Below are positions 1 to 64,000 of a DNA stretch of 64,000 nt, in pieces (the stretch's first letter is position 1; each line of letters begins with the position of its first letter). The notes below the pieces were generated by a model, which ran no database searches, was not told the DNA's origin, and worked only from the letters and a program-made list of their open reading frames with translations. Origin of the DNA: an uncultured Alphaproteobacteria bacterium. Its GTDB lineage: Bacteria > Pseudomonadota > Alphaproteobacteria > HIMB59 > GCA-002718135. The stretch spans positions 2,271-66,270 of the forward strand of contig CACIQI010000007.1 of assembly GCA_902588745.1 (NCBI GenBank). The letters are read 5' to 3'. The position numbers were made by a program, and so were the translations under genes.

Positions 1-2
1 TA

Positions 3-344
3 GGTAAGGATGAAAATAATTTTACATATAATATTAATGCTGACACTGTTGCGGGTTTTATAGCAGGTGAGTTACAGGCAAGTAAATTATTATTACTAAC
101 CGATGTACCTGGAATTTTAGACAAAGATGAAAAATTAATCTCATCAATAACTTTAGAAGAAGCTAAAAGTATTGCTAATAAAGAATATATTTCTGGAGGT
201 ATGAAGCCGAAAATTAATACATGTATTGATGCAATGAAAAAAGGTGTTAAAAAATCTACTATTTTAGATGGAAGAATTCCTCATTCAGTAATATTAGAGT
301 TATTCACTGAACATGGAATTGGTACACAAATAACAAGTAATTAA
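3..344 (+). CDS. argB: Acetylglutamate kinase, C-terminal part (cut by window edge)
   Basis: Manual translation gives [10 protein letters not shown]...LLLLTDVPG...GGMKPK...ILDGRIPH...[10 protein letters not shown], with TAA at 342-344. Confidence 0.93.
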
Positions 345-1019
345 ATGAGCTTTAAAGATAACATCAATACCTGGATATTTGATCTAGACAACACACTTTA
401 CTCTGCTGACAGTGGAATTTTTCAGCAAGTACATAAGTTAATGGGTGAATTTGTAGCTAAAAATTTAAATATGGAATTAGCTGAAGCAAAAAAACTACAA
501 GCAAAATATTACAAGCAACATGGCACAACTCTAAGAGGTATGATGGATAACCATGGCGTAGATCCTGATTATTTTTTAGAAGAAGTTCATAAGTTAGATT
601 ACTCAATTGTTGATCCAAATCAAAATCTTAATGATGAATTATATAAACTTGAGGGAAGAAAAATTATTTATACAAATGCAAATAAGCAACATGTCTTAGA
701 TGTATTAGAAAAAATAAATCTAACAAATTTTTTTGATGAAATATATGATATTAAAATGGCTGATTATATTCCTAAGCCAGAAATTTCTCCCTATGAAAAA
801 ATTATCGACTTATTTAATATAGAACCAAATAAATCAGCAATGTTTGATGATATCGCAAAAAATTTAGTTCCAGCAAAAAAAGTTGGTTTTACACCTGTCT
901 GGGTTGATGCTGGTTATGAGAATTTTTCCGATGATATTGAAGCATCTAAAGAATATTTAGATTTTCAAACAAGAGATTTGAGTTTATTTTTAAAAGATGT
1001 AAATGAGGGTAAAATATGA
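345..1019 (+). CDS. Pyrimidine 5'-nucleotidase (HAD family)
   Basis: [13 protein letters not shown] motif I, YTNA, PKP, MFDD; usual alphaproteobacterial position between argB and dapD. Confidence 0.88.
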
Positions 1020-1840
1020 GTGATCTCGAAAAAATTATAAATGATGCCTTTGAGGATAGAGATAATATTAATGTCAATACTACAGGTGATATTAGAAATG
1101 CAGTAGATGAAACTTTAAACAAACTTGATAGTGGAAGCTTAAGGGTTTGTGAAAAAATTAATAATGAATGGCAAGTTAATCAATGGATTAAAAAGGCAAT
1201 TCTTTTAAGTTTCAGATTAAATGATAATGAAATTATTAAAGCATCGCATGCCACTTGGTTTGACAAAGTAGAAAGTAAAACTGCAAATTGGACTAAAGAT
1301 GATCATCTGAAAGCAGGATTTCGATATGTACCAGACGCTGTTGTAAGAAAATCTGCATTTATTGCTAAAGGTGTTGTTTTAATGCCCTCCTTTGTAAATC
1401 TTGGTGCATATGTTGATGAAGGAACAATGATTGATACTTGGGCAACAGTTGGCTCATGTGCACAAATAGGTAAAAACTGTCATATTTCTGGAGGCGCTGG
1501 TATTGGCGGTGTACTTGAACCTCTTCAAGCAAATCCTGTGATTATTGAAGACAATTGTTTTATTGGAGCAAGAAGTGAAGTGGCTGAAGGTGTTATTATT
1601 GGTGAAGGTGCGGTTTTATCAATGGGTGTATTTATTGGAGCATCTACAAAAATAGTTGATCGATCAACTGGAGAAATTCATATGGGAAAAGTTCCAGCGT
1701 ATTCAGTTGTGGTACCAGGTGCGTTACCAGGAAAAAAAGAGGGGGATATTAATCCTTCTTTATACTGTGCTGTTATTGTTAAAAGAGTTGATGAAAAAAC
1801 TAGAAGCAAAACATCAATCAATGATCTTTTAAGAGATTAA
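1016..1840 (+). CDS. dapD: Tetrahydrodipicolinate N-succinyltransferase
   Basis: [37 protein letters not shown] hexapeptide repeats. Confidence 0.97.
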
Positions 1841-3018
1841 TGTCAGAAATTAATTTTGATCCAGTTACTCTTACACAATCCTTAGTTGAATGCGCAAGTG
1901 TAACTCCAAAAGATGAGGGTGCTTTAACAGTCGTTGCAAATCATCTAAATGCTATAGGATGTGAATGTCATCCATTAACTTTCTCTGGAAACAATTCTTA
2001 TGAAGTAAATAATTTATTTGCAACAGTAGGAAATGAAGGAAAACATTTTGCTTATGCTGGTCATACAGATGTAGTTCCTGTAGGTAATGAAAGTTCATGG
2101 AAATACCCTCCTTTTTCTGCACAAATAGATGGAGGCAAACTTTATGGAAGAGGTAGCGAAGATATGAAAAGCAGTGTTGCTTGTTTCATCAGTGCCACTA
2201 AAAGATTTGTAGAAAAATATAAAAATTTTCCAGGAAAGATTTCCTTTATTATTACAGGTGATGAAGAAAGAGATTCTGTAAATGGCACACCAAGAATTCT
2301 AGAATGGGCAAGTAAACAAAATTATAAATTTGATCATTGCCTTGTTGGTGAACCAACTTCTAAAAATGAGGTCGGCGATAAAGTTAAAATTGGAAGAAGA
2401 GGATCAGTTAGTTTCTTTTTTCAGGTAAAAGGTATTCAAGGACATACGGCGAATTCTCATTTAGCTGAAAATTCTTCACATCACTTAGTGAATTTATTAA
2501 ATAGTATATTAGAAGAGCCGCTAGATGAAGGTAATAAAAATTTTTTACCAACATCAGTTCAAATTGCTACTATTGATATTGGCAATCCTGTTCAAAACGT
2601 AATTCCAGAATTAGCTAAAGCAACAGTTAATATTAGATTTAATGATATGCACTCATCAGACTCACTTATTAAATGGATTGATAATAAAATAGAAAAGATT
2701 TTCTCTAAACTGGAAAACGCTAGTTGCACTTATACATATGATGCAACAGCTGAGTCATTTTTGAATAAAGCGGGTGATTTATATAATATTATTTCAAAAT
2801 CAATTTCTGATGTTACAGGCAGAAATAGCCCGCCTGAACAAGCAACCGATGGTGGTACTTCTGATGCAAGATATATAAAGAACTATTGTGAAGTAGTAGA
2901 GCTAGGTCTAAGAAATCAAACTCTTCATAAAGTAGATGAATTTGTTTTTGTTGAAGATATTATTAAACTAGAAAGTATTTATTTTAGAATTTTAGAAAAT
3001 TATTTTGATGTCAATTAA
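1840..3018 (+). CDS. dapE: Succinyl-diaminopimelate desuccinylase
   Basis: AGHTDVVP, GRGSEDMK, GDEE, VGEPT, KIGRRGS, GGTSDAR; follows dapD. Confidence 0.95.
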   Translation: MSEINFDPVTLTQSLVECASVTPKDEGALTVVANHLNAIGCECHPLTFSGNNSYEVNNLFATVGNEGKHFAYAGHTDVVPVGNESSWKYPPFSAQIDGGKLYGRGSEDMKSSVACFISATKRFVEKYKNFPGKISFIITGDEERDSVNGTPRILEWASKQNYKFDHCLVGEPTSKNEVGDKVKIGRRGSVSFFFQVKGIQGHTANSHLAENSSHHLVNLLNSILEEPLDEGNKNFLPTSVQIATIDIGNPVQNVIPELAKATVNIRFNDMHSSDSLIKWIDNKIEKIFSKLENASCTYTYDATAESFLNKAGDLYNIISKSISDVTGRNSPPEQATDGGTSDARYIKNYCEVVELGLRNQTLHKVDEFVFVEDIIKLESIYFRILENYFDVN

Positions 3019-3947
3019 TATCCATTAGATGGATTAACATCTGATTTTACGTTTTTATTTTTCCTTAGTTTTTTATATTTGGAGTGCATGTATTTAACAG
3101 AAGGCTCTATCGCGGTTACACCTGCTACATGTGGTGTAATTGTTACATTTGGTAATTTCCAAAATTGACTACTTGATTTTAAAGGTTCATTTTTAAAGAC
3201 ATCCAAATAAGCATAAAAATTTTTGTTTTTCTTTAAATGATTTAAAAGGTCATTCTCTTGAATTACATTACCTCTACCTATATTTATTAAGCAAGAATTT
3301 TTTTTCATATTCTTTAAAAACTTTTTATCTATTATATTATTCGTTTGAGGTGTTGATGGTAAAATAGACACAATAACATCAGAGCTTTTAATAAAACTTA
3401 TAATATTTTTACCGGTATATATTTTTATGTTTTTTACTTTTTTTTGATTTTTTTTATACGCTATAACATTATAATTTAATTTATTTAGTAATCTTGCAAT
3501 ATGATTACCAAGAAAGCCTAGACCTAAAATACCTACTGTTAAATTTTTATTATCAATTGGTGTCCTTTCTCCAGACCAGTAATGTTTACTTTGAGAATTT
3601 TGAAAAATTTTAAAATTTAATTGATAATTTAGTATTTGAGCTAGAGAATAATTAGCTATTCTCTCACCCATTTCCTCATCTTTTATTCTGATTATAGGAA
3701 TTTTCTTATTATAATTCTTTAGTTTTAAAATATGATCTACACCAGCACCCATAGAAAAAATAACTTTAAGATTTTTTAGTCTTGAAAGAATATCATCTGG
3801 CAGATTCCAAATTATAGCACAGTTTACATCATTAAATTTTTTATAATCTTTTATAGAAATTATTTTTTCTTTTTTAAAATATTTTTTTATTGTTTTTTTC
3901 CAAACATCTATTTTATCAAATGTTGTATTATGAAATAATATTGTCAT
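3015..3947 (-). CDS. ghrA: D-2-hydroxyacid dehydrogenase (glyoxylate/hydroxypyruvate reductase A-like)
   Basis: SMGAGVDH, GLGFLG, INIGRG, LDVFKNEPL, ITPHVAG. Confidence 0.8.
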   Translation of the reverse strand: MTILFHNTTFDKIDVWKKTIKKYFKKEKIISIKDYKKFNDVNCAIIWNLPDDILSRLKNLKVIFSMGAGVDHILKLKNYNKKIPIIRIKDEEMGERIANYSLAQILNYQLNFKIFQNSQSKHYWSGERTPIDNKNLTVGILGLGFLGNHIARLLNKLNYNVIAYKKNQKKVKNIKIYTGKNIISFIKSSDVIVSILPSTPQTNNIIDKKFLKNMKKNSCLINIGRGNVIQENDLLNHLKKNKNFYAYLDVFKNEPLKSSSQFWKLPNVTITPHVAGVTAIEPSVKYMHSKYKKLRKNKNVKSDVNPSNGY

Positions 3948-5047
3948 TGAATTTCTTTAATTAAATCATTGTATTTTTTGATTTGAATATCCCAGTTAAG
4001 TTCATTTTCTGCTCTAATTTTAGCATTTTGACCAAGTTTTAATCTGTTTTCTTTATTATCTATTAAGCTTTTTATTGCTTCATCTAATTCATCAATATCT
4101 TTTATTATTAAGCCTGTTTTATTGTGTATTACTGCTTCAGGAGTACCACCTATATTAGATGCTATTGATGGTATTTTGAAATTTGCTGCCTCTATGTAGG
4201 CTATACCAAATCCTTCAATTGATTTCGCTGAACTCTCATCTAGAGTTGGCATTATCATTAAATCAGTATTAGAGAATATATAATTTTTTTGGTTTTCATT
4301 TACTGTACCAACTAAATTTACATGATCTTGAAGATTGTATTCTTTAATTTTATTTTTAATACTATCTAGCTCGTCACCTTCACCAGCAATTATGTATTGA
4401 ATATCAGGAAAATATTTTTTTAAGTTCATTATAGATTTTAAGATTAAAGCATGACCTTTTCTCTTTTCAAGTCTTGCAAGAGTAAGTAATGTTGGTGAGC
4501 CTTGATTTAAATTTATATTTTCTTCAATATAATTTTTTTTAATATTTATACCTGGGTATATTATTTTAACATTTTTAAAATTATTACTTAATTTATTTAG
4601 TAAATTTTTCGTGTAGCTTGAATTTACTACTATTGCATTTACTTGTTCTAATATTTTTTTTACACGTTTATGATGTTTATCGTTTTTAATTATTATTTCA
4701 TTACCATGAGCTAAACTGATAACTGGTATTTTATTTTTCTTAAGAAAATCTATTGCTACTTCAAGGCTTTTCCAACTATCACTAATTACTGCATCAATTT
4801 TTGATGAAACATGTATTTTTTTAAGTTCATTAAATTTTTTTCTATTTCTTAAAAACTTTATACCTCGAAATCTTTTTGTAGAAAAATTTATTTCATTTTG
4901 ATCAAAAATATTATCTTCTTTAAAATTTTGTTGATCTGCTAATACAATTACATCTTTGAAACGACTTAGATGCAATGCTAAATTGTACATTAGGGTTTCT
5001 ATCCCTCCAACTCTTGATGGAAAACATTGTGTTAATATAATTATCAT
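3944..5047 (-). CDS. Glycosyltransferase family 4 (GT-B)
   Basis: FPSRVGGIET, LARLEKRKG, EGFGIAYIEA, GGTPEAV. Confidence 0.9.
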   Translation of the reverse strand: MIIILTQCFPSRVGGIETLMYNLALHLSRFKDVIVLADQQNFKEDNIFDQNEINFSTKRFRGIKFLRNRKKFNELKKIHVSSKIDAVISDSWKSLEVAIDFLKKNKIPVISLAHGNEIIIKNDKHHKRVKKILEQVNAIVVNSSYTKNLLNKLSNNFKNVKIIYPGINIKKNYIEENINLNQGSPTLLTLARLEKRKGHALILKSIMNLKKYFPDIQYIIAGEGDELDSIKNKIKEYNLQDHVNLVGTVNENQKNYIFSNTDLMIMPTLDESSAKSIEGFGIAYIEAANFKIPSIASNIGGTPEAVIHNKTGLIIKDIDELDEAIKSLIDNKENRLKLGQNAKIRAENELNWDIQIKKYNDLIKEIQ

Positions 5048-5068
5048 TAAAATTTAAAGAATTTAAAA

Positions 5069-6076
5069 TTACGATATATTAATATCGATTGGAGTACCTT
5101 TAGCAATTGATTCCTTCATCGCAAATACGACTCTTTCTGCTTCTAAAGCAGCCTGTAAATTTACTGCTGGTTTTTGATCAAAAACGCAATCCTCAATAAA
5201 TTTATCTAAGCCTCTCTTTAAGCACCCATCAACTTTTGAATCTATAGTTGGCCAATTAGCAATATCTGGCTTCATATAATTTGTTTCTGTTTGCATCTGC
5301 AAACCCATTGATGATCCTTCTATAATAATTGATCCTTTATCACCTATAACATGAAGTGCTGGGTCTAGTGGTTCAGGTTGATTTTTAGGCAAAACCCAAG
5401 ATGTTTCAAAGGATGCTAAACTTCCATCATCAAATTTCATGATTGCCATTACAGCATCATGCGAGTCATATTCCTTACATTCTCTAATAACTGCCTCTGC
5501 AAAAACTCTTACTGGCTTTGATTTATTAATGGACATAGTCATTTGAATATCATGAATCAAAGTTGAGGATAAAAGGTCAGTCCATGGAGCATAAATTTCA
5601 ATTCCAAACCTGTTACCCCTTCTTCGTGCAAAACAAGATACGATATTGCCAATTTCATCATTTTTAACTTTTTCTTTCATTAATTTATATCGCGGATCTT
5701 CATGAAGAATAAAATTTACAGAAATAATTTTTTTATGATCTTTTATTTTATCAACTAACTCATGTATTTTTTCCAAATTTCTACCGAGAGGTTTTTCTAG
5801 TAAAATTTTTAAACCTCTTTTTACTGACATAACAGCAGGCTCTATTCTGATTTGTTCAGGTGTAGCAATACTAATAGCATCTAATGTCTCAGTGTTTATT
5901 AATTTTGTAAAATCTTCATAAGCTTTACAATTAAATGATTGTGCAACAGAATTAACCTTTTCTTTATCAACATCACAAACAGCTACAAGCTCAGAATTAG
6001 GATTTCTAAAAAAAGCTTCTGCATGAAATGTACCAACTAGACCAGTTCCAATAACTGCAATTTTTAATTTACTCAT
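5069..6076 (-). CDS. Gfo/Idh/MocA family NAD(P)-dependent oxidoreductase
   Basis: IAVIGTGLVG Rossmann motif, IATPE, LLEKP, IHD catalytic region, FETSWVLP. Confidence 0.9.
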   Translation of the reverse strand: MSKLKIAVIGTGLVGTFHAEAFFRNPNSELVAVCDVDKEKVNSVAQSFNCKAYEDFTKLINTETLDAISIATPEQIRIEPAVMSVKRGLKILLEKPLGRNLEKIHELVDKIKDHKKIISVNFILHEDPRYKLMKEKVKNDEIGNIVSCFARRRGNRFGIEIYAPWTDLLSSTLIHDIQMTMSINKSKPVRVFAEAVIRECKEYDSHDAVMAIMKFDDGSLASFETSWVLPKNQPEPLDPALHVIGDKGSIIIEGSSMGLQMQTETNYMKPDIANWPTIDSKVDGCLKRGLDKFIEDCVFDQKPAVNLQAALEAERVVFAMKESIAKGTPIDINIS

Positions 6077-6909
6077 TATTTATCACTTCCCGATAATACT
6101 ACTTTTGTAATATATTGTTGGAAAAAAATCATTAGTATTGTGACTGGAATTAAAGTAATTATTGCTGCTGCAGCTTGTTGACCAATTTTAATGTCTATAG
6201 TGCTCCTAAACAATCCAAGAGCTACTGTAGAAATTTTCAAATTATTAGTAAATATTAAAGGTGTTAAAAATTCAACCCAAGATAAAATAAATGCAAATAT
6301 GAAGGCTGCTATTAAACCAGGTCTCAATAAAGGGAAAATGATGTGAATTAAAAGTTGTAGAGTAGAACAACCATCAATTTTTGCAGCCTCCTCCACCTCA
6401 ACAGGTAGTTTATCAATAAATGATTTTAAAATCCAAATAACAAAAGGTAATGTAAAGGCAGTATACGGAACAACTAGACTTAAAATAGTGTCATCTAGTT
6501 GATATGAAACTAATATAACAAATAAGGGAATTACAAAAAGTATTGTTGGAAGAAAATAAATAGAAATTAAAGTTCCAAGAATAATATTTTTAGCTGGTAA
6601 ATTTAATCTTGCAAGTGAGTATGATGCCGGAAAAGCTAAAATTATGCATAAAAAAGACGTGAGGAATGAAACAATAAGACTATTTTTAATACCCTCATAA
6701 ATATTAGATATATGATTAGGTTTCAAAACCTCAGCAAAATGAGTAAATATAATTTCTGTTGGAAAAAAAGACAAATTTCTAGATCTAATTATATTTTCAG
6801 GTTGTATGCTTGTTAATATTAAACCGTATAGTGGAAAAAACATTATCAAAAATACTATGAGAGCAGAAAAATAAATAAAAAAATTTTTTAGAATCAAATT
6901 TTTTTTCAT
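6076..6909 (-). CDS. Carbohydrate (CUT1) ABC transporter permease, MalG-like
   Basis: Multiple TM segments and EAA loop LPVEVEEAAKIDGCS. Confidence 0.92.
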   Translation of the reverse strand: MKKNLILKNFFIYFSALIVFLIMFFPLYGLILTSIQPENIIRSRNLSFFPTEIIFTHFAEVLKPNHISNIYEGIKNSLIVSFLTSFLCIILAFPASYSLARLNLPAKNIILGTLISIYFLPTILFVIPLFVILVSYQLDDTILSLVVPYTAFTLPFVIWILKSFIDKLPVEVEEAAKIDGCSTLQLLIHIIFPLLRPGLIAAFIFAFILSWVEFLTPLIFTNNLKISTVALGLFRSTIDIKIGQQAAAAIITLIPVTILMIFFQQYITKVVLSGSDK

Positions 6910-7835
6910 TTATTACCCCAAAAAAATTTTATTAAAAATCTTGAAATAGTTGGAATTAATACAACAGCTAAAGTAATTATTAGCAAAACATAGGCTGCTG
7001 CTGAAGCTCGGCCTAGATTAAAAGTTTCAAATGCTTCTTGATAAATAAAATAATTTAATGTTGTTGTTCCACCCCCTGGCCCCCCTCTTGTAAGAACAAA
7101 AATTGTATCAAATGATTTCATTGCTAAAACAAATTGTATCAAGAAAAGTGGTATCGCAATTGGTAACATTAAAGGAAATAAAATGTTAGAGAACCTTTGA
7201 AATACATTTGCTCCATCAACAGCAGCAGCCTCAAAAACTTCCGAGGGTAAACTTTGAAGTCCTGATAAAAAAAATAATGTCATGAAAGGAATTGCTTTCC
7301 AGATTTCAGCAATAGCTATTACATGAAGGGCTACTAATGGATCTGCTAACCAAATTTTGTAACCTGATATGACCCCTAATTGATATAATAAAGCATTTAA
7401 AAACCCAGTATCAGCATGAAACATTTGTCCCCACAGTACACCAGAAACAACAGATGGCACTGCCCACGGTAATACAATCATGACTCTTAAAAATGCTTTT
7501 CCAATAAATTTTTCATTTAAAAGAAGTGCGATCAAGAAAGAAAGTATTGTTGTACACACGCAGATCAAAAACCCGAAGTAAATAGTTCTTAAGACAGAAC
7601 TTGTAAAAAAATAATTACTTATTAAAAATTCAAAGTTTTTAAATTGAATAAATTTTTTTATTTTTAAGCGAATTATATCATATTCGGCAAAACTTATTAC
7701 AAAAGTAAATATAGCTGGATATAAATAAGTTATAAAAACTAGAATTAAAGAAGGAAGTATTAGTGTGAAAGCAAGAATTTTTTCTCTTGAAAATTTGAAT
7801 TGAGAATTACTTGGTTGATTTAAAAGATCTGTCAT
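6906..7835 (-). CDS. Carbohydrate (CUT1) ABC transporter permease, MalF-like
   Basis: LPWAVP, GLQSLPSEVFEAAAVDGA, FDTIFVLTRGGPG. Confidence 0.92.
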   Translation of the reverse strand: MTDLLNQPSNSQFKFSREKILAFTLILPSLILVFITYLYPAIFTFVISFAEYDIIRLKIKKFIQFKNFEFLISNYFFTSSVLRTIYFGFLICVCTTILSFLIALLLNEKFIGKAFLRVMIVLPWAVPSVVSGVLWGQMFHADTGFLNALLYQLGVISGYKIWLADPLVALHVIAIAEIWKAIPFMTLFFLSGLQSLPSEVFEAAAVDGANVFQRFSNILFPLMLPIAIPLFLIQFVLAMKSFDTIFVLTRGGPGGGTTTLNYFIYQEAFETFNLGRASAAAYVLLIITLAVVLIPTISRFLIKFFWGNK

Positions 7836-8568
7836 GTCCTGGAATTACAAGATCTGGTTTATAGCTTTGTGCTTTATCTAGTGATTCGTTTAATTGTTTT
7901 AAATTTGCTTCTGGATACCATCTAGAAAATTTTCTTTCACAATACTCTTCCTTTGTCATAGTTTGATCACCAGCAATTAAAATAGTTTCATCATTACTTT
8001 TAACTATAAAAGATATATGGCCATTTGTATGTCCCGGAGTGGTTATTGCATAGACATTTTCCATAATTTTTGTCTCATTATCATCTGAGATTTCAATGAT
8101 TTCTCCCATCATTGATTTTTTAGCATCTACAATTTCTTTCCCCTCAATAGCAACCATATCATCAAATTCTTTGCTTCCAATAATCCAAGGTTTATTTCTA
8201 AAATGAACAATAGAAGCTGCATGATCAGAATGTGTATGAGTAGTAGCTACTATATCGATATCTTCATATGTTAAATTTTTTGAAGCCAGTGCTCTCTTTA
8301 ATATAGAATAAAAACCGATATGATAATTACCAGGATCAACTAAAATATTTTTCTCACCTCTAATTAGTGTAGTTGAGGCTACTGGTAAAAAACCAACATT
8401 TGTATCAAAAATTGGTCCATCATCAGTAGTTACACCCATAAGCTTTTCCATCTCATCAAGTTGTTGTTCTGGATGTGAAGCAAACATATAAATTAATTCG
8501 CTATTGTGATAACTAAATCTTAAAGTTACGGGATTTATTAAAATATCAACAGTAGTATTCATTCTCAA
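7807..8568 (-). CDS. MBL-fold metallo-hydrolase
   Basis: ILVDPG, THTHSDH (HxHxDH), TPGHTNGH, IAGD, IPGHD. Confidence 0.9.
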   Translation of the reverse strand: MRMNTTVDILINPVTLRFSYHNSELIYMFASHPEQQLDEMEKLMGVTTDDGPIFDTNVGFLPVASTTLIRGEKNILVDPGNYHIGFYSILKRALASKNLTYEDIDIVATTHTHSDHAASIVHFRNKPWIIGSKEFDDMVAIEGKEIVDAKKSMMGEIIEISDDNETKIMENVYAITTPGHTNGHISFIVKSNDETILIAGDQTMTKEEYCERKFSRWYPEANLKQLNESLDKAQSYKPDLVIPGHDRSFKSTK

Positions 8569-9785
8569 ATATCTCCATTTTCAGACAGACTTTGATTAAT
8601 CCAGTCTAAGTTTTCATAATTCATAAATGAGTAGTTATAGAAGCTAAATCCTGATGCATCTTTATTAAATACTTGAAGTTGGTTTTTAAGATCTAATTGA
8701 TTAGAAACTTGTGGGAGGATTGTTCTCATTGCAGGTATCATTTCAACTTTGTTATTTAATACTTTTTTATAAACATCATATTTTTCTTTTATAAGATCTA
8801 AATCTGCAAAATAAAAAGTTGGATGAATTTCATCAATCAAGGGCAATAGAGAATTTAAATTTACACCATTTTGCCATCTCTGATTATTAGGACCAAGTGG
8901 ATATAATGGACCAAAGTCAACTAAACCAATTTTTAAATTTTTATCTTTTCGTAATTCATTGACTACCAAAGTATTGATGTTTGTGATACTTTCTTCTCTT
9001 GCCAAATAGTAATTCCAAAACTCACCATCAAGAATACTTTGAAAATCAGACCAATTCATAACTTCTTTATTTGTTTTTTGATTAAAATAATCATCTGTAG
9101 TTTTTTTAACCCAGTTTCTAATCATTTCACCATCAATATTTTTTTGCTTCAAAGTCTCTAAACATTTATTACTAAAGTTAAGTGACATAATAAAATCGAT
9201 ATCAGCTGAAAAATCTACTCCAATTACTTCATGGTGATGTCCGTGTCTTAATGGAAGATATTCAAGAGATTCAATTAGAATTTTATCAAATACACCTAGA
9301 TTTACTACATCTCTTGATAAATTTACAAAATGATCAACTACATCCGAATTAAAGGGACATAGAGAGTGTGTGATCGGATCACCCCAAGCATTATATACAG
9401 ATGTATTGGGATAATTATTTCCAATTCCAGAATTATGAGTACCAAGCATCCATGCGCATAATTTGATATTATTTTTTTTACATTGATTTGATAATTCTTC
9501 CCAAAACTGACTCCAATTCTCAGTAAGATTACTTATAGGGGATTGAAAACTATGATTATTATGCCAACTACTTGGATTGAAGTATAAAGCCCCAGGTTCA
9601 GGAAAATATATTTTTCTTTTTTTACTATGAGGTAAAAAAAACATTCCTGAGTGATAATTTACAGTAATATAAATTGCATTAAGTCCACTTCTCTTTACTG
9701 CATCAATAATTGCATCATAACCTTCATCAATTACGTCCCAGGGATAACAAAATAAGGCTAAATCTTTTTTATTCATTTTTACCAT
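8565..9785 (-). CDS. Conserved-looking hypothetical protein, probable glycoside-hydrolase-like TIM barrel (start may be 9776)
   Basis: 406-aa ORF overlapping both neighbours; motifs YPWD, NYHSG, HN, SLCP, ESLEY, HGHHHE, FYNY; the fold call is inference. Confidence 0.6.
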   Translation of the reverse strand: MVKMNKKDLALFCYPWDVIDEGYDAIIDAVKRSGLNAIYITVNYHSGMFFLPHSKKRKIYFPEPGALYFNPSSWHNNHSFQSPISNLTENWSQFWEELSNQCKKNNIKLCAWMLGTHNSGIGNNYPNTSVYNAWGDPITHSLCPFNSDVVDHFVNLSRDVVNLGVFDKILIESLEYLPLRHGHHHEVIGVDFSADIDFIMSLNFSNKCLETLKQKNIDGEMIRNWVKKTTDDYFNQKTNKEVMNWSDFQSILDGEFWNYYLAREESITNINTLVVNELRKDKNLKIGLVDFGPLYPLGPNNQRWQNGVNLNSLLPLIDEIHPTFYFADLDLIKEKYDVYKKVLNNKVEMIPAMRTILPQVSNQLDLKNQLQVFNKDASGFSFYNYSFMNYENLDWINQSLSENGDI

Positions 9786-10563
9786 TTAAAGGTTTTTTCC
9801 ATTTTGAAAAATCTTCAATAAAGTCTGAAACTTTATCTGTTATTATCTCATAAAGTTCAGTGCCTTTCTTTTTGGAAGCAAGACTTGGTGAGCCAATAAC
9901 TCCATGATCTGAAAGCTCTTTAAAGCTTGCACTTACTCCAACTGAACCGCCTGATAAAAGGTCAACTCCTGTATATGAAGATCTTTTTAATGGGTTGTCG
10001 ACAATTTTATCTTTTTTAACTATCTCCTCTTGCATATGTAACATAAGTGCTGTTTCCATTTCACATGCATGATTTATTCCACCAAGATCAGAATCTCTCC
10101 ACTCATTAATTTCTTTCATGGCAAAATCCCAATATGATGCTGTAGCTATATAAATATTTTTATCGTATTTTAACTTTTGTCCAACATTTTTAAGAATAGC
10201 AATATTGCCTCCATGCCCATTCAAAATAAGTATTCTCTCTAATTTATTTTTTACCAAACTCTCAACTATATCCAATATAACGTTTGTTAATGTTTCATCC
10301 TTAATAGAAATTGTACCAGGAAAATCCATATGATGTGGTGAATAACCTGACCAAATAACTGGTGCCACAACTGCATAAATATTCTTTTGGTGAGATTTTT
10401 TTACAGACTCATTGGCAATATTATTAACCATAAATTCATCTACTTTGAGCGGTAAATGTTTTCCATGCTGCTCGAATGCACCAAGAGGAAGAAGAACTAC
10501 CGGATCTTTATCTGATAAGTCCTTAACTTCCTCCCATGTATAATTACCCAAATTAACTTTCAT
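9769..10563 (-). CDS. Creatininase-family amidohydrolase
   Basis: LPLGAFEQHGKHLP..D, SPHHMDFPGT, NGHGGN, HACEMET. Confidence 0.93.
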   Translation of the reverse strand: MKVNLGNYTWEEVKDLSDKDPVVLLPLGAFEQHGKHLPLKVDEFMVNNIANESVKKSHQKNIYAVVAPVIWSGYSPHHMDFPGTISIKDETLTNVILDIVESLVKNKLERILILNGHGGNIAILKNVGQKLKYDKNIYIATASYWDFAMKEINEWRDSDLGGINHACEMETALMLHMQEEIVKKDKIVDNPLKRSSYTGVDLLSGGSVGVSASFKELSDHGVIGSPSLASKKKGTELYEIITDKVSDFIEDFSKWKKPLNGKNE

Positions 10564-10582
10564 AATTTGTGTATTTTATTAT

Positions 10583-11878
10583 TTATGATCTGCTCGCATT
10601 AATTTGCTTAACAGCATCATTTAAAGCATCTTTAGCACTTTTCTTTTGAGTCAATGCTAATGAAACTTCATTTGATAATAATTCAACCCATTGATTTCTA
10701 TCTGCAGAAAAACCTGCGTCTACAGGATATAGATATGAGTCTTTAATAACACCTGCCATTGATATATTTTTCAGAACATCTGGATGATCTAGAGCAGGTT
10801 CTAAAGATGGTGCCCAAGGCGACGTTGAACCTTGCAATATCTGATTGTCAGGACTTAAAGCCATTTCAATAAATTGCATTCCTGCCTCAGGATTATCTGA
10901 ATATTTAGGTATTGCTAAAAATTCTGATCCATCCACAGATGCAGAAGTTTCTAATGCAGGAAGTGGTGCTATACCACTCATCCCTTGCACTGCAGAATCT
11001 TCTGTGAAATTTGCAATTCCACTAATAAATGGCCATGTTAAGAAAAATCCTCTTTTCCCTGCCATATAGCTTGGAGATGCATCAAATACCCAAGTGTAAG
11101 TAGGCGTAGCTGGGTCAATGATTTTATCTTTATGTAAAAGATCAACCATCATATTTAAAGCTTCAACACCCGCATCACTATTCATGATCGGATCTAGATT
11201 TTCATCTAAGAAACTTCCTCCATTCGCTTGAAGTAAAGCTCCAAAAGTCCAAAAACTATGAGTACCTGCCCAAGCATCAACAATACCATATATATCATTA
11301 TCAGGATCGTTAATTTCTTTAGCAAAACGAATAAGTTCGTTCCAAGAATTTTTTGTACGATGCCAATTATTAGGCGCTTCTGTATCCAATCCTGCATTTT
11401 TAAGTAAATTTTTATTCCAGTGCAGTACTGGGCAACCAATCGTAATTGGGGCAGCATAGACTTTGCCTTTGTAAGTTGCGGCAGTTAGACTGTTTTCCAT
11501 AACGCCATTTGGTTTTAATGTATCATTTACAAAATCACTCATATCCATCAACCAACCCTTATCAGCTAAACCAGCAATTTCTGAAGCAGTCACAAATATT
11601 GCATCACCTACACTTTTTCGTGCAATATACGCTGAATTTAATTTAACAGATAGATCTGGTGTTGTTACTGTTTCTATACTTGGTGTAACACCATATTTTT
11701 CTGCATAAGCAGGAGCTAAAGCTTGCAAATAATCCATATGTGAACCAAGCAAAAGACTAACTGGTTTAGTGTTAGCAGCAAATGCATACTTCATACCAAC
11801 TTGCGATAATAGAGTACCTGCAAGAGCAGCAGAACCTGTATGGTTAATAAACTTTCTCCTAGAGATCTTTTTTTTCAT
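10583..11878 (-). CDS. Sugar-type ABC transporter substrate-binding protein with twin-arginine signal peptide
   Basis: Start moved to ATG 11878, which follows a GGAGG RBS; N-terminus MKKKISRRKFI...AFA; family-1 SBP-like body (WNKNLLKNAGL). Confidence 0.88.
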   Translation of the reverse strand: MKKKISRRKFINHTGSAALAGTLLSQVGMKYAFAANTKPVSLLLGSHMDYLQALAPAYAEKYGVTPSIETVTTPDLSVKLNSAYIARKSVGDAIFVTASEIAGLADKGWLMDMSDFVNDTLKPNGVMENSLTAATYKGKVYAAPITIGCPVLHWNKNLLKNAGLDTEAPNNWHRTKNSWNELIRFAKEINDPDNDIYGIVDAWAGTHSFWTFGALLQANGGSFLDENLDPIMNSDAGVEALNMMVDLLHKDKIIDPATPTYTWVFDASPSYMAGKRGFFLTWPFISGIANFTEDSAVQGMSGIAPLPALETSASVDGSEFLAIPKYSDNPEAGMQFIEMALSPDNQILQGSTSPWAPSLEPALDHPDVLKNISMAGVIKDSYLYPVDAGFSADRNQWVELLSNEVSLALTQKKSAKDALNDAVKQINASRS

Positions 11879-12046
11879 TTTACCCTCCATTAAAATGATT
11901 ATCAAAAGATTGAACCGTATTTAAAATATAAAGTCAATAATGAACGAATTTAATTTCTCTAATTTATTTAAACTTAAACTTTAATAGTAAAAATTAATTA
12001 AAAATCTGTATTTTTGATATTCTATAAAATTATATATATATTTCTT

Positions 12047-12065
12047 ATATGCATTTTATGCATAT
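12047..12065. promoter_or_regulatory. Palindrome containing a LysR-type T-N11-A box
   Basis: ATATGCAT-TTT-ATGCATAT, a perfect 8-bp inverted repeat in the divergent intergenic region. Confidence 0.55.
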
Positions 12066-12133
12066 CAAAATTCAGAAATTTATACTGTTATTGCATATAA
12101 AAGTTATTATATAAAACATGAAAGGAATTTTAT

Positions 12134-12310
12134 ATGATTAATGTTTTTAATTTTTTTAACAAAGTATATGAAGATTTAAGTGAGAAAAACTACAATAGTG
12201 ATCAGGATTTAATAAAATATTTTAAATCTGAATATGGAAAGGAATGGAAAATAGAATTAGATAAACATCTTTTAAAAACTGAATTTGATATAAATAAGAA
12301 AGCCGCATAA
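12134..12310 (+). CDS. Small hypothetical protein (58 aa), absent from the ORF track
   Basis: AAAGGA RBS at 12121, ATG at 12134, MINVFNFFNKVYEDLSEKNYNSDQDLIKYFKSEYGKEWKIELDKHLLKTEFDINKKAA*, terminator at the stop. Confidence 0.7.
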   Translation: MINVFNFFNKVYEDLSEKNYNSDQDLIKYFKSEYGKEWKIELDKHLLKTEFDINKKAA

Positions 12311-12320
12311 TCGGCGGCTT
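12300..12320. terminator. GC-rich hairpin, probable bidirectional intrinsic terminator
   Basis: AAGCCGC-ATAATCG-GCGGCTT between the convergent small ORF and the aminopeptidase P gene. Confidence 0.65.
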
Positions 12321-12323
12321 AAC

Positions 12324-14090
12324 TTAAATTTTCACAGTTACTCTCTTAAGCCAATTTCTCTCTTCTTCTTCAAGGAAAGACTCTAATTTTTCATACACCT
12401 GTGAGTGATATTTATTTAGCCACTCCTTCTCAATTTCATTTAATAGAGTGCTATCAATAAGATCTGAATCAATTGGACACCAAGAAATGGTTTCAAAGTA
12501 TAATTTTTTATTAGCATTTTCATTAATAACAACTAAGTTTTCAGTTCTTATCCCATATTCATTTTCTTTATAATATCCAGGTTCATTGGATAAAATCATT
12601 CCTGGAAGTAACTCAACGTTATCAAACATTGATTTTTTTGCAATACGTTGTGGGGCTTCATGAACACTTAAAAAACTTCCAATACCGTGACCAGTCCCAT
12701 GATCATAATCTAAATTAATTTCTTGCAAGCTTTTTCTTGCCAGATAATCAATATCAGTGCCTTTTGTTCCTTTGTCAAAAACATGATTTGATAGAGCAAT
12801 ATGACCTTTAAGAACTCTCGTAAATCTATCTTTTTGTTCTGTTGTTGCTTGTCCTAAAATTATAGTTCTAGTTATATCTGTTGTTCCATCTAAATATTGC
12901 CCTCCTGAGTCAACAAGATAAATATTATTATCTGAGAAAGATGACTTTCCTTCTTCAGTAACACGGTAATGGGGAAGGGCTGCATTTTTATCAATTGCTG
13001 ATATTGTATCAAAAGATAGAGAATGAAATAATTCATTTTTTTTTCGAAGATTTTCTAAATGATGTGCAACACTTATTTCATCATTTGATTTAGGATCCAT
13101 TATATTTTTTAACCAATAAATATATTTAGTTATACTAACACCATCTCTTATATTTGCTTTTTTAGCTCCTTCTAGTTCAATTTCATTTTTTATAGCTTTT
13201 AACAAAATACATGGATTTTCTAAATTTTTAGTTTTTATTTTTTGTTTTTTTAGAAGATCCAAAAAATAATATGTTGTTGAATTAAAATCTAAACCAATTG
13301 ATTCAGATGCATTAATGTTATTGAAAATTGATCCTATGTTTTCAATATTATTAATATTTATTAGTGTTTGGATTTCCTTTTTTAGTATTTCTGGCATTGC
13401 AGACTTTTTAATATAGAAAGAATGTTTATTATTTTTTGAAATTAGAAGATAGGAATAAAGCAGCGGTGTATATTTAATATCATCTGCTCTCAAATTTAAT
13501 ACCCAAGCAATATTATCAAGCCCAGAAATAAAATAATGATCAATTTCATTTTTATCTAAAAATTTTTTTAAAATGTCTAATTTTTCACGTCTTCCCTGAC
13601 CAGCAAAACTTGTTGAGTGGTCGAATATATCTGTATACTGAGTTTTTGGTTGATTTTCCCATATTAAATCAACAAAATTTTTATCTATTAATTGAAGTTT
13701 AGATTTTGAATTCTCTAACATTTTCTCCACTTTTTCAATTTCTACAATTGAATGAAGAGTTGGATCTAATGCAATTTTATGTTCTTCTTCTAATAAAATT
13801 TTTTCTAAATCTGTCCAAAAGCTTTTTAAATGTTTTGCTTGAATTTGTTTGGCATTAATTTGAGTGTTTGCTTGAAATGTATATCGTCCATCAACATACA
13901 AGAAGGCATCTGTTGGCGTTATAATTGCTCTTCCTGCAGAACCAGAAAAGTTTGTTATAAAATTTAATCTTTCTGCATTTGGAGAAATATATTCATTTAA
14001 ATATTCATCACTTCTATTAATGACAAATATATCGATATCTTTTTCTTTTAATAGTTTTTGTAATTTTTCTAAATTTGATTGATTGATCAT
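12324..14090 (-). CDS. Xaa-Pro aminopeptidase (aminopeptidase P, M24B)
   Basis: FSGSAG, VDGRY, DSGGQYLDGTTDITRT, HGTGHGIG, VHEAP, SNEPGYY, GIRTEN. Confidence 0.93.
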   Translation of the reverse strand: MINQSNLEKLQKLLKEKDIDIFVINRSDEYLNEYISPNAERLNFITNFSGSAGRAIITPTDAFLYVDGRYTFQANTQINAKQIQAKHLKSFWTDLEKILLEEEHKIALDPTLHSIVEIEKVEKMLENSKSKLQLIDKNFVDLIWENQPKTQYTDIFDHSTSFAGQGRREKLDILKKFLDKNEIDHYFISGLDNIAWVLNLRADDIKYTPLLYSYLLISKNNKHSFYIKKSAMPEILKKEIQTLININNIENIGSIFNNINASESIGLDFNSTTYYFLDLLKKQKIKTKNLENPCILLKAIKNEIELEGAKKANIRDGVSITKYIYWLKNIMDPKSNDEISVAHHLENLRKKNELFHSLSFDTISAIDKNAALPHYRVTEEGKSSFSDNNIYLVDSGGQYLDGTTDITRTIILGQATTEQKDRFTRVLKGHIALSNHVFDKGTKGTDIDYLARKSLQEINLDYDHGTGHGIGSFLSVHEAPQRIAKKSMFDNVELLPGMILSNEPGYYKENEYGIRTENLVVINENANKKLYFETISWCPIDSDLIDSTLLNEIEKEWLNKYHSQVYEKLESFLEEEERNWLKRVTVKI

Positions 14091-15052
14091 AATTTATTAA
14101 ATAAATTTAAATCAATATTACCACCAGAAATCATAACGATAATCTTTTTATTTTTCACATCAATTTTATTGTTTAGTACTGCAGCTGCAGCAACAGCTCC
14201 TCCTGGTTCGACTACTATTTTAAGTTGTTCAGCTAGTAAAATTATGGTCTCTGTTACTTCTTTATCAGATACACTTAATCCTCCTTCAAGATTATTTGAA
14301 TTAATTTGAAAGGTTATATTTCCAGGTTGTGGTGCTAATAGTGCATCACAAAATGATTTAGCATTTTTTTTATTTTCAATAAGTTTACCAGCTTCTAAAG
14401 ATCTTTTAGTATCATCAAATTCGTCAGGCTCTACAGAATATGATTTTATATTTGGGTAGATATGTTTTAAGTATGTTGATGTTCCTGCAATAAGCCCTCC
14501 ACCTCCACAACAACATAAATAAAAATCAGGTTCAATTGATTGCTCTTTCAAATCATTTACAATTTCTATAGCTGCAGTTCCCTGACCAGCAATTACATCT
14601 TCATCATCATAAGGTTTAATTAGAGCTCTATTATCCTTCTTTTGAATTTCATTTCCTATCTGTTCTCTGCTTTGAAAATAAGTGTCATATAATATCACCT
14701 CTGCTCCATATTTTTTTGTATTTTCAATTTTTATTTTAGGTGCAGTTTTAGGCATTATTATTTTTGCACTAATGTTATTAATCATAGATGCATAAGCAAC
14801 AGCTTGTGCATGATTACCTGATGAATATGCCACTACACCTGAGTCTTTTACATTTTCTATTAATTTTGTAATTTTATGTGTAGCTCCACGTAGTTTAAAT
14901 GATCCAGTATTTTGTAAATTTTCAAGTTTAAAATAAATTTCTGCTTCTAAAAGATTATTTATATAATCATTAGTTACCAAAGGAGTTTTTGTTACCTTTT
15001 GATTGATTAATTTATAAGCATTATCAACATTTAAATAGCTAAAATCAGTCAT
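14087..15052 (-). CDS. PLP-dependent threonine/serine dehydratase (short form, no ACT domain)
   Basis: KLENLQNTGSFKLRGA, SSGNHAQ, GGGGL, VEPGGA, SGGN. Confidence 0.88.
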   Translation of the reverse strand: MTDFSYLNVDNAYKLINQKVTKTPLVTNDYINNLLEAEIYFKLENLQNTGSFKLRGATHKITKLIENVKDSGVVAYSSGNHAQAVAYASMINNISAKIIMPKTAPKIKIENTKKYGAEVILYDTYFQSREQIGNEIQKKDNRALIKPYDDEDVIAGQGTAAIEIVNDLKEQSIEPDFYLCCCGGGGLIAGTSTYLKHIYPNIKSYSVEPDEFDDTKRSLEAGKLIENKKNAKSFCDALLAPQPGNITFQINSNNLEGGLSVSDKEVTETIILLAEQLKIVVEPGGAVAAAAVLNNKIDVKNKKIIVMISGGNIDLNLFNKL

Positions 15053-15101
15053 AATTTTAAAGTTTTACATCGTTTTAATGGAATAAACTAAAAAAAAATA
15101 T

Positions 15102-15386
15102 ATGTATATTATCATGGAACAGAACAAAGTAACTTCGCCTTGCATTAGCGTATGTAAAACTGACCCAATCTCGGGGTATTGCTATGGCTGTGGAAGAACT
15201 AATGAAGAGAAAGCTATTTGGAAAGATGAAAATACTTCAAATGAATGGAAACAAAATAATTTATCTGAACTAAAATCTAGATTATCAGATTGGCAGTTAG
15301 AGGCATTTGAAGAATCTTATAAATCTAAGGTTGAAACAGGTTTATCTCTTATTAAGAAAAAATTAGCAGAAAATCGTAAAAATTGA
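15102..15386 (+). CDS. DUF1289 family Cys-rich protein
   Basis: SPCISVC...GYCYGCGRT..E...W. Confidence 0.8.
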   Translation: MYIIMEQNKVTSPCISVCKTDPISGYCYGCGRTNEEKAIWKDENTSNEWKQNNLSELKSRLSDWQLEAFEESYKSKVETGLSLIKKKLAENRKN

Positions 15387-15946
15387 AAAGTTTAATAATT
15401 TTTATTTTTATTTTATTTTTTTCATTCAATCTTCAATCTCAAAATAAAATGATACTTGATAACTTAGAAACACCTGGAATTTCTTCTCAAGGTCAAAATT
15501 GGGCTTTTTTTACTGACGGAGTAATGGGTGGATTATCCCAAGGTAAAGCGATCATCTCAAAAGTTAATGATGTTAATTGTTATCATATGACAGGAGATGT
15601 CACGACTGAAAATAACGGTGGCTTTATACAAATAAGAAATCAATTAAAACCTTCAATATCAACAGAAGAGTTTGAGGGTATTTATTTTAAAGTGTTTGGT
15701 AATAATGAAGAGTATTCAATTCATGTAAGAACCGCTCTAACGATGGCTCCATGGCAATATTATAAATATAGTTTTAAAACTAATTCTGAGTGGAAAGTAA
15801 TAAAAGCACCCTTTAGTGAATTTAAAAAATCAAATGCATATCAACCTAAAAAATTAGTTGGTCAGAATATCAAGACATTAGGTCTGGTTGCTGGATTTAA
15901 AGATTTTCAAGCAGATATTTGTTTATCAGAGATTGGCTTTTATTAA
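15383..15946 (+). CDS. CIA30 family protein with signal peptide
   Basis: W...TDGVMGGLSQG, ENNGGFIQIR; hydrophobic N-terminus. Confidence 0.82.
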   Translation: MKSLIIFIFILFFSFNLQSQNKMILDNLETPGISSQGQNWAFFTDGVMGGLSQGKAIISKVNDVNCYHMTGDVTTENNGGFIQIRNQLKPSISTEEFEGIYFKVFGNNEEYSIHVRTALTMAPWQYYKYSFKTNSEWKVIKAPFSEFKKSNAYQPKKLVGQNIKTLGLVAGFKDFQADICLSEIGFY

Positions 15947-16677
15947 TAATCTATTTTCAATAAATACAATCCTTCGGGTGGCGCAGTAACCCCAGCAAAT
16001 TCTCTTTTTTTGGATTGAATAATTTCTGTAATTGATTTTTCTATTTTACTAAGTCCTATATCAACCAGTGTACCAACCATGATTCTAACTTGAGAATGTA
16101 AAAAGGATTTAGCTGATATTAAAAAATTTATTTCATCATGATTAAAATTTATATCCAATGAATTAATAGATTTAATTGGTGATTTCGATTGGCAATTTAT
16201 TGACCTAAAAGCAGACAAATCAAATTTTCCTATAAATTGTTGTGATTGTTTTATTATTTTTTCAGCATCTATTTTTTTATGTACACACCAAACTTTGTTT
16301 TGCTCTAACGTAATTGGTGACCTTCTATTTAAGATCTTGTATTCATACCATCTTAATTTTGCTGAAAATCTAGAATTAAAATCTTTATCTACTTTTTCAG
16401 CATGTAAAATAGATATGGGCTGGGGTCTTAGATAATGATTAATGCCATCTCTAATAGTATCGGTATCAAAATTTTGCTCTAATTCAAAATTAGCTACCTG
16501 CCCTCTTGCATGAACGCCTGCATCTGTTCGACCAGCACCAAAAAGTATTATTTTTTGTTTTGATAGTTTTGCTATTGCCTCTTCAACCAATTGTTGAATA
16601 GAAGAACCATTTTCTTGACGTTGCCAACCAACATAATTAGTCCCGTCATATTCTAATATTATCTTGTAGTTAGGCAT
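15943..16677 (-). CDS. truA: tRNA pseudouridine(38-40) synthase
   Basis: EYDGTNYVGWQRQ, GAGRTDAGVHA, QVRIMVGTL. Confidence 0.96.
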   Translation of the reverse strand: MPNYKIILEYDGTNYVGWQRQENGSSIQQLVEEAIAKLSKQKIILFGAGRTDAGVHARGQVANFELEQNFDTDTIRDGINHYLRPQPISILHAEKVDKDFNSRFSAKLRWYEYKILNRRSPITLEQNKVWCVHKKIDAEKIIKQSQQFIGKFDLSAFRSINCQSKSPIKSINSLDINFNHDEINFLISAKSFLHSQVRIMVGTLVDIGLSKIEKSITEIIQSKKREFAGVTAPPEGLYLLKIDY

Positions 16678-17593
16678 TTATTATATCATTAATCTTAAGG
16701 CTATAACCTCGAAGAAAATCATCTTTAGAAATAGCATTTTTGCCTTCTCTTTGTAAAATTAGTGGTTCAATACTTCCATCATTGCAACCAATATCAAAGG
16801 TCTCGTTAAGAATTGTCGATGCATTACCAATAGAATTTGATTTTCTTGCTTTAATGATCTTAATTCTTTCATTTTGTATAGTAAACCAAGCACCAGGTTT
16901 AGGAGAATGTGCTCTTATAAGATTTAAAACTTCATTTACAGATTTATTAAAATTAATTTTTCTGTTTATTGAAGAAATTTTATTTGCATACGTTGCATCA
17001 TTATCATCCTGGTCAGAATAAGAAATTTTTTTGTCAAATATAAGAGGAATAGTTTCTATTAATAATTTTATTCCAACGTCTGTTAATTTTTGACTTAATT
17101 CATTTTTATTACAATCATCTTCTATATCTACTTTTTTTTGCTTAATAATTGGTCCAGCATCTAATTTTTCGATTAGCTGTATTATTGATATACCTGTCTC
17201 TTTATCACCATTCATTAAAGAATGCTCTATTGGGGCTGCACCCCTCCATCTAGGCAACAAAGAGACATGGATATTGATACAACCAAATGGTGGTAAATCT
17301 AAAATATCTTTTGGCAATATTTTACCGTATGCCATGACAATAATTAAATCAGGATTTAATTCTTTCACTGTCTCAATAGTATTTTTATCAAATATATTTG
17401 GACAAAAAACTTCAATGTTATTTTTATTAGCAAGTTGATGGACATCAGATTCAATTATTTTCATTCCTCTAGATTTCTTTTTTGGGGGTTGTGAAAATAC
17501 AGCGGTAATTATGAAATTACTTTTAATTAAAGCCTCAAGATAGTCAGAGGCTATTTTTGGTGAACCCATAAAAATTATTTTCTTATTATTCAT
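16670..17593 (-). CDS. fmt: Methionyl-tRNA formyltransferase
   Basis: FMGSP, NIHVSLLPRWRGAAPI, LDAGP. Confidence 0.96.
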   Translation of the reverse strand: MNNKKIIFMGSPKIASDYLEALIKSNFIITAVFSQPPKKKSRGMKIIESDVHQLANKNNIEVFCPNIFDKNTIETVKELNPDLIIVMAYGKILPKDILDLPPFGCINIHVSLLPRWRGAAPIEHSLMNGDKETGISIIQLIEKLDAGPIIKQKKVDIEDDCNKNELSQKLTDVGIKLLIETIPLIFDKKISYSDQDDNDATYANKISSINRKINFNKSVNEVLNLIRAHSPKPGAWFTIQNERIKIIKARKSNSIGNASTILNETFDIGCNDGSIEPLILQREGKNAISKDDFLRGYSLKINDIINA

Positions 17594-18102
17594 TATTTTT
17601 TGTTTTTTAAAAATTTTTGTACCTTTTTGATCATTATATTCCTTTTTAATGAAGAAAGATAATCTACAAATAATTTTCCAGAAAGATGATCAATTTCATG
17701 TTGTAAAATTCTTGACTCCACTCCACTAACTTCTTTTGTTATTTGTTTGTTATTTTCATCCAAGTACTCGACTACTATATTTTGAGGTCTCTCAATTTCT
17801 GCAAATTGTTCAGGAAGAGATAAACAACCCTCTTCCATGACAATTTTTTCTTGAGAGTATGAAACAATATTTGGGTTAAACAATGTATATTGTTTTTCTT
17901 TTTTAGTCTCTTGATCTACAAAAAATATAGTCACAATTTGTTTTAGAATTCCAATTTGATTTGCTGCTAAACCTACACCTGGTGCTTTTATCATTATTTG
18001 CATCATTTTTTTGGCAATTTCTTTTTCCTTAATTCCAACAGACTGAATTTTATCTGCTTTTTGGCGTAATAATGGATTTGGTACGTAAAGTAATTTATCC
18101 AT
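17593..18102 (-). CDS. def: Peptide deformylase
   Basis: GVGLAANQ, EGCLS, QHEIDHL. Confidence 0.96.
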   Translation of the reverse strand: MDKLLYVPNPLLRQKADKIQSVGIKEKEIAKKMMQIMIKAPGVGLAANQIGILKQIVTIFFVDQETKKEKQYTLFNPNIVSYSQEKIVMEEGCLSLPEQFAEIERPQNIVVEYLDENNKQITKEVSGVESRILQHEIDHLSGKLFVDYLSSLKRNIMIKKVQKFLKNKK

Positions 18103-18108
18103 TTTTAT

Positions 18109-18708
18109 TTATGTAATTTTTTTTCTAGATTGGAATGCTGTATTTAATGTGTTTTCATCTAAGTAGTGTACTTCTCCACCCATAGGGATTCCTTGTGCAA
18201 GTCTTGTTACATTTAAATCTTTAAATTTTTCCAGCTTATCTGCAATAACAAAAGATGTTGTTTGTCCTTCCATAGTTGTACTTAAGGCAAGAATAATTTC
18301 TTTAACATTGTTTGTTTCAATTCTCTTTAGTAGATGTTCTATTTTCAATTCATCAGTTCCTATACCTTGTATTGCTGATAATGAACCACCTAAAACATTA
18401 TAGAGGCCACGATAAAATCCTACTTTTTCTAATGTCCACAAATCTGACACATCCTCAACAACACAAATAGTTGCTTTATCTCTTTTAGGATTTGCACAAA
18501 TATTGCATGGATTTACCATGTCTATATTTCCACATTCTGAACACTCAATAATTTTATTATAAGATAAGTTTAAACTCTCAATTAAAGGAGATAAATTTTT
18601 ATCTTTATTTTTTAATAAAAAAAGAGCAATTCTTTGAGCCGATCTTCTTCCTAATCCTGGAAGTTTTGAAATATCGTTTATTAGTTTATCTATTGGGGAT
18701 TGCTCCAT
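18109..18708 (-). CDS. recR: Recombination mediator RecR
   Basis: LPGLGRRSAQR, C4 zinc finger, CVVE, TOPRIM domain. Confidence 0.96.
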   Translation of the reverse strand: MEQSPIDKLINDISKLPGLGRRSAQRIALFLLKNKDKNLSPLIESLNLSYNKIIECSECGNIDMVNPCNICANPKRDKATICVVEDVSDLWTLEKVGFYRGLYNVLGGSLSAIQGIGTDELKIEHLLKRIETNNVKEIILALSTTMEGQTTSFVIADKLEKFKDLNVTRLAQGIPMGGEVHYLDENTLNTAFQSRKKIT

Positions 18709-18710
18709 TT

Positions 18711-19034
18711 TTAGAAAGGAAGTTTCATTCCTGGAGGTAATGGTAGACCACCTGTGAGATTTTTCATTTCTTCTTGAGCTGCAGCTTCTCCTTTTTCTTT
18801 GGCATCATTTATTGCAGCTACAATCAGATCTTCAAGTATTTCTTTCTCCTCTTGCTTGATTAAGCTATCATCAATCGAAATTCTTTTAAAAATACCTTTT
18901 GCTGTAGCTGTTACTTTAATAAGACCTCCTCCAGAAGTACCTTCAACTTCAATATCATTTAATTTATTCTGTGCTTCAGCCATTTTCTTTTGCAACTGTT
19001 GAGCTTGCTTCATCATATTACCTAAATTAACCAT
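18711..19034 (-). CDS. ybaB: YbaB/EbfC nucleoid-associated protein
   Basis: MMKQAQQLQ, SGGGLIKV, LEDLIVAAINDA; lies between dnaX and recR. Confidence 0.94.
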   Translation of the reverse strand: MVNLGNMMKQAQQLQKKMAEAQNKLNDIEVEGTSGGGLIKVTATAKGIFKRISIDDSLIKQEEKEILEDLIVAAINDAKEKGEAAAQEEMKNLTGGLPLPPGMKLPF

Positions 19035-20722
19035 TATTTCTCCTTTTTCATCTTTGGTTGATTTATATCCGTGTCATCATCATTTATTTCACCGAGTTCT
19101 GTAATAGCGTGAATTTTACTTTCAGGAAATTCTTTTAATATTTTTTTTATCTCTGGATGATTTTTCATTATTTCAATTTCTTTTTGTTGGTTAATAATAT
19201 CTTCATCATGCAAACTTTTTCCAAGATTGCTTGTAGATGAATGTATCTGCCATATTCTTCCAGTCCATTTAGAGATTAATTTTGCAACAGTTCTATTGAA
19301 GCCAGTGTCATTAATTTTAGATGTGTTTAGGGTAACTTCTCCTTCTTTAAAAGAGACTAACTGCACATCATTGTATAATTTAGTGTGAAGTAATCCTTCT
19401 CTATTTTTAAAAAACATATCGACAAAATGTCTGAAGTCTTGAATATGTTTTATATTTACATTTTCTTTTGGTAAAATTTCTTTTTTATTTTCATTAAAGT
19501 TTAAAACTTTGTTACTTTCATTAGTTTCATTTTGTATTTTAAGATTTTTTTCTAAGGATTCTTTTTCTACGACTTCTTTGTCCATTTTTTTAATTAGATC
19601 TTCTGGGCTTGGACCATTATGTAAATAAATAATTCTTAAAATAATCATTTCTCCATGTTGGTATAAATGAGAGCTATTTTGTAATTCTTGATAACCTTTA
19701 AATAAAATTTGCCATATAATATTCAAATTATTTAATGTCATTTTTGATGACAATTCAGCTCCTTTATTTCTTTCAAATTCAGGAATGTAAATGTCATCTT
19801 TTAAATCTGGTGCTATCTTTATTTGAACAAGAAAATGTACTACGTTTAATAGTTCATCAAATATCATTGCTATATCTGCCCCTAACTCATACAACTCTTT
19901 ATATTTATTAATTGCACCAAGAGCATCTCCTTCTAAAATAATTTCAATTAAGTTAAATATTTTTTCTCTATCAGCTAATCCCAGCATGCTTATTACAGTT
20001 TGCGAGTCAACTTTTTCATTTGGACTAGTTATTGCTTGATCTAATAGACTAAGACCATCTCTTACAGATCCATCTGCTGATCTTACAAGTAAAGAGATAG
20101 CATCTAAATCTATAGCGATATTTTCTAGTTTGGAAATTTTTAGTAAATGATCTGATAAAATTTTGTTTTCTATTCTATGTAAATCAAATCTCTGACACCT
20201 TGATAAAACAGTTATTGGCACTTTTTTAATTTCTGTTGTGGCAAAAATAAATTTAACATGTTCTGGTGGTTCTTCTAAAGTTTTAAGCAGGGCATTGAAT
20301 GCACTTTTTGAAAGCATATGAACTTCATCAATGATAAATATTTTATAATCACCGATAACAGGTTTATATTTTACATTGTCAATTATTTCTCTAATGTCAT
20401 CAACGCCAGTATTAGAAGCTGCATCAATCTCAATAACATCAAGATTACTATCCAAAGTCGTTGATTTGCATGAATCACAATTTCCACATGGTTCACAATT
20501 TTTTTTATCTCTATTCTTACAATTAATACTCATAGCTATAAGTCTAGCAGTTGTGGTTTTTCCAACACCTCTAACACCTGTTAGAATATATGCGTGAGCT
20601 AATCGGTCATTATTAATAGCGTTTGATAAAATTTTTACTAATAATTCTTGACCAATTAAATCTTCAAATTTTTGAGGTCTGTATTTTCTAGCTAAAACTT
20701 TATATTTTTTTTCTTCTGTCAT
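19034..20722 (-). CDS. dnaX: DNA polymerase III subunit gamma/tau
   Basis: ARKYRP, GVRGVGKTT, IDEVHML, SRCQRF; start moved to ATG 20722 because the longer start lies inside the SRP RNA. Confidence 0.96.
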   Translation of the reverse strand: MTEEKKYKVLARKYRPQKFEDLIGQELLVKILSNAINNDRLAHAYILTGVRGVGKTTTARLIAMSINCKNRDKKNCEPCGNCDSCKSTTLDSNLDVIEIDAASNTGVDDIREIIDNVKYKPVIGDYKIFIIDEVHMLSKSAFNALLKTLEEPPEHVKFIFATTEIKKVPITVLSRCQRFDLHRIENKILSDHLLKISKLENIAIDLDAISLLVRSADGSVRDGLSLLDQAITSPNEKVDSQTVISMLGLADREKIFNLIEIILEGDALGAINKYKELYELGADIAMIFDELLNVVHFLVQIKIAPDLKDDIYIPEFERNKGAELSSKMTLNNLNIIWQILFKGYQELQNSSHLYQHGEMIILRIIYLHNGPSPEDLIKKMDKEVVEKESLEKNLKIQNETNESNKVLNFNENKKEILPKENVNIKHIQDFRHFVDMFFKNREGLLHTKLYNDVQLVSFKEGEVTLNTSKINDTGFNRTVAKLISKWTGRIWQIHSSTSNLGKSLHDEDIINQQKEIEIMKNHPEIKKILKEFPESKIHAITELGEINDDDTDINQPKMKKEK

Positions 20723-20732
20723 TATAATTAAT

Positions 20733-20820
20733 GGAAGGAGTTGAGACCCAAACAAGATTGTTACAGCTGCTTCTTTTCAGATCTGACTGGATTAGCAATT
20801 TATTTGCCCTCAATCCTCCC
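20733..20820 (-). ncRNA. ffs: Signal recognition particle RNA (4.5S)
   Basis: Minus strand reads GGGAGGATTGAG...GTCAGATCTGAAAAGAAGCAGC...CTCAACTCCTTCC, with paired ends and the domain IV motif; typical position upstream of dnaX. Confidence 0.9.
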
Positions 20821-20874
20821 TGTAGCAATATAACATTAATGTAAATAAAATATAAATAGACTTTTCAAAAAATA

Positions 20875-21717
20875 CTATTTTTTCCTGAATGAAGATTTCT
20901 CATATACCCCAAGGATTTCTATCTTCTTACAAAAAAATTTCATCTCTTCTAATGCTAATTTTACAGATGTATTTTCAGGATGTCCCTCAAAATCTACATA
21001 AAATTGTGCAACATCAAAACCCTGTGGGTGAATATAACTCTCAAGCTTAGTTATATTAACACCATTACTAGCAAATCCACCAAGACATTTATATAAAACT
21101 GCTGGAATACTTCTAACTGTAAATACTAATGTTGTAAGAATATCATTTGTTTCTGGATTTATATCTAATAAATTTTTTTGCATAACAAGAAATCGGGTTA
21201 CGTTATTTTGGGTATCTTGAAAATTTTTTTCCAATATATCAAGATCATATATATTAGCAGCAAGTTCAGATGCGATAGCTGCATCTTCGATATTATTTAA
21301 CTCTGAAATTAATTTAGCAGATCCAGCTGTATCAGCTTCAACAATCATTTGCTTATCTAATTTTAAAATTTTGTTTCGACATTGAGCAATTCCCTGTTCA
21401 TGACTTCTTATTCTTTTGATATCTGAGATTTTCGCACCTCTAATTCCAAGTAAGTTATGATTTACTTCATGAAAATATTCATAAGTTATTTTTAAATCAG
21501 AGTCGGGTATCAATCTTTGAGTATCCGCTACTCTTCCTGCAAGAGAGTTTTCTATTGGAACCATTGCTGCTTCTGATTTTCCTGATCTAACATGTTCAAA
21601 CATATCTTCAAAAGTTGCACACGGCATACCTGTTGCGTTTGGAAAAATATTTTTTCCTGCTTGTTCGCTATAAGCACCACCTACACCTTGAAATGAAAAA
21701 CTGTTAACTTTAATCAT
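20875..21717 (-). CDS. pheA: Prephenate dehydratase
   Basis: FQGVGGAYSE, PIENS, NVTRF, NITKLES and an ACT domain. Confidence 0.94.
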   Translation of the reverse strand: MIKVNSFSFQGVGGAYSEQAGKNIFPNATGMPCATFEDMFEHVRSGKSEAAMVPIENSLAGRVADTQRLIPDSDLKITYEYFHEVNHNLLGIRGAKISDIKRIRSHEQGIAQCRNKILKLDKQMIVEADTAGSAKLISELNNIEDAAIASELAANIYDLDILEKNFQDTQNNVTRFLVMQKNLLDINPETNDILTTLVFTVRSIPAVLYKCLGGFASNGVNITKLESYIHPQGFDVAQFYVDFEGHPENTSVKLALEEMKFFCKKIEILGVYEKSSFRKK

Positions 21718-22438
21718 TGTGCTCTCTTATATTAGTTTGAATATTTATTAAATCCTCTTTTGTATCTACACTTATTGGAACTTCAGGAACATATGTAACT
21801 CCAATTGGAATATTAGAGTCCATAGCTCTCATTTGTTCTAAACTTAGATCTATTTCATTTTTTGATTTAGGAAGATTGATAAATGTATTTATTGAATCTG
21901 GAGTATAACTGTAGATACCAACATGATGGTATAAGTTTTTATTTTCTATAGTAACTTCTCTATAAAAACTTAACGCCTGCGCAATTTCATTTTTTTTAAA
22001 ATCAACTTCAACTTTTGTTACATTGGGATTATTTAATTCATTATCATTTAAGTTTGTTGCAAGTGTGCCAATAGTAAAATTTTTTTTTATTGGATCAATG
22101 GCTTTAAGAATATGGTCTGGATTTATAAGAGGCATATCACCTTGTAGATTGATTATTACATCAATGTCTTTGTTATTTTTTATCTTTAAAAAAGCGGAAT
22201 GAACTCTATCAGTTCCAGAGGGGAGATTTGGATCTGTCATAATAGCTTTACCACCATTACTTACAATTAAATCATGAACTTCAATTTCAGAACAAGCAAC
22301 AAATACTTCTCCAATATTTGATTCAATTGCCTGTTGCCATACTCGTTGTATCATTGGAATACCATCTATAGCCATTAATGGTTTGCCTGGCAGTCTAGTG
22401 GAGGCCATTCGTGAAGGTATAATAACTACGCTTTTCAT
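21710..22438 (-). CDS. kdsB: 3-deoxy-manno-octulosonate cytidylyltransferase
   Basis: IPSRMASTRLPGKPL, SGTDR, NLQGD, LEQMRA, VDT. Confidence 0.95.
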   Translation of the reverse strand: MKSVVIIPSRMASTRLPGKPLMAIDGIPMIQRVWQQAIESNIGEVFVACSEIEVHDLIVSNGGKAIMTDPNLPSGTDRVHSAFLKIKNNKDIDVIINLQGDMPLINPDHILKAIDPIKKNFTIGTLATNLNDNELNNPNVTKVEVDFKKNEIAQALSFYREVTIENKNLYHHVGIYSYTPDSINTFINLPKSKNEIDLSLEQMRAMDSNIPIGVTYVPEVPISVDTKEDLINIQTNIREHND

Positions 22439-22529
22439 AATTTATGCGACAATTAAGCAAGAGAATTTAAATTTCATACTTACGACAAATATATTCTTTC
22501 TTCTAAAAAATCTGTATATGTACTTATAC

Positions 22530-23075
22530 ATGTCTGGGCTTGAAGTTAATAAAATTTTAGCATCAATTATACTAGCAGTATTAATTGTTACCCTAATTGG
22601 GCATTTTGGAGATTTAGTCATTAATATTGAGCATGATGATAAAAAAGAAACAGCTTATAAAATAGACGTTCCTGAAGATTCTGCTGGTGTAGGAGTTGTA
22701 GAAAAAAAAGAAGAAATAATTGAACCAATTTCAATATTACTAGCAAGTGCTTCTCTCGATAATGGGGAAAAATTATTCAAAAAATGTGCAACATGCCATA
22801 ATTATGAGAAAGGTAGTGCAAATAAAGTAGGTCCACACTTATGGAATATCATAAACAGACCAAAGGCAAATGTTGAAGGTTTTGCTTATTCTAAAGCTCT
22901 AGCTGAATATGGTGGAGAATGGGGATATGAAGAATTAGCAGAATTTTTATACAAACCAAAAAAATATATAAAAGGTACAAAAATGAACTTTGCAGGTTTA
23001 AAAAAAGTAAAAGATAGAGCAGACTTAGTTTATTTCCTAAGAGAACACTCAGATAACCCAGCACCACTTCCATAA
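22530..23075 (+). CDS. cycM: Membrane-anchored cytochrome c (CycM/c552-like)
   Basis: CATCH heme motif, N-terminal TM, GTKMNFAGL; start moved to ATG 22530 (MSGLEVNK). Confidence 0.88.
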   Translation: MSGLEVNKILASIILAVLIVTLIGHFGDLVINIEHDDKKETAYKIDVPEDSAGVGVVEKKEEIIEPISILLASASLDNGEKLFKKCATCHNYEKGSANKVGPHLWNIINRPKANVEGFAYSKALAEYGGEWGYEELAEFLYKPKKYIKGTKMNFAGLKKVKDRADLVYFLREHSDNPAPLP

Positions 23076-23084
23076 ACTAAAGTA

Positions 23085-23858
23085 ATGATCTTAGATACAG
23101 AAGAGTTTTCAAAATTTGCAAACTCTTTAGCCGATGATGCATCTAAAACTTCAATGCATTATTTTAGAAACAAAATTGAAATAGAAATTAAAGACGATGA
23201 AAGTCCTGTGACTCTAGCAGATAAAGAAACAGAACAAGTATTAAGAGAGAGAATAAAAAAAAAATATCCAGATCATGGAATTTTAGGTGAAGAGTATGAA
23301 AATGAAAAAATAGACGCTGAATTTATATGGGTATTAGACCCTATAGATGGCACAAGAAGCTATATAGCTGGACATAAAGATTTTGGTAATTTAATTGCTT
23401 TACTTCATAATAAAAAACCAGTTTTAGGAATTATTAATTGCCCTGCACATGGTGAGCGATGGATGGGAATTAAAAATCAAAAGACAAAATGTAATGGAAA
23501 AGATGTTCAAACTAGTGCAATTAAACAAATTAAAGATGCCTATCTTTTTACATCTGGATTATATTTTGATGAACCTCAAATCAGAAAAGGATTAGAATTA
23601 CTAAAAGAAAAATCACGATACTATAGACTTGGTGGTGATTGTTACATGTATGGAATGTTAGCCTCAGGTCTAATTGATATTGTTTTAGAAGATACATTAA
23701 AAGTGCACGACTATATGGCTCTTGTAAATGTAATTGAAGGAGCTGGTGGAGTAATTACTGATAAGTTTGGACAAGATATATCTTTAGACTCAGATGGCAG
23801 TTTAGTTGCATCCAGTACAGGCTCTCTTCATGATGAAATAATTAAATTAATAAACTAA
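23085..23858 (+). CDS. hisN: Histidinol-phosphatase (inositol monophosphatase family)
   Basis: SPVTLAD, ILGEE, WVLDPIDGT, GGDCY. Confidence 0.8.
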   Translation: MILDTEEFSKFANSLADDASKTSMHYFRNKIEIEIKDDESPVTLADKETEQVLRERIKKKYPDHGILGEEYENEKIDAEFIWVLDPIDGTRSYIAGHKDFGNLIALLHNKKPVLGIINCPAHGERWMGIKNQKTKCNGKDVQTSAIKQIKDAYLFTSGLYFDEPQIRKGLELLKEKSRYYRLGGDCYMYGMLASGLIDIVLEDTLKVHDYMALVNVIEGAGGVITDKFGQDISLDSDGSLVASSTGSLHDEIIKLIN

Positions 23859-23899
23859 AATTTATTTTAATTTTTAATAAATAGACATATATTACAAGT

Positions 23900-25726
23900 A
23901 TGAAAATACTCACTTTGATCTTTACATTTACTCTAGTTTTTCAATTAAAAGCACAAGCAAATACTAATATATCTCATGCAATTGCAATGCATGGTGAGCC
24001 AAAATACTCAAAAGAATTTGAAAACGTTGAATACATTAATCCAAACTCAATCAAAGGTGGATCAATAGTAAGAAGTGCCATTGGAACCTATGATAGTTTT
24101 AATCCATTTATTTTAAAAGGTACCTCGGCAGCTGGAATTGGAGGATTGTATGAAACATTAACAACGGGATCGAGTGATGAAGCATTTACGGAATACGGCT
24201 TATTGGCAGAAACGATTGAATGGCCAGATGATAGATCTTGGGTTTCATTTACATTAAGAAACGAAGCGTATTGGCACGATGGGAAAAAAATTACAGCTGA
24301 CGATGTTGTTTGGACATTTAATACTCTAATGGAGAAAGGTCACCCATTTTATAAATACTACTATGGAGATGTAAAAGAAGTAGTTAAAGAACAAGAAAAT
24401 AAAGTTAGATTTAATTTTACAACAAACACGAATAAAGAATTAGTATTAATTGTTGGTCAATTACCTGTACTGCCAAAACATTATTGGGTAAATAAAAACT
24501 TTGAAGAAACATCTCTGGAAATACCAATTGGAAGTGGTCCATATAAAATTAAATCATTTGATAGTGGAAGATCAATTACTTACGAACTAGATCAGAATTA
24601 TTGGGGTTTTGGTGCATCAATACCAATTAAAATTGGTAAAGATAACTTCGGCACAATCAGATATGATTATTACAAAGACAGAGGTATTGAAAGAGAAGCT
24701 TTTAAATCTGGTGAGATTGATTTCTTTTCTGAAAATTCATCAAAAGAATGGGCAACCGCGTATGATATAAACGCAGTGAATGAAGGCCTAATTAAAAAAG
24801 AATTAATAAGTCATGAAAATCCACAAGGTATGCAAGGTTTTGCATTTAATATAAGAAAAGATAAATTTAAAGATAGAAGAGTAAGAAAGGCTCTTTCTTA
24901 TGCTTTTGATTTTGAATGGTCTAATAAAAATTTATTCTTTGATGCATATAAAAGAACAGATAGTTTTTTTGAAAATTCAGAACTTGCTTCGTCTGGTCTA
25001 CCTTCAAAAGAAGAATTAAACTATTTAAATCCATATTTTGATGTACTGCCAAAGGAAGTATTTACAGAAAAATACACTAATCCAGTCACAGATGGTTCAG
25101 GTTATATGAGGATGCAACTGCAAGAAGCTTCAAAACTTTTAGAAGAATCTGGATGGGAATTAGTTGATGGTAAGCTTCTACATTCTAGTACTAAAGAACC
25201 TTTTGAATTTGAAATCTTACTACGATCACCAGCGTTTGAGAGAATAGTTTTCCCATTTAAAGATAATCTTGAAAAATTAGGAATAATTGCCGAAGTAAGA
25301 ACGATTGATAGTGCACAATATCAAAAAAGAATGGAAACATTTGATTTTGATATGGTTGTGCAAACCTTTGGTCAATCTTTATCTCCAGGTAACGAGCAAA
25401 GAAATTTTTGGGGTTCTGATGCAGCAGATACTGATGGCTCCAGAAATGTTGTTGGTATAAAAAATTATGCTGTAGATGGATTAATTGAAAGTCTAATTAA
25501 TGCTAGTGATAGAGAAGAATTAATTACAATAACCAAAGCTTTAGATCGAGTTCTTCTATGGAATTATTATGTTATTCCACAATGGCATATCTCCTCATAC
25601 AGAGTTCTATATTGGGATTTTTTTGATCAACCAAAAATAAAGCCAAAATATTCACTAGGCTTTGATACATGGTGGATTAATCAGAATAAATTTGAAACAA
25701 TCCAATCTAATAGAACATCAAACTAG
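23900..25726 (+). CDS. yejA: YejA-like peptide ABC transporter substrate-binding protein
   Basis: HAIAMHGEPKY, DSFNPFILKG, AFDFEWSNK, SLSPGNEQR. Confidence 0.9.
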   Translation: MKILTLIFTFTLVFQLKAQANTNISHAIAMHGEPKYSKEFENVEYINPNSIKGGSIVRSAIGTYDSFNPFILKGTSAAGIGGLYETLTTGSSDEAFTEYGLLAETIEWPDDRSWVSFTLRNEAYWHDGKKITADDVVWTFNTLMEKGHPFYKYYYGDVKEVVKEQENKVRFNFTTNTNKELVLIVGQLPVLPKHYWVNKNFEETSLEIPIGSGPYKIKSFDSGRSITYELDQNYWGFGASIPIKIGKDNFGTIRYDYYKDRGIEREAFKSGEIDFFSENSSKEWATAYDINAVNEGLIKKELISHENPQGMQGFAFNIRKDKFKDRRVRKALSYAFDFEWSNKNLFFDAYKRTDSFFENSELASSGLPSKEELNYLNPYFDVLPKEVFTEKYTNPVTDGSGYMRMQLQEASKLLEESGWELVDGKLLHSSTKEPFEFEILLRSPAFERIVFPFKDNLEKLGIIAEVRTIDSAQYQKRMETFDFDMVVQTFGQSLSPGNEQRNFWGSDAADTDGSRNVVGIKNYAVDGLIESLINASDREELITITKALDRVLLWNYYVIPQWHISSYRVLYWDFFDQPKIKPKYSLGFDTWWINQNKFETIQSNRTSN

Positions 25727-25765
25727 TTATTAAAGTTTATTAGAAATAATATAAAATAGCACAAT

Positions 25766-26869
25766 ATGGGTGCTTACTTAATAAAAAGACTTCTTTTAAT
25801 TATCCCAACTCTTTTTGGGATAATGGTTATAAATTTTGCAATCATTCAAATTGTTCCAGGAGGCCCAGTAGAACAAATGATTGCACAAATGACTGGGACA
25901 GCTGTTGAGTCAACAGCTCGATTTTCTGGTGGTGGCGAGGGTGAAACTTTAGAGTTTAATCGAGATAATTCTGCATCAGTTAATGATAGCAAATATAGAG
26001 GAGCACAAGGCCTAGATCCAGATGTTATAAAGGAAATAGAAAAGATGTATGGAATGGACAAACCAGCCCATGAACGATTTATTAAAATGCTTAGAGATTA
26101 TCTAACATTTGATTTTGGTGAAAGTTTTTTTAGAGATCAAAAAGTTACCTCTATTGTTTTAGATAAAATGCCAGTTTCAATATCACTTGGTTTATGGACA
26201 ACTTTATTAGTGTATTTAATCTCCATACCTTTAGGTATTAGAAAAGCAATTAAAGACGGATCAAAATTCGATATTGTATCAAGTTCTATTGTAACAATAG
26301 GTTATGCAATTCCAAATTTTTTATTTGCTGTAATATTAATTGTATTTTTCGCAGGTGGAAGATTTTATGATATTTTTCCCTTACGCGGTTTATTTTCTGA
26401 AAATTTTGATGAATTAACTTTGTTTCAAAAAATGATAGATTATTTTTGGCATTTAGCTTTGCCTCTAATTGCTATGCTTGTGAGCGGATTTGCAGGTTTA
26501 ACATTTTTAACAAAAAATTCATTTCTTGATCAGGTAAATCAACAATATGTAATTACAGCTCGATCAAAAGGTTTGACTGAAAGAAAGGTTCTTTATGGTC
26601 ATGTTTTTAGAAATGCAATGTTAATAGTTATTGCTGGATTTCCATCAGCATTTATTGGAATTCTTTTTTCAAGTTCTCTGTTCATTGAGGTTATTTTTTC
26701 ATTAGATGGATTGGGATTACTGGGGTACGAAGCAGCTCTGACTAGAGATTATCCAGTTATATTTGCAACACTTTATTTTTTCTCACTACTTGGTTTGGTT
26801 ATGGGAATAATTGGCGATTTTATGTACTCAGTTATTGATCCCCGTATAGATTTTGAATCCAGACAATGA
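25766..26869 (+). CDS. yejB: YejB-like ABC permease
   Basis: [29 protein letters not shown]. Confidence 0.93.
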
Positions 26870-27894
26870 AAAAATTATCAAAATTAAATCAAAGAAGATT
26901 AAATAATTTTAAGAGCAACAAGAGAGGTTATTATTCTTTTTGGATATTTAGTTTTTTATTTATTATTTCTTTGTTTGCTAATTTTATTGCTAATGAAAAA
27001 CCATTATTAGTACAATATAACTCAAATTTTTATTATCCAATATTTTCTTTCTATTCAGAAACAACATTTGGAGGAGATTTTGAAACAGAGGCAGATTATA
27101 AAGATCCATATGTTAAAAATTTAATTGAGGAAAATGGATGGATGATTATGCCTATAATTCCATATTCATATAATACCATAATTAGAGATTTATCCGCTCC
27201 AGCACCTTCACCGCCTTCAAATAAAAATTGGCTTGGTACTGATGATCAAGCTAGGGATGTTCTATCAAGATTAATTTATGGTTTCCGAATATCCATATTA
27301 TTTGGGTTTACCTTAACATTTTTTTCAATGATTATAGGAGTCTCTGCTGGAGCAATACAAGGTTATTTTGGAGGAAAGACTGATTTATTTTTCCAAAGAT
27401 TTATGGAGGTTTGGTCAGCAATACCAACTCTATATGTGTTAATTATTTTAGCTAGCGTAATTCAACCAAATTTTTGGTGGCTACTAATCATTTTATTACT
27501 TTTTAGTTGGATGGGTTATGTTGGCGTAGTTCGTGCAGAATTTTTAAGAGCAAGGAATTTTGACTATATAAGAGCAGCAAGAGCATTAGGAGTGTCAAAT
27601 ACAAAAATTATTATAAGACATATGTTACCTAATGCAACTATAGCTACAGTTACTTTTCTTCCATTTAGTTTAAGTGCTTCTGTCACAGCATTATCTGGTC
27701 TTGATTTTTTAGGTTTTGGGTTACCACCAGGATCTGCATCCTTGGGGGAAATGGTTAACCAAGGAAGAAATAATTTACAAGCTCCTTGGCTTGGAATTAC
27801 GAGTTTCTTAACTTTAGGTTTAATGTTAGGCCTTTTAGTATTTGTTGGTGAAGCTATAAGAGACTCATTGGATCCAAGAAAGACTTTTAATTAA
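26866..27894 (+). CDS. yejE: YejE-like ABC permease
   Basis: [28 protein letters not shown]. Confidence 0.93.
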
Positions 27895-27895
27895 A

Positions 27896-29473
27896 ATGGA
27901 GAAAATAATATCAATAAGTAACTTAAGTATAGCGTTTAATAAATATTCTGACGTAGTTAAAAATGTAAATATTGATGTAGTAAAAGGTAAAACTACAGCA
28001 ATAGTTGGGGAATCTGGGTCAGGCAAAACATTATCAGCTCTAAGCATATTAAAATTATTACCGAATGGGGCTAGCATTAAGACAGGAAAAATAGAGTACA
28101 ATAATAAAAATTTATTAAATTTAAGTCAAAAAGAAATCCAAAATATAAGAGGAAATAAAATTTCAACAATATTTCAAGAGCCAATGACAAGTTTAAACCC
28201 TCTGCATACAATAAATAAGCAAATTGAAGAAATTATTACAACGCATAATATATTAAGTAAAAAAGAGACTAAAAAAAGAACTATAAAATTACTAAATGAA
28301 GTTGGTCTTAGTGATATTTCATCAAGACCAAAAATATATCCATATGAATTATCTGGTGGACAGAGACAAAGAGCTATGATTGCAATGAGTATTGCAAATG
28401 AACCAGATTTGTTAATAGCTGATGAACCGACTACAGCTTTAGATGTAACAATACAGTTACAAATCTTAGAGTTACTTCAAAATATTCAAAAAAAAATGGG
28501 TATGTCTATGGTTTTTATAAGCCATGATCTCTCTGTTGTGAAAAAATTATCAGATTACATATATGTAATGAAAAATGGAAAAGTAATTGAATTTGGGACA
28601 AAAGAAAAAATATTTAACAATCCTAAAAATGAATATACTAAAGAATTAGTATCCAATCAAAGTAATATTAAAAAAAATAACAGTCAAAAAAGTGAATCTA
28701 TAATAAAAATTAAGGATCTAAACGTTTGGTATCCCATAAAAAAAGGATTGCTTAAAAGAACAATTGATCATGTAAAAGCAATTAACAATGTTAGCTTTAA
28801 TTTAAAAATTGGAGAAACGGTTGGAATTGTGGGTGAATCTGGCTCAGGAAAAACTTCACTTATTTTGGCAATTCTAAAATTAATTCAATCCAGAGGAGAA
28901 ATAATAATAAATAAAAAAAATTTAAATAAGTTAAGTAAAAAAGAGCTTTTAGATTTAAGAAAAGATATTCAAGTTGTATTTCAAGATCCGTTCTCATCCC
29001 TAAGTCCTAGAATGAATGTCGAAGATATTATATCAGAAGGTTTAATGGTGCATTATCCCAATATTGGCCTAGTAGACAAAAGAAAAAAATTAAAAAATAT
29101 TTTGGAAAAAGTTGGTTTAGAATATGAAAATACAATAGAAAAATATCCTCATGAATTTTCTGGTGGTCAACGACAAAGAATTGCAATTGCTAGAGCTTTG
29201 ATTTTAGAACCTAAGATACTAATTTTAGATGAACCAACCTCTGCTTTGGATGTAACAATTCAGAATCAAATATTAAGTTTATTAAATAATTTACAAAAAG
29301 AATTAGATTTAAGTTATATTTTTATAAGTCATGATATGCGAGTCATAAGAGCCATTGCTAATAAAATAATTGTTTTAAAAGATGGCTTAATTGTTGAAGA
29401 AAATTATAGTAGAGATATTTTTAATTCACCTAAATCAGAATATACAAAGAAACTAATATCTTCAGTTATATAA
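27896..29473 (+). CDS. yejF: YejF-like dual-domain ABC ATPase
   Basis: Two GESGSGKT Walker A motifs and two SGGQRQR signatures. Confidence 0.92.
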   Translation: MEKIISISNLSIAFNKYSDVVKNVNIDVVKGKTTAIVGESGSGKTLSALSILKLLPNGASIKTGKIEYNNKNLLNLSQKEIQNIRGNKISTIFQEPMTSLNPLHTINKQIEEIITTHNILSKKETKKRTIKLLNEVGLSDISSRPKIYPYELSGGQRQRAMIAMSIANEPDLLIADEPTTALDVTIQLQILELLQNIQKKMGMSMVFISHDLSVVKKLSDYIYVMKNGKVIEFGTKEKIFNNPKNEYTKELVSNQSNIKKNNSQKSESIIKIKDLNVWYPIKKGLLKRTIDHVKAINNVSFNLKIGETVGIVGESGSGKTSLILAILKLIQSRGEIIINKKNLNKLSKKELLDLRKDIQVVFQDPFSSLSPRMNVEDIISEGLMVHYPNIGLVDKRKKLKNILEKVGLEYENTIEKYPHEFSGGQRQRIAIARALILEPKILILDEPTSALDVTIQNQILSLLNNLQKELDLSYIFISHDMRVIRAIANKIIVLKDGLIVEENYSRDIFNSPKSEYTKKLISSVI

Positions 29474-31450
29474 ATGATTAAACAAGAACCTGATAAAAAA
29501 TTAATTGATAAAGTAATATTGTTATTTAATGAAAAAAAATATTTAGAAGCTCTTGATTTATCTAATAAGATTATCAGTGAATACCCTAATTCAATCTTAA
29601 TTAATAATATTTTAGGAGTAATTCATACTGAGCTTAAAAATTACACTCAAGCAAGAGATTTATTTATTAAAGTTGTAAATTTAAATCCAAAATACAACGA
29701 TGGTTTTTACAATCTAGCAAATATTTATAACAAACTTGGTGAAGAAGACAATGCAATCAAAAATTATGAAAAAGTTATAGAATTAGATAAGAGTTATTAT
29801 AAGGCTTACAATAACTTAGGAAATATATTTAGAAAAAGAAATTTAAATAAAAAAGCTCTTGAATATTATATATTAACACTGACCATAAATCCAAATTATA
29901 TTAGAGGATTTTATAATTTAGCCGGAGTTCTTCAGCATTACATATTAGACGAGAAGAATAAACACATAAACAAGTTTTTATTGTATCTTCTTGAAAAAAA
30001 AATAATTGTTAGACCAAATGCTATAGCCACAAATGTAATAAATGGTTTATTTTTAAATACTAATGTAAAAGATAATTTTTCATTATTAGAAAATAACATC
30101 TATCCAAAAAATTTTAATAAAATTATTGAATTGTTAAACGAGAATAAACTTTTGTTACAATTTATGAAAGTTTGTCCTATTCCTAATTATTATTTTGAAA
30201 AAAATTTCAAAAAAATTAGAAATGAAATTTTAAATCAGATTTATAATTTAAATTTTAAAAAAATTTATTTGAAATTCTTAATTTCTTTATCAGCCCAATG
30301 TTTTTTAAATGAATACGTGTATTATGAGACAGATGAAGAAAAATTTAAGATCAATAAAATTAATGAAAGAATTAGGAATAATGTTAATACAAAAGAAATA
30401 AATGATTTAGAAATTCTTATTTTATCTTGTTACTCTCCGTTATATAGCTTTGATTGGTGTAAGAAAATAAATCCTTCAAGTCAAATTGAAGAGACATTTA
30501 TATTACAATATAGAAATTATAATGAAGAAAAAAAATATACTCAAAAAATAAAATCAATTTCAGAGATTAATGATAAAATTTCAATAAAAGTCAAAAATCA
30601 ATATGAAGAGAATCCATATCCTAGATGGACTAATCTTGGTTTAAGTATTGAACCTAGAGTTATAAAAGAAGTAATTGAAGATATAAATTTAGATGTAGAT
30701 TTAAAAAAATTACACTTTTCTAAGAATACAGAAATTTTAATTGCTGGATGTGGTACTGGTCAACACGCAATAACTACAGCTTCTAAATACAAAAATGCAA
30801 AAATTTTTGCCTTAGACTTAAGTTTTAATAGCTTAGCCTATGCAAAAAGAAAAGCTAAAGAATTAAATTGTGAAAATATAAATTTTATCCAAGGAGATTT
30901 ATTAGACTTAAGAAAATTAGACAAAAAATTCGATATTATAGAATCTGTTGGCGTTCTACATCATATGGCAGATCCACTAGCAGGATGGGAATGCTTAACT
31001 GATTGTTTAAAAAAAGATTCTTTAATGTTAATTGGTTTATATAGCGAAAAAGCTAGAGAAAATATTGCAAATATAAGAGAAAATATAAAAAGTTTTAGAA
31101 TCAAAACTACAAAAAAAAATATTATTAATTTTAGAAAAGATATTTTCGAAAATAATATTACAAAATGGGATAATGTTAAATATAGTCCAGATTTTTATTC
31201 AATAAGTGGAGTCAGAGATTTGTTATTTCATGTACAGGAGCATAGATTTACAATTAAAAAAATAAGAAGTCATATGAATAAATTAGGATTAATTTTTTTA
31301 GGATTTGAAGACACATATGTTTTAAATCAATTTAAAAAAAAATATGGTCAAACAAATGATCTATATGATCTAGATAAATGGGAAGATTTTGAAAAAAATA
31401 ACTCAAGAATCTTTTCAGGTATGTACCAGTTTTGGTGTAAGAAAATTTAA
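29474..31450 (+). CDS. TPR-repeat protein fused to a class I SAM-dependent methyltransferase
   Basis: N-terminal TPRs (YNLANIY, AYNNLGN); YEENPYPRW, ILIAGCGTG, GVLHHM, RDLLFHVQE. Confidence 0.88.
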   Translation: MIKQEPDKKLIDKVILLFNEKKYLEALDLSNKIISEYPNSILINNILGVIHTELKNYTQARDLFIKVVNLNPKYNDGFYNLANIYNKLGEEDNAIKNYEKVIELDKSYYKAYNNLGNIFRKRNLNKKALEYYILTLTINPNYIRGFYNLAGVLQHYILDEKNKHINKFLLYLLEKKIIVRPNAIATNVINGLFLNTNVKDNFSLLENNIYPKNFNKIIELLNENKLLLQFMKVCPIPNYYFEKNFKKIRNEILNQIYNLNFKKIYLKFLISLSAQCFLNEYVYYETDEEKFKINKINERIRNNVNTKEINDLEILILSCYSPLYSFDWCKKINPSSQIEETFILQYRNYNEEKKYTQKIKSISEINDKISIKVKNQYEENPYPRWTNLGLSIEPRVIKEVIEDINLDVDLKKLHFSKNTEILIAGCGTGQHAITTASKYKNAKIFALDLSFNSLAYAKRKAKELNCENINFIQGDLLDLRKLDKKFDIIESVGVLHHMADPLAGWECLTDCLKKDSLMLIGLYSEKARENIANIRENIKSFRIKTTKKNIINFRKDIFENNITKWDNVKYSPDFYSISGVRDLLFHVQEHRFTIKKIRSHMNKLGLIFLGFEDTYVLNQFKKKYGQTNDLYDLDKWEDFEKNNSRIFSGMYQFWCKKI

Positions 31451-31461
31451 ATAATTAGTTA

Positions 31462-31551
31462 TGGCGGAGAGAGAGGGATTCGAACCCTCGGTAGTATTGC
31501 TACTACACACGCTTTCCAAGCGTGCTGATTAAACCACTCTCACATCTCTCC
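31462..31551 (-). tRNA. tRNA-Ser (anticodon GGA)
   Basis: GGAGAGATGTGAGAGTGGTTTAATCAGCACGCTTGGAAAGCGTGTGTAGTAGCAATACTACCGAGGGTTCGAATCCCTCTCTCTCCGCCA; long variable arm and encoded CCA. Confidence 0.96.
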
Positions 31552-31556
31552 TAAAT

Positions 31557-33359
31557 TTAGTTATCATTCATTTTCAAAGCATTTAAAAAAGTGTTTTGTG
31601 GAATATCAACCTTTCCAAACTGCCTCATTCTTTTTTTACCTTTTTTTTGTTTATCTAAAAGTTTATTCTTTCTTGTAACATCTCCACCATAAAGTTTTTG
31701 TGTTACGTCTTTTCTAAATGATGCTACAGTTTCACGGGCAATTACTTTGCCTCCAATTGCTGCTTGAATTGCAACTTTAAATTGTTGTCTTGGAATTAAA
31801 TCTTTTAATCTTTCACAAAGTGCTCTACCTCTTTGCTCAGATCTATCTTTGTGAACAATTAAAGATAGAGCATCTACAGGATCGCCATTGATAAGTATCC
31901 CCACCTTAACTAAATTATTTATCTCATATCCAGTAATTTCATAATCAAAGCTTGCATAACCTTTTGTAATTGATTTTAATCTATCATAAAAATCAAAAAC
32001 AACTTCATTAAGTGGAAGTTTATACTCAACTAAAGGTCTATTTCCTGCATAACTCATATTTAGTTGAATACCTCTTTTTGAAGTACATAATTCTAATACT
32101 GACCCCAAAAATTCTTCGGGTACAATAATTGTTGCCTTTATCCAAGGCTCTGAAATATTTTCCACTTTTACTGGATCTGGCATATCAGTTGGATTATGAA
32201 GATTTATAGTTGATCCATCTTTCATTAAGATTTTATAAACAACTGATGGGGCAGTAGTTACAAGCTCTAAATTAAATTCTCTTTCAAACCGATCTCTTAT
32301 AATTTCTAAATGCAACAAACCTAAAAAACCACAGCGAAAACCATAACCTAGTGCAGGACTTACTTCTGGCTCATAAGAAAAACTAGAATCATTTAATGCA
32401 AGCTTAGCCATACTATCCCGCATGTGTTCATAATCATCTGAGTCGACAGGAAACATTCCACAAAAAACTACTGGTTGTGATGGTTTAAAACCTGGAAGAA
32501 CTTCTTCTGTTGGAAATTTATCATCTGTTATTGTGTCACCAACTTTACAATCAGAAACACTTTTAATACCAGAATTAATGAAACCAATTTCTCCAGGCCC
32601 AAGTTTGTCAACTTCAGTTGCCTTAGGAGAAAATACACCTACTCTATCAATTGTATATGTGGCACCTGTTGCCATAAATCTTATTTTTTGACCTTTTTTT
32701 AGCTCTCCATTTATAACTCTTACAAGTACTACAACACCGAGATAACTATCATACCAACTATCAACTAACATACATTTCAATTCTTTACTTATTTCACCTG
32801 ATGGCGATGGAAGCAGTGTTATGATTTTATTTAATAAATCTTCTATCCCAACACCTGTTTTAGCTGAAACAAGAGAAGCATTGTTAGTTTCAATACCTAG
32901 CACATCTTCAATTTGTGATTTTATTTTATCTGGCTCAGAAGAAGGAAGGTCAATTTTATTTAGGACAGGCAAAATTTCATGATCATTATTAATTGCCTGA
33001 TACGCATTAGCTAATGTTTGAGCTTCAACACCTTGTGTAGAATCAACTATTAATAAAGATCCCTCACATGCTGCTAAAGATCTTGATACCTCATACGAGA
33101 AATCAACATGCCCTGGAGTGTCCATAATATTAAGTATGTAGGTCGTGCCGTCATTTGATTTGTAAGAAAGTCTAACTGTTTGAGCTTTAATCGTAATACC
33201 TCTTTCTCTTTCTAATTCCATAGAATCTAAAACCTGCTCTTTCATCTCTCTATCAGTTAAACCTCCACAAAACTGTATGAGCCTATCGGCTAATGTTGAT
33301 TTTCCATGATCAATATGAGCAACAATTGAGAAATTACGAATAGAACTAAGTTCTGTCAT
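31557..33359 (-). CDS. lepA: Elongation factor 4 (LepA)
   Basis: [39 protein letters not shown]. Confidence 0.98.
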
Positions 33360-35749
33360 TAGTTTCTTATAGAACCATCAAGCGATTGAGATATTTCATC
33401 AATTATTTTTTGTGATAATTCTTCAATTTCTTGATCGTTGAAGGTTTTATCTTGAGGTTGTAGTAAAACCCTAAAAGCAATACTTTTTTTATTTTCTGGA
33501 AGTTTATCACCCTCATAAACATCAAATATTGTTACATTTTGAATTATATTTTTATCTATTTTTTTTACTTTTTTAATTATCTCAGTAGCCTTAACATCTT
33601 TTGGAAACAGAAAGGCAAAATCTCTTTCAACCATTTGATAAGGATTATTGGCAAAACCACCTTTAGAGGAAGATTTATTTTCTTGAAATTGTGAAATATT
33701 CTCCAAATATATTTCAAAACCAAATACCTTGAAATTAACGTCAATTGTTTTTAATAGAATTGGATGCAACTCTCCAAAATTAGCTATTTTATTTTTACCA
33801 AGTCTTAAAGAAGATGATTTACCAGGATGATAGATTTGACCTTCAAGTTTTTCATATAACAAATTATCTATTGGCACATTTAAGTTTGCTAAAATAGAAA
33901 ATAAATCAGCCTTTATACTAAAGACATCAATGTTTTTTTTATTTGATAACCAGTTTTGTTCATCAGACGAGCCATAAGCTATAGCAGTAGCAACATTTTC
34001 TTGTTGGTCTGGTAATGATTTAGAAAAATTTGGACCTACTTCAAATATTTTAGCTCTCAAATACATTCTAGCTTTATTTTGATTAATTGCCTCTAACAAA
34101 TTTGGAAGCGTTGATGGTCTCATTGTACTTAAATCGGCACTTATTGGATTTTTTAAACTAATTATTTCATCTGAAATAATTTTTGCTTTTTTTTCATCCA
34201 TAAATGACCATGTTACAACTTCAGAATATCCATTAAGGGCTATAGTTTTTTTGCTTTTATAAAAGGTTTTTGTTATATTATTTAAAATCTGCTTTTTTTC
34301 TTCTTGATTAGTTACTTTTTTTAGAGGAATTTTATTATAACCATAAATTCTAACTATTTCTTCGACGATATCTGCCTCACCAATAATATCTGGTCTAAAA
34401 GTAGGGCTTTGAATTTCAAATTTTGAATTTTTTTCATTAACAGAAAAACCAAGTGAAGCTAAAATTTTTTTCTGTTCCTTATTATTGATTTCGATTCCTC
34501 CAAAAGTCTTTATTTTATTTGTGTCAAACATAAATGGTTTATTTTTTTCTATATTAATTTCTGAAGAAACGAACTCACTTACTTCTCCTCCACATAATTT
34601 CAAAATCATTTGAGTTGCTGCATCGACACCCCAATAGATAGAATCAGTATCAATCCCTCTTTCAAAACGGTAACGTGCATCACTTTGAAGATTTAGTTTT
34701 CTTCCAGTTTTAGTGACAGAAATCGGATCAAATAACGCAACTTCTAGAAAGACATTTTTAGTCTCCAAACTACAACCACTATCGAGACCACCCATAACTC
34801 CACCAATTCCATGAAGCTTTTTTTCATCGTCAGAAATTACAATCATGTCACTGTCACATTTATAATTAATCTCATTAAGTGCTAAACACTCTTCATTTTT
34901 ATTGGCTAATCGCATTGTTAAATTGCCTGACACTTTATCAGCATCATAAACATGTAGCGGTCTTCCTAAGTCAAAAGTAATGTAATTTGTAATGTCAACA
35001 AGCGCTGAAATGGGTCTTAATCCGATTGCAGTTAATCTATCTTGAAGCCATTTAGGACTTTCTACATTTTTGACATTTTTGAAATATCGACCTGCTACTC
35101 CGGGACATAGATTATTATTTTGAAAATCTTTTTTCCACGTAATTGGGCTTTTAAATGTTTCTTTAGATTTTTTATAATTTAAATTTTTTAATTTACCAAT
35201 TCCTGCTGCTGCTAAATCCCTTGCAATACCTCTAACTGATAAACAGTCAGATCTATTTGGTGTTAAATTAATTTCTATAATAGGTTCATCTATTGCAAAG
35301 ATTTTACTAAATAAATCACCAATTTTATAATTATCTTTTATTTCAATAATTCCATCGTGTTCATTAGAAATACCCATCTCTCTTTCTGAGACAAGCATTC
35401 CGCAAGACTCAACTCCTCTAATTTTAGTTTTTTTTAAATGTAAGTCAGTTCCAGGAATGTAACTATTTTCTGGTGCAAAAATTCCAAGCATGCCTTCTCT
35501 TGCATTTGGAGCACCACACACAACTTGATAATTTCCATTTATTGTTTCAACCTGACATACTTTAAGCTTATCTGCATCTGGATGTTTTTCTGCTTTTAAA
35601 ACTTTAGCGACTGTAAAATTCTTAAATATTTCTGATTTATCTTCTACACTTTCAATCTCTAAACCAATATTGGTTAAAGTATCTGTTATGGTATTTAAAT
35701 TTTCAGAAGTATCTAAATGATCTTTTAGCCAGTCTAGTGTAAATTTCAT
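33359..35749 (-). CDS. pheT: Phenylalanyl-tRNA synthetase beta subunit
   Basis: [28 protein letters not shown]-terminal FDX-ACB domain. Confidence 0.96.
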
Positions 35750-36808
35750 TTATAGTCCTGATCGTGTTTGGTTATCCAAAATACTAAAACCATAATGATC
35801 CAGCCATCTATAATTTGGATCAAAAAAACTTCTTAAATCTGTAATACCATATTTAAGCATCGATAAACGTTCGATTCCCATTCCAAAAGCAAAACCCTGA
35901 TACTGTTTTGAATCAATATTACAATTATCTAAAACTATAGGATTGACCATTCCACAACCCAATATTTCTAACCATTTATCTCCTTCACCAATTTTTATTT
36001 TATTATTAACTTTAGTATAAGCTACATCCATTTCTGCACTGGGCTCAGTAAAAGGAAAGTAACTAGGGCGAAAACGGTATTGTAAGTTTTTTACTTCAAA
36101 AAATTCTTCTAAGAATGAAACGAGTGTTGATTTTAAATCAACCATAGTAGAACTTGTATCAACGACTAAACCTTCTACCTGATGAAACATAGGAGCATGT
36201 GTAGCATCTGAGTCACTTCTATAAGTTCTGCCAGGCACAATAATTTTAATAGGTGGTTTTGTGTTGAGCATAGTTCTCACTTGAACAGGGCTAGTATGGG
36301 TGCGAAGAACATTTTTGTCTCCGTTATCCTGAATATAAAAAGTATCCTGCATTTCTCTTGCTGGGTGATGTTCTGGTATATTTAAAGCTGTAAAATTATT
36401 AAAATCTGTTTCTATATCTGGACCTGTTTCCACTGCATAATTTAAATTTCCAAAAATTTCTATAATATTAAATATTGTTTGACTAATTGGGTGTATTTTT
36501 CCTTTTTCAGAAATATTAGGTGGTAAAGTAACATCAATAGATTCTAAATTAATCCTGTTTGAGATTTCAATATTTTCAATCTCTGTTCTTTGGTTTTTAA
36601 TACCTTCTTCAATTTCTTTTTTAATAATATTTAATTCCTGTCCTTTCGATTTTTTTTCTTCAATCGACAAAGAACCTAATCCTTTTAAAGCTTCAGGTAT
36701 TAATCCTTTTTTACCTAAATAATATAATCGAAGTTTTTCTAAATCTTCGAAGGATTTTGAAGCTTTAATTTTTTTTAGAACATCAATTTTATTTTCAGCA
36801 AATGCCAT
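35750..36808 (-). CDS. pheS: Phenylalanyl-tRNA synthetase alpha subunit
   Basis: HPAREMQDTF, LRTHTS, RPSYFPFTEPS, GFAFGMGIER. Confidence 0.97.
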   Translation of the reverse strand: MAFAENKIDVLKKIKASKSFEDLEKLRLYYLGKKGLIPEALKGLGSLSIEEKKSKGQELNIIKKEIEEGIKNQRTEIENIEISNRINLESIDVTLPPNISEKGKIHPISQTIFNIIEIFGNLNYAVETGPDIETDFNNFTALNIPEHHPAREMQDTFYIQDNGDKNVLRTHTSPVQVRTMLNTKPPIKIIVPGRTYRSDSDATHAPMFHQVEGLVVDTSSTMVDLKSTLVSFLEEFFEVKNLQYRFRPSYFPFTEPSAEMDVAYTKVNNKIKIGEGDKWLEILGCGMVNPIVLDNCNIDSKQYQGFAFGMGIERLSMLKYGITDLRSFFDPNYRWLDHYGFSILDNQTRSGL

Positions 36809-36837
36809 CAATATCTATTATATTTTATTAATTGAAA

Positions 36838-37191
36838 TTATCTAGCAGATTGAGCTTTATCAACTAAAGCTTTAAAAGCTTCTGGCTGGTTAACTGCAAG
36901 ATCCGCTAAAATCTTTCTATCTATTTCAATAGATGATTTTTTAAGACCAGATATAAATTGCGAATATGTTAAACCATGCAGTCGAACACCAGCATTGATT
37001 CTTTGAATCCATAAACCCCTAAAATCACTTTTTCTTTTTTTACGATCTCTATAAGCATATTGCATGCCTCTTTCGACAGCTTGCACAGCAACTCGAAAAA
37101 CATTTTTTCTTCTACCGTAATAACCTTTTGCTCTTTTAATTACTTTTTTGTGTCTAGCTCTTGCTGTAACACCTCGTGATACTCTTGCCAT
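36838..37191 (-). CDS. rplT: 50S ribosomal protein L20
   Basis: MARVSRGV...WIQRINA; start moved to ATG 37191. Confidence 0.97.
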
Positions 37192-37201
37192 TGATTTCCC
37201 C

Positions 37202-37402
37202 TTACTTGTTGTATGGTAACATATGATCAATCAAAGCAGAGTCACCTGGTGACATAATTGCAGATCTTTTAGTGTTACGAATAAATTTATTGGAACGTTT
37301 ACTCATTCCATGTCTCTTTCCAGCAGGTTTAAATTTAATTTTACCAGTACCTGTTCTTGAAAATCTTTTTTTTAAACTGCTCTTAGTTTTAAGCTTGGGC
37401 AT
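37202..37402 (-). CDS. rpmI: 50S ribosomal protein L35
   Basis: [19 protein letters not shown]; AGGAG RBS. Confidence 0.96.
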
Positions 37403-37467
37403 TACTATCTCCTATATTATAAGTTTACCCGTTAGGCTGCCCTGCAGGCCATAACAAGTTTTGAAGG

Positions 37468-37495
37468 CTTATACTGATAATTGAGTATTTTGCAA
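37468..37495 (-). promoter_or_regulatory. Candidate sigma70 promoter for rpmI-rplT
   Basis: Minus strand TTGCAA-16 nt-TATAAG upstream of the rpmI leader. Confidence 0.4.
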
Positions 37496-37504
37496 TATGT
37501 AGAA

Positions 37505-38044
37505 TTATTTAGCAACTTGAGGAACAAGTATCATCATTATTTGTCTTCCCTCAAACTTAGGAGCTACTTCAACTTTTGCATATTCCTCAACTTCTGAAGT
37601 TAGTTTTTTTAGAAGATCAAAGCCTAAATTTTGATGCTCCATTTCACGTCCTCTGAAACGCATAGAGACTTTAACTTTATTACCACCGCCTATAAACTTT
37701 GAAAGTGCTTTAATTTTAACATTGTAATCGTGGGTATCAATGCCAGGTCTCATTTTAATCTCTTTAACTTCAATTGTTTTTTGTTTCTTTTTTGCTTCTT
37801 TTTTACTTTTTTGCTCTCTATATTTTAATTTTCCATAATCTATAATTTTACAAACTGGTGGATTAGCTTCAGGAGACACTTCTACTAAATCAAAACCTTC
37901 ATCTTCTGCTTGAATTAAAGCTTCACGAATGCTTAAGATCCCCATTTGTTTGCCACTACTAGATATTAATCTGACTTCACTTGCAGTAATCTGCTCATTG
38001 ATTCTTGGACCAGTATCTTTCTTTGTTTTGAAATTTACAGCCAA
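37505..38044 (-). CDS. infC: Translation initiation factor IF-3 (non-AUG start)
   Basis: PRINEQI, DLVEVSP, PPVCKIIDYGK, KEIKMRP, FRGRE. Confidence 0.96.
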   Translation of the reverse strand: MAVNFKTKKDTGPRINEQITASEVRLISSSGKQMGILSIREALIQAEDEGFDLVEVSPEANPPVCKIIDYGKLKYREQKSKKEAKKKQKTIEVKEIKMRPGIDTHDYNVKIKALSKFIGGGNKVKVSMRFRGREMEHQNLGFDLLKKLTSEVEEYAKVEVAPKFEGRQIMMILVPQVAK

Positions 38045-38199
38045 AATTATATAGAGATTGAGTTAAAGCTATTATTTAATAGCATATTAGGAAATTAAGT
38101 CTTTTGTCATATTTTGTTAGGATATAATCTCAAATGAATTTAAATTCAAGGGCTGATTTAAAAAATATAAACTGTTTTTTAAGTTATTAAATACACTTT

Positions 38200-39207
38200 A
38201 TGAAAATTTGTTTAGTTAGAAACGATAAAATGGGAGATATGATCCTTACTCTTCCAATTGTTCAAGGACTAAAACAAGCTAATCAGGATTGTAAAATTGA
38301 TATTGTATGTTCTAAAAAAAATCAAAAAATATGTAAAAACTATAAATCTATTAACAAAATTTTTTTACTTCAAAATAAATTTTATCAAGTCTTAAAAATA
38401 ATTTCAAAATTAAGAAATGAAGATTATGATTATATTTTCACATTTAGTCCTGGTCTATTCAGTATATTAATATCAATGTTTTCTAAAAGTAAAATAAAGT
38501 CATTGTTAATTTTTAAATCTCGATACAAAAATAATTATATGAGTAAATTTTTTGATAGAATTTTGGGTAAAATCTTTTTTACTCACTGCTTAATAATTGA
38601 TCGCCAATTAAGATATTCCAAAAAAATCCCAATTCATCAAACAGAAATTATGATGGAGTTAGTTACTAAAAGTGGATTAAGTTGTAATAATACTGCAGAG
38701 ATTAAGAATGAATTAGGATTTAATAAAATAGAAATAAGTTCTAAAAAATTATGCTTAATTCATTTATCTTCAAAATGGATCAATAAATATTTTTCTGAAG
38801 AAAACTTTATTAATCTATTAGACAATCTTAAAAATTTGAAAATCAATATTGTAATGACAACTGATGGAACATCAAAACATGTATTCTATGAAATATTTAA
38901 AAAATATGAAATTATTACTAATGAAGAGTTTGAAAATCTTAAAAGTATAAATAATATTTTAATCTTAAATCAATTAAATTTTGATAATTGGACATCAATA
39001 ATAAACTCTTCAACATATGTAATTACACCTGAATGTGGATGCACACATATTGCATCACTTTCTGAAACAAAACTTTGTGTTATTTATGATTCGGATAATC
39101 TTCCAAGTATGATTGCAGAAGAATATGCACCCTGGAACAAAAAATATACTAAACTATTCTCTAATAACCAAAATTTAGAAAAAGAATTAATTTCATTTAT
39201 TAGTTAA
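38200..39207 (+). CDS. Glycosyltransferase family 9-like (heptosyltransferase-like), divergent
   Basis: RNDKMGDMILTLP N-terminal motif; C-terminal TPECGCTHIAS resembles the GT9 D(T/S)GxxHxAxA motif. Confidence 0.75.
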   Translation: MKICLVRNDKMGDMILTLPIVQGLKQANQDCKIDIVCSKKNQKICKNYKSINKIFLLQNKFYQVLKIISKLRNEDYDYIFTFSPGLFSILISMFSKSKIKSLLIFKSRYKNNYMSKFFDRILGKIFFTHCLIIDRQLRYSKKIPIHQTEIMMELVTKSGLSCNNTAEIKNELGFNKIEISSKKLCLIHLSSKWINKYFSEENFINLLDNLKNLKINIVMTTDGTSKHVFYEIFKKYEIITNEEFENLKSINNILILNQLNFDNWTSIINSSTYVITPECGCTHIASLSETKLCVIYDSDNLPSMIAEEYAPWNKKYTKLFSNNQNLEKELISFIS

Positions 39208-40128
39208 TTTACTATCGTGTAAAAAATCTAAAACTTGTTTTACTGAAATTGAGTCCATTGTATCGGTTAGAATTGTATGAGCATTTTTATATTCAGATAA
39301 GTTTGATTTTGAGATAACATTATCTTTAGCTAAAAAAAGAATAGGTGAATTACTTAGAGCTGCTATATGACCTGGGCCAGTATCATTACTAATTATAAAA
39401 TCACTTTTTTTAGCTATGGAATAGATAATTTCAGGAGGTGATTTATCGCTTAAATCAATAACCTTCTGACATGCATTATTGATCGCTTCTACTGTTTGTA
39501 TATCTGATTTTTGCCCAATAACACAAATATGATATCCTTTTTTTTCTAGAGTACTTGCAAGTATTGCAAATTTATCTGGTGACCATTGCTTGTCCTTGCC
39601 TGATTTAGAAACACCAGGTATTATTAAGATTATTTTATCTTCATTAATTGCCGTAATATCTCTGGAAAGCCAATCTATATTTTGATAAATTTCATTTATT
39701 CCAAGTAACTTTAGTTGATTGTATAAACCTTGTTGTGGAGATTCAGTTCCTTGTGGAGGAATTACATATTGAATATCACAATTAGAACGAGATCCGTTAA
39801 TTTTTACATCTGAAATAAATTTTAAGAATGACCAATAATTATTTGTTCTTTTAGAATTCTGTAAATCTATGATTAGATCGTATTTATTTTGATTAATTTT
39901 TAATATAACCTTAACTGAATCAATTATTCCTTTTCTATTATCTTTAAAAATCGAATTAAAATAATTTGAATTGCTTAAAAAATTTGCGTATTTTTCTTCA
40001 GTGAGCAAGTCAATAGTGGCATTACTAAAAAATTGCTTAATTGATGCCATAGCAAGTAAAGAAAATGCAATATCCCCAAGTGATCCATGCTTTACAACTA
40101 GTATTTTGTTAAATTGACTGCTGTTCAT
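39193..40128 (-). CDS. Glycosyltransferase family 9 (LPS heptosyltransferase-like)
   Basis: KHGSLGD, IDLQNS, KQW, SNDTGPGHIAA. Confidence 0.88.
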   Translation of the reverse strand: MNSSQFNKILVVKHGSLGDIAFSLLAMASIKQFFSNATIDLLTEEKYANFLSNSNYFNSIFKDNRKGIIDSVKVILKINQNKYDLIIDLQNSKRTNNYWSFLKFISDVKINGSRSNCDIQYVIPPQGTESPQQGLYNQLKLLGINEIYQNIDWLSRDITAINEDKIILIIPGVSKSGKDKQWSPDKFAILASTLEKKGYHICVIGQKSDIQTVEAINNACQKVIDLSDKSPPEIIYSIAKKSDFIISNDTGPGHIAALSNSPILFLAKDNVISKSNLSEYKNAHTILTDTMDSISVKQVLDFLHDSKLTNK

Positions 40129-41236
40129 ATAAGTCTACGTAACTTTGTACCATTTGGTATTTTGAAAATGTTTTTGATATATAGTCTTTACTTTCTAATG
40201 AAATATTAGAATATTTTTCTTTATCTATTTTGATAATATTTTGAAGTTTTATGTTTATTTCATTATATTTATGAGGATCTACTTTATAAATATCATCTAA
40301 TTTATTGAGCTGATCTTTAACACCACCATAGTTAAAGGCTAGTACCCTTTTTTTCATTATTAATGCTTCGCTTATAATTCTTCCAAAGCCTTCAGCCTGT
40401 AAAGGAAAAGAGGTAATAATTGATGATAGGTAATATAAAGTTTTCAAATCATCTCTTGGTAGATTGCCTATAATCTTACATTTATGACCAAGGTTAAAAC
40501 TTTGAATTTTATTTTGTAATTTCTCTGTATAAGATTGATTTTTTGTATCACCTGCAAAATAAAGTAAAAAATTATCATTTTGCATCTTATTAAATATATC
40601 TAAAAACTCAATTTGACCTTTCCAGTTTGTTAGCCTTGCAGGATATAGAATAATATTTTTTGAGGTATCAATTTGATACTTATTTATTATATTTTCTATT
40701 TGAGAATCTAAAATTGGTTTTTCAAAATATTTAACATCAACTCCTCTATTAATCACTTTAATTTTATTTGAATCCAAATTGTATTTTTTACTAATTTCAT
40801 TTTTTACATAATTTGAAATAGCAACAATCTGATCAACTTTGGATAATTGCTTATTATAGATTTTTTTAAAATAAGAATTACCACTATACACATTATGAAA
40901 TGTAGATATTGTTTTGAAGTTTCTATTTTTTATAAAACTTAAAATCCATGCTGGTGCTCTTGATCGTAAATGAACAACATTAATATTTTGATTAAAAATT
41001 AATTTTTTTAATTGATTAGCAATTAATGGATAAATAAAAAAATTTTTTGAGTTAACTGGTAAATGAAAATGATCAGTATAATTTTTATCAATTTCCTTAA
41101 TTAAACGCCCTCCATTTGAAATAATATTATTTTTTAAATTTAATTCAGATAAATAATTTGCAACTTCAATAGTGCCTCTTTCGACACCACCAGAATCTAA
41201 AGAGGGAAGAATTTGAGCGACATTAAATGATGACAT
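40109..41236 (-). CDS. Glycosyltransferase family 4
   Basis: LPSLDSGGVERGT, RSRAPAW, PARLTNWKGQ, EGFGRIISEA; likely start ATG 41236. Confidence 0.9.
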   Translation of the reverse strand: MSSFNVAQILPSLDSGGVERGTIEVANYLSELNLKNNIISNGGRLIKEIDKNYTDHFHLPVNSKNFFIYPLIANQLKKLIFNQNINVVHLRSRAPAWILSFIKNRNFKTISTFHNVYSGNSYFKKIYNKQLSKVDQIVAISNYVKNEISKKYNLDSNKIKVINRGVDVKYFEKPILDSQIENIINKYQIDTSKNIILYPARLTNWKGQIEFLDIFNKMQNDNFLLYFAGDTKNQSYTEKLQNKIQSFNLGHKCKIIGNLPRDDLKTLYYLSSIITSFPLQAEGFGRIISEALIMKKRVLAFNYGGVKDQLNKLDDIYKVDPHKYNEINIKLQNIIKIDKEKYSNISLESKDYISKTFSKYQMVQSYVDLYEQQSI

Positions 41237-41265
41237 TTTATTAAAATATAAGTATTTTATCAAAG

Positions 41266-41997
41266 ATGCCTTACTTTATTAATAAGAAAAAAGAAAGAAT
41301 TCGCTATAAATCTATAAAGGGTAAGGGGCCTGGTATCATCTTTATCCATGGCCTTAACTCAGATATGAGTGGTCAAAAAGCTTTGTCTTTAGAAAGATTT
41401 GCGCGAAAAAATAAATTGCAGTTTATCCGTTTTGAATGCCGTGGTCATGGTAAATCTGATGGAAAATTCGAAGATTTTACAATTTCAGATTGGAAGAAAG
41501 ACTTAATTGATATCATTGATAATATTGCAAAAGGACCACAAATTCTGGTTGGTAGCAGTATGGGTGGATGGTTAATGTTTTTAGCAGCCAAAGCAAGACC
41601 AAAAAGAATTGCTGGATTAATTGGCCTAGCGGCAGCACCTGATTATATCGATGGGTTTTACAAAAAACTCCCTTTAAAGAAAAAACAAGAAATGAAGAAA
41701 AAAGGAATTATTAAATATTCCTCCTACGGGTTTAGTTATCTTATAAAAAAGAAATACATTATTGAAGGTAGAAAAAATAAAATTTTAAATAAAGAATTCA
41801 AATGGAATAAGCCCTTAATTTTAATACAAGGACTAAAAGATAATGTTGTCACTCCAGATGTTCCAGAAAAAATAGTAAAAAAAATTAAAGGAAAGCAAAT
41901 ACAAATAAAATTATTAAAAAATAGTGATCATAGATTATCCGATCCATTTGATTTAAAAATAATGAATGATTCTATTCAATCAATAATAAAAAACTAA
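41266..41997 (+). CDS. Alpha/beta hydrolase (ABHD10-like)
   Basis: HGLNSDM, GHGKSDG, GSSMGGW, DHRLS. Confidence 0.9.
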   Translation: MPYFINKKKERIRYKSIKGKGPGIIFIHGLNSDMSGQKALSLERFARKNKLQFIRFECRGHGKSDGKFEDFTISDWKKDLIDIIDNIAKGPQILVGSSMGGWLMFLAAKARPKRIAGLIGLAAAPDYIDGFYKKLPLKKKQEMKKKGIIKYSSYGFSYLIKKKYIIEGRKNKILNKEFKWNKPLILIQGLKDNVVTPDVPEKIVKKIKGKQIQIKLLKNSDHRLSDPFDLKIMNDSIQSIIKN

Positions 41998-44900
41998 GCA
42001 GATTTTTCTTCTTGAATTAATACAGGTTGATCAAATTTATTGATCATTTCTTTTGGAACAATCTGCCAGAAGAGTAATTTCTCATTTTCCCAATTTTCGA
42101 GTAAATTTTTTGCATACATTGAATTTGTTTCCTTGATATGTTCTTCAATTTTTTGATATAAAACTTTTTCCCAATAAGTTGTCATTTGTTGTTGATAGAA
42201 AATATCCTCAAGATTAATTCGAAGTGGTAGAGTTCCTTCTTTATCGTACACAAATGCCATACCTCCAGTCATTCCAGCTCCAAAATTATTTCCTACTTCG
42301 CCAAGAATAACTGCACTTCCTCCAGTCATATATTCACATCCATTATCACCACATCCTTCAATAACAGCGTGTGCGCCAGAGTTTCTAACAGCAAATCTAT
42401 CACCAGCAGTTCCAGCTGCAAAAAGTTTACCACGCGTTGCTCCATATAAGACAGTATTCCCAATGATAACATTTTTGTTTGTTTTTAGTTGTGAAGATGA
42501 GCTTGGTTGTATAACAATTTTACCCCCTGATAATCCTTTTGCAACATAATCGTTAGCGTCACCAAAGACTTTAAGAGTAGTTCCTTGCACGCTCCATGCT
42601 CCAAAAGATTGCCCAGCAGAACCATGAAAATTAACTGTAAAGAAATCCTCTGGAAGAGAACTCATTCCTTTTGTAGTAGTAATTTCTGATGCAAGTCTTG
42701 TACCAATAGCTCTATCAGTATTTTTGATATTATAGTTTAGTTCAATTTTTTGATCTGTTTCAAAGAAAGACTTAGCGTCCCCTATGATTTTAATATCAAG
42801 GCTATCGCTAACTTTATTAATTGTATTTTTCTTTATGTCAAATTCTCCAACTGATGAATCAATGGTTTGAATAATTGGATTTAAATCTAAATCATCAAGA
42901 TCAGAACTTCCTCTACTAACTTGATACAAAAGATCAGATCTTCCAACTACTTCATCAAGAGAAGAAAAGCCTAGTGATCCTAAAATTTCTCTAACTTCAT
43001 CAGCAATAAAACTAAAAAGATTAATTACTTTTTCTGGTGTTCCGGTAAATTTTTCTCTAAGTTTTTCATCTTGTGAGCAAACTCCAACGGGACAAGTATT
43101 TGAATGACATTGTCTAACCATGATACAGCCCATAGCAACTAAACTTGCTGTACCAATTCCATATTCTTCTGCCCCAAGCATAGCCGCAATAACAATATCT
43201 TTTCCTGTTTTCAAACCCCCATCAGTTCTAAGAACAACTTTATCTCTTAAGTTATTTAGAGATAGAACTTGATGTACTTCACTTAATCCGAGTTCCCAAG
43301 GAAGTCCTGCATACTTAATGCTTGTTTGTGGGCTTGCTCCAGTTCCACCATTGTGACCAGAAATGAGTATCGTATCAGCTTTTGCTTTTGCAACACCAGC
43401 TGCGACTGTTCCAATCCCTGACTGAGCAACTAACTTAACGCATACTTTAGCTCTTGGATTAATTTGTTTCAAATCGTAAATAAGCTGAGCTAAATCTTCA
43501 ATAGAATAAATATCATGATGAGGAGGAGGACTAATAAGCGTCACACCTTCGGTTGAATGTCTTAGTTTAGCAATTAATTCTGTAACTTTTCCTCCTGGCA
43601 ATTGTCCACCCTCACCAGGTTTTGCACCTTGTGCAACTTTAATTTCAATTTCTTCACAATTATTTAAATATTCCGCTGTTACACCAAATCGTCCACTTGC
43701 AATTTGTTTAATTTTTGATGATGCATTATCTCCATTTGGCTTAGGTTTAAATCTAATCGGATCTTCACCACCTTCACCTGAATCAGATTTAGCTCCTATC
43801 CTATTCATTGCTACAGAAAGAGTTTCATGCGCTTCTGGACTCAGGGCTCCAAGTGATATTCCTGGCGCAACTAGCCTTTTTCTAATTTCTTGAGAAGGTT
43901 CTACTGTGTTAGAGTTACTATTATTGTTATTTTTTTTGAAGTCTAAAAGATCACGAATATTTATAGGATCCATTTCATCAATCATCGAAGAATATTTTTT
44001 AAATAAAGAATAATTATTAGAAGTTACTGCAGTTTGAAGCATGTGAATTGATCTTGCTTCAAAAGCATGTTTTTCACCACCAAATCTATAGCGATAGTTT
44101 CCTCCAATCGGCAGCGTAATAACACTTTCTTCATAAGCATTATCATGAGCTAATCTTGATCTTCTTTCAATACCGCTGATACCGATACCGGATATTTTAG
44201 AACTCATAGAAGGGAAATATTTGCTCATTAAATTTCTACTGAGTCCAATCGCTTCAAAATTACAACCACCTCGATATGAATTAATCACTGATATTCCCAT
44301 CTTACTCATAGTCTTAAGCAAACCATTATTTATAGAATTAATAAATCTCTCTACACATTCTTCATATGAGAGATTTTTAAATAATCCTTTTTTATGTCTT
44401 TCCGCTATAGCTTGTTGTGCCATATATGCATTCACACTTGTTGCTCCAACTCCGATAAGCACTGCAAAATATTGTACATCTAAACATTCTGCAGATTGAA
44501 CATTTAAGGAAATAAAAGTTCGAAGATTTTGTTTAATTAAATGATGATGAACAGAACTTGTAACTAATATCATAGGAAGAGCTATTCTTGTTTTAGACAT
44601 TTCTTTGTCACTTAAAATTATATGAACATACCCCTCTCTAACAGCTTGTTCTGCTTCTCGGTTTATTCTTGAAATTTCTATCTCAAAATTATTTTCAGGA
44701 TTTGTTTTATCCATTGTTGTGTTAATGATCTTCACACTATCTTTCATATATCTTCGCATAGATTTGAATTGCTCAATTGAAAGAACAGGAGAGTTCAATT
44801 GTAAATGATCGCATTGATCTTCATCTTCATCAAGAATATTACTTAAGTTTCCAATCCTAGTTCGAAGACTCATAACAACTCTTTCTCTTAATGAATCAAT

Positions 44901-46511
44901 TGGTGGATTTGTAACTTGACTAAAATTTTGTCTAAAAAAGTGATGAAGTCCTCTATATTTATTTGAGAGCACAGCTAGTGGAGTGTCATCTCCCATCGAT
45001 CCCGTTGCTTCTTTTTTTTCAGCAATCATAGGATGAAGTATTAATTCTATGTCTTCTACTGACCAGGCAAAGCATGCCATTCTTTTTCTTAGATCTCCAG
45101 AGTCTAAATCTCTAAATTCCTCATCAACAGATTGAACAAGTTTATCAATATACGTAATTTTTTTAGTCCAATCACCAAATGGTTTAGTTTCTGCTAAATA
45201 CTTTTTTATCTCATGATCTTTAAAAAATTTTTTCTCTTTAAAGTTGACTGCTATTAATTGACCTGGTCCTACCCTACCTCTTTCTACTATTTCATTTTCT
45301 TTAATATCAACCATTCCAGTTTCAGAACCAGCAATGAGAAGATTTTTTGTCAGAGTATATCTTATAGGTCTAAGGCCATTTCTATCCATTCCAGCAATGG
45401 CCCAATCACCGTACGCGCCACATATTGCTGCTGGACCATCCCATGGCTCCATAACTGCTCCACCATAAGCGTATAAATCTTTTATTTTTTTTGGAAAATC
45501 TCTTCTGTGTGACCAAGCTTCTGGAATTGTTATTATTTTAGCCATAGGTAAAGAACGATTAGCTTTAACTAATAACTCTATTGTTGAATCTAATGCAGCA
45601 GAGTCAGACGCTTTAGCATCAATTATGGGTTTTAAATCATCTACATTATTGCCAAAATTTTTATGTTCCATTCTTGGCTCGTGCGCAGCCATCCAATTTT
45701 TATTACCTTTAAGTGTATTTATTTCACCATTATGAGCAATCACTCTAAAAGGCTGTGCTAAAGACCAAGTGGGAAATGTATTGGTTGAATAGCGCTGGTG
45801 ATAAACTGCATACTTAGAAATAAAATTCTCATTTTGGATGTCTGGATAAAAATTGGAAAGCTGTTCTGCTAAAAACATACCTTTATAAACAATGGACTGA
45901 CAAGATAGTGAGCAAATATAAAAGTCTGAAATATTTTGATTTCTAATTTCTTTTTCTATTCTTTTTCTAATTATATAAAGTTTATTATCAAATTCTTTTT
46001 CATCTTCTAGTTCTTCATTACAAATTAGTATTTGTTCTATTTCAGGCCTTGTTGCTTTTGCTTTATCACCAATAATCGATGAATTAATTGGAACGTGTCT
46101 CCAACCATATATTTTCAAACCTTCTTTAATTATTTCAGATTCAACAATTGTACGAGCGTTTTCTTGAGCGGCAAAATCTGTACGTGGTAAAAAAATCATG
46201 CCGACCCCGAAAGGTAAATCATTAGGAGTGTGGCCAGTTCTTTCTATTTGTTGAGTAAAAAAATTCTTTGGTATGGATAACTGTATTCCTGCACCATCAC
46301 CTGTTTTACCATCAGCATCAACTGCTCCCCGGTGATACAAAACTCTTAAAGCTTGAACTCCTAGCTCGACTATTTCTCTTGTCTCAGAGCCATCTAAAGA
46401 TGCTATTAATCCAACACCACATGATGAATGTTCATCTTGTTCATTATAAACATGATTTTCTTCTAAGAATTTTTTATCCTTTTTATACTTTTCAATAAAG
46501 TGATTAGGCAT
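41994..46511 (-). CDS. gltB: Glutamate synthase large subunit
   Basis: CGVG, HRGAVDADGKTGDGAG, KVAQGAKPGEGGQL, CHSNTCPVG, FAVRNSG. Confidence 0.98.
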   Translation of the reverse strand: MPNHFIEKYKKDKKFLEENHVYNEQDEHSSCGVGLIASLDGSETREIVELGVQALRVLYHRGAVDADGKTGDGAGIQLSIPKNFFTQQIERTGHTPNDLPFGVGMIFLPRTDFAAQENARTIVESEIIKEGLKIYGWRHVPINSSIIGDKAKATRPEIEQILICNEELEDEKEFDNKLYIIRKRIEKEIRNQNISDFYICSLSCQSIVYKGMFLAEQLSNFYPDIQNENFISKYAVYHQRYSTNTFPTWSLAQPFRVIAHNGEINTLKGNKNWMAAHEPRMEHKNFGNNVDDLKPIIDAKASDSAALDSTIELLVKANRSLPMAKIITIPEAWSHRRDFPKKIKDLYAYGGAVMEPWDGPAAICGAYGDWAIAGMDRNGLRPIRYTLTKNLLIAGSETGMVDIKENEIVERGRVGPGQLIAVNFKEKKFFKDHEIKKYLAETKPFGDWTKKITYIDKLVQSVDEEFRDLDSGDLRKRMACFAWSVEDIELILHPMIAEKKEATGSMGDDTPLAVLSNKYRGLHHFFRQNFSQVTNPPIDSLRERVVMSLRTRIGNLSNILDEDEDQCDHLQLNSPVLSIEQFKSMRRYMKDSVKIINTTMDKTNPENNFEIEISRINREAEQAVREGYVHIILSDKEMSKTRIALPMILVTSSVHHHLIKQNLRTFISLNVQSAECLDVQYFAVLIGVGATSVNAYMAQQAIAERHKKGLFKNLSYEECVERFINSINNGLLKTMSKMGISVINSYRGGCNFEAIGLSRNLMSKYFPSMSSKISGIGISGIERRSRLAHDNAYEESVITLPIGGNYRYRFGGEKHAFEARSIHMLQTAVTSNNYSLFKKYSSMIDEMDPINIRDLLDFKKNNNNSNSNTVEPSQEIRKRLVAPGISLGALSPEAHETLSVAMNRIGAKSDSGEGGEDPIRFKPKPNGDNASSKIKQIASGRFGVTAEYLNNCEEIEIKVAQGAKPGEGGQLPGGKVTELIAKLRHSTEGVTLISPPPHHDIYSIEDLAQLIYDLKQINPRAKVCVKLVAQSGIGTVAAGVAKAKADTILISGHNGGTGASPQTSIKYAGLPWELGLSEVHQVLSLNNLRDKVVLRTDGGLKTGKDIVIAAMLGAEEYGIGTASLVAMGCIMVRQCHSNTCPVGVCSQDEKLREKFTGTPEKVINLFSFIADEVREILGSLGFSSLDEVVGRSDLLYQVSRGSSDLDDLDLNPIIQTIDSSVGEFDIKKNTINKVSDSLDIKIIGDAKSFFETDQKIELNYNIKNTDRAIGTRLASEITTTKGMSSLPEDFFTVNFHGSAGQSFGAWSVQGTTLKVFGDANDYVAKGLSGGKIVIQPSSSSQLKTNKNVIIGNTVLYGATRGKLFAAGTAGDRFAVRNSGAHAVIEGCGDNGCEYMTGGSAVILGEVGNNFGAGMTGGMAFVYDKEGTLPLRINLEDIFYQQQMTTYWEKVLYQKIEEHIKETNSMYAKNLLENWENEKLLFWQIVPKEMINKFDQPVLIQEEKSA

Positions 46512-47949
46512 TTACTGCTTTCTTATTAATATTATTTTGATCAGAAAAATTATTTTCTAAATATTCATTAATATTTTTTGCTGCATCACGACCATCTTTG
46601 ATTCCCCAAACAACTAAACTTGCACCGCGAACAATATCTCCAGCAGCAAATACTCCATCAATTGATGTCATCATATTTTTATAATTAATTTTTAGCGTAC
46701 CCCATCTTGTAACTGTCAGGTCATTATAATCAAAAAGCTTAGGTAAATTTTCAGGTTCAAAACCCAAAGCTTCTATAGCTAAATCAACATCTAGCTCTTT
46801 TTCCGTACCTTCTTTTGGCTCTGGCTTCCTTCTACCTGACTCATCAGGTTCTCCAAGTTGCATTAAAACAGTTCTGACATTTTTCAATGAGCCGTTTCCC
46901 GAATACTCAGTTGGTAAAGTCAACCATTGAAAGTCGACGCCCTCTTCTATTGCATTTTGAACTTCTCTTTGCGAACCAGGCATATTTGTCTTATCACGTC
47001 TGTAAAGACACTTAACAGATTTTGCTCCTTGTCTTACAGCCGTTCTAACGCAATCCATAGCGGTATCACCGCCACCAATGACAACTACATTTTTTCCATT
47101 TGCGTTTAATCTTCCATTTGTGAAATCTTCAACTTTATCTTTTAAACCAGTCTTGTTACTCGCTATTAGGAAATCTAAAGCTGGTACAACATTATTAAAA
47201 TTGGATGTATTTAGATTTATTTCTCTAAATTTGTAAACCCCGGTTGCTATAAGAACTGCATCATGCTTATTTTTAATATCTTCAAAAGTAATGTCTTTTC
47301 CGATATCGCAGTTTAACTCAAACTTAATTCCACTTTCTTTAAGTCGATTTGTTCTTCTTATAACAATATCTTTTTCTAGTTTAAAATTTGGAATACCATA
47401 AATTAAAAGACCTCCTGGTCTATCGTAGCGATCATATATTGTAACTTGAAATCCTTTTTTACGAAGTTCTTCTGCTGCAGCTAATCCAGCAGGACCAGAA
47501 CCAATAATTCCAACACTTTGATTTCTTTCTTCAACTGGTTCTATATTTTGAACCCAACCTTCTTCCCAAGCTTTATCCGTAATATATTTTTCTATCGATC
47601 CAATAGTAACAGTACCGTGGCCAGATTGTTCAATTACACAGTTACCTTCACACAAACGATCTTGGGGACATATACGACCACAAATTTCAGGCATGTTATT
47701 TGTAGAGCTGGAAATTTCAAATGCCTCCTGCATTCTATCCTCAGCAGTTAGTTTTAACCAATCTGGAATATTATTGTGTAAAGGACAATGAACTTGGCAG
47801 AAAGGAACACCGCATTGAGAACATCTGGAAGCTTGTTCTTCTGCCTTTTGTGAAGCATATTTAGCATAAATTTCATCAAATGATTTAACCCTCTCTTTGG
47901 CAGATATTTTACTAGGATTTTCTTTGTTTATTTTTGTAAATTTTAGCAT
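46504..47949 (-). CDS. gltD: Glutamate synthase small subunit
   Basis: RCSQCGVPFC, GRICPQDRLCEGNC, GGGDTAMDC, GASLVVW. Confidence 0.97.
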   Translation of the reverse strand: MLKFTKINKENPSKISAKERVKSFDEIYAKYASQKAEEQASRCSQCGVPFCQVHCPLHNNIPDWLKLTAEDRMQEAFEISSSTNNMPEICGRICPQDRLCEGNCVIEQSGHGTVTIGSIEKYITDKAWEEGWVQNIEPVEERNQSVGIIGSGPAGLAAAEELRKKGFQVTIYDRYDRPGGLLIYGIPNFKLEKDIVIRRTNRLKESGIKFELNCDIGKDITFEDIKNKHDAVLIATGVYKFREINLNTSNFNNVVPALDFLIASNKTGLKDKVEDFTNGRLNANGKNVVVIGGGDTAMDCVRTAVRQGAKSVKCLYRRDKTNMPGSQREVQNAIEEGVDFQWLTLPTEYSGNGSLKNVRTVLMQLGEPDESGRRKPEPKEGTEKELDVDLAIEALGFEPENLPKLFDYNDLTVTRWGTLKINYKNMMTSIDGVFAAGDIVRGASLVVWGIKDGRDAAKNINEYLENNFSDQNNINKKAVNA

Positions 47950-48033
47950 TTAGTTATCATTTGTTTACTATTTTATCTAGATCGAACCAAATACACATTC
48001 AAGATGAAAAAAGAAACAATAATTTTGTAATAA

Positions 48034-48052
48034 TAGTACCATCTATGTACTA
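48034..48052. promoter_or_regulatory. Inverted repeat upstream of gltD, candidate operator
   Basis: TAGTAC-CATCTAT-GTACTA. Confidence 0.3.
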
Positions 48053-48067
48053 AAACTGAGAAAACCC

Positions 48068-48973
48068 TTAATTCACAACAATATTTTTAAGTATTTGTAG
48101 TGTATCCTGTGGATTAATATCAAGATTTTGGAACGATTTATCGACATTTACGAGAATATTATCCTTTTCAAATAATATTAACTGTTCTGAGGTAAGAGGA
48201 GAAATTGGAGTTTTTTCAGCAATATTTATCATAGGTTTCATAAATGCCATAGGAACAGGAACTAAAACTCGAGTTTTGTTTAAAAAATTAGAAATATGAT
48301 TAAAAAATTCTTTGTAAGAATAAATCCTAGGGCCAGCAAGTTCGTAAATATTTTTCCCCTTAATATTGGAATTAATTATTTCATCAACGGCTAAAGAAAC
48401 ATCATCAATAAATACGGGTTGGAATTTTGTTGAACCATCTCCAAAAAGTGGCACAAAAAAAGAAGCTTTAAATATTGGCAAAAGTCTTTTCATGAAGATA
48501 TCGCCACCACCTATAATAACACCAGGTCTAATAATAATTACATTATCTAGTTGTTTAAAAGCTTCCTTTTCAGATTTATATACTGCAATACTTCTTGTTG
48601 AATTTCTATCAATATCTACACCAAGACCAGAAAAAAAAATGAATTGTTTTAATTGCTTACTAGATTTTAAAATTCTAATAAGTTTCTGATTAAACTTAAA
48701 TATTGTATTATTAAAATCACCTTTCTTTTGATCGTATGTAGTTTTCAAATTAATGCATACATCTGCATTATTTAAAACAGATTTAAGCCTTTTTTCTTCT
48801 AATGAAGAATAACGAAAAGGAACTACCTGTCCTGTAACACCTAAGAGTCGGATTTTAGCTTCTTGTACTGATCTTTGATATGGAACAATAATTTTATACC
48901 CTTTTTTGGAAAGTCTTCTTATTATATGTTTTCCAACAAAACCTGCACCTCCAAAAATTACTATTGATTTCAT
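48068..48973 (-). CDS. Complex I NDUFA9-like atypical SDR
   Basis: FGGAGFVG, GQVVP, IIRPG, FQPVFIDDV, YELAGP. Confidence 0.85.
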   Translation of the reverse strand: MKSIVIFGGAGFVGKHIIRRLSKKGYKIIVPYQRSVQEAKIRLLGVTGQVVPFRYSSLEEKRLKSVLNNADVCINLKTTYDQKKGDFNNTIFKFNQKLIRILKSSKQLKQFIFFSGLGVDIDRNSTRSIAVYKSEKEAFKQLDNVIIIRPGVIIGGGDIFMKRLLPIFKASFFVPLFGDGSTKFQPVFIDDVSLAVDEIINSNIKGKNIYELAGPRIYSYKEFFNHISNFLNKTRVLVPVPMAFMKPMINIAEKTPISPLTSEQLILFEKDNILVNVDKSFQNLDINPQDTLQILKNIVVN

Positions 48974-49036
48974 GGCCTTTAATTAAATAAATGATATAGA
49001 GGAAAAAATATAAATTAAACAGTTAATATAATCAAA

Positions 49037-49645
49037 ATGAAAATAAATGTCTATCATGGAGATCTCCCAGAAAGTTTTAAAGCTGCTAGTATTGTTGCTT
49101 TAGATAGCGAAACAATGGGTTTAAATCCTAAAAGAGATAAACTATGTTTAATACAGATTTCGAATGGAGATGAAATATGTCATCTGGTGACAATTGATTT
49201 ATTAAATAAAAAACCTGTAAATTTAATTAAAATTCTTAAAAATAATAAAATACAAAAAATATTTCATTATGCTAGATTTGATGTTGCAGTTTTTAAACAT
49301 AATTTCAAAATAAATATAAAAAATATTTATTGTACTAAAATTGCATCAAAACTTGTCAGAACCTATACAGATAAACATGGATATAAAGATCTTTGTAGTG
49401 AATTATTAGGTAAATCAATTTCAAAAACTGAACAATCTTCTGATTGGGGTGGAGAATTAACTAAAGATCAACAACAATATGCCGCAACTGATGTTCTTTA
49501 TTTACATAAAATAAAAGATCATCTTGATAGAATGTTATTAAGAGAAAAAAGAATAAAACTTGCCAAAGCTTGTTTTGACTTTATTCAATATAGAACAGAT
49601 CTAGATAATAGTGGTTGGGCTGATCAGGATATTTTTAAGCATTAA
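49037..49645 (+). CDS. rnd: Ribonuclease D-like 3'-5' exonuclease (short form)
   Basis: ALDSETMGL, FHYARFD, CTKIASKL, QSSDWG, YAATDV. Confidence 0.88.
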   Translation: MKINVYHGDLPESFKAASIVALDSETMGLNPKRDKLCLIQISNGDEICHLVTIDLLNKKPVNLIKILKNNKIQKIFHYARFDVAVFKHNFKINIKNIYCTKIASKLVRTYTDKHGYKDLCSELLGKSISKTEQSSDWGGELTKDQQQYAATDVLYLHKIKDHLDRMLLREKRIKLAKACFDFIQYRTDLDNSGWADQDIFKH

Positions 49646-50607
49646 TGAAGAATTATAATAAAAAAATAATTGATAGTGCAAAAAGAACTTTAAATCGGGA
49701 ACTCAATAGTATTAAAAATTTAAAGTCTGTATTTAATAGTAATTTTTGTAAAGCTATAAATTTAATTTATAATACTAAAGGTAAAATTGTTGTAACAGGT
49801 GTGGGCAAGAGTGCACATATTGGTAATAAATTTTCAGCCACACTTACATCTACTGGTACACCTTCTTATTTTGTACATGCAACTGAGGCTAGTCATGGTG
49901 ATTTAGGAAGTATTAAAAAAGAAGACTGTGTTATTGCAATTTCCAACTCTGGTGAAACATCTGAGTTAAATAATATTATTCAATTTACAAAAAGATTTAA
50001 TATTAAACTGATTAGTATTACTAGTAATTCAAAAAGTACTTTAAATAAGAATTCAAACGTAAGTATTGTTTACAAAAAACCAATAGAAGCATGTCCTCTA
50101 AATTTAGCTCCCACCAGTTCTACATCAATGTCTATGATAATTGGAGATTGTATTGCAATAGCTTTATTGGAACTTAGAGGATTTAAAAGTACTCAGTTTA
50201 AGAGTCTTCATCCTGGAGGTAATCTAGGTAAAGATTTAAAAAACTTAAGTGAAATCATGCATAAAAACAAAGAAATTCCATTAGCAAAATTAAATGAAAA
50301 AATGTCAAAAGCTCTTCTTACTATGACAAAAAAGAGTTTTGGATGTATTGGTGTAGTTAATGAAAAAAATCAAATTGTTGGGATAATTACTGATGGTGAC
50401 TTGAGAAGAAAATTAAATTCGAAGTTTTTTGATAAAAAAGCATCAGAAATAATGACTAAAAAACCAACATTGGCAAATAAGAATATGTTAGTAGGGGAAG
50501 CAATTAATTTAATGAATACAAAAAAAATAACAAGTTTATTTATTTGTGATAATAAAAGACCATTAGGAATAGTTCATATCCATGATTTGTTAAGATTGAC
50601 GAGTTAA
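49645..50607 (+). CDS. kdsD: Arabinose-5-phosphate isomerase (KpsF/GutQ, SIS + CBS)
   Basis: GVGKSAHI, EASHGDLG, HPGG, TDGDLRR, HIHDLL. Confidence 0.93.
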   Translation: MKNYNKKIIDSAKRTLNRELNSIKNLKSVFNSNFCKAINLIYNTKGKIVVTGVGKSAHIGNKFSATLTSTGTPSYFVHATEASHGDLGSIKKEDCVIAISNSGETSELNNIIQFTKRFNIKLISITSNSKSTLNKNSNVSIVYKKPIEACPLNLAPTSSTSMSMIIGDCIAIALLELRGFKSTQFKSLHPGGNLGKDLKNLSEIMHKNKEIPLAKLNEKMSKALLTMTKKSFGCIGVVNEKNQIVGIITDGDLRRKLNSKFFDKKASEIMTKKPTLANKNMLVGEAINLMNTKKITSLFICDNKRPLGIVHIHDLLRLTS

Positions 50608-50608
50608 T

Positions 50609-51058
50609 TTGAATTTTTTTTTACATATAAATAGTAAATTAATATTTTTTTTAGGAATTCTGGTTATATCTTTTTTTTTATTAATAATATTTTCAAAACA
50701 AATTAGTCTTACAAATATTGAAGTTGAAAAAATTAAAAAAAATTTAACTAGCGCTGATATTGCAGAACCAAAGTTTGCTATAAATAATGAATCCAAAAAA
50801 ATATATATTACAGCAAAAGAAGGAAATTTTTTGAATAATGATGAAATTCTATTAAAAAAAAATGTCAGATTTAAATCAAATGATTTTAGTATTGAAACTG
50901 AGAGAGTTATTTTTGATAGAAATAAACAAACTGCAAAAAGTGAAACTAAGTCACTTTTTAAATCAAAAAATACTACAATTTTTTCAAATGGATTTAATAT
51001 ATATGATAAAGGAGACAAGATAATCTTTTTTGGTAAATCTTTTGTTGTTCTTAAATGA
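50609..51058 (+). CDS. lptC: LptC-like LPS export protein (divergent)
   Basis: Single N-terminal TM, beta-rich body, position between kdsD and lptA/lptB. Confidence 0.6.
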   Translation: MNFFLHINSKLIFFLGILVISFFLLIIFSKQISLTNIEVEKIKKNLTSADIAEPKFAINNESKKIYITAKEGNFLNNDEILLKKNVRFKSNDFSIETERVIFDRNKQTAKSETKSLFKSKNTTIFSNGFNIYDKGDKIIFFGKSFVVLK

Positions 51059-51825
51059 AATTAATTTTTAAAGTTATAATTTTGCTAGTTTTATCAATTA
51101 GTATTTCAGCTAGAGAAAAAGGTGAGACTGAAATCACTACTGATGATGGAATTGAAGTATTTCAAAATGAAAAATATTATTTACTAAAAAAAAATGTTAA
51201 AATTGAGTCAGATAATTTCATTCTAACGGCTGATGATGTAAAAATCAATTTTAATAAAAGTTTGTATGATATTACCATACTTGATGCCAAAGGTAATGTT
51301 GATTTTGTTTCTCAAGAATTTCAAATGAAGGGTAGTGGTGAAAAGTTAAATTTTGAAGTCAAATTCGAAAATATTAAAATTGAAGGATTAGATTCAGAAC
51401 TTTTAACAGAAGATATTGAAATGTATTCTGATGGCTACATTGAAGTTAATAATCAAAATGGAAGATTTTCATTAAAAGGGTCAAATTCGAAATTAATTAA
51501 TGAAGAAATTTTTATTGAGGGATTTTCAATAGATGGAATTTTTACTAAAAATACAAATTCCAATAAAAAAGAAATCACCTTATTAAATGTCGTTGATGAT
51601 AAAATTTCGTTCGCAAAGAATAATGATACTGAAATGTATGCAAAAAAAATAAATTTTGACAATAATACATCACTTATTGAATTAATTGACACGGTTACTA
51701 TAATTCGTAATGGTGAAAATATAACAGGTGATTATGGAACTCTTGATACAAAAAATAATTCGTATAAAATTAAATCAAATGACCAAAAAAAGGTTAAAGC
51801 ATTAATTCTAAATAATGAACAATAA
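51055..51825 (+). CDS. lptA: LptA/OstA-like periplasmic LPS transport protein
   Basis: Signal peptide, AKGNV, TGDYG, beta-jellyroll-like pattern, directly upstream of lptB. Confidence 0.65.
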   Translation: MKLIFKVIILLVLSISISAREKGETEITTDDGIEVFQNEKYYLLKKNVKIESDNFILTADDVKINFNKSLYDITILDAKGNVDFVSQEFQMKGSGEKLNFEVKFENIKIEGLDSELLTEDIEMYSDGYIEVNNQNGRFSLKGSNSKLINEEIFIEGFSIDGIFTKNTNSNKKEITLLNVVDDKISFAKNNDTEMYAKKINFDNNTSLIELIDTVTIIRNGENITGDYGTLDTKNNSYKIKSNDQKKVKALILNNEQ

Positions 51826-52561
51826 ATTTAAAATATTAGAAAATGGTCTAATAATAAATAAAGTTTCTAAAACTTATGGAAGCAAAAAAGTTGTAAGAGA
51901 TGTAAGTATATCTATAAATAGGAACGAAATAGTTGGATTATTAGGCCCAAATGGCGCAGGAAAAACTACTACTTTTTATATTATTGTTGGTTTAGTAAAA
52001 CCAGATAGTGGAAGTATTGTTTTAGATAAGTTAGATGTATCTAGTCTTCCAATTTATTTAAGAGGAAAACTTGGTATAAGTTATCTTCCTCAAGAAGCTT
52101 CTATTTTTAGAGGTATGAATGTTGAAGATAATCTTCTTTCAATAATTGAAATCACTGAGAATGATAGAAATAAACAAAATATAATTTTACAAAATTTACT
52201 TAATGAATTTGATATTAATCATGTGAGGAAGTCTAGATCAATTGTATTATCAGGTGGAGAAAGAAGAAGGTTAGAAATAGCAAGAACTCTAGCTACCAAC
52301 CCAAAATATTTATTACTTGATGAACCTCTTACAGGTATTGATCCAGTATCTATTGAGGAAATAAAAATTATAATTAAAAAATTAAAAGAAAGAAATATCG
52401 GAATATTAATTACAGATCATAATGTTAGAGAAACTTTAAAGATTGTTGATAGGGTGTATATTGTTAATGAAGGAGCAATATTTTACGAAGGAGATCCTGT
52501 ATCAGCTGTAAACGATGATAAAATAAAAAAATTTTATTTGGGTTCAAATTTTAAACTTTAA
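51815..52561 (+). CDS. lptB: LPS export ABC ATPase
   Basis: GPNGAGKTTTFY, YLPQEASIFR, LSGGERRRLEIAR, ITDHNVRETL. Confidence 0.95.
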   Translation: MNNKFKILENGLIINKVSKTYGSKKVVRDVSISINRNEIVGLLGPNGAGKTTTFYIIVGLVKPDSGSIVLDKLDVSSLPIYLRGKLGISYLPQEASIFRGMNVEDNLLSIIEITENDRNKQNIILQNLLNEFDINHVRKSRSIVLSGGERRRLEIARTLATNPKYLLLDEPLTGIDPVSIEEIKIIIKKLKERNIGILITDHNVRETLKIVDRVYIVNEGAIFYEGDPVSAVNDDKIKKFYLGSNFKL

Positions 52562-53860
52562 ATGATTAGTAATGCAATTAAAGAAGGTATAAATGGTACA
52601 CCTAATATACCAGGAGATAAATCTATATCTCATAGATCAATAATAATTCCTTCAATTTCAAATGGAATTTGTGAAATAAATAATCTTTTAAAATCAGAAG
52701 ATGTTTTACATACACTTAATGCTTTTAGATCTATGGGGGTCAAAATCTTAGAAGAAGACAGTAAAATAATTATATATGGGAAAGGTTTAAATTCCTTAAA
52801 ACAACCAAAGGATGATATTTATCTTGGTAATTCTGGAACAAGCGCTAGATTGTTAACTGGCCTTTTGTCATCTCAAAAATTTAATTCCATTATTACAGGT
52901 GATAAATCTCTATCTAAAAGACCAATGGAGAGGATTTCAAATCCTTTAAGTAAAATGAATGCAAAAATACAAACTACTAATGGATCTTTGCCACTAAAGA
53001 TTAAAGGAAATAATTTAATATCATGTGAAATTGATCTGGAGATACCATCTGCTCAAATTAAATCAGGTTTATTATTAGCAAGTTTAAACACAAAAGGTGA
53101 AACTAGAATTACTGAATATAAAGTAACAAGAGATCATACAGAAACAATGCTAAAAGCGTTTGGTGCAGATATAGAAATAAAAAAAACTGATATTAAGAAA
53201 GTAATTAAAATAAATGGAGGTAAAGAACTAAAATCTAAAAATATTGATGTTCCAAATGATTTATCCAGTAGTGCCTTCTTTATAGTGTCTGCGTTAATTA
53301 ATCATAATTCACATGTAGTTCTTAAAAAAATAAACAATAATCCTACAAGGAATGGATTGATCAATGCTTTAAAAAAAATGGGTGCAAAAATTTCTTTACT
53401 AAATAAACGAATCACTAACGATGAAGAAATTTGTGATATTGAAGTTACATACTCCAAATTAAATGGATGTGATCTTGGGCCAGAATTTGCAGACTTAATG
53501 ATAGATGAATATCCTATATTAGCTGTTGCTGCTTCTTTTGCAAATTCTCCAAGTATATTCCGTGGATTAAATGAGTTAAAAGTTAAAGAGAGTGATAGAT
53601 TAAAATTAATTTTAGTTAATTTAAAAAATTGTGGAGTGAATTGTAAAGTAGAAAATAATGATCTTTATATTTATCCTTCTGAAAAATATGAAATTAAAAA
53701 TAATGTTATTCAAACTGATTTCGACCATAGAATTGCAATGTCATTTGCAATAATGGGAACAAGAATTGGGCCGCTAGAAATTAGTGAATCAGGGTCTATA
53801 AATACTAGTTTTCCTACATTTAAAGATGAGTTGAATAGGTTAGGTGGTAATTTTTTTTGA
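52562..53860 (+). CDS. aroA: EPSP synthase
   Basis: PGDKSISHR, GNSGT, SAQIKS, RDHTE, KESDR, DHRIAM. Confidence 0.96.
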   Translation: MISNAIKEGINGTPNIPGDKSISHRSIIIPSISNGICEINNLLKSEDVLHTLNAFRSMGVKILEEDSKIIIYGKGLNSLKQPKDDIYLGNSGTSARLLTGLLSSQKFNSIITGDKSLSKRPMERISNPLSKMNAKIQTTNGSLPLKIKGNNLISCEIDLEIPSAQIKSGLLLASLNTKGETRITEYKVTRDHTETMLKAFGADIEIKKTDIKKVIKINGGKELKSKNIDVPNDLSSSAFFIVSALINHNSHVVLKKINNNPTRNGLINALKKMGAKISLLNKRITNDEEICDIEVTYSKLNGCDLGPEFADLMIDEYPILAVAASFANSPSIFRGLNELKVKESDRLKLILVNLKNCGVNCKVENNDLYIYPSEKYEIKNNVIQTDFDHRIAMSFAIMGTRIGPLEISESGSINTSFPTFKDELNRLGGNFF

Positions 53861-54492
53861 AGAATTTAATTGTTACAATTGATGGTCCAGCTGCCTCAGG
53901 AAAAGAAAAGATTTCAAAATATATTAGTAGAAGATGGAGACTTAAACATTTAGATTCAGGTATACTATATAGAAGATTAGCTTACATTTTACTAAAAGAC
54001 AGTATTAATATTAATAATTTAAATGAAATTAAAAACAAATTACAAGAAATAAACAGTATATCCTTTCAAAAAAGTAAAAAAATCAGAACTCAAGAAATAA
54101 GTAAATTTGCTTCAAAAATAGCTGTATACGGTTTTGTTAGAAACTTTATAAATAAATTACAACATAACTTCGTTAAAATTAATAAAAATAAGAAAGGTTT
54201 CGTTATTGATGGAAGAGATATAGGCTCAGTTGTTTTTAAAAAAGCTGATTTAAAACTATATATAGACGTAAATCCTGAAATTAGAGCAAAAAGAAGATAT
54301 AAACAGTTGATTGATAGTGGTGAAAAGTCTATATACCCAAAAATTTTGAAGGATATAGAATTGAGAGATAAAACAGATATATTGAGGAAAAATTCACCCT
54401 TAGTTATACCGAAGAACTCGTTTATTATTGATAATAATGGTAGTTTTAAAGAAACTATAAATCAAATAAAAAAAATATTACCTAAAATTTAG
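53857..54492 (+). CDS. cmk: Cytidylate kinase
   Basis: IDGPAASGK, DSGILYR, DGRDIG, RAKRR. Confidence 0.94.
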   Translation: MKNLIVTIDGPAASGKEKISKYISRRWRLKHLDSGILYRRLAYILLKDSININNLNEIKNKLQEINSISFQKSKKIRTQEISKFASKIAVYGFVRNFINKLQHNFVKINKNKKGFVIDGRDIGSVVFKKADLKLYIDVNPEIRAKRRYKQLIDSGEKSIYPKILKDIELRDKTDILRKNSPLVIPKNSFIIDNNGSFKETINQIKKILPKI

Positions 54493-54493
54493 A

Positions 54494-56194
54494 ATGAAAC
54501 AAGAGTCGATTAATAAAATTTCTAATTCACAATACGATGATCTTATAAGTAACTCATTAAAAAATTCATCAGCAAAAGAAAAAAGTATTGCTAAAGGAAA
54601 AATTATATCAATTGAAAATGAAATAGTTACAATTGACGTTGGTCTTAAAAGTGAAGGTCGAGTTCCTTTGAGTGAGTTTTCAAGACCAGGTCAAAAATCT
54701 GAAATAGAAGTTGGAGATGAAACAGAAGTATTTATAGAAAATGTAGATAATGCAAATGGTGAAACATTACTCTCAAGAGAAAAAGCTGTAAAACAAAAAG
54801 CGTGGCATAATTTGCAAATAAGCTTTAATGACAATAAAGTTGTAACTGGAATACCTTTTAATAGAGTTAAAGGTGGGATGAGTGTTGATTTAGATGGTGT
54901 TGTTGCATTTCTTCCTGGAAGTCAAATTGAAACCAGACAAATTATAAAAGATACAAAAGAATTATTAAATAAACCTCTAGAACTGTTAATTTTGAAAATG
55001 GATAAATATAGAGGAAATATTGTTGTTTCCAGAAAAGCTATTACTGAAAATGAGCTCAAAGAACAAAGAAGTGAACTTCTAAAAAATATTAAAGAAGGCT
55101 CAATTATAGAAGGCAAAGTTAAAAATATTACTGACTATGGTGCTTTTATTGATTTGGGAGGTATAGACGGTCTCGTTCATGTAACTGATATTTCTTGGAC
55201 AAAAATAAGTAACCCTTCAGAAGTTCTTGAATTAAACTCTACTATCAAAGTAAAAGTTCTGAAATTTGATGAAGAACTATCTAGATTAAGTCTTGGAATT
55301 AAACAGTTATCAGAAAATCCATGGGATAATGTTAAAGAGAATATTAGAACAAAAGAAAAGATTTTAGGTAAAGTTATTAGTATCAGTGACAACAATGTTA
55401 ATATTATTCTTAATGAAAAATATGATGGAATAATTTCAGTAAATGAACTTAGTTGGTTAAAAAAACCACCTCACCCATCTAAAATTGTTAGCTTAAATGA
55501 AGAAATTGAGGTGTTAATTTTAGAGATTGATGATGATAAAAAAAGAATAAATTGCAGCTTAAAACAAATGAAAGAAAATCCTTGGATTAAACTCAATGAA
55601 AAATTTAACATTAATGATACTTTTGAAACTGAAATAGTTAACATTGTAGACTTTGGAATTTTTGTAAAAGTACTTGATGAGATTGATGGAATGGTTCATA
55701 TTTCGGATTTAAGCTGGGATGAAAAAGAATGTGAAACGATCATAAAAGATTTTAAAAAAGGTGAGAAAGTAAAAGTTAAGATATTAGATATCAATGTTGA
55801 GAAAGAAAGAATAAGTCTTGGAATAAAACACTTAAAAAACGATCCTGTACAAGCATTTATTGAATCTAATCCTGTTAAGTCAAAAGTTACTGGAAAAATT
55901 GTTGATATTGATGAAAAGGGTTTGAAAATTGAACTCGATAAAGAAAATCAAATATTTGGTTTTATTAGAAAAACAAACTTATCTAATGATAAAAATGAGA
56001 ATAAAACTGAACGTTTTGCTTTGGAAGAAAACATCGATTCAATAATTTTGTCAATAGATTCAAAAACAAGAACATTAAATCTCTCGATTAAGGAACTAGA
56101 GATAAGGGATGAAAAAGAAGCTTTATCAAAATATGGATCAAGTGCGTCTGGTGCTTCGTTAGGTGATATTTTAGGATCTGTTCTTAAAAAATAG
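54494..56194 (+). CDS. rpsA: 30S ribosomal protein S1
   Basis: Repeated S1 domains, AFLPGSQ, YGAFIDLGGIDGL, SLGDILG. Confidence 0.96.
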   Translation: MKQESINKISNSQYDDLISNSLKNSSAKEKSIAKGKIISIENEIVTIDVGLKSEGRVPLSEFSRPGQKSEIEVGDETEVFIENVDNANGETLLSREKAVKQKAWHNLQISFNDNKVVTGIPFNRVKGGMSVDLDGVVAFLPGSQIETRQIIKDTKELLNKPLELLILKMDKYRGNIVVSRKAITENELKEQRSELLKNIKEGSIIEGKVKNITDYGAFIDLGGIDGLVHVTDISWTKISNPSEVLELNSTIKVKVLKFDEELSRLSLGIKQLSENPWDNVKENIRTKEKILGKVISISDNNVNIILNEKYDGIISVNELSWLKKPPHPSKIVSLNEEIEVLILEIDDDKKRINCSLKQMKENPWIKLNEKFNINDTFETEIVNIVDFGIFVKVLDEIDGMVHISDLSWDEKECETIIKDFKKGEKVKVKILDINVEKERISLGIKHLKNDPVQAFIESNPVKSKVTGKIVDIDEKGLKIELDKENQIFGFIRKTNLSNDKNENKTERFALEENIDSIILSIDSKTRTLNLSIKELEIRDEKEALSKYGSSASGASLGDILGSVLKK

Positions 56195-56199
56195 GACTG

Positions 56200-56508
56200 A
56201 TGTTAAAGTCCCAAATTCTTGAAGAACTTCATCAAAAACATAATAACTTAAGCAAAGAAGATATTGATACTTTATTTGAAATTTTTCTAAAAAAATTAGT
56301 TAACTCTCTTAAAAATGGACGAAATATTGAAATAAGAGGCTTTGGAACATTAACTAGAAAGATTAATAAAGAGAAGATTGTAAGAAACCCAAAAACTAAC
56401 GAAAAATTATTTAAAAATCAAAGTTATAAATTGCATTTTAAAATTGGAAAAATATTACATAAAAGAATTAATCCTTTAATAAATATTAATAAAGAAGATG
56501 AGTTCTAA
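56200..56508 (+). CDS. ihfB: Integration host factor beta / HU-family protein
   Basis: MLKSQI, IEIRGFG, RNPKT, FKIGK; follows rpsA. Confidence 0.85.
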   Translation: MLKSQILEELHQKHNNLSKEDIDTLFEIFLKKLVNSLKNGRNIEIRGFGTLTRKINKEKIVRNPKTNEKLFKNQSYKLHFKIGKILHKRINPLININKEDEF

Positions 56509-57181
56509 GAAAGTAATTGTAGCATTAGATAATAACAACTTAAAAAAAACATTAAGATTAGTAAGAGTTTTAAAAAGTGAAGTATATGCATTCAAAATTG
56601 GTTATCAATTTTTTTTTAGCTTTGGATTACAGGGTTATAAAAAAATTTACTCAATTTGTCCCAAAATATTTCTTGATTTAAAATTACATGATATACCCAA
56701 TACCGTTGAAAAGGGTCTAGAAGCAATCTTAAAAATGAAACCTTTTTTTACTACAATACACGTTTCGGGTGGTGATAAAATGATGAAAGTATCTAGCTCA
56801 TATAAAAAAAATACTAAGATTTTAGGTGTGTCAATTTTAACAAGTATGGATAGCAGACAAACAGCTAAATATTATAATCAAAAAAATGTTACAAAATTAG
56901 TTAGAAGTTTTACAAAAGCTGCTAAAAAAAATAAATTAGATGGTGTAGTCTGCAGTCCTCAGGAAATAAAATATATCAGAAAAGAAGTGGGAAAAAATTT
57001 TATAATAGTAACTCCTGGGATTAGAATATATAATCAAATAAAAAATGATGATCAAAAACGAGTTGAAACACCAGAAAAAGCTATTAAGTTAGGTGCAAAT
57101 TATTTAGTTATAGGTAGACCAATTACTAAATCTAAAGATCCACTTAAAGTTTTAAAAGAAATTAATAAATCTCTATCATAA
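56498..57181 (+). CDS. pyrF: Orotidine-5'-phosphate decarboxylase
   Basis: VALD, FLDLKLHDIPNTV, TPGIR, DDQKR, IGRPI. Confidence 0.96.
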   Translation: MSSKKVIVALDNNNLKKTLRLVRVLKSEVYAFKIGYQFFFSFGLQGYKKIYSICPKIFLDLKLHDIPNTVEKGLEAILKMKPFFTTIHVSGGDKMMKVSSSYKKNTKILGVSILTSMDSRQTAKYYNQKNVTKLVRSFTKAAKKNKLDGVVCSPQEIKYIRKEVGKNFIIVTPGIRIYNQIKNDDQKRVETPEKAIKLGANYLVIGRPITKSKDPLKVLKEINKSLS

Positions 57182-57184
57182 AAA

Positions 57185-57814
57185 ATGATTATAAAAATTT
57201 GTGGAATACAAAATGAAGATACACTTCTTTGCTGTGAAAGAAATAAAGTAAATTTTTTTGGTATGATTTTTTATCCAAAAAGTCCAAGAAATATATCATT
57301 TGAGAATGCAAGAATGCTACAAAATATATCTAAGGACTTGAAAATTAAAGGTGTTGGTGTCTTTGTTAATAAAAATATTGATGAATTAGAACAAATTATA
57401 AAAAATTTAAAATTGAAATTTGTACAATTACATGGATCAGAAGATGAGCAATATATTGAATCTTTAAAAAAGATGGATGTGAAAATTATTAAATCAATTT
57501 CTATAGATAACAATAATGACTTAAATAAAATTGATAAATATGAAAGTGTTGATTATTTTTTATTTGATTACAAGCCTTTGAAAAATGAGTTACCTGGTGG
57601 GAATTCTAAGAGCTTTGATTGGAATATATTAAAAAATCTTAAAACTAAAAAACAGTGGTTTTTATCTGGAGGGATTAATACAAATAATATTAAGCAAATA
57701 GTTGATGATATAAATCCATTTGGAGTAGATTTATCATCAGGAGTAGAAAAAGAGCTTGGCATTAAAGATAATCAGATTATAAATAATTTTATCGGGAAAT
57801 TAAACAATGCTTAA
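57185..57814 (+). CDS. trpF: Phosphoribosylanthranilate isomerase
   Basis: KICGI, QLHGSE, PGGN, LSGG, DLSSGVE. Confidence 0.95.
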
Positions 57815-59015
57815 GAACACATATAAAAATTATCCAAATGAAAAAGGATATTTTGGTCAATTTGGTGGAAGATATGTATCTGAAACTTTAATGCCTTTAA
57901 TTCTTGAAGTAGAAAAGGAATATGAAAAAATAAAAAATGACAAAAATTTCATTAATGAGTTCAATCATTATTTAAAAACATATGTTGGGAGACCAAGCCC
58001 ATTATTTTTAGCTGAAAGAATTACTAATGATCTTGGAGGGCCAAAAATTTATTTTAAAAGAGACGAATTAAACCATACAGGTGCCCATAAAATCAATAAT
58101 TGTATGGGTCAAATCTTAATGGCAAAAAAAATGGGTAAGACTAGAATTATAGCAGAAACAGGAGCAGGACAACACGGTGTTGCTACAGCAACGGTATGTG
58201 CTTTATTTGGATTACCTTGTATAGTCTATATGGGAGAAAAAGATATTGAAAGACAATCACCGAATGTCTTTAGGATGAAATTGCTTGGTGCAGAAATACG
58301 ATCTGTCTCTACTGGTTCAAAATCCCTGAAAGACGCTATGAATGAAGCACTAAGAGATTGGGTTACAAATGTTAGAGATACTTTTTATATAATAGGAACA
58401 GCAGCAGGACCCCATCCATATCCAGCAATGGTGAGAGATTTTCAATCTGTGATTGGAAAAGAAGTGCGTGAGCAACTTGAAGATATGGAAGGAAGAGCTC
58501 CAGATTTATTAATGGCTTGTATTGGTGGTGGTTCAAACGCTTTAGGGTTGTTCCATGAATTCTTAGATGATTCTAGTGTTGAAATGATTGCTGTTGAAGC
58601 AGCAGGACATGGAATAGATACAGATAAGCATGCGGCTAGTTTAACTGGAGGAAAACCAGGTGTATTGCATGGTAATAAAACCTATTTGTTACAGTCAAAC
58701 ACAGGACAGATTCAGGAAGCACATTCTATCTCTGCAGGATTAGATTATCCAGGAATTGGTCCTGAACATTCATTTTTATTTGAAGAAAAAAGAGTTAAAT
58801 ATATGTCAGCAACTGACAAAGAAGCATTAGATGCCTTTCAATATTGTTGCAAGTTAGAAGGTATAATTCCAGCCTTAGAACCTGCGCATGCGTTAGCTGT
58901 ATTAAAAAAAATATCAAAAAACTATAGTAAAGATAAAATTATTGTAATGAATATGTGTGGTCGAGGAGATAAAGATATTTTTACAATAGCTGATGAATTA
59001 AATATAAAGATCTAA
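57807..59015 (+). CDS. trpB: Tryptophan synthase beta chain
   Basis: [33 protein letters not shown]. Confidence 0.98.
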
Positions 59016-59810
59016 ATGACTAATTTAATTAGTCAGACATTTAAAAATAATGAAAAAAAACTAGTAACATTTATTACTGGGGGTGATCCTGATTTTGATA
59101 CAAGTTTAGAAATTATTAGGACAATAATTAATAATGGGGCTGATATTGTAGAAATTGGAATGCCCTTTTCTGATCCAATGGCTGATGGCCCAACAATTCA
59201 GCTATCAAGTAATAGAGCGATAAGTAAAGGAATTGATTTAGAAAATATTTTCTCTTTAGCCGCTGAAGCAAAGAAAATAAAAAATGATCTCCCTATTATT
59301 TTAATGGGTTACTATAACTTGATTCTATATTTTGGAATTGAGAAGTTTGTAAAAAGATGCAAAGAAAATGGGGTTGATGGTTTAATTATTGTTGATCTAC
59401 AACCTGAAGAAGATGATGATTTGATTAATGAAGTAAAAAAAAGCCATATTGATCTGATTAGATTGATTACTCCAACAACTAACGAGGAGAGACTAAAATT
59501 GATATTAAATAATGCTAGTGGTTTTTTATATTATGTTAGTGTTATGGGAATTACTGGACAAAAATCTGCTGATCTTAATGATCTTGAAAATTCAGTGGCT
59601 TTTATCAAAAAACACACAAACTTACCAGTTATCCCTGGATTTGGTATTAAAAACTCAACTGATGTAAACAATATATGCAAAATAGCTGATGGTGCAGTTG
59701 TTGGCTCGAGTATAATTAAAATTATTGAAGAGAATTTAAATGACAAAGACAAAATGTTATTAGAAATTAAAAAATTTACAAAAGATTTGAAGGATGGAAC
59801 TAAATTATGA
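59016..59810 (+). CDS. trpA: Tryptophan synthase alpha chain
   Basis: EIGMPFSDPMADGPTIQ, GITG, GFGI, VVGS. Confidence 0.97.
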   Translation: MTNLISQTFKNNEKKLVTFITGGDPDFDTSLEIIRTIINNGADIVEIGMPFSDPMADGPTIQLSSNRAISKGIDLENIFSLAAEAKKIKNDLPIILMGYYNLILYFGIEKFVKRCKENGVDGLIIVDLQPEEDDDLINEVKKSHIDLIRLITPTTNEERLKLILNNASGFLYYVSVMGITGQKSADLNDLENSVAFIKKHTNLPVIPGFGIKNSTDVNNICKIADGAVVGSSIIKIIEENLNDKDKMLLEIKKFTKDLKDGTKL

Positions 59811-60649
59811 ATTGGTTAACAAATTTTGTAAAACCTAAACTATCCTTACTTGTAAAAAGAAGGAATGTACCAGAAAAATTATGGAATAACTGTATTTCAT
59901 GTGGAAATATGATTCATCATAAAGATTTAAAAGAAAATCTATACGTTTGTGTAAATTGTAATTATCATTTTAGAATGTCTGCAGAAGATAGGATAAAATT
60001 GTTTTTTGAAGATGGAAATTATAGTGAAATTAGCCCTGATAAGATTTCTGATGATCCACTAAAATTCACAGATAAGAAAAAATATAAAGATAGATTAAAA
60101 GAATACAGAAAAAAAACAAACAGAGATGATGCTTTCATACTTATTAAAGGAAAGATTAAAGATAAAGAAATTATTTCAGGACTAATGAATTTTGAATTCA
60201 TGGGTGGTTCTATGGGTAGAGCAGTTGGGGGGGCAATAGTTAAAGGAGCTAAGATCGCTATAGAAAAAAAATTACCTTATGTTGTTGTTACCTCATCTGG
60301 GGGAGCAAGAATGCAGGAAGGAATTGTAAGCTTAATGCAAATGCCAAGAACAATAGCAGCGGTTGATTTGTTAAATGAAAATAATATACCTTACATAGTA
60401 GTTCTTACCGAGCCTACTACTGGTGGAGTGACAGCTTCTTTTGCAATGTTAGGTGATATAACAATAGCAGAACAAGGTGCTACTATAGGTTTTGCAGGTA
60501 AAAGAGTTATACAAGACACTATCAGAGAAGAATTACCTGTAGATTTTCAAAAAGCTGAATATCTAAAAGATCATGGAATGGTAGATATTGTTTCTCATAG
60601 AAGAGATCTTAAAGAAACTTTATACAAAGTATTAAATCACATAAGTTAA
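59807..60649 (+). CDS. accD: Acetyl-CoA carboxylase carboxyltransferase beta subunit
   Basis: C4 zinc finger, FMGGSMG, SGGARMQEG, PTTGGVTASF. Confidence 0.97.
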   Translation: MNWLTNFVKPKLSLLVKRRNVPEKLWNNCISCGNMIHHKDLKENLYVCVNCNYHFRMSAEDRIKLFFEDGNYSEISPDKISDDPLKFTDKKKYKDRLKEYRKKTNRDDAFILIKGKIKDKEIISGLMNFEFMGGSMGRAVGGAIVKGAKIAIEKKLPYVVVTSSGGARMQEGIVSLMQMPRTIAAVDLLNENNIPYIVVLTEPTTGGVTASFAMLGDITIAEQGATIGFAGKRVIQDTIREELPVDFQKAEYLKDHGMVDIVSHRRDLKETLYKVLNHIS

Positions 60650-60652
60650 TAA

Positions 60653-61912
60653 GTGAAATCTAAAACAGAAAAGTTGTTAGATGAACTTGTTAAACTTCAT
60701 CCCAAATATATTGATCTTTCATTAGATAGATTAAAATTATTATTAAAAAAATTAGATAATCCTCAAGATCATCTTCCAAAAACTATCCATATCGCAGGAA
60801 CAAATGGTAAAGGCTCTGTACAAAGTTTTATAAGAAATATTTTGTTGAAGAATGGATATAAATGTGACGCATATATCTCACCTCATCTATCTAGATTTAA
60901 TGAAAGAATAATTCTAAATAATAAGGAAGTAAGTACAAAGAAACTTTATGAAACTCTTATTTTTGTAAAAAAAATAAATAATAATAGACCAATAACTTTC
61001 TTTGAAATAACGACAGCTGCAGCATTTATATTGTTTAAACAATCAAAATCTGACTTTCTTATTTTAGAGACAGGATTAGGAGGAAGATTAGATGCAACTA
61101 ATGTAATACCAAAAAAGATTTGTAGTATTTTAACACCAATTAGTTTTGATCATGAGGAATTTCTTGGAAAAACACTTAAGAAAATTGCTAATGAAAAATT
61201 GGGTATAGTTAAAAATTGTGATTTTGTTTTAGTTGGTAAACAAAAAAAAGAGTTAAAAGATCACATTCAAAAAAAATTAAATAAGTTTGAAAATAAATAT
61301 TTTTACGGGAAAGAATTTCAAGTAACAAAATCATTAAAAAATAAGTTTGAAATGAAAGTAGATGGAAAAAAAATTCTCTATACTCAACCTTCATTGAATG
61401 GAAAATATCAGGAAGAAAACGCATCAATATCTATATATTTTTCAAAAATCATGAAAAGAATGGGTTATAAATTAAATACAAGAGAAATTAATTCAGCGAT
61501 AAAAAAAACGGTATGGCCAGGAAGATTGGAAATTATTAATTATAAAAATAAAAAAATTATTCTTGATGGATCGCATAATATCGATGGAGCTGATAGACTA
61601 AATGAATTTTTACGAACTAATAGAATAAAACCTATAGTCTTGTTTGGAATGCTGAATAATAAAAAAGCAAGTTTATTTTTGAACAAAATAAAAAAAAGAG
61701 TGTCCAAAGTTTTAGCTATAAAAATCCCAGATGAAAAAAATGCATTTAAAACTAAACAAATAAATGAAATTTGTGATTTTCATTCTATTAAATGTGAGCA
61801 AATAAATAATATAAATGATGCTTTACAATATTTTAGATTTAATCAACAAAAAATATATCTAATTACTGGATCTTTGTATTTGATAGGAAAAATTAGAAGA
61901 AAACTTTTATAA
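60653..61912 (+). CDS. folC: Folylpolyglutamate synthase / dihydrofolate synthase
   Basis: HIAGTNGKGS, ETGLGGRLDATN, WPGRL, LDGSHN, TGSLYLIG. Confidence 0.95.
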   Translation: MKSKTEKLLDELVKLHPKYIDLSLDRLKLLLKKLDNPQDHLPKTIHIAGTNGKGSVQSFIRNILLKNGYKCDAYISPHLSRFNERIILNNKEVSTKKLYETLIFVKKINNNRPITFFEITTAAAFILFKQSKSDFLILETGLGGRLDATNVIPKKICSILTPISFDHEEFLGKTLKKIANEKLGIVKNCDFVLVGKQKKELKDHIQKKLNKFENKYFYGKEFQVTKSLKNKFEMKVDGKKILYTQPSLNGKYQEENASISIYFSKIMKRMGYKLNTREINSAIKKTVWPGRLEIINYKNKKIILDGSHNIDGADRLNEFLRTNRIKPIVLFGMLNNKKASLFLNKIKKRVSKVLAIKIPDEKNAFKTKQINEICDFHSIKCEQINNINDALQYFRFNQQKIYLITGSLYLIGKIRRKLL

Positions 61913-62227
61913 ATTGGATTGTATCCAGGTTTCTAATGCTGTTTTAGGAAGACTGCCAACCTTAGTATCGATTAACTCTCCTTTTTTAAAAATCATTATT
62001 GTAGGAATACCCCTAATACCGTATTTTTGTGGTGTCATAGGGTTCTCATCAATATTCATTTTATATATTTTAACTTTATCTTTGTTCTCAACAGCAATTT
62101 CTTCTAAAATTGGGTCAAGTACTTTGCATGGGCCACACCATTCTGCACCAAAATCAACTACCACTGGCACATCATTATTAGAGATGTCTTTATCAAAGGT
62201 TTGATCGTTTGTTACATTAGTAGACAT
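61907..62227 (-). CDS. trxA: Thioredoxin
   Basis: WCGPC, IRGIPT. Confidence 0.96.
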   Translation of the reverse strand: MSTNVTNDQTFDKDISNNDVPVVVDFGAEWCGPCKVLDPILEEIAVENKDKVKIYKMNIDENPMTPQKYGIRGIPTIMIFKKGELIDTKVGSLPKTALETWIQSNL

Positions 62228-62273
62228 AATTTATATGTAAGAAATATATATCTATTATCAAGCTATATTAAAT

Positions 62274-62954
62274 CTAATTTTCTAAAATTGATTTTTTATC
62301 CCCAATATGTCTAATTTTTGACGGAATTACATAACCTTTGATTTGATGTTTTTTTATTAATTTTGTCCAAACTTCATTCATAGAGAATATTTTTTTTCTA
62401 TTATTAAAGATATTCTTAGATACGATTTGAAGACCAGAATAATACAATTTCTCATTATTACTTTTCCAATTTATGACTACATTTCTTTTTAAATTAAAGT
62501 CGCCATTTTCTTTTTTTAAACCTAAAAAATTAATATCTTTAGACAATAACATTTTACAGTGAGAAACATCTTGATAATTACCAAGAAAATATTTGATATG
62601 TGATTTATTTTTTTTAGTCCAAAAAATATCAGAATTAACAACACAGATTTTATTTCTTTTTGTATGATTAAAAATATTTTTTACTCCTCCTCCTGTACCA
62701 AGTATTTTTTTTTCATAGATAATCTGAAAGCGATGATTTTTGAAATTCTTGTTCATATACTTTTTAATTTTATGATGTAAGTAATGTGTATTTATTAAGA
62801 TTTCATCACATCCAATATTAGTAAAGAAATCAATTGTGTTCTTTAATAATACTTTTTTTTTATATTTTAAGAGAGGTTTTGGGGTACTGCGTGTTAAATT
62901 CAACATTCTTGATCCGAAACCTGCACATAAAATCATTAATGTAAAATTCTTCAT
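62274..62954 (-). CDS. murU: Nucleotidyltransferase, MurU-like
   Basis: MILCAGFGSRM..LT..TPKPLL, INTHYL, LGTGGG, VNSD; downstream of an amgK-like gene. Confidence 0.78.
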   Translation of the reverse strand: MKNFTLMILCAGFGSRMLNLTRSTPKPLLKYKKKVLLKNTIDFFTNIGCDEILINTHYLHHKIKKYMNKNFKNHRFQIIYEKKILGTGGGVKNIFNHTKRNKICVVNSDIFWTKKNKSHIKYFLGNYQDVSHCKMLLSKDINFLGLKKENGDFNLKRNVVINWKSNNEKLYYSGLQIVSKNIFNNRKKIFSMNEVWTKLIKKHQIKGYVIPSKIRHIGDKKSILEN

Positions 62955-62957
62955 AAA

Positions 62958-63875
62958 TTATAAATACTTTTCATAAATTGATCTTAGTTCATAATTTTTA
63001 ATATTATTCAATATCGCTATTGTTCTAGATTTAGTTATTTTTAAATAATCTAAGTATTGATTATCATTATTTGTTCTAAGCAATTTTCTCCATCTACCAA
63101 GTAATCGCGTCTGTCGAGCTAAACTCAAAACATAATATTGTTCCCGAAAAGTATTGAGATTTTCACTAATTGTCGTGTTATCATGAAAATATTTAATTAA
63201 TTTATCATTGTAATCTCTTGTAAAATTAATTCTTGGATTTTCTAATAATGATAGTAGATCCCATCCTATAAATCCCATAAAAGCACTTTGAAAATCAATA
63301 ATTCCACATTGTAAATGGGAATCATAATTTTCTAAAAAAAATAAATTAACAAATTCAAAATCTTTGTGAACAAAATTTTTCATATTATAATTTTGAGAAT
63401 GAAATATACTTTTCCATAATTCATAAAATTTTGAAGTTGGAAAATTTGAATTTTTATTGGTAGGAATATAATAAGTAACAAACTCTTTAAGTTCAATTTT
63501 TAAATCTTCAAAGGTATATTCTTTTAAATTTTTTAAATTATTTAAATGTGATTCATTTTGAATAGCAATTATATTATCTACAGCTAGTTTTAAAAGTTTA
63601 TAAAGATTATCTTTATTGTATATTTTATTAAATCTATTTTTTCCAAAATCTTGCATATAAATTTTATATTGCTTTTGATTAACTTCGTATATCTTGGGGA
63701 TTGATATATTAATCTTTACTAATATTTCATAAACATTAAGGAAATTTTTAAACTCTTGTTTATCTCTAGAAAAATCAATTATTATTTTAGTATTCTCTTT
63801 TTCTGTAATTCTATAAATTAATTTATTAGATAATCCGTCCTCAATTTTTTCTAAACCATTATGATCAGAATTCAT
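62958..63875 (-). CDS. amgK: APH-family phosphotransferase, AmgK-like
   Basis: MQDFG, HKDF...NL, GIIDFQ, DLLSLL; tsaE-amgK-murU context. Confidence 0.72.
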   Translation of the reverse strand: MNSDHNGLEKIEDGLSNKLIYRITEKENTKIIIDFSRDKQEFKNFLNVYEILVKINISIPKIYEVNQKQYKIYMQDFGKNRFNKIYNKDNLYKLLKLAVDNIIAIQNESHLNNLKNLKEYTFEDLKIELKEFVTYYIPTNKNSNFPTSKFYELWKSIFHSQNYNMKNFVHKDFEFVNLFFLENYDSHLQCGIIDFQSAFMGFIGWDLLSLLENPRINFTRDYNDKLIKYFHDNTTISENLNTFREQYYVLSLARQTRLLGRWRKLLRTNNDNQYLDYLKITKSRTIAILNNIKNYELRSIYEKYL

Positions 63876-63879
63876 TAGA

Positions 63880-63999
63880 CTATTCTTTAAAACTAATATT
63901 AATATTTCTTTTAGTTTCTGAAATCATATCTAAATTTATTAAATAATGATTTTTGTTTAGTGGTAAATTAATTAACATTTCAGGCCATTCTATAAATGT
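63880..63999 (-). CDS. tsaE: TsaE (tRNA t6A ATPase), C-terminal part (cut by window edge)
   Basis: Manual translation TFIEWPEM...KRNINISFKE*; IEWPE motif and synteny. Confidence 0.75.
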   Translation of the reverse strand, partial: TFIEWPEMLINLPLNKNHYLINLDMISETKRNINISFKE

Positions 64000-64000
64000 A

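Follow-up and report, generated by a model that had tools for sequence, protein, structure and literature searches.

Described systems related to the locus

Among the described systems, the ong pathway of Pseudoalteromonas prydzensis degrades C1-oxidised chitin products, and acts on GlcNAc-GlcNAc1A with a glycosidase, a deacetylase, a fold-type-III PLP deaminase and RidA, according to its published account (Jiang et al. 2022, PMC9537276). By that account, the pathway is non-phosphorylative, its glycosidase is dedicated to an amino-sugar disaccharide, an N-acetyl-amino-aldonic acid is de-N-acetylated, deamination is PLP-dependent and assisted by RidA, and a 2-keto-3-deoxy acid is the end product; the route proposed below for a seven-gene cassette of an uncultured alphaproteobacterium would share these features. 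Moreover, RidA adjoins the cassette in 9 of 42 loci, and a trio of OngC-like, RidA and amidohydrolase genes lies elsewhere in this genome. However, no cassette protein shares homology with the ong protein in the corresponding role: a GHL10-like barrel stands in place of the GH20 glycosidase, a creatininase-family amide hydrolase in place of the D-aminoacylase, and a CUT1 ABC importer in place of TonB-dependent receptors and an SSS symporter. In addition, the cassette contains a dehydrogenase and a lactonase-like enzyme, both missing from ong, and has no KDG kinase.

The glycosidase-like protein of the cassette, of 406 amino acids (U406), resembles Cwp19 of Clostridioides difficile (GHL10) and the C-terminal domain of PgaB/BpsB (GH153); all are barrels without the catalytic Glu of strand 7, a loss also described in the Cwp19 paper. 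The substrates of the two known enzymes are polymers that contain GlcNAc. These enzymes are secreted and polymer-acting, whereas U406 is cytoplasmic, single-domain and encoded in a small-molecule import operon.

A Gfo/Idh/MocA dehydrogenase, a creatininase-family hydrolase and an ABC importer are also combined in the myo-inositol route of Thermotoga maritima (IolG, IolM, IolN, IolO). Partial matches to the IolN and IolG models are found in the cassette, but that route includes neither a glycosidase-type barrel nor a metallo-beta-lactamase-fold (MBL) enzyme, and the cassette loci show no IolM- or IolO-type genes. Finally, non-phosphorylative sugar oxidation routes (1-dehydrogenase, lactonase, dehydratase, aldolase or diketo-hydrolase) have the pair of dehydrogenase and lactonase-like enzyme in common with the cassette; RraA- or HpaI-type aldolases, an SDR and a FAH-family hydrolase adjoin the cassette or its paralogues. 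Differently from these routes, the cassette also encodes a glycosidase-like enzyme and an amide hydrolase and is linked to PLP enzymes and RidA, which implies a nitrogen-bearing glycoside rather than a free neutral sugar.

Organization and insertion of the cassette

The window analysed is a stretch of 64,000 nucleotides, in which the following features were identified.

10583..11878, minus strand: CUT1-type periplasmic solute-binding protein (SBP); Pfam SBP_bac_1, 119.5 bits
9769..10563, minus strand: creatininase-family metal amidohydrolase (CRE); Pfam PF02633, 225.7 bits, full length
8565..9785, minus strand: U406, glycoside-hydrolase-like (beta/alpha)8 barrel by predicted structure; no Pfam or NCBIfam match
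7807..8568, minus strand: MBL-fold metallo-hydrolase; Pfam Lactamase_B, 61.6 bits
6906..7835, minus strand: ABC permease 1, UgpA/MalF-like; BPD_transp_1, 62.2 bits
6076..6909, minus strand: ABC permease 2, GlcU/MalG-like; BPD_transp_1, 70.3 bits
5069..6076, minus strand: Gfo/Idh/MocA NAD(P)-dependent dehydrogenase; PF01408 (GFO_IDH_MocA), 89.3 bits, plus C-terminal domains
11879..12323, minus strand: upstream intergenic region, with the hairpin terminator of M24 (12320..12300) and a palindrome, TATGCA-N-TGCATA (12046..12070)
5048..5068, minus strand: 21-bp gap from the dehydrogenase stop to where the native GT4 glycosyltransferase gene starts; right-hand insertion junction

In the ORF listing of the window, the seven genes share one orientation and are packed with overlaps or gaps of at most 19 bp, in the order SBP, CRE, U406, MBL, the two permeases and the dehydrogenase; a 19-bp gap after the SBP gene is followed by overlaps of 17, 4, 29, 4 and 1 bp. 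The co-oriented, packed arrangement given in the initial annotation is thus confirmed, 5069-11878 running from the dehydrogenase stop to the SBP ATG. No regulator gene was found in the upstream region and no terminator-like site in 5048..5068; a deaminase, an aldolase, a kinase, a regulator and an ATPase are all missing from the window's cassette, which counts against the degradation route proposed below. Seawater RNA libraries, one from each of four studies, yielded contigs with an identity of at least 95% that lie on all seven genes and span five gene junctions, and a single metatranscriptome contig (X5 record 17, 4900-5244) spans the gap 5048..5068; such contigs are no proof of transcription.

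U406 was found in 1 of 36 genomes drawn from the same genus and in none of 24 from the sister family. The cassette is a 6.9-kb insertion: in five of five same-genus genomes devoid of it, M24 directly adjoins GT4, with identical synteny in all other respects. Immediately after the M24 gene, some 300 bp are common to the empty site of the relatives. In the explanation favoured here, the cassette is a self-contained, horizontally mobile catabolic unit.

Conservation and recurrent neighbours

Homologues of all seven genes are clustered in 29 of 34 genome loci, which excludes a chance arrangement and bears out the idea of a single conserved unit of transporter and enzymes. As to the other five, three (L025, L031, L034) end at contig edges, L030 has no separate MBL call and L022 carries only a partial CRE with U406 and MBL. 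A lack of co-localisation of the four enzymes in other genomes had been named in the initial annotation as a reason to abandon its proposal; they do co-localise, and the proposal therefore holds on this point.

By record title, the 34 loci belong to Alphaproteobacteria, Trueperaceae, Actinomycetota, Bacillota and Armatimonadota, and the mobile cassette occurs in no fewer than five bacterial phyla. Since the titles also name freshwater, soil and thermophile genomes and Bifidobacterium, the substrate is not specifically marine, contrary to what had been supposed. Four gene orders occur, with CRE-U406-MBL remaining contiguous and in fixed order; among 42 non-redundant loci, the gene immediately preceding U406 is CRE in 29 and the one immediately following it is MBL in 31. 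Only in this lineage, at 12 of the 34 loci, are the hydrolases nested between the SBP and its permeases. No published description of the cassette was found in the literature searched, and the equivalog scores of its proteins against NCBIfam are all far under the cut-offs, so that no characterised pathway matches, in line with the earlier remark that the gene combination was not recognised as a described pathway.

Genes recurring beside the 42 loci code for M81 hydrolases (18), MalK (9), RidA (9), IclR (7), HemL-like class-III aminotransferases (7), RraA-like proteins (6) and FAH hydrolases (3); an FAH-family hydrolase beside the cassette or its paralogues matches 2,4-didehydro-3-deoxy-L-rhamnonate hydrolase best (224.6 bits, cut-off 500). 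An M81 gene is absent from the window's own cassette. A paralogue subfamily of U406, 26-28% identical to it, is always found downstream of a PRK09237 deacetylase (413 bits, cut-off 371), in a context including NagB (343 bits, cut-off 326), a NagA-like protein, a Gfo/Idh/MocA protein plus an Amidohydro_2 enzyme, a D-serine-dehydratase-like protein, an RraA-like protein, dehydratases of the enolase and UxuA types and an SDR: this neighbourhood is the same chemistry performed by unrelated enzymes.

In the genome of the window, contig C4 carries OngC-like, RidA and NagA-like genes together with genes for a glucose-1-dehydrogenase-type SDR, an aldolase of the HpaI type and an RraA-like protein, the latter 70% identical to the RraA-like protein adjoining the cassette in L012. 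The OngC-like gene occurs in 6 of 7 cassette-bearing versus 5 of 35 cassette-negative genomes of the genus, a count made on close kin and incomplete genomes (55-89% complete); the one cassette genome without a C4-type match and the five cassette-negative genomes with one speak against the explanation favoured here. Taken together, the recurrent neighbours, the paralogue context of NagA, NagB and OngC-like genes and the ong-like cluster on C4 suggest the oxidative breakdown of an N-acetylated amino-sugar glycoside.

Proposed degradation route

The cassette probably burns a nitrogen-containing sugar via an oxidative route, and the general oxidation and hydrolysis of such a sugar put forward in the initial annotation fit the evidence. 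As a whole, our best explanation, a mobile cassette importing and degrading an N-acetylated amino-sugar glycoside, is tentative and has somewhat less than an even chance of being right. Around the observed gene content, conservation, insertion, fold and intact metal sites, we infer a substrate class, an enzyme order and enzyme roles as follows. A small glycoside, probably of disaccharide size, would be imported by the Tat-exported CUT1 SBP and the two permeases, with energy probably supplied by a MalK-type ATPase whose gene lies elsewhere in the genome, and degraded by the four cytoplasmic enzymes. The likeliest substrate class would be an N-acetylated amino-sugar glycoside, for example from chitin or another N-acetylhexosamine polymer, possibly C1-oxidised beforehand. 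U406 would use E172 as its only catalytic acid to cut the glycosidic bond, in the manner of the GlcNAc-polymer enzymes Cwp19 and PgaB or else by substrate assistance; the dehydrogenase would oxidise the freed reducing sugar at C1 to a lactone, MBL would open the lactone to an aldonic acid and CRE would take off the N-acyl group, leaving a 2-amino-2-deoxy-aldonic acid. This compound may then be deaminated and split by enzymes that the core cassette does not encode: in other phyla, the HemL-like aminotransferase, RidA, RraA-like aldolase and M81 hydrolase adjoining the cassette; in this genome, possibly the C4 cluster with its PLP deaminase of fold type III, its RidA and its aldolase of the HpaI type. 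No cassette enzyme reaches an equivalog cut-off and the roles are therefore assigned by family and context only, which counts against the scheme, as does M81, the commonest accessory, which has no clear place in it.

The barrel protein U406

No match to U406 was found in Pfam or NCBIfam. Its AF2 model (pLDDT 94.8) is a (beta/alpha)8 barrel and, together with the structural matches, bears out the earlier description of the protein as TIM-barrel-like. The closest folds are Cwp19 (Z 26.9) and PgaB/BpsB GH153 (Z 23-24.5), aligned over ~300-320 residues at 12-14% identity, followed by GH42, GH35, GH14 and GH20; Foldseek against 4p7q gave E 6.5e-12. The family is large (1997 representatives), its profile found none of the solved-structure sequences, and 19 of 36 members show GHL10 matches under threshold, with a faint DUF4015 signal too. 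U406 is cytoplasmic, has a barrel of glycosidase type and founds an undescribed family. E172 is invariant at the end of strand 4, and strand 7 ends in an invariant R354 instead of Glu.

The top match to Cwp19, a peptidoglycan-cleaving lytic transglycosylase, would agree with a peptidoglycan fragment as substrate (GlcNAc-MurNAc with or without stem peptide, or a related glycopeptide), available in all habitats of the cassette carriers as judged from record titles; CRE and the frequent M81 hydrolases, among which microcystinase MlrC alone has been named, would strip peptide or acyl groups, and aminotransferase and RidA would dispose of the amino acids. We consider this explanation, including these roles, unlikely. 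The fold by itself does not fix the substrate, since U406 reaches Z 20-25 with many unrelated glycosidase families; the window's cassette has no M81, aminotransferase or etherase gene, and no cassette gene accounts for the lactyl ether. The dehydrogenase and lactonase pair plays no part in known muropeptide recycling, and we know of no CUT1 system carrying muropeptides.

A different reading of U406 comes from H181, H184, H185 and E186 in its RHGHHHE loop, invariant in both subfamilies despite their 26-28% identity. This is unusual for a glycosidase and a point against the preferred scheme; to our knowledge, the loop is a described feature of neither Cwp19 nor PgaB/BpsB. It could indicate metal-dependent chemistry other than glycoside hydrolysis: U406, devoid of the strand-7 nucleophile, would be an isomerase, lyase or hydrolase acting on an open-chain or acid intermediate from CRE and MBL, the substrate being some other lactone- and amide-bearing compound taken up by a sugar-type importer. 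The fixed position of the barrel between two metal hydrolases suggests consecutive steps on one intermediate. Nevertheless, all fold matches are glycoside hydrolases or lytic transglycosylases, the faint sequence signals are GHL10 and DUF4015, and the loop block 181-190 is modelled with lower confidence (pLDDT 70), and metal binding is putative; we give this reading, substrate included, a small chance.

Metal hydrolases and dehydrogenase

In the amino-sugar scheme preferred here, CRE is proposed as a de-N-acylase, MBL as a sugar-lactone hydrolase and the dehydrogenase as a sugar C1 dehydrogenase. Seven residues of CRE (E31, H33, D42, H117, H165, E168, E170) are invariant in 22 orthologues, and in MBL the motif H111-x-H113-x-D115-H116 with H180, D201 and H245 is invariant in 25; both metal-ligand sets are complete. 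CRE forms a distinct subfamily, reaching none of the NCBIfam cut-offs for MftE (134.7 bits, cut-off 172), creatininase (121.6, cut-off 235) or IolN (85.9, cut-off 245), and we know of no creatininase-family enzyme that deacetylates sugars, which speaks against its role in the scheme. The best NCBIfam match of MBL is the lactonase AiiA (58.5 bits, cut-off 375). The dehydrogenase is likewise under cut-off for IolG (131.4, cut-off 355) and UDP-GlcNAc 3-dehydrogenase (128.5, cut-off 450); that these best partial matches are inositol 2- and UDP-GlcNAc 3-dehydrogenases, and not C1 enzymes, is a point against the scheme.

One member of the creatininase family is IolN, the 3-dehydro-scyllo-inosose hydrolase of Thermotoga. 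In a route along the lines of the initial annotation, the dehydrogenase would oxidise an (amino)cyclitol or modified sugar, CRE would open the ring as an IolN-type C-C hydrolase, and MBL and the barrel would process the open chain. Indeed, CRE aligns with the IolN model over its full length (E 2.5e-24), the best NCBIfam and PDB matches of the dehydrogenase are inositol dehydrogenases (closest solved structure 3cea, a myo-inositol dehydrogenase, E 2.7e-18), and the HemL-like aminotransferase adjoining many cassettes could take the amine off an aminocyclitol. However, the IolN and IolG scores above fall far short and the MftE and creatininase models outscore IolN; the glycosidase-type barrel, the best-conserved member of the cassette, is left without a role, and annotated loci show no IolM-, IolO- or IolE-type genes. 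Both the neighbours (M81, HemL-like aminotransferase, RidA, RraA-like) and the genes around the paralogues (NagA, NagB, deacetylase, D-serine-dehydratase-like) suggest amino-aldonic acids and N-acetyl amino sugars; the paralogue context does not consist of inositol genes, and the cyclitol reading, like ring hydrolysis of the IolN type, finds no support; we regard this route as rather improbable.

Transporter

The closest solved relative of the SBP is the trehalose/maltose-binding protein 1eu8 (E 1.4e-27), which binds neutral disaccharides, a point against the amino-sugar scheme. Described 3-keto routes use a xylose-isomerase-type eliminase. For a neutral disaccharide, a 3-keto-glycoside route resembling thu, which serves trehalose, maltose and sucrose, with C3 oxidation by the dehydrogenase and cleavage and processing by the barrel and the two metal hydrolases, agrees with this relative and with the glycoside 3-dehydrogenases among Gfo/Idh/MocA enzymes, but is quite improbable, since the 3-dehydrogenase models match far under cut-off (50.7 bits for the BT_2159 family, 60.3 bits for levoglucosan dehydrogenase), no such eliminase was seen in the annotated loci, and a neutral sugar leaves unexplained the recurrent aminotransferase, RidA, M81 and amide hydrolase and the NagA/NagB/deacetylase context of the paralogues.

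Against NCBIfam, the SBP reaches no equivalog, permease 1 scores 134.5 bits with UgpA (cut-off 335) and permease 2 scores 93 bits with GlcU (cut-off 340). The SBP ORF is listed from a TTG at 11905 (11905..10583); its true start is likely the ATG at 11878, which is preceded by GGAGGG, and the signal sequence is Tat-like (SRRKF).

Layout of the cassette and assignment of its products

The cassette comprises seven genes on the minus strand, which are listed below with the evidence on which each call rests.

Genes of the cassette
11905..10583, minus strand: CUT1 solute-binding protein (SBP), ORF call; the ATG at 11878, behind GGAGGG, is the likely true start
10563..9769, minus strand: creatininase-family protein (CRE), ORF call and Pfam
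9785..8565, minus strand: protein of 406 aa (U406), ORF call, with neither a Pfam nor an NCBIfam match
8568..7807, minus strand: MBL hydrolase, ORF call and Pfam
7835..6906, minus strand: permease 1, ORF call and Pfam
6909..6076, minus strand: permease 2, ORF call and Pfam
6076..5069, minus strand: Gfo/Idh/MocA dehydrogenase, ORF call and Pfam

From the SBP gene to the dehydrogenase gene, the spacings are +19, -17, -4, -29, -4 and -1 bp. Pfam searches bear out each of the families named in the initial annotation, and none of the seven proteins reaches an NCBIfam equivalog cut-off. The nearest solved structures are all distant: a trehalose/maltose-binding protein for SBP (1.4e-27), creatinine amidohydrolase for CRE (1.9e-21) and myo-inositol dehydrogenase for the dehydrogenase (2.7e-18). 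The importer belongs to the CUT1 type, with an SBP_bac_1 match of 119.5 bits and two BPD_transp_1 matches in Pfam, and its proteins give partial NCBIfam matches to UgpA, MalF, GlcU and MalG. SBP has a Tat-like leader (SRRKF), and an N-terminal signal peptide is absent from the sequences of U406, CRE, MBL and the dehydrogenase. No MalK-type ABC ATPase gene is found between 5069 and 11905; genes of this type occur elsewhere in the same genome, the best being 52% identical (C8:39030-40094, on another contig). The dehydrogenase matches PF01408 (89.3 bits), PF22725 (51.3) and PF02894 (45.2), which correspond to an N-terminal Rossmann and a C-terminal alpha/beta domain, and scores 131.4 bits against the IolG (inositol 2-dehydrogenase) equivalog, the cut-off of which is 355. 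The cassette is a binding-protein-dependent catabolic operon around an undescribed enzyme family.

The U406 family

U406 is the founder of a family of about 2000 sequence clusters for which there is neither a Pfam model nor a solved structure. A word-indexed search retrieved 159 relatives at E <= 1e-3, all unnamed or hypothetical apart from the source name DUF4015 on one of them, and a profile search of a library of 1.84 billion representatives gave 1997 hits at E <= 1e-3 and 561 at E <= 1e-30. The protein of the window has no match to Pfam GHL10; among 36 members of the family, GHL10 is found in 19 at E <= 1, in nine at E <= 1e-3 and in one above the cut-off, and a single member reaches the DUF4015 cut-off; by sequence, the U406 family is only faintly linked to GHL10. 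A feature search of the ESM Atlas returned unnamed clusters only, with GHL10/DUF4015 clusters at scores of 0.90-0.93, to be taken as a lead only.

Against solved structures, the single sequence gave one hit (E 0.52) and a profile of 88 sequences gave one designed repeat protein (8etq, E 1.9e-4), aligned over five low-scoring repeat stretches. The next two profile hits were discarded, their alignments beginning at an N-terminal His-tag, as were the remaining ones, which begin at chain residues 1-4 and are probably also caused by tags.

The AlphaFold2 model built from the 88 sequences is a (beta/alpha)8 barrel predicted with high confidence (pLDDT 94.8, pTM 0.93). In the PDB, Foldseek places the C-terminal domain of PgaB first (E 6.5e-12, TM 0.60), ahead of beta-amylase, Cwp19 and GH35 galactosidases; sequence identity to each of these is about 12%. 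An all-against-all comparison gives the following matches.

Structural matches of the U406 model in the all-against-all comparison
Cwp19 (5oq2): Z 26.9, rmsd 3.5 over 300 residues
GH29-type fucosidase: Z 25.4
BpsB/PgaB, GH153: Z 24.5 (6au1) and 23.2
GH42, GH35, GH14, GH20 and GH5: Z 17-22

In clan-A glycosidases the acid/base sits at the strand-4 position. In the model of U406, E172 is the last residue of strand 4 (168-172) and R354 that of strand 7 (352-354), and both residues are invariant, even in a distant subfamily that is only 26-28% identical. The model combines a barrel superposable on Cwp19 and PgaB with a strand-4 acid and no strand-7 Glu; the Cwp19 structure paper reports that the strand-7 Glu is replaced also in that protein. 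From this geometry we infer that E172 would be the catalytic residue. The loop H181-x-x-H184-H185-E186 is likewise invariant in both subfamilies.

The creatininase-family and MBL hydrolases

CRE is a member of the Creatininase family PF02633 (225.7 bits against a cut-off of 31.3), its residues 7-249 covering positions 2-238 of the 238 of the profile, and it stays under the cut-off of every equivalog compared: MftE (134.7/172), creatininase (121.6/235), IolN (85.9/245) and ArfB (31/180). Residues E31, H33, D42, H117, H165, E168 and E170, which we take to be the equivalents of the binuclear metal ligands of creatinine amidohydrolase, are unchanged across 22 orthologues. The MBL protein matches PF00753 (61.6 bits, cut-off 22.7), and its HxHxDH motif (H111, H113, D115, H116) together with H180, D201 and H245 is unchanged across 25 orthologues. 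Its nearest solved structures are AiiA proteins, only at an E-value of about 3e-9 (2.8e-9), and it scores 58.5 bits against the AiiA-type N-acyl-homoserine lactonase equivalog, far from the cut-off of 375. With metal sites that seem intact, both hydrolases look active. Complex prediction for CRE, MBL and U406 scored 0.00, the mark being 0.32, a result that neither favours nor disfavours binding.

Distribution and gene order

The survey used one genome per species and mapped the window proteins onto all ORFs of the resulting 34 loci. The full seven-gene set is found together in 29 of them. Three incomplete loci (L025, L031 and L034) are cut by contig ends, and a fourth, from Solirubrobacteraceae (L030), has no separate MBL call. 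In the latter the ORF matching U406 (7230-9944) extends over 905 codons, and it may represent either a U406-MBL fusion or an over-long ORF call in GC-rich DNA. On a Trueperaceae chromosome (L022, 7552-9969), a short or partial creatininase-like ORF, U406 and MBL occur with no transporter or dehydrogenase nearby, indicating that the hydrolase trio can exist apart from the importer; the genes that flank it here encode a radical SAM CofH/MqnC-like protein, an amidohydrolase and a thioredoxin.

By record titles the carriers belong to at least five phyla and include marine, freshwater, soil and thermophile genomes. The titles name marine Alphaproteobacteria (genomes from single cells and metagenomes); Paracoccaceae with further Rhodobacterales, and Roseitalea, Mesorhizobium and Pelagibacterium; Trueperaceae; Rubrobacter, Solirubrobacteraceae, Planktophila and Bifidobacterium; Cohnella and Limnochordales; and Armatimonadota. 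Cultured carriers among them are Mesorhizobium sp. YM1C-6-2, Pelagibacterium montanilacus, Rubrobacter taiwanensis and a Cohnella sp. Four gene orders are found, and the creatininase-U406-MBL run is kept in all. The initial annotation had drawn attention to the nesting of the hydrolase genes between the SBP gene and its permeases; this arrangement is real in the window but is not general, being confined to 12 of the 34 loci, all from marine Alphaproteobacteria. When the 34 genome loci are pooled with 76 metagenome loci and reduced to 42 non-redundant loci of the main family, the gene immediately upstream of U406 is creatininase-like in 29 and the one immediately downstream is MBL in 31, most exceptions being contig ends or antisense ORFs chosen by a crude ORF picker in GC-rich DNA.

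The insertion site

Among genomes of the same genus, U406 was found in one of 36 drawn (55-89% complete), and it was found in none of 24 from the sister family. In five of five same-genus genomes that lack the cassette, the genes for the M24 aminopeptidase and the GT4 glycosyltransferase, which flank the cassette in the window, are direct neighbours about 390 bp apart, with identical surrounding synteny. Alignment of the junctions reveals that roughly the first 300 bp behind M24 are common to the window and to the empty sites, and that a 6.9-kb block lies directly upstream of the GT4 start, with 21 bp separating the dehydrogenase stop from GT4. In this genus the cassette is an insertion, and as an accessory island it is mobile even in an ocean bacterium with a streamlined genome of 1.5 Mb. 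The M24, threonine-dehydratase-like, GT4 and GhrA-like genes were considered as pathway parts and rejected: they are mutually adjacent, in the same synteny, in relatives without the cassette, and are therefore outside the unit.

The cassette of the window brings no regulator gene, and no terminator-like site was found between the dehydrogenase gene and GT4. A scan of each junction region on its own found no direct repeats; short A/T-rich similarity, to which no significance was assigned, is visible at both junctions. GC content is about 0.23-0.34 over the first 20 kb of the window and is no marker of the island: the cassette has 0.27-0.34, which among the flanks is equalled only on the DapD/DapE side (0.31-0.34), GT4/GhrA (0.23-0.25) and M24 (0.25-0.28) having lower values. 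A promoter scan gave 44 promoter-like sites against 60.6 expected and is uninformative in such AT-rich DNA.

12046-12070, intergenic, upstream of the SBP gene: palindrome of the type TATATGCATTTTATGCATATCAAAA, core ATGCA-N-TGCAT

The relatives carry this palindrome in their empty sites too, and it is therefore native to the region upstream of GT4; it may be an operator in front of which no foreign gene originally lay and behind which the cassette has come to lie.

Recurrent neighbours and a paralogous subfamily

In the 42 non-redundant loci several other genes recur beside the cassette; their counts are lower bounds, many contigs being short.

Recurrent neighbours of the cassette (42 loci)
M81 (MlrC-like) hydrolase: 18
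MalK ATPase: 9
RidA: 9
IclR regulator, with best partial matches to BhcR, PcaR/PcaU and KdgR: 7
Class-III aminotransferase closest to glutamate-1-semialdehyde aminomutase: 7
RraA-like aldolase: 6
FAH-family hydrolase: 3
SDR: 3

M81 is present in nine of the 15 loci in which all core genes are called.

The distant U406 subfamily is found in 16 metagenome loci (L107, L109, L111-L120, L122, L124, L127 and L128; for example, L109 9989-11167). E172, R354 and the H181/H184/H185/E186 loop are conserved in it, D290 and E319 are not. A PRK09237-type deacetylase gene precedes it in all 12 loci that cover the upstream flank. Two settings are observed: in the first the neighbours are NagB (above cut-off), a NagA-like protein, an SDR and a divergent set of Amidohydro_2, Gfo/Idh/MocA, CUT1 transporter and D-serine-dehydratase-like genes; in the second they are an RraA-like protein, two enolase-superfamily dehydratases, D-serine-dehydratase-like and UxuA-like proteins, an SDR and DUF2961. 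These are enzyme types of N-acetyl-amino-sugar and amino-aldonic-acid catabolism. The paralogue contexts parallel the cassette by function with unrelated proteins, i.e. a dehydrogenase with a lactonase-type hydrolase, an amide hydrolase, a PLP enzyme with RidA, and a pyruvate aldolase.

Putative amino-sugar-acid genes elsewhere in the genome

The same logic is known from the characterised ong pathway of Pseudoalteromonas prydzensis for LPMO-oxidised chitin, which relies on a special GH20 glycosidase acting on GlcNAc-GlcNAc1A, a deacetylase of the D-aminoacylase type, a PLP deaminase of fold type III, a RidA protein, which is essential, and KDG kinase (Jiang et al. 2022, PMC9537276). The likeness is one of logic and not of membership: ong consists of the GH20 OngA, the D-aminoacylase-type OngB, the PLP enzyme OngC, the RidA protein OngD, KdgK and an SSS transporter, whereas the cassette contains none of these families.

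On another contig of the window's own genome, tblastn with the accessory proteins, together with annotation, revealed a cluster at C4:18857-27700 (locus L129, 4855-13696). It contains an RraA-like gene that shares 70% identity with the one adjoining the cassette in another locus (L012), two Gfo/Idh/MocA genes, an aldolase of the HpaI/GarL type, SDRs, among them one of the glucose-1-dehydrogenase type, and a NagA-like amidohydrolase; a D-serine-dehydratase-like (OngC-like) PLP gene stands back to back with RidA, and two BNR sialidase-like genes and an MFS transporter follow. Its gene content marks it as a putative ong-like, kinase-free amino-sugar-acid cluster. The OngC-like gene is accessory in the genus (6/36 drawn genomes). 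It is found in six of seven cassette-bearing genomes (the window's own, G014, and four of the five reached via L004, L005, L007, L009 and L011) and in five of the 35 cassette-negative genomes of the genus draw, all counts referring to genomes that are close kin and incomplete; this co-occurrence lends weak support to an amino-sugar substrate.

Ten kb beyond this cluster (C4:38187-43519; L130, 4188-9519), an M81 MlrC-like hydrolase and a HemL-like class-III aminotransferase gene lie tail to tail with overlapping 3' ends, next to NanK, NanE and NanA of sialic acid catabolism and to a Dpp/Opp-type (peptide-type) ABC system. Since this pair also accompanies the cassette in other phyla, it may be a module of its own.

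Proposed pathway and alternative readings

On the established ground of conservation, insertion and fold, and with metal sites that look intact, we infer a route in which a small N-acetylated amino-sugar glycoside would be imported and cleaved by U406; the dehydrogenase would then oxidise C1, the MBL enzyme would open the lactone and the creatininase-family enzyme would de-N-acylate the product, leaving deamination and subsequent aldol cleavage to enzymes outside the core. This mechanism as a whole is tentative, and we rate it at slightly below even chances. Against it stand the equivalog scores, every one far under its cut-off, an M81 gene without a clear role, and the fact that a deaminase and an aldolase are absent from the cassette of the window.

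Four rival readings, each of lower probability, meet parts of the same evidence. The cyclitol route of the initial annotation could appeal to the myo-inositol dehydrogenase structure nearest to the dehydrogenase, and the IolG and IolN scores both lie under their cut-offs. A neutral disaccharide degraded by a 3-keto route would suit the nearest relative of SBP, which binds a neutral sugar and so counts against the amino-sugar reading; the deacetylase and NagB neighbours of the subfamily point to amino sugars. The substrate could also be a peptidoglycan fragment, for which the structural proximity of U406 to Cwp19 might be cited. Finally, the barrel might have a role other than that of a glycosidase, as the His-rich loop, unexplained in the amino-sugar reading, could suggest; the model superposes on glycosidase barrels.

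Within the amino-sugar reading, a more specific proposal can be made, which we consider improbable as it stands: the U406 family would be a new cytoplasmic, possibly metal-assisted glycosidase class for amino-sugar disaccharides ending in an aldonic acid or lactone, such as LPMO-made chitobionic acid, and the cassette would be the missing ABC-importer route for oxidised chitin. If so, non-chitinolytic streamlined plankton would scavenge oxidised chitin, as would freshwater acI-type actinobacteria and soil and thermophilic bacteria, and both halves of the disaccharide would enter one oxidative, kinase-free pathway, the Gfo/Idh/MocA dehydrogenase and the MBL lactonase oxidising the released GlcNAc so that the two halves yield one and the same acid. 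The broader amino-sugar reading, if true, would reveal how oligotrophs gain part of the chitin-type or cell-wall-type nitrogen and carbon without secreted enzymes. Once the substrate is identified, a catabolic pathway would be added to those known, and probably also a new glycoside-hydrolase family. Automated transporter labels (maltose, trehalose, generic sugar), taken from the nearest relatives, probably mis-state what these organisms consume. No description of the gene combination was found in the literature, the coverage being that outside subscription journals; the present analysis adds the paralogue contexts, the strand-4/strand-7 layout, the ong-like cluster in the same genome and the presence in RNA libraries.

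Presence in RNA libraries

Of the sampled words of the stretch, 25-35% occur in 14 metatranscriptome runs from seawater or other marine sources, and four runs from four studies yield contigs at least 95% identical on all seven cassette genes. Five junctions within the cassette are spanned by such contigs (SBP/creatininase, creatininase/U406, U406/MBL, MBL/permease and permease/dehydrogenase), and a single contig spans the one between dehydrogenase and GT4; contigs in RNA libraries are no proof of transcription, and stretches of the cassette left uncovered in a given run carry no meaning either. Depth is highest over the SBP gene, a value from which no expression ranking is drawn, as depth cannot rank genes. 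In three runs, each from a different study (X1, X3 and X8), contigs end at 11877 or 11865, where they run into sequencing adapter, and the next bin upstream is uncovered in X1 and X8. This hints weakly that a transcript may end at the annotated SBP start or slightly inside it.
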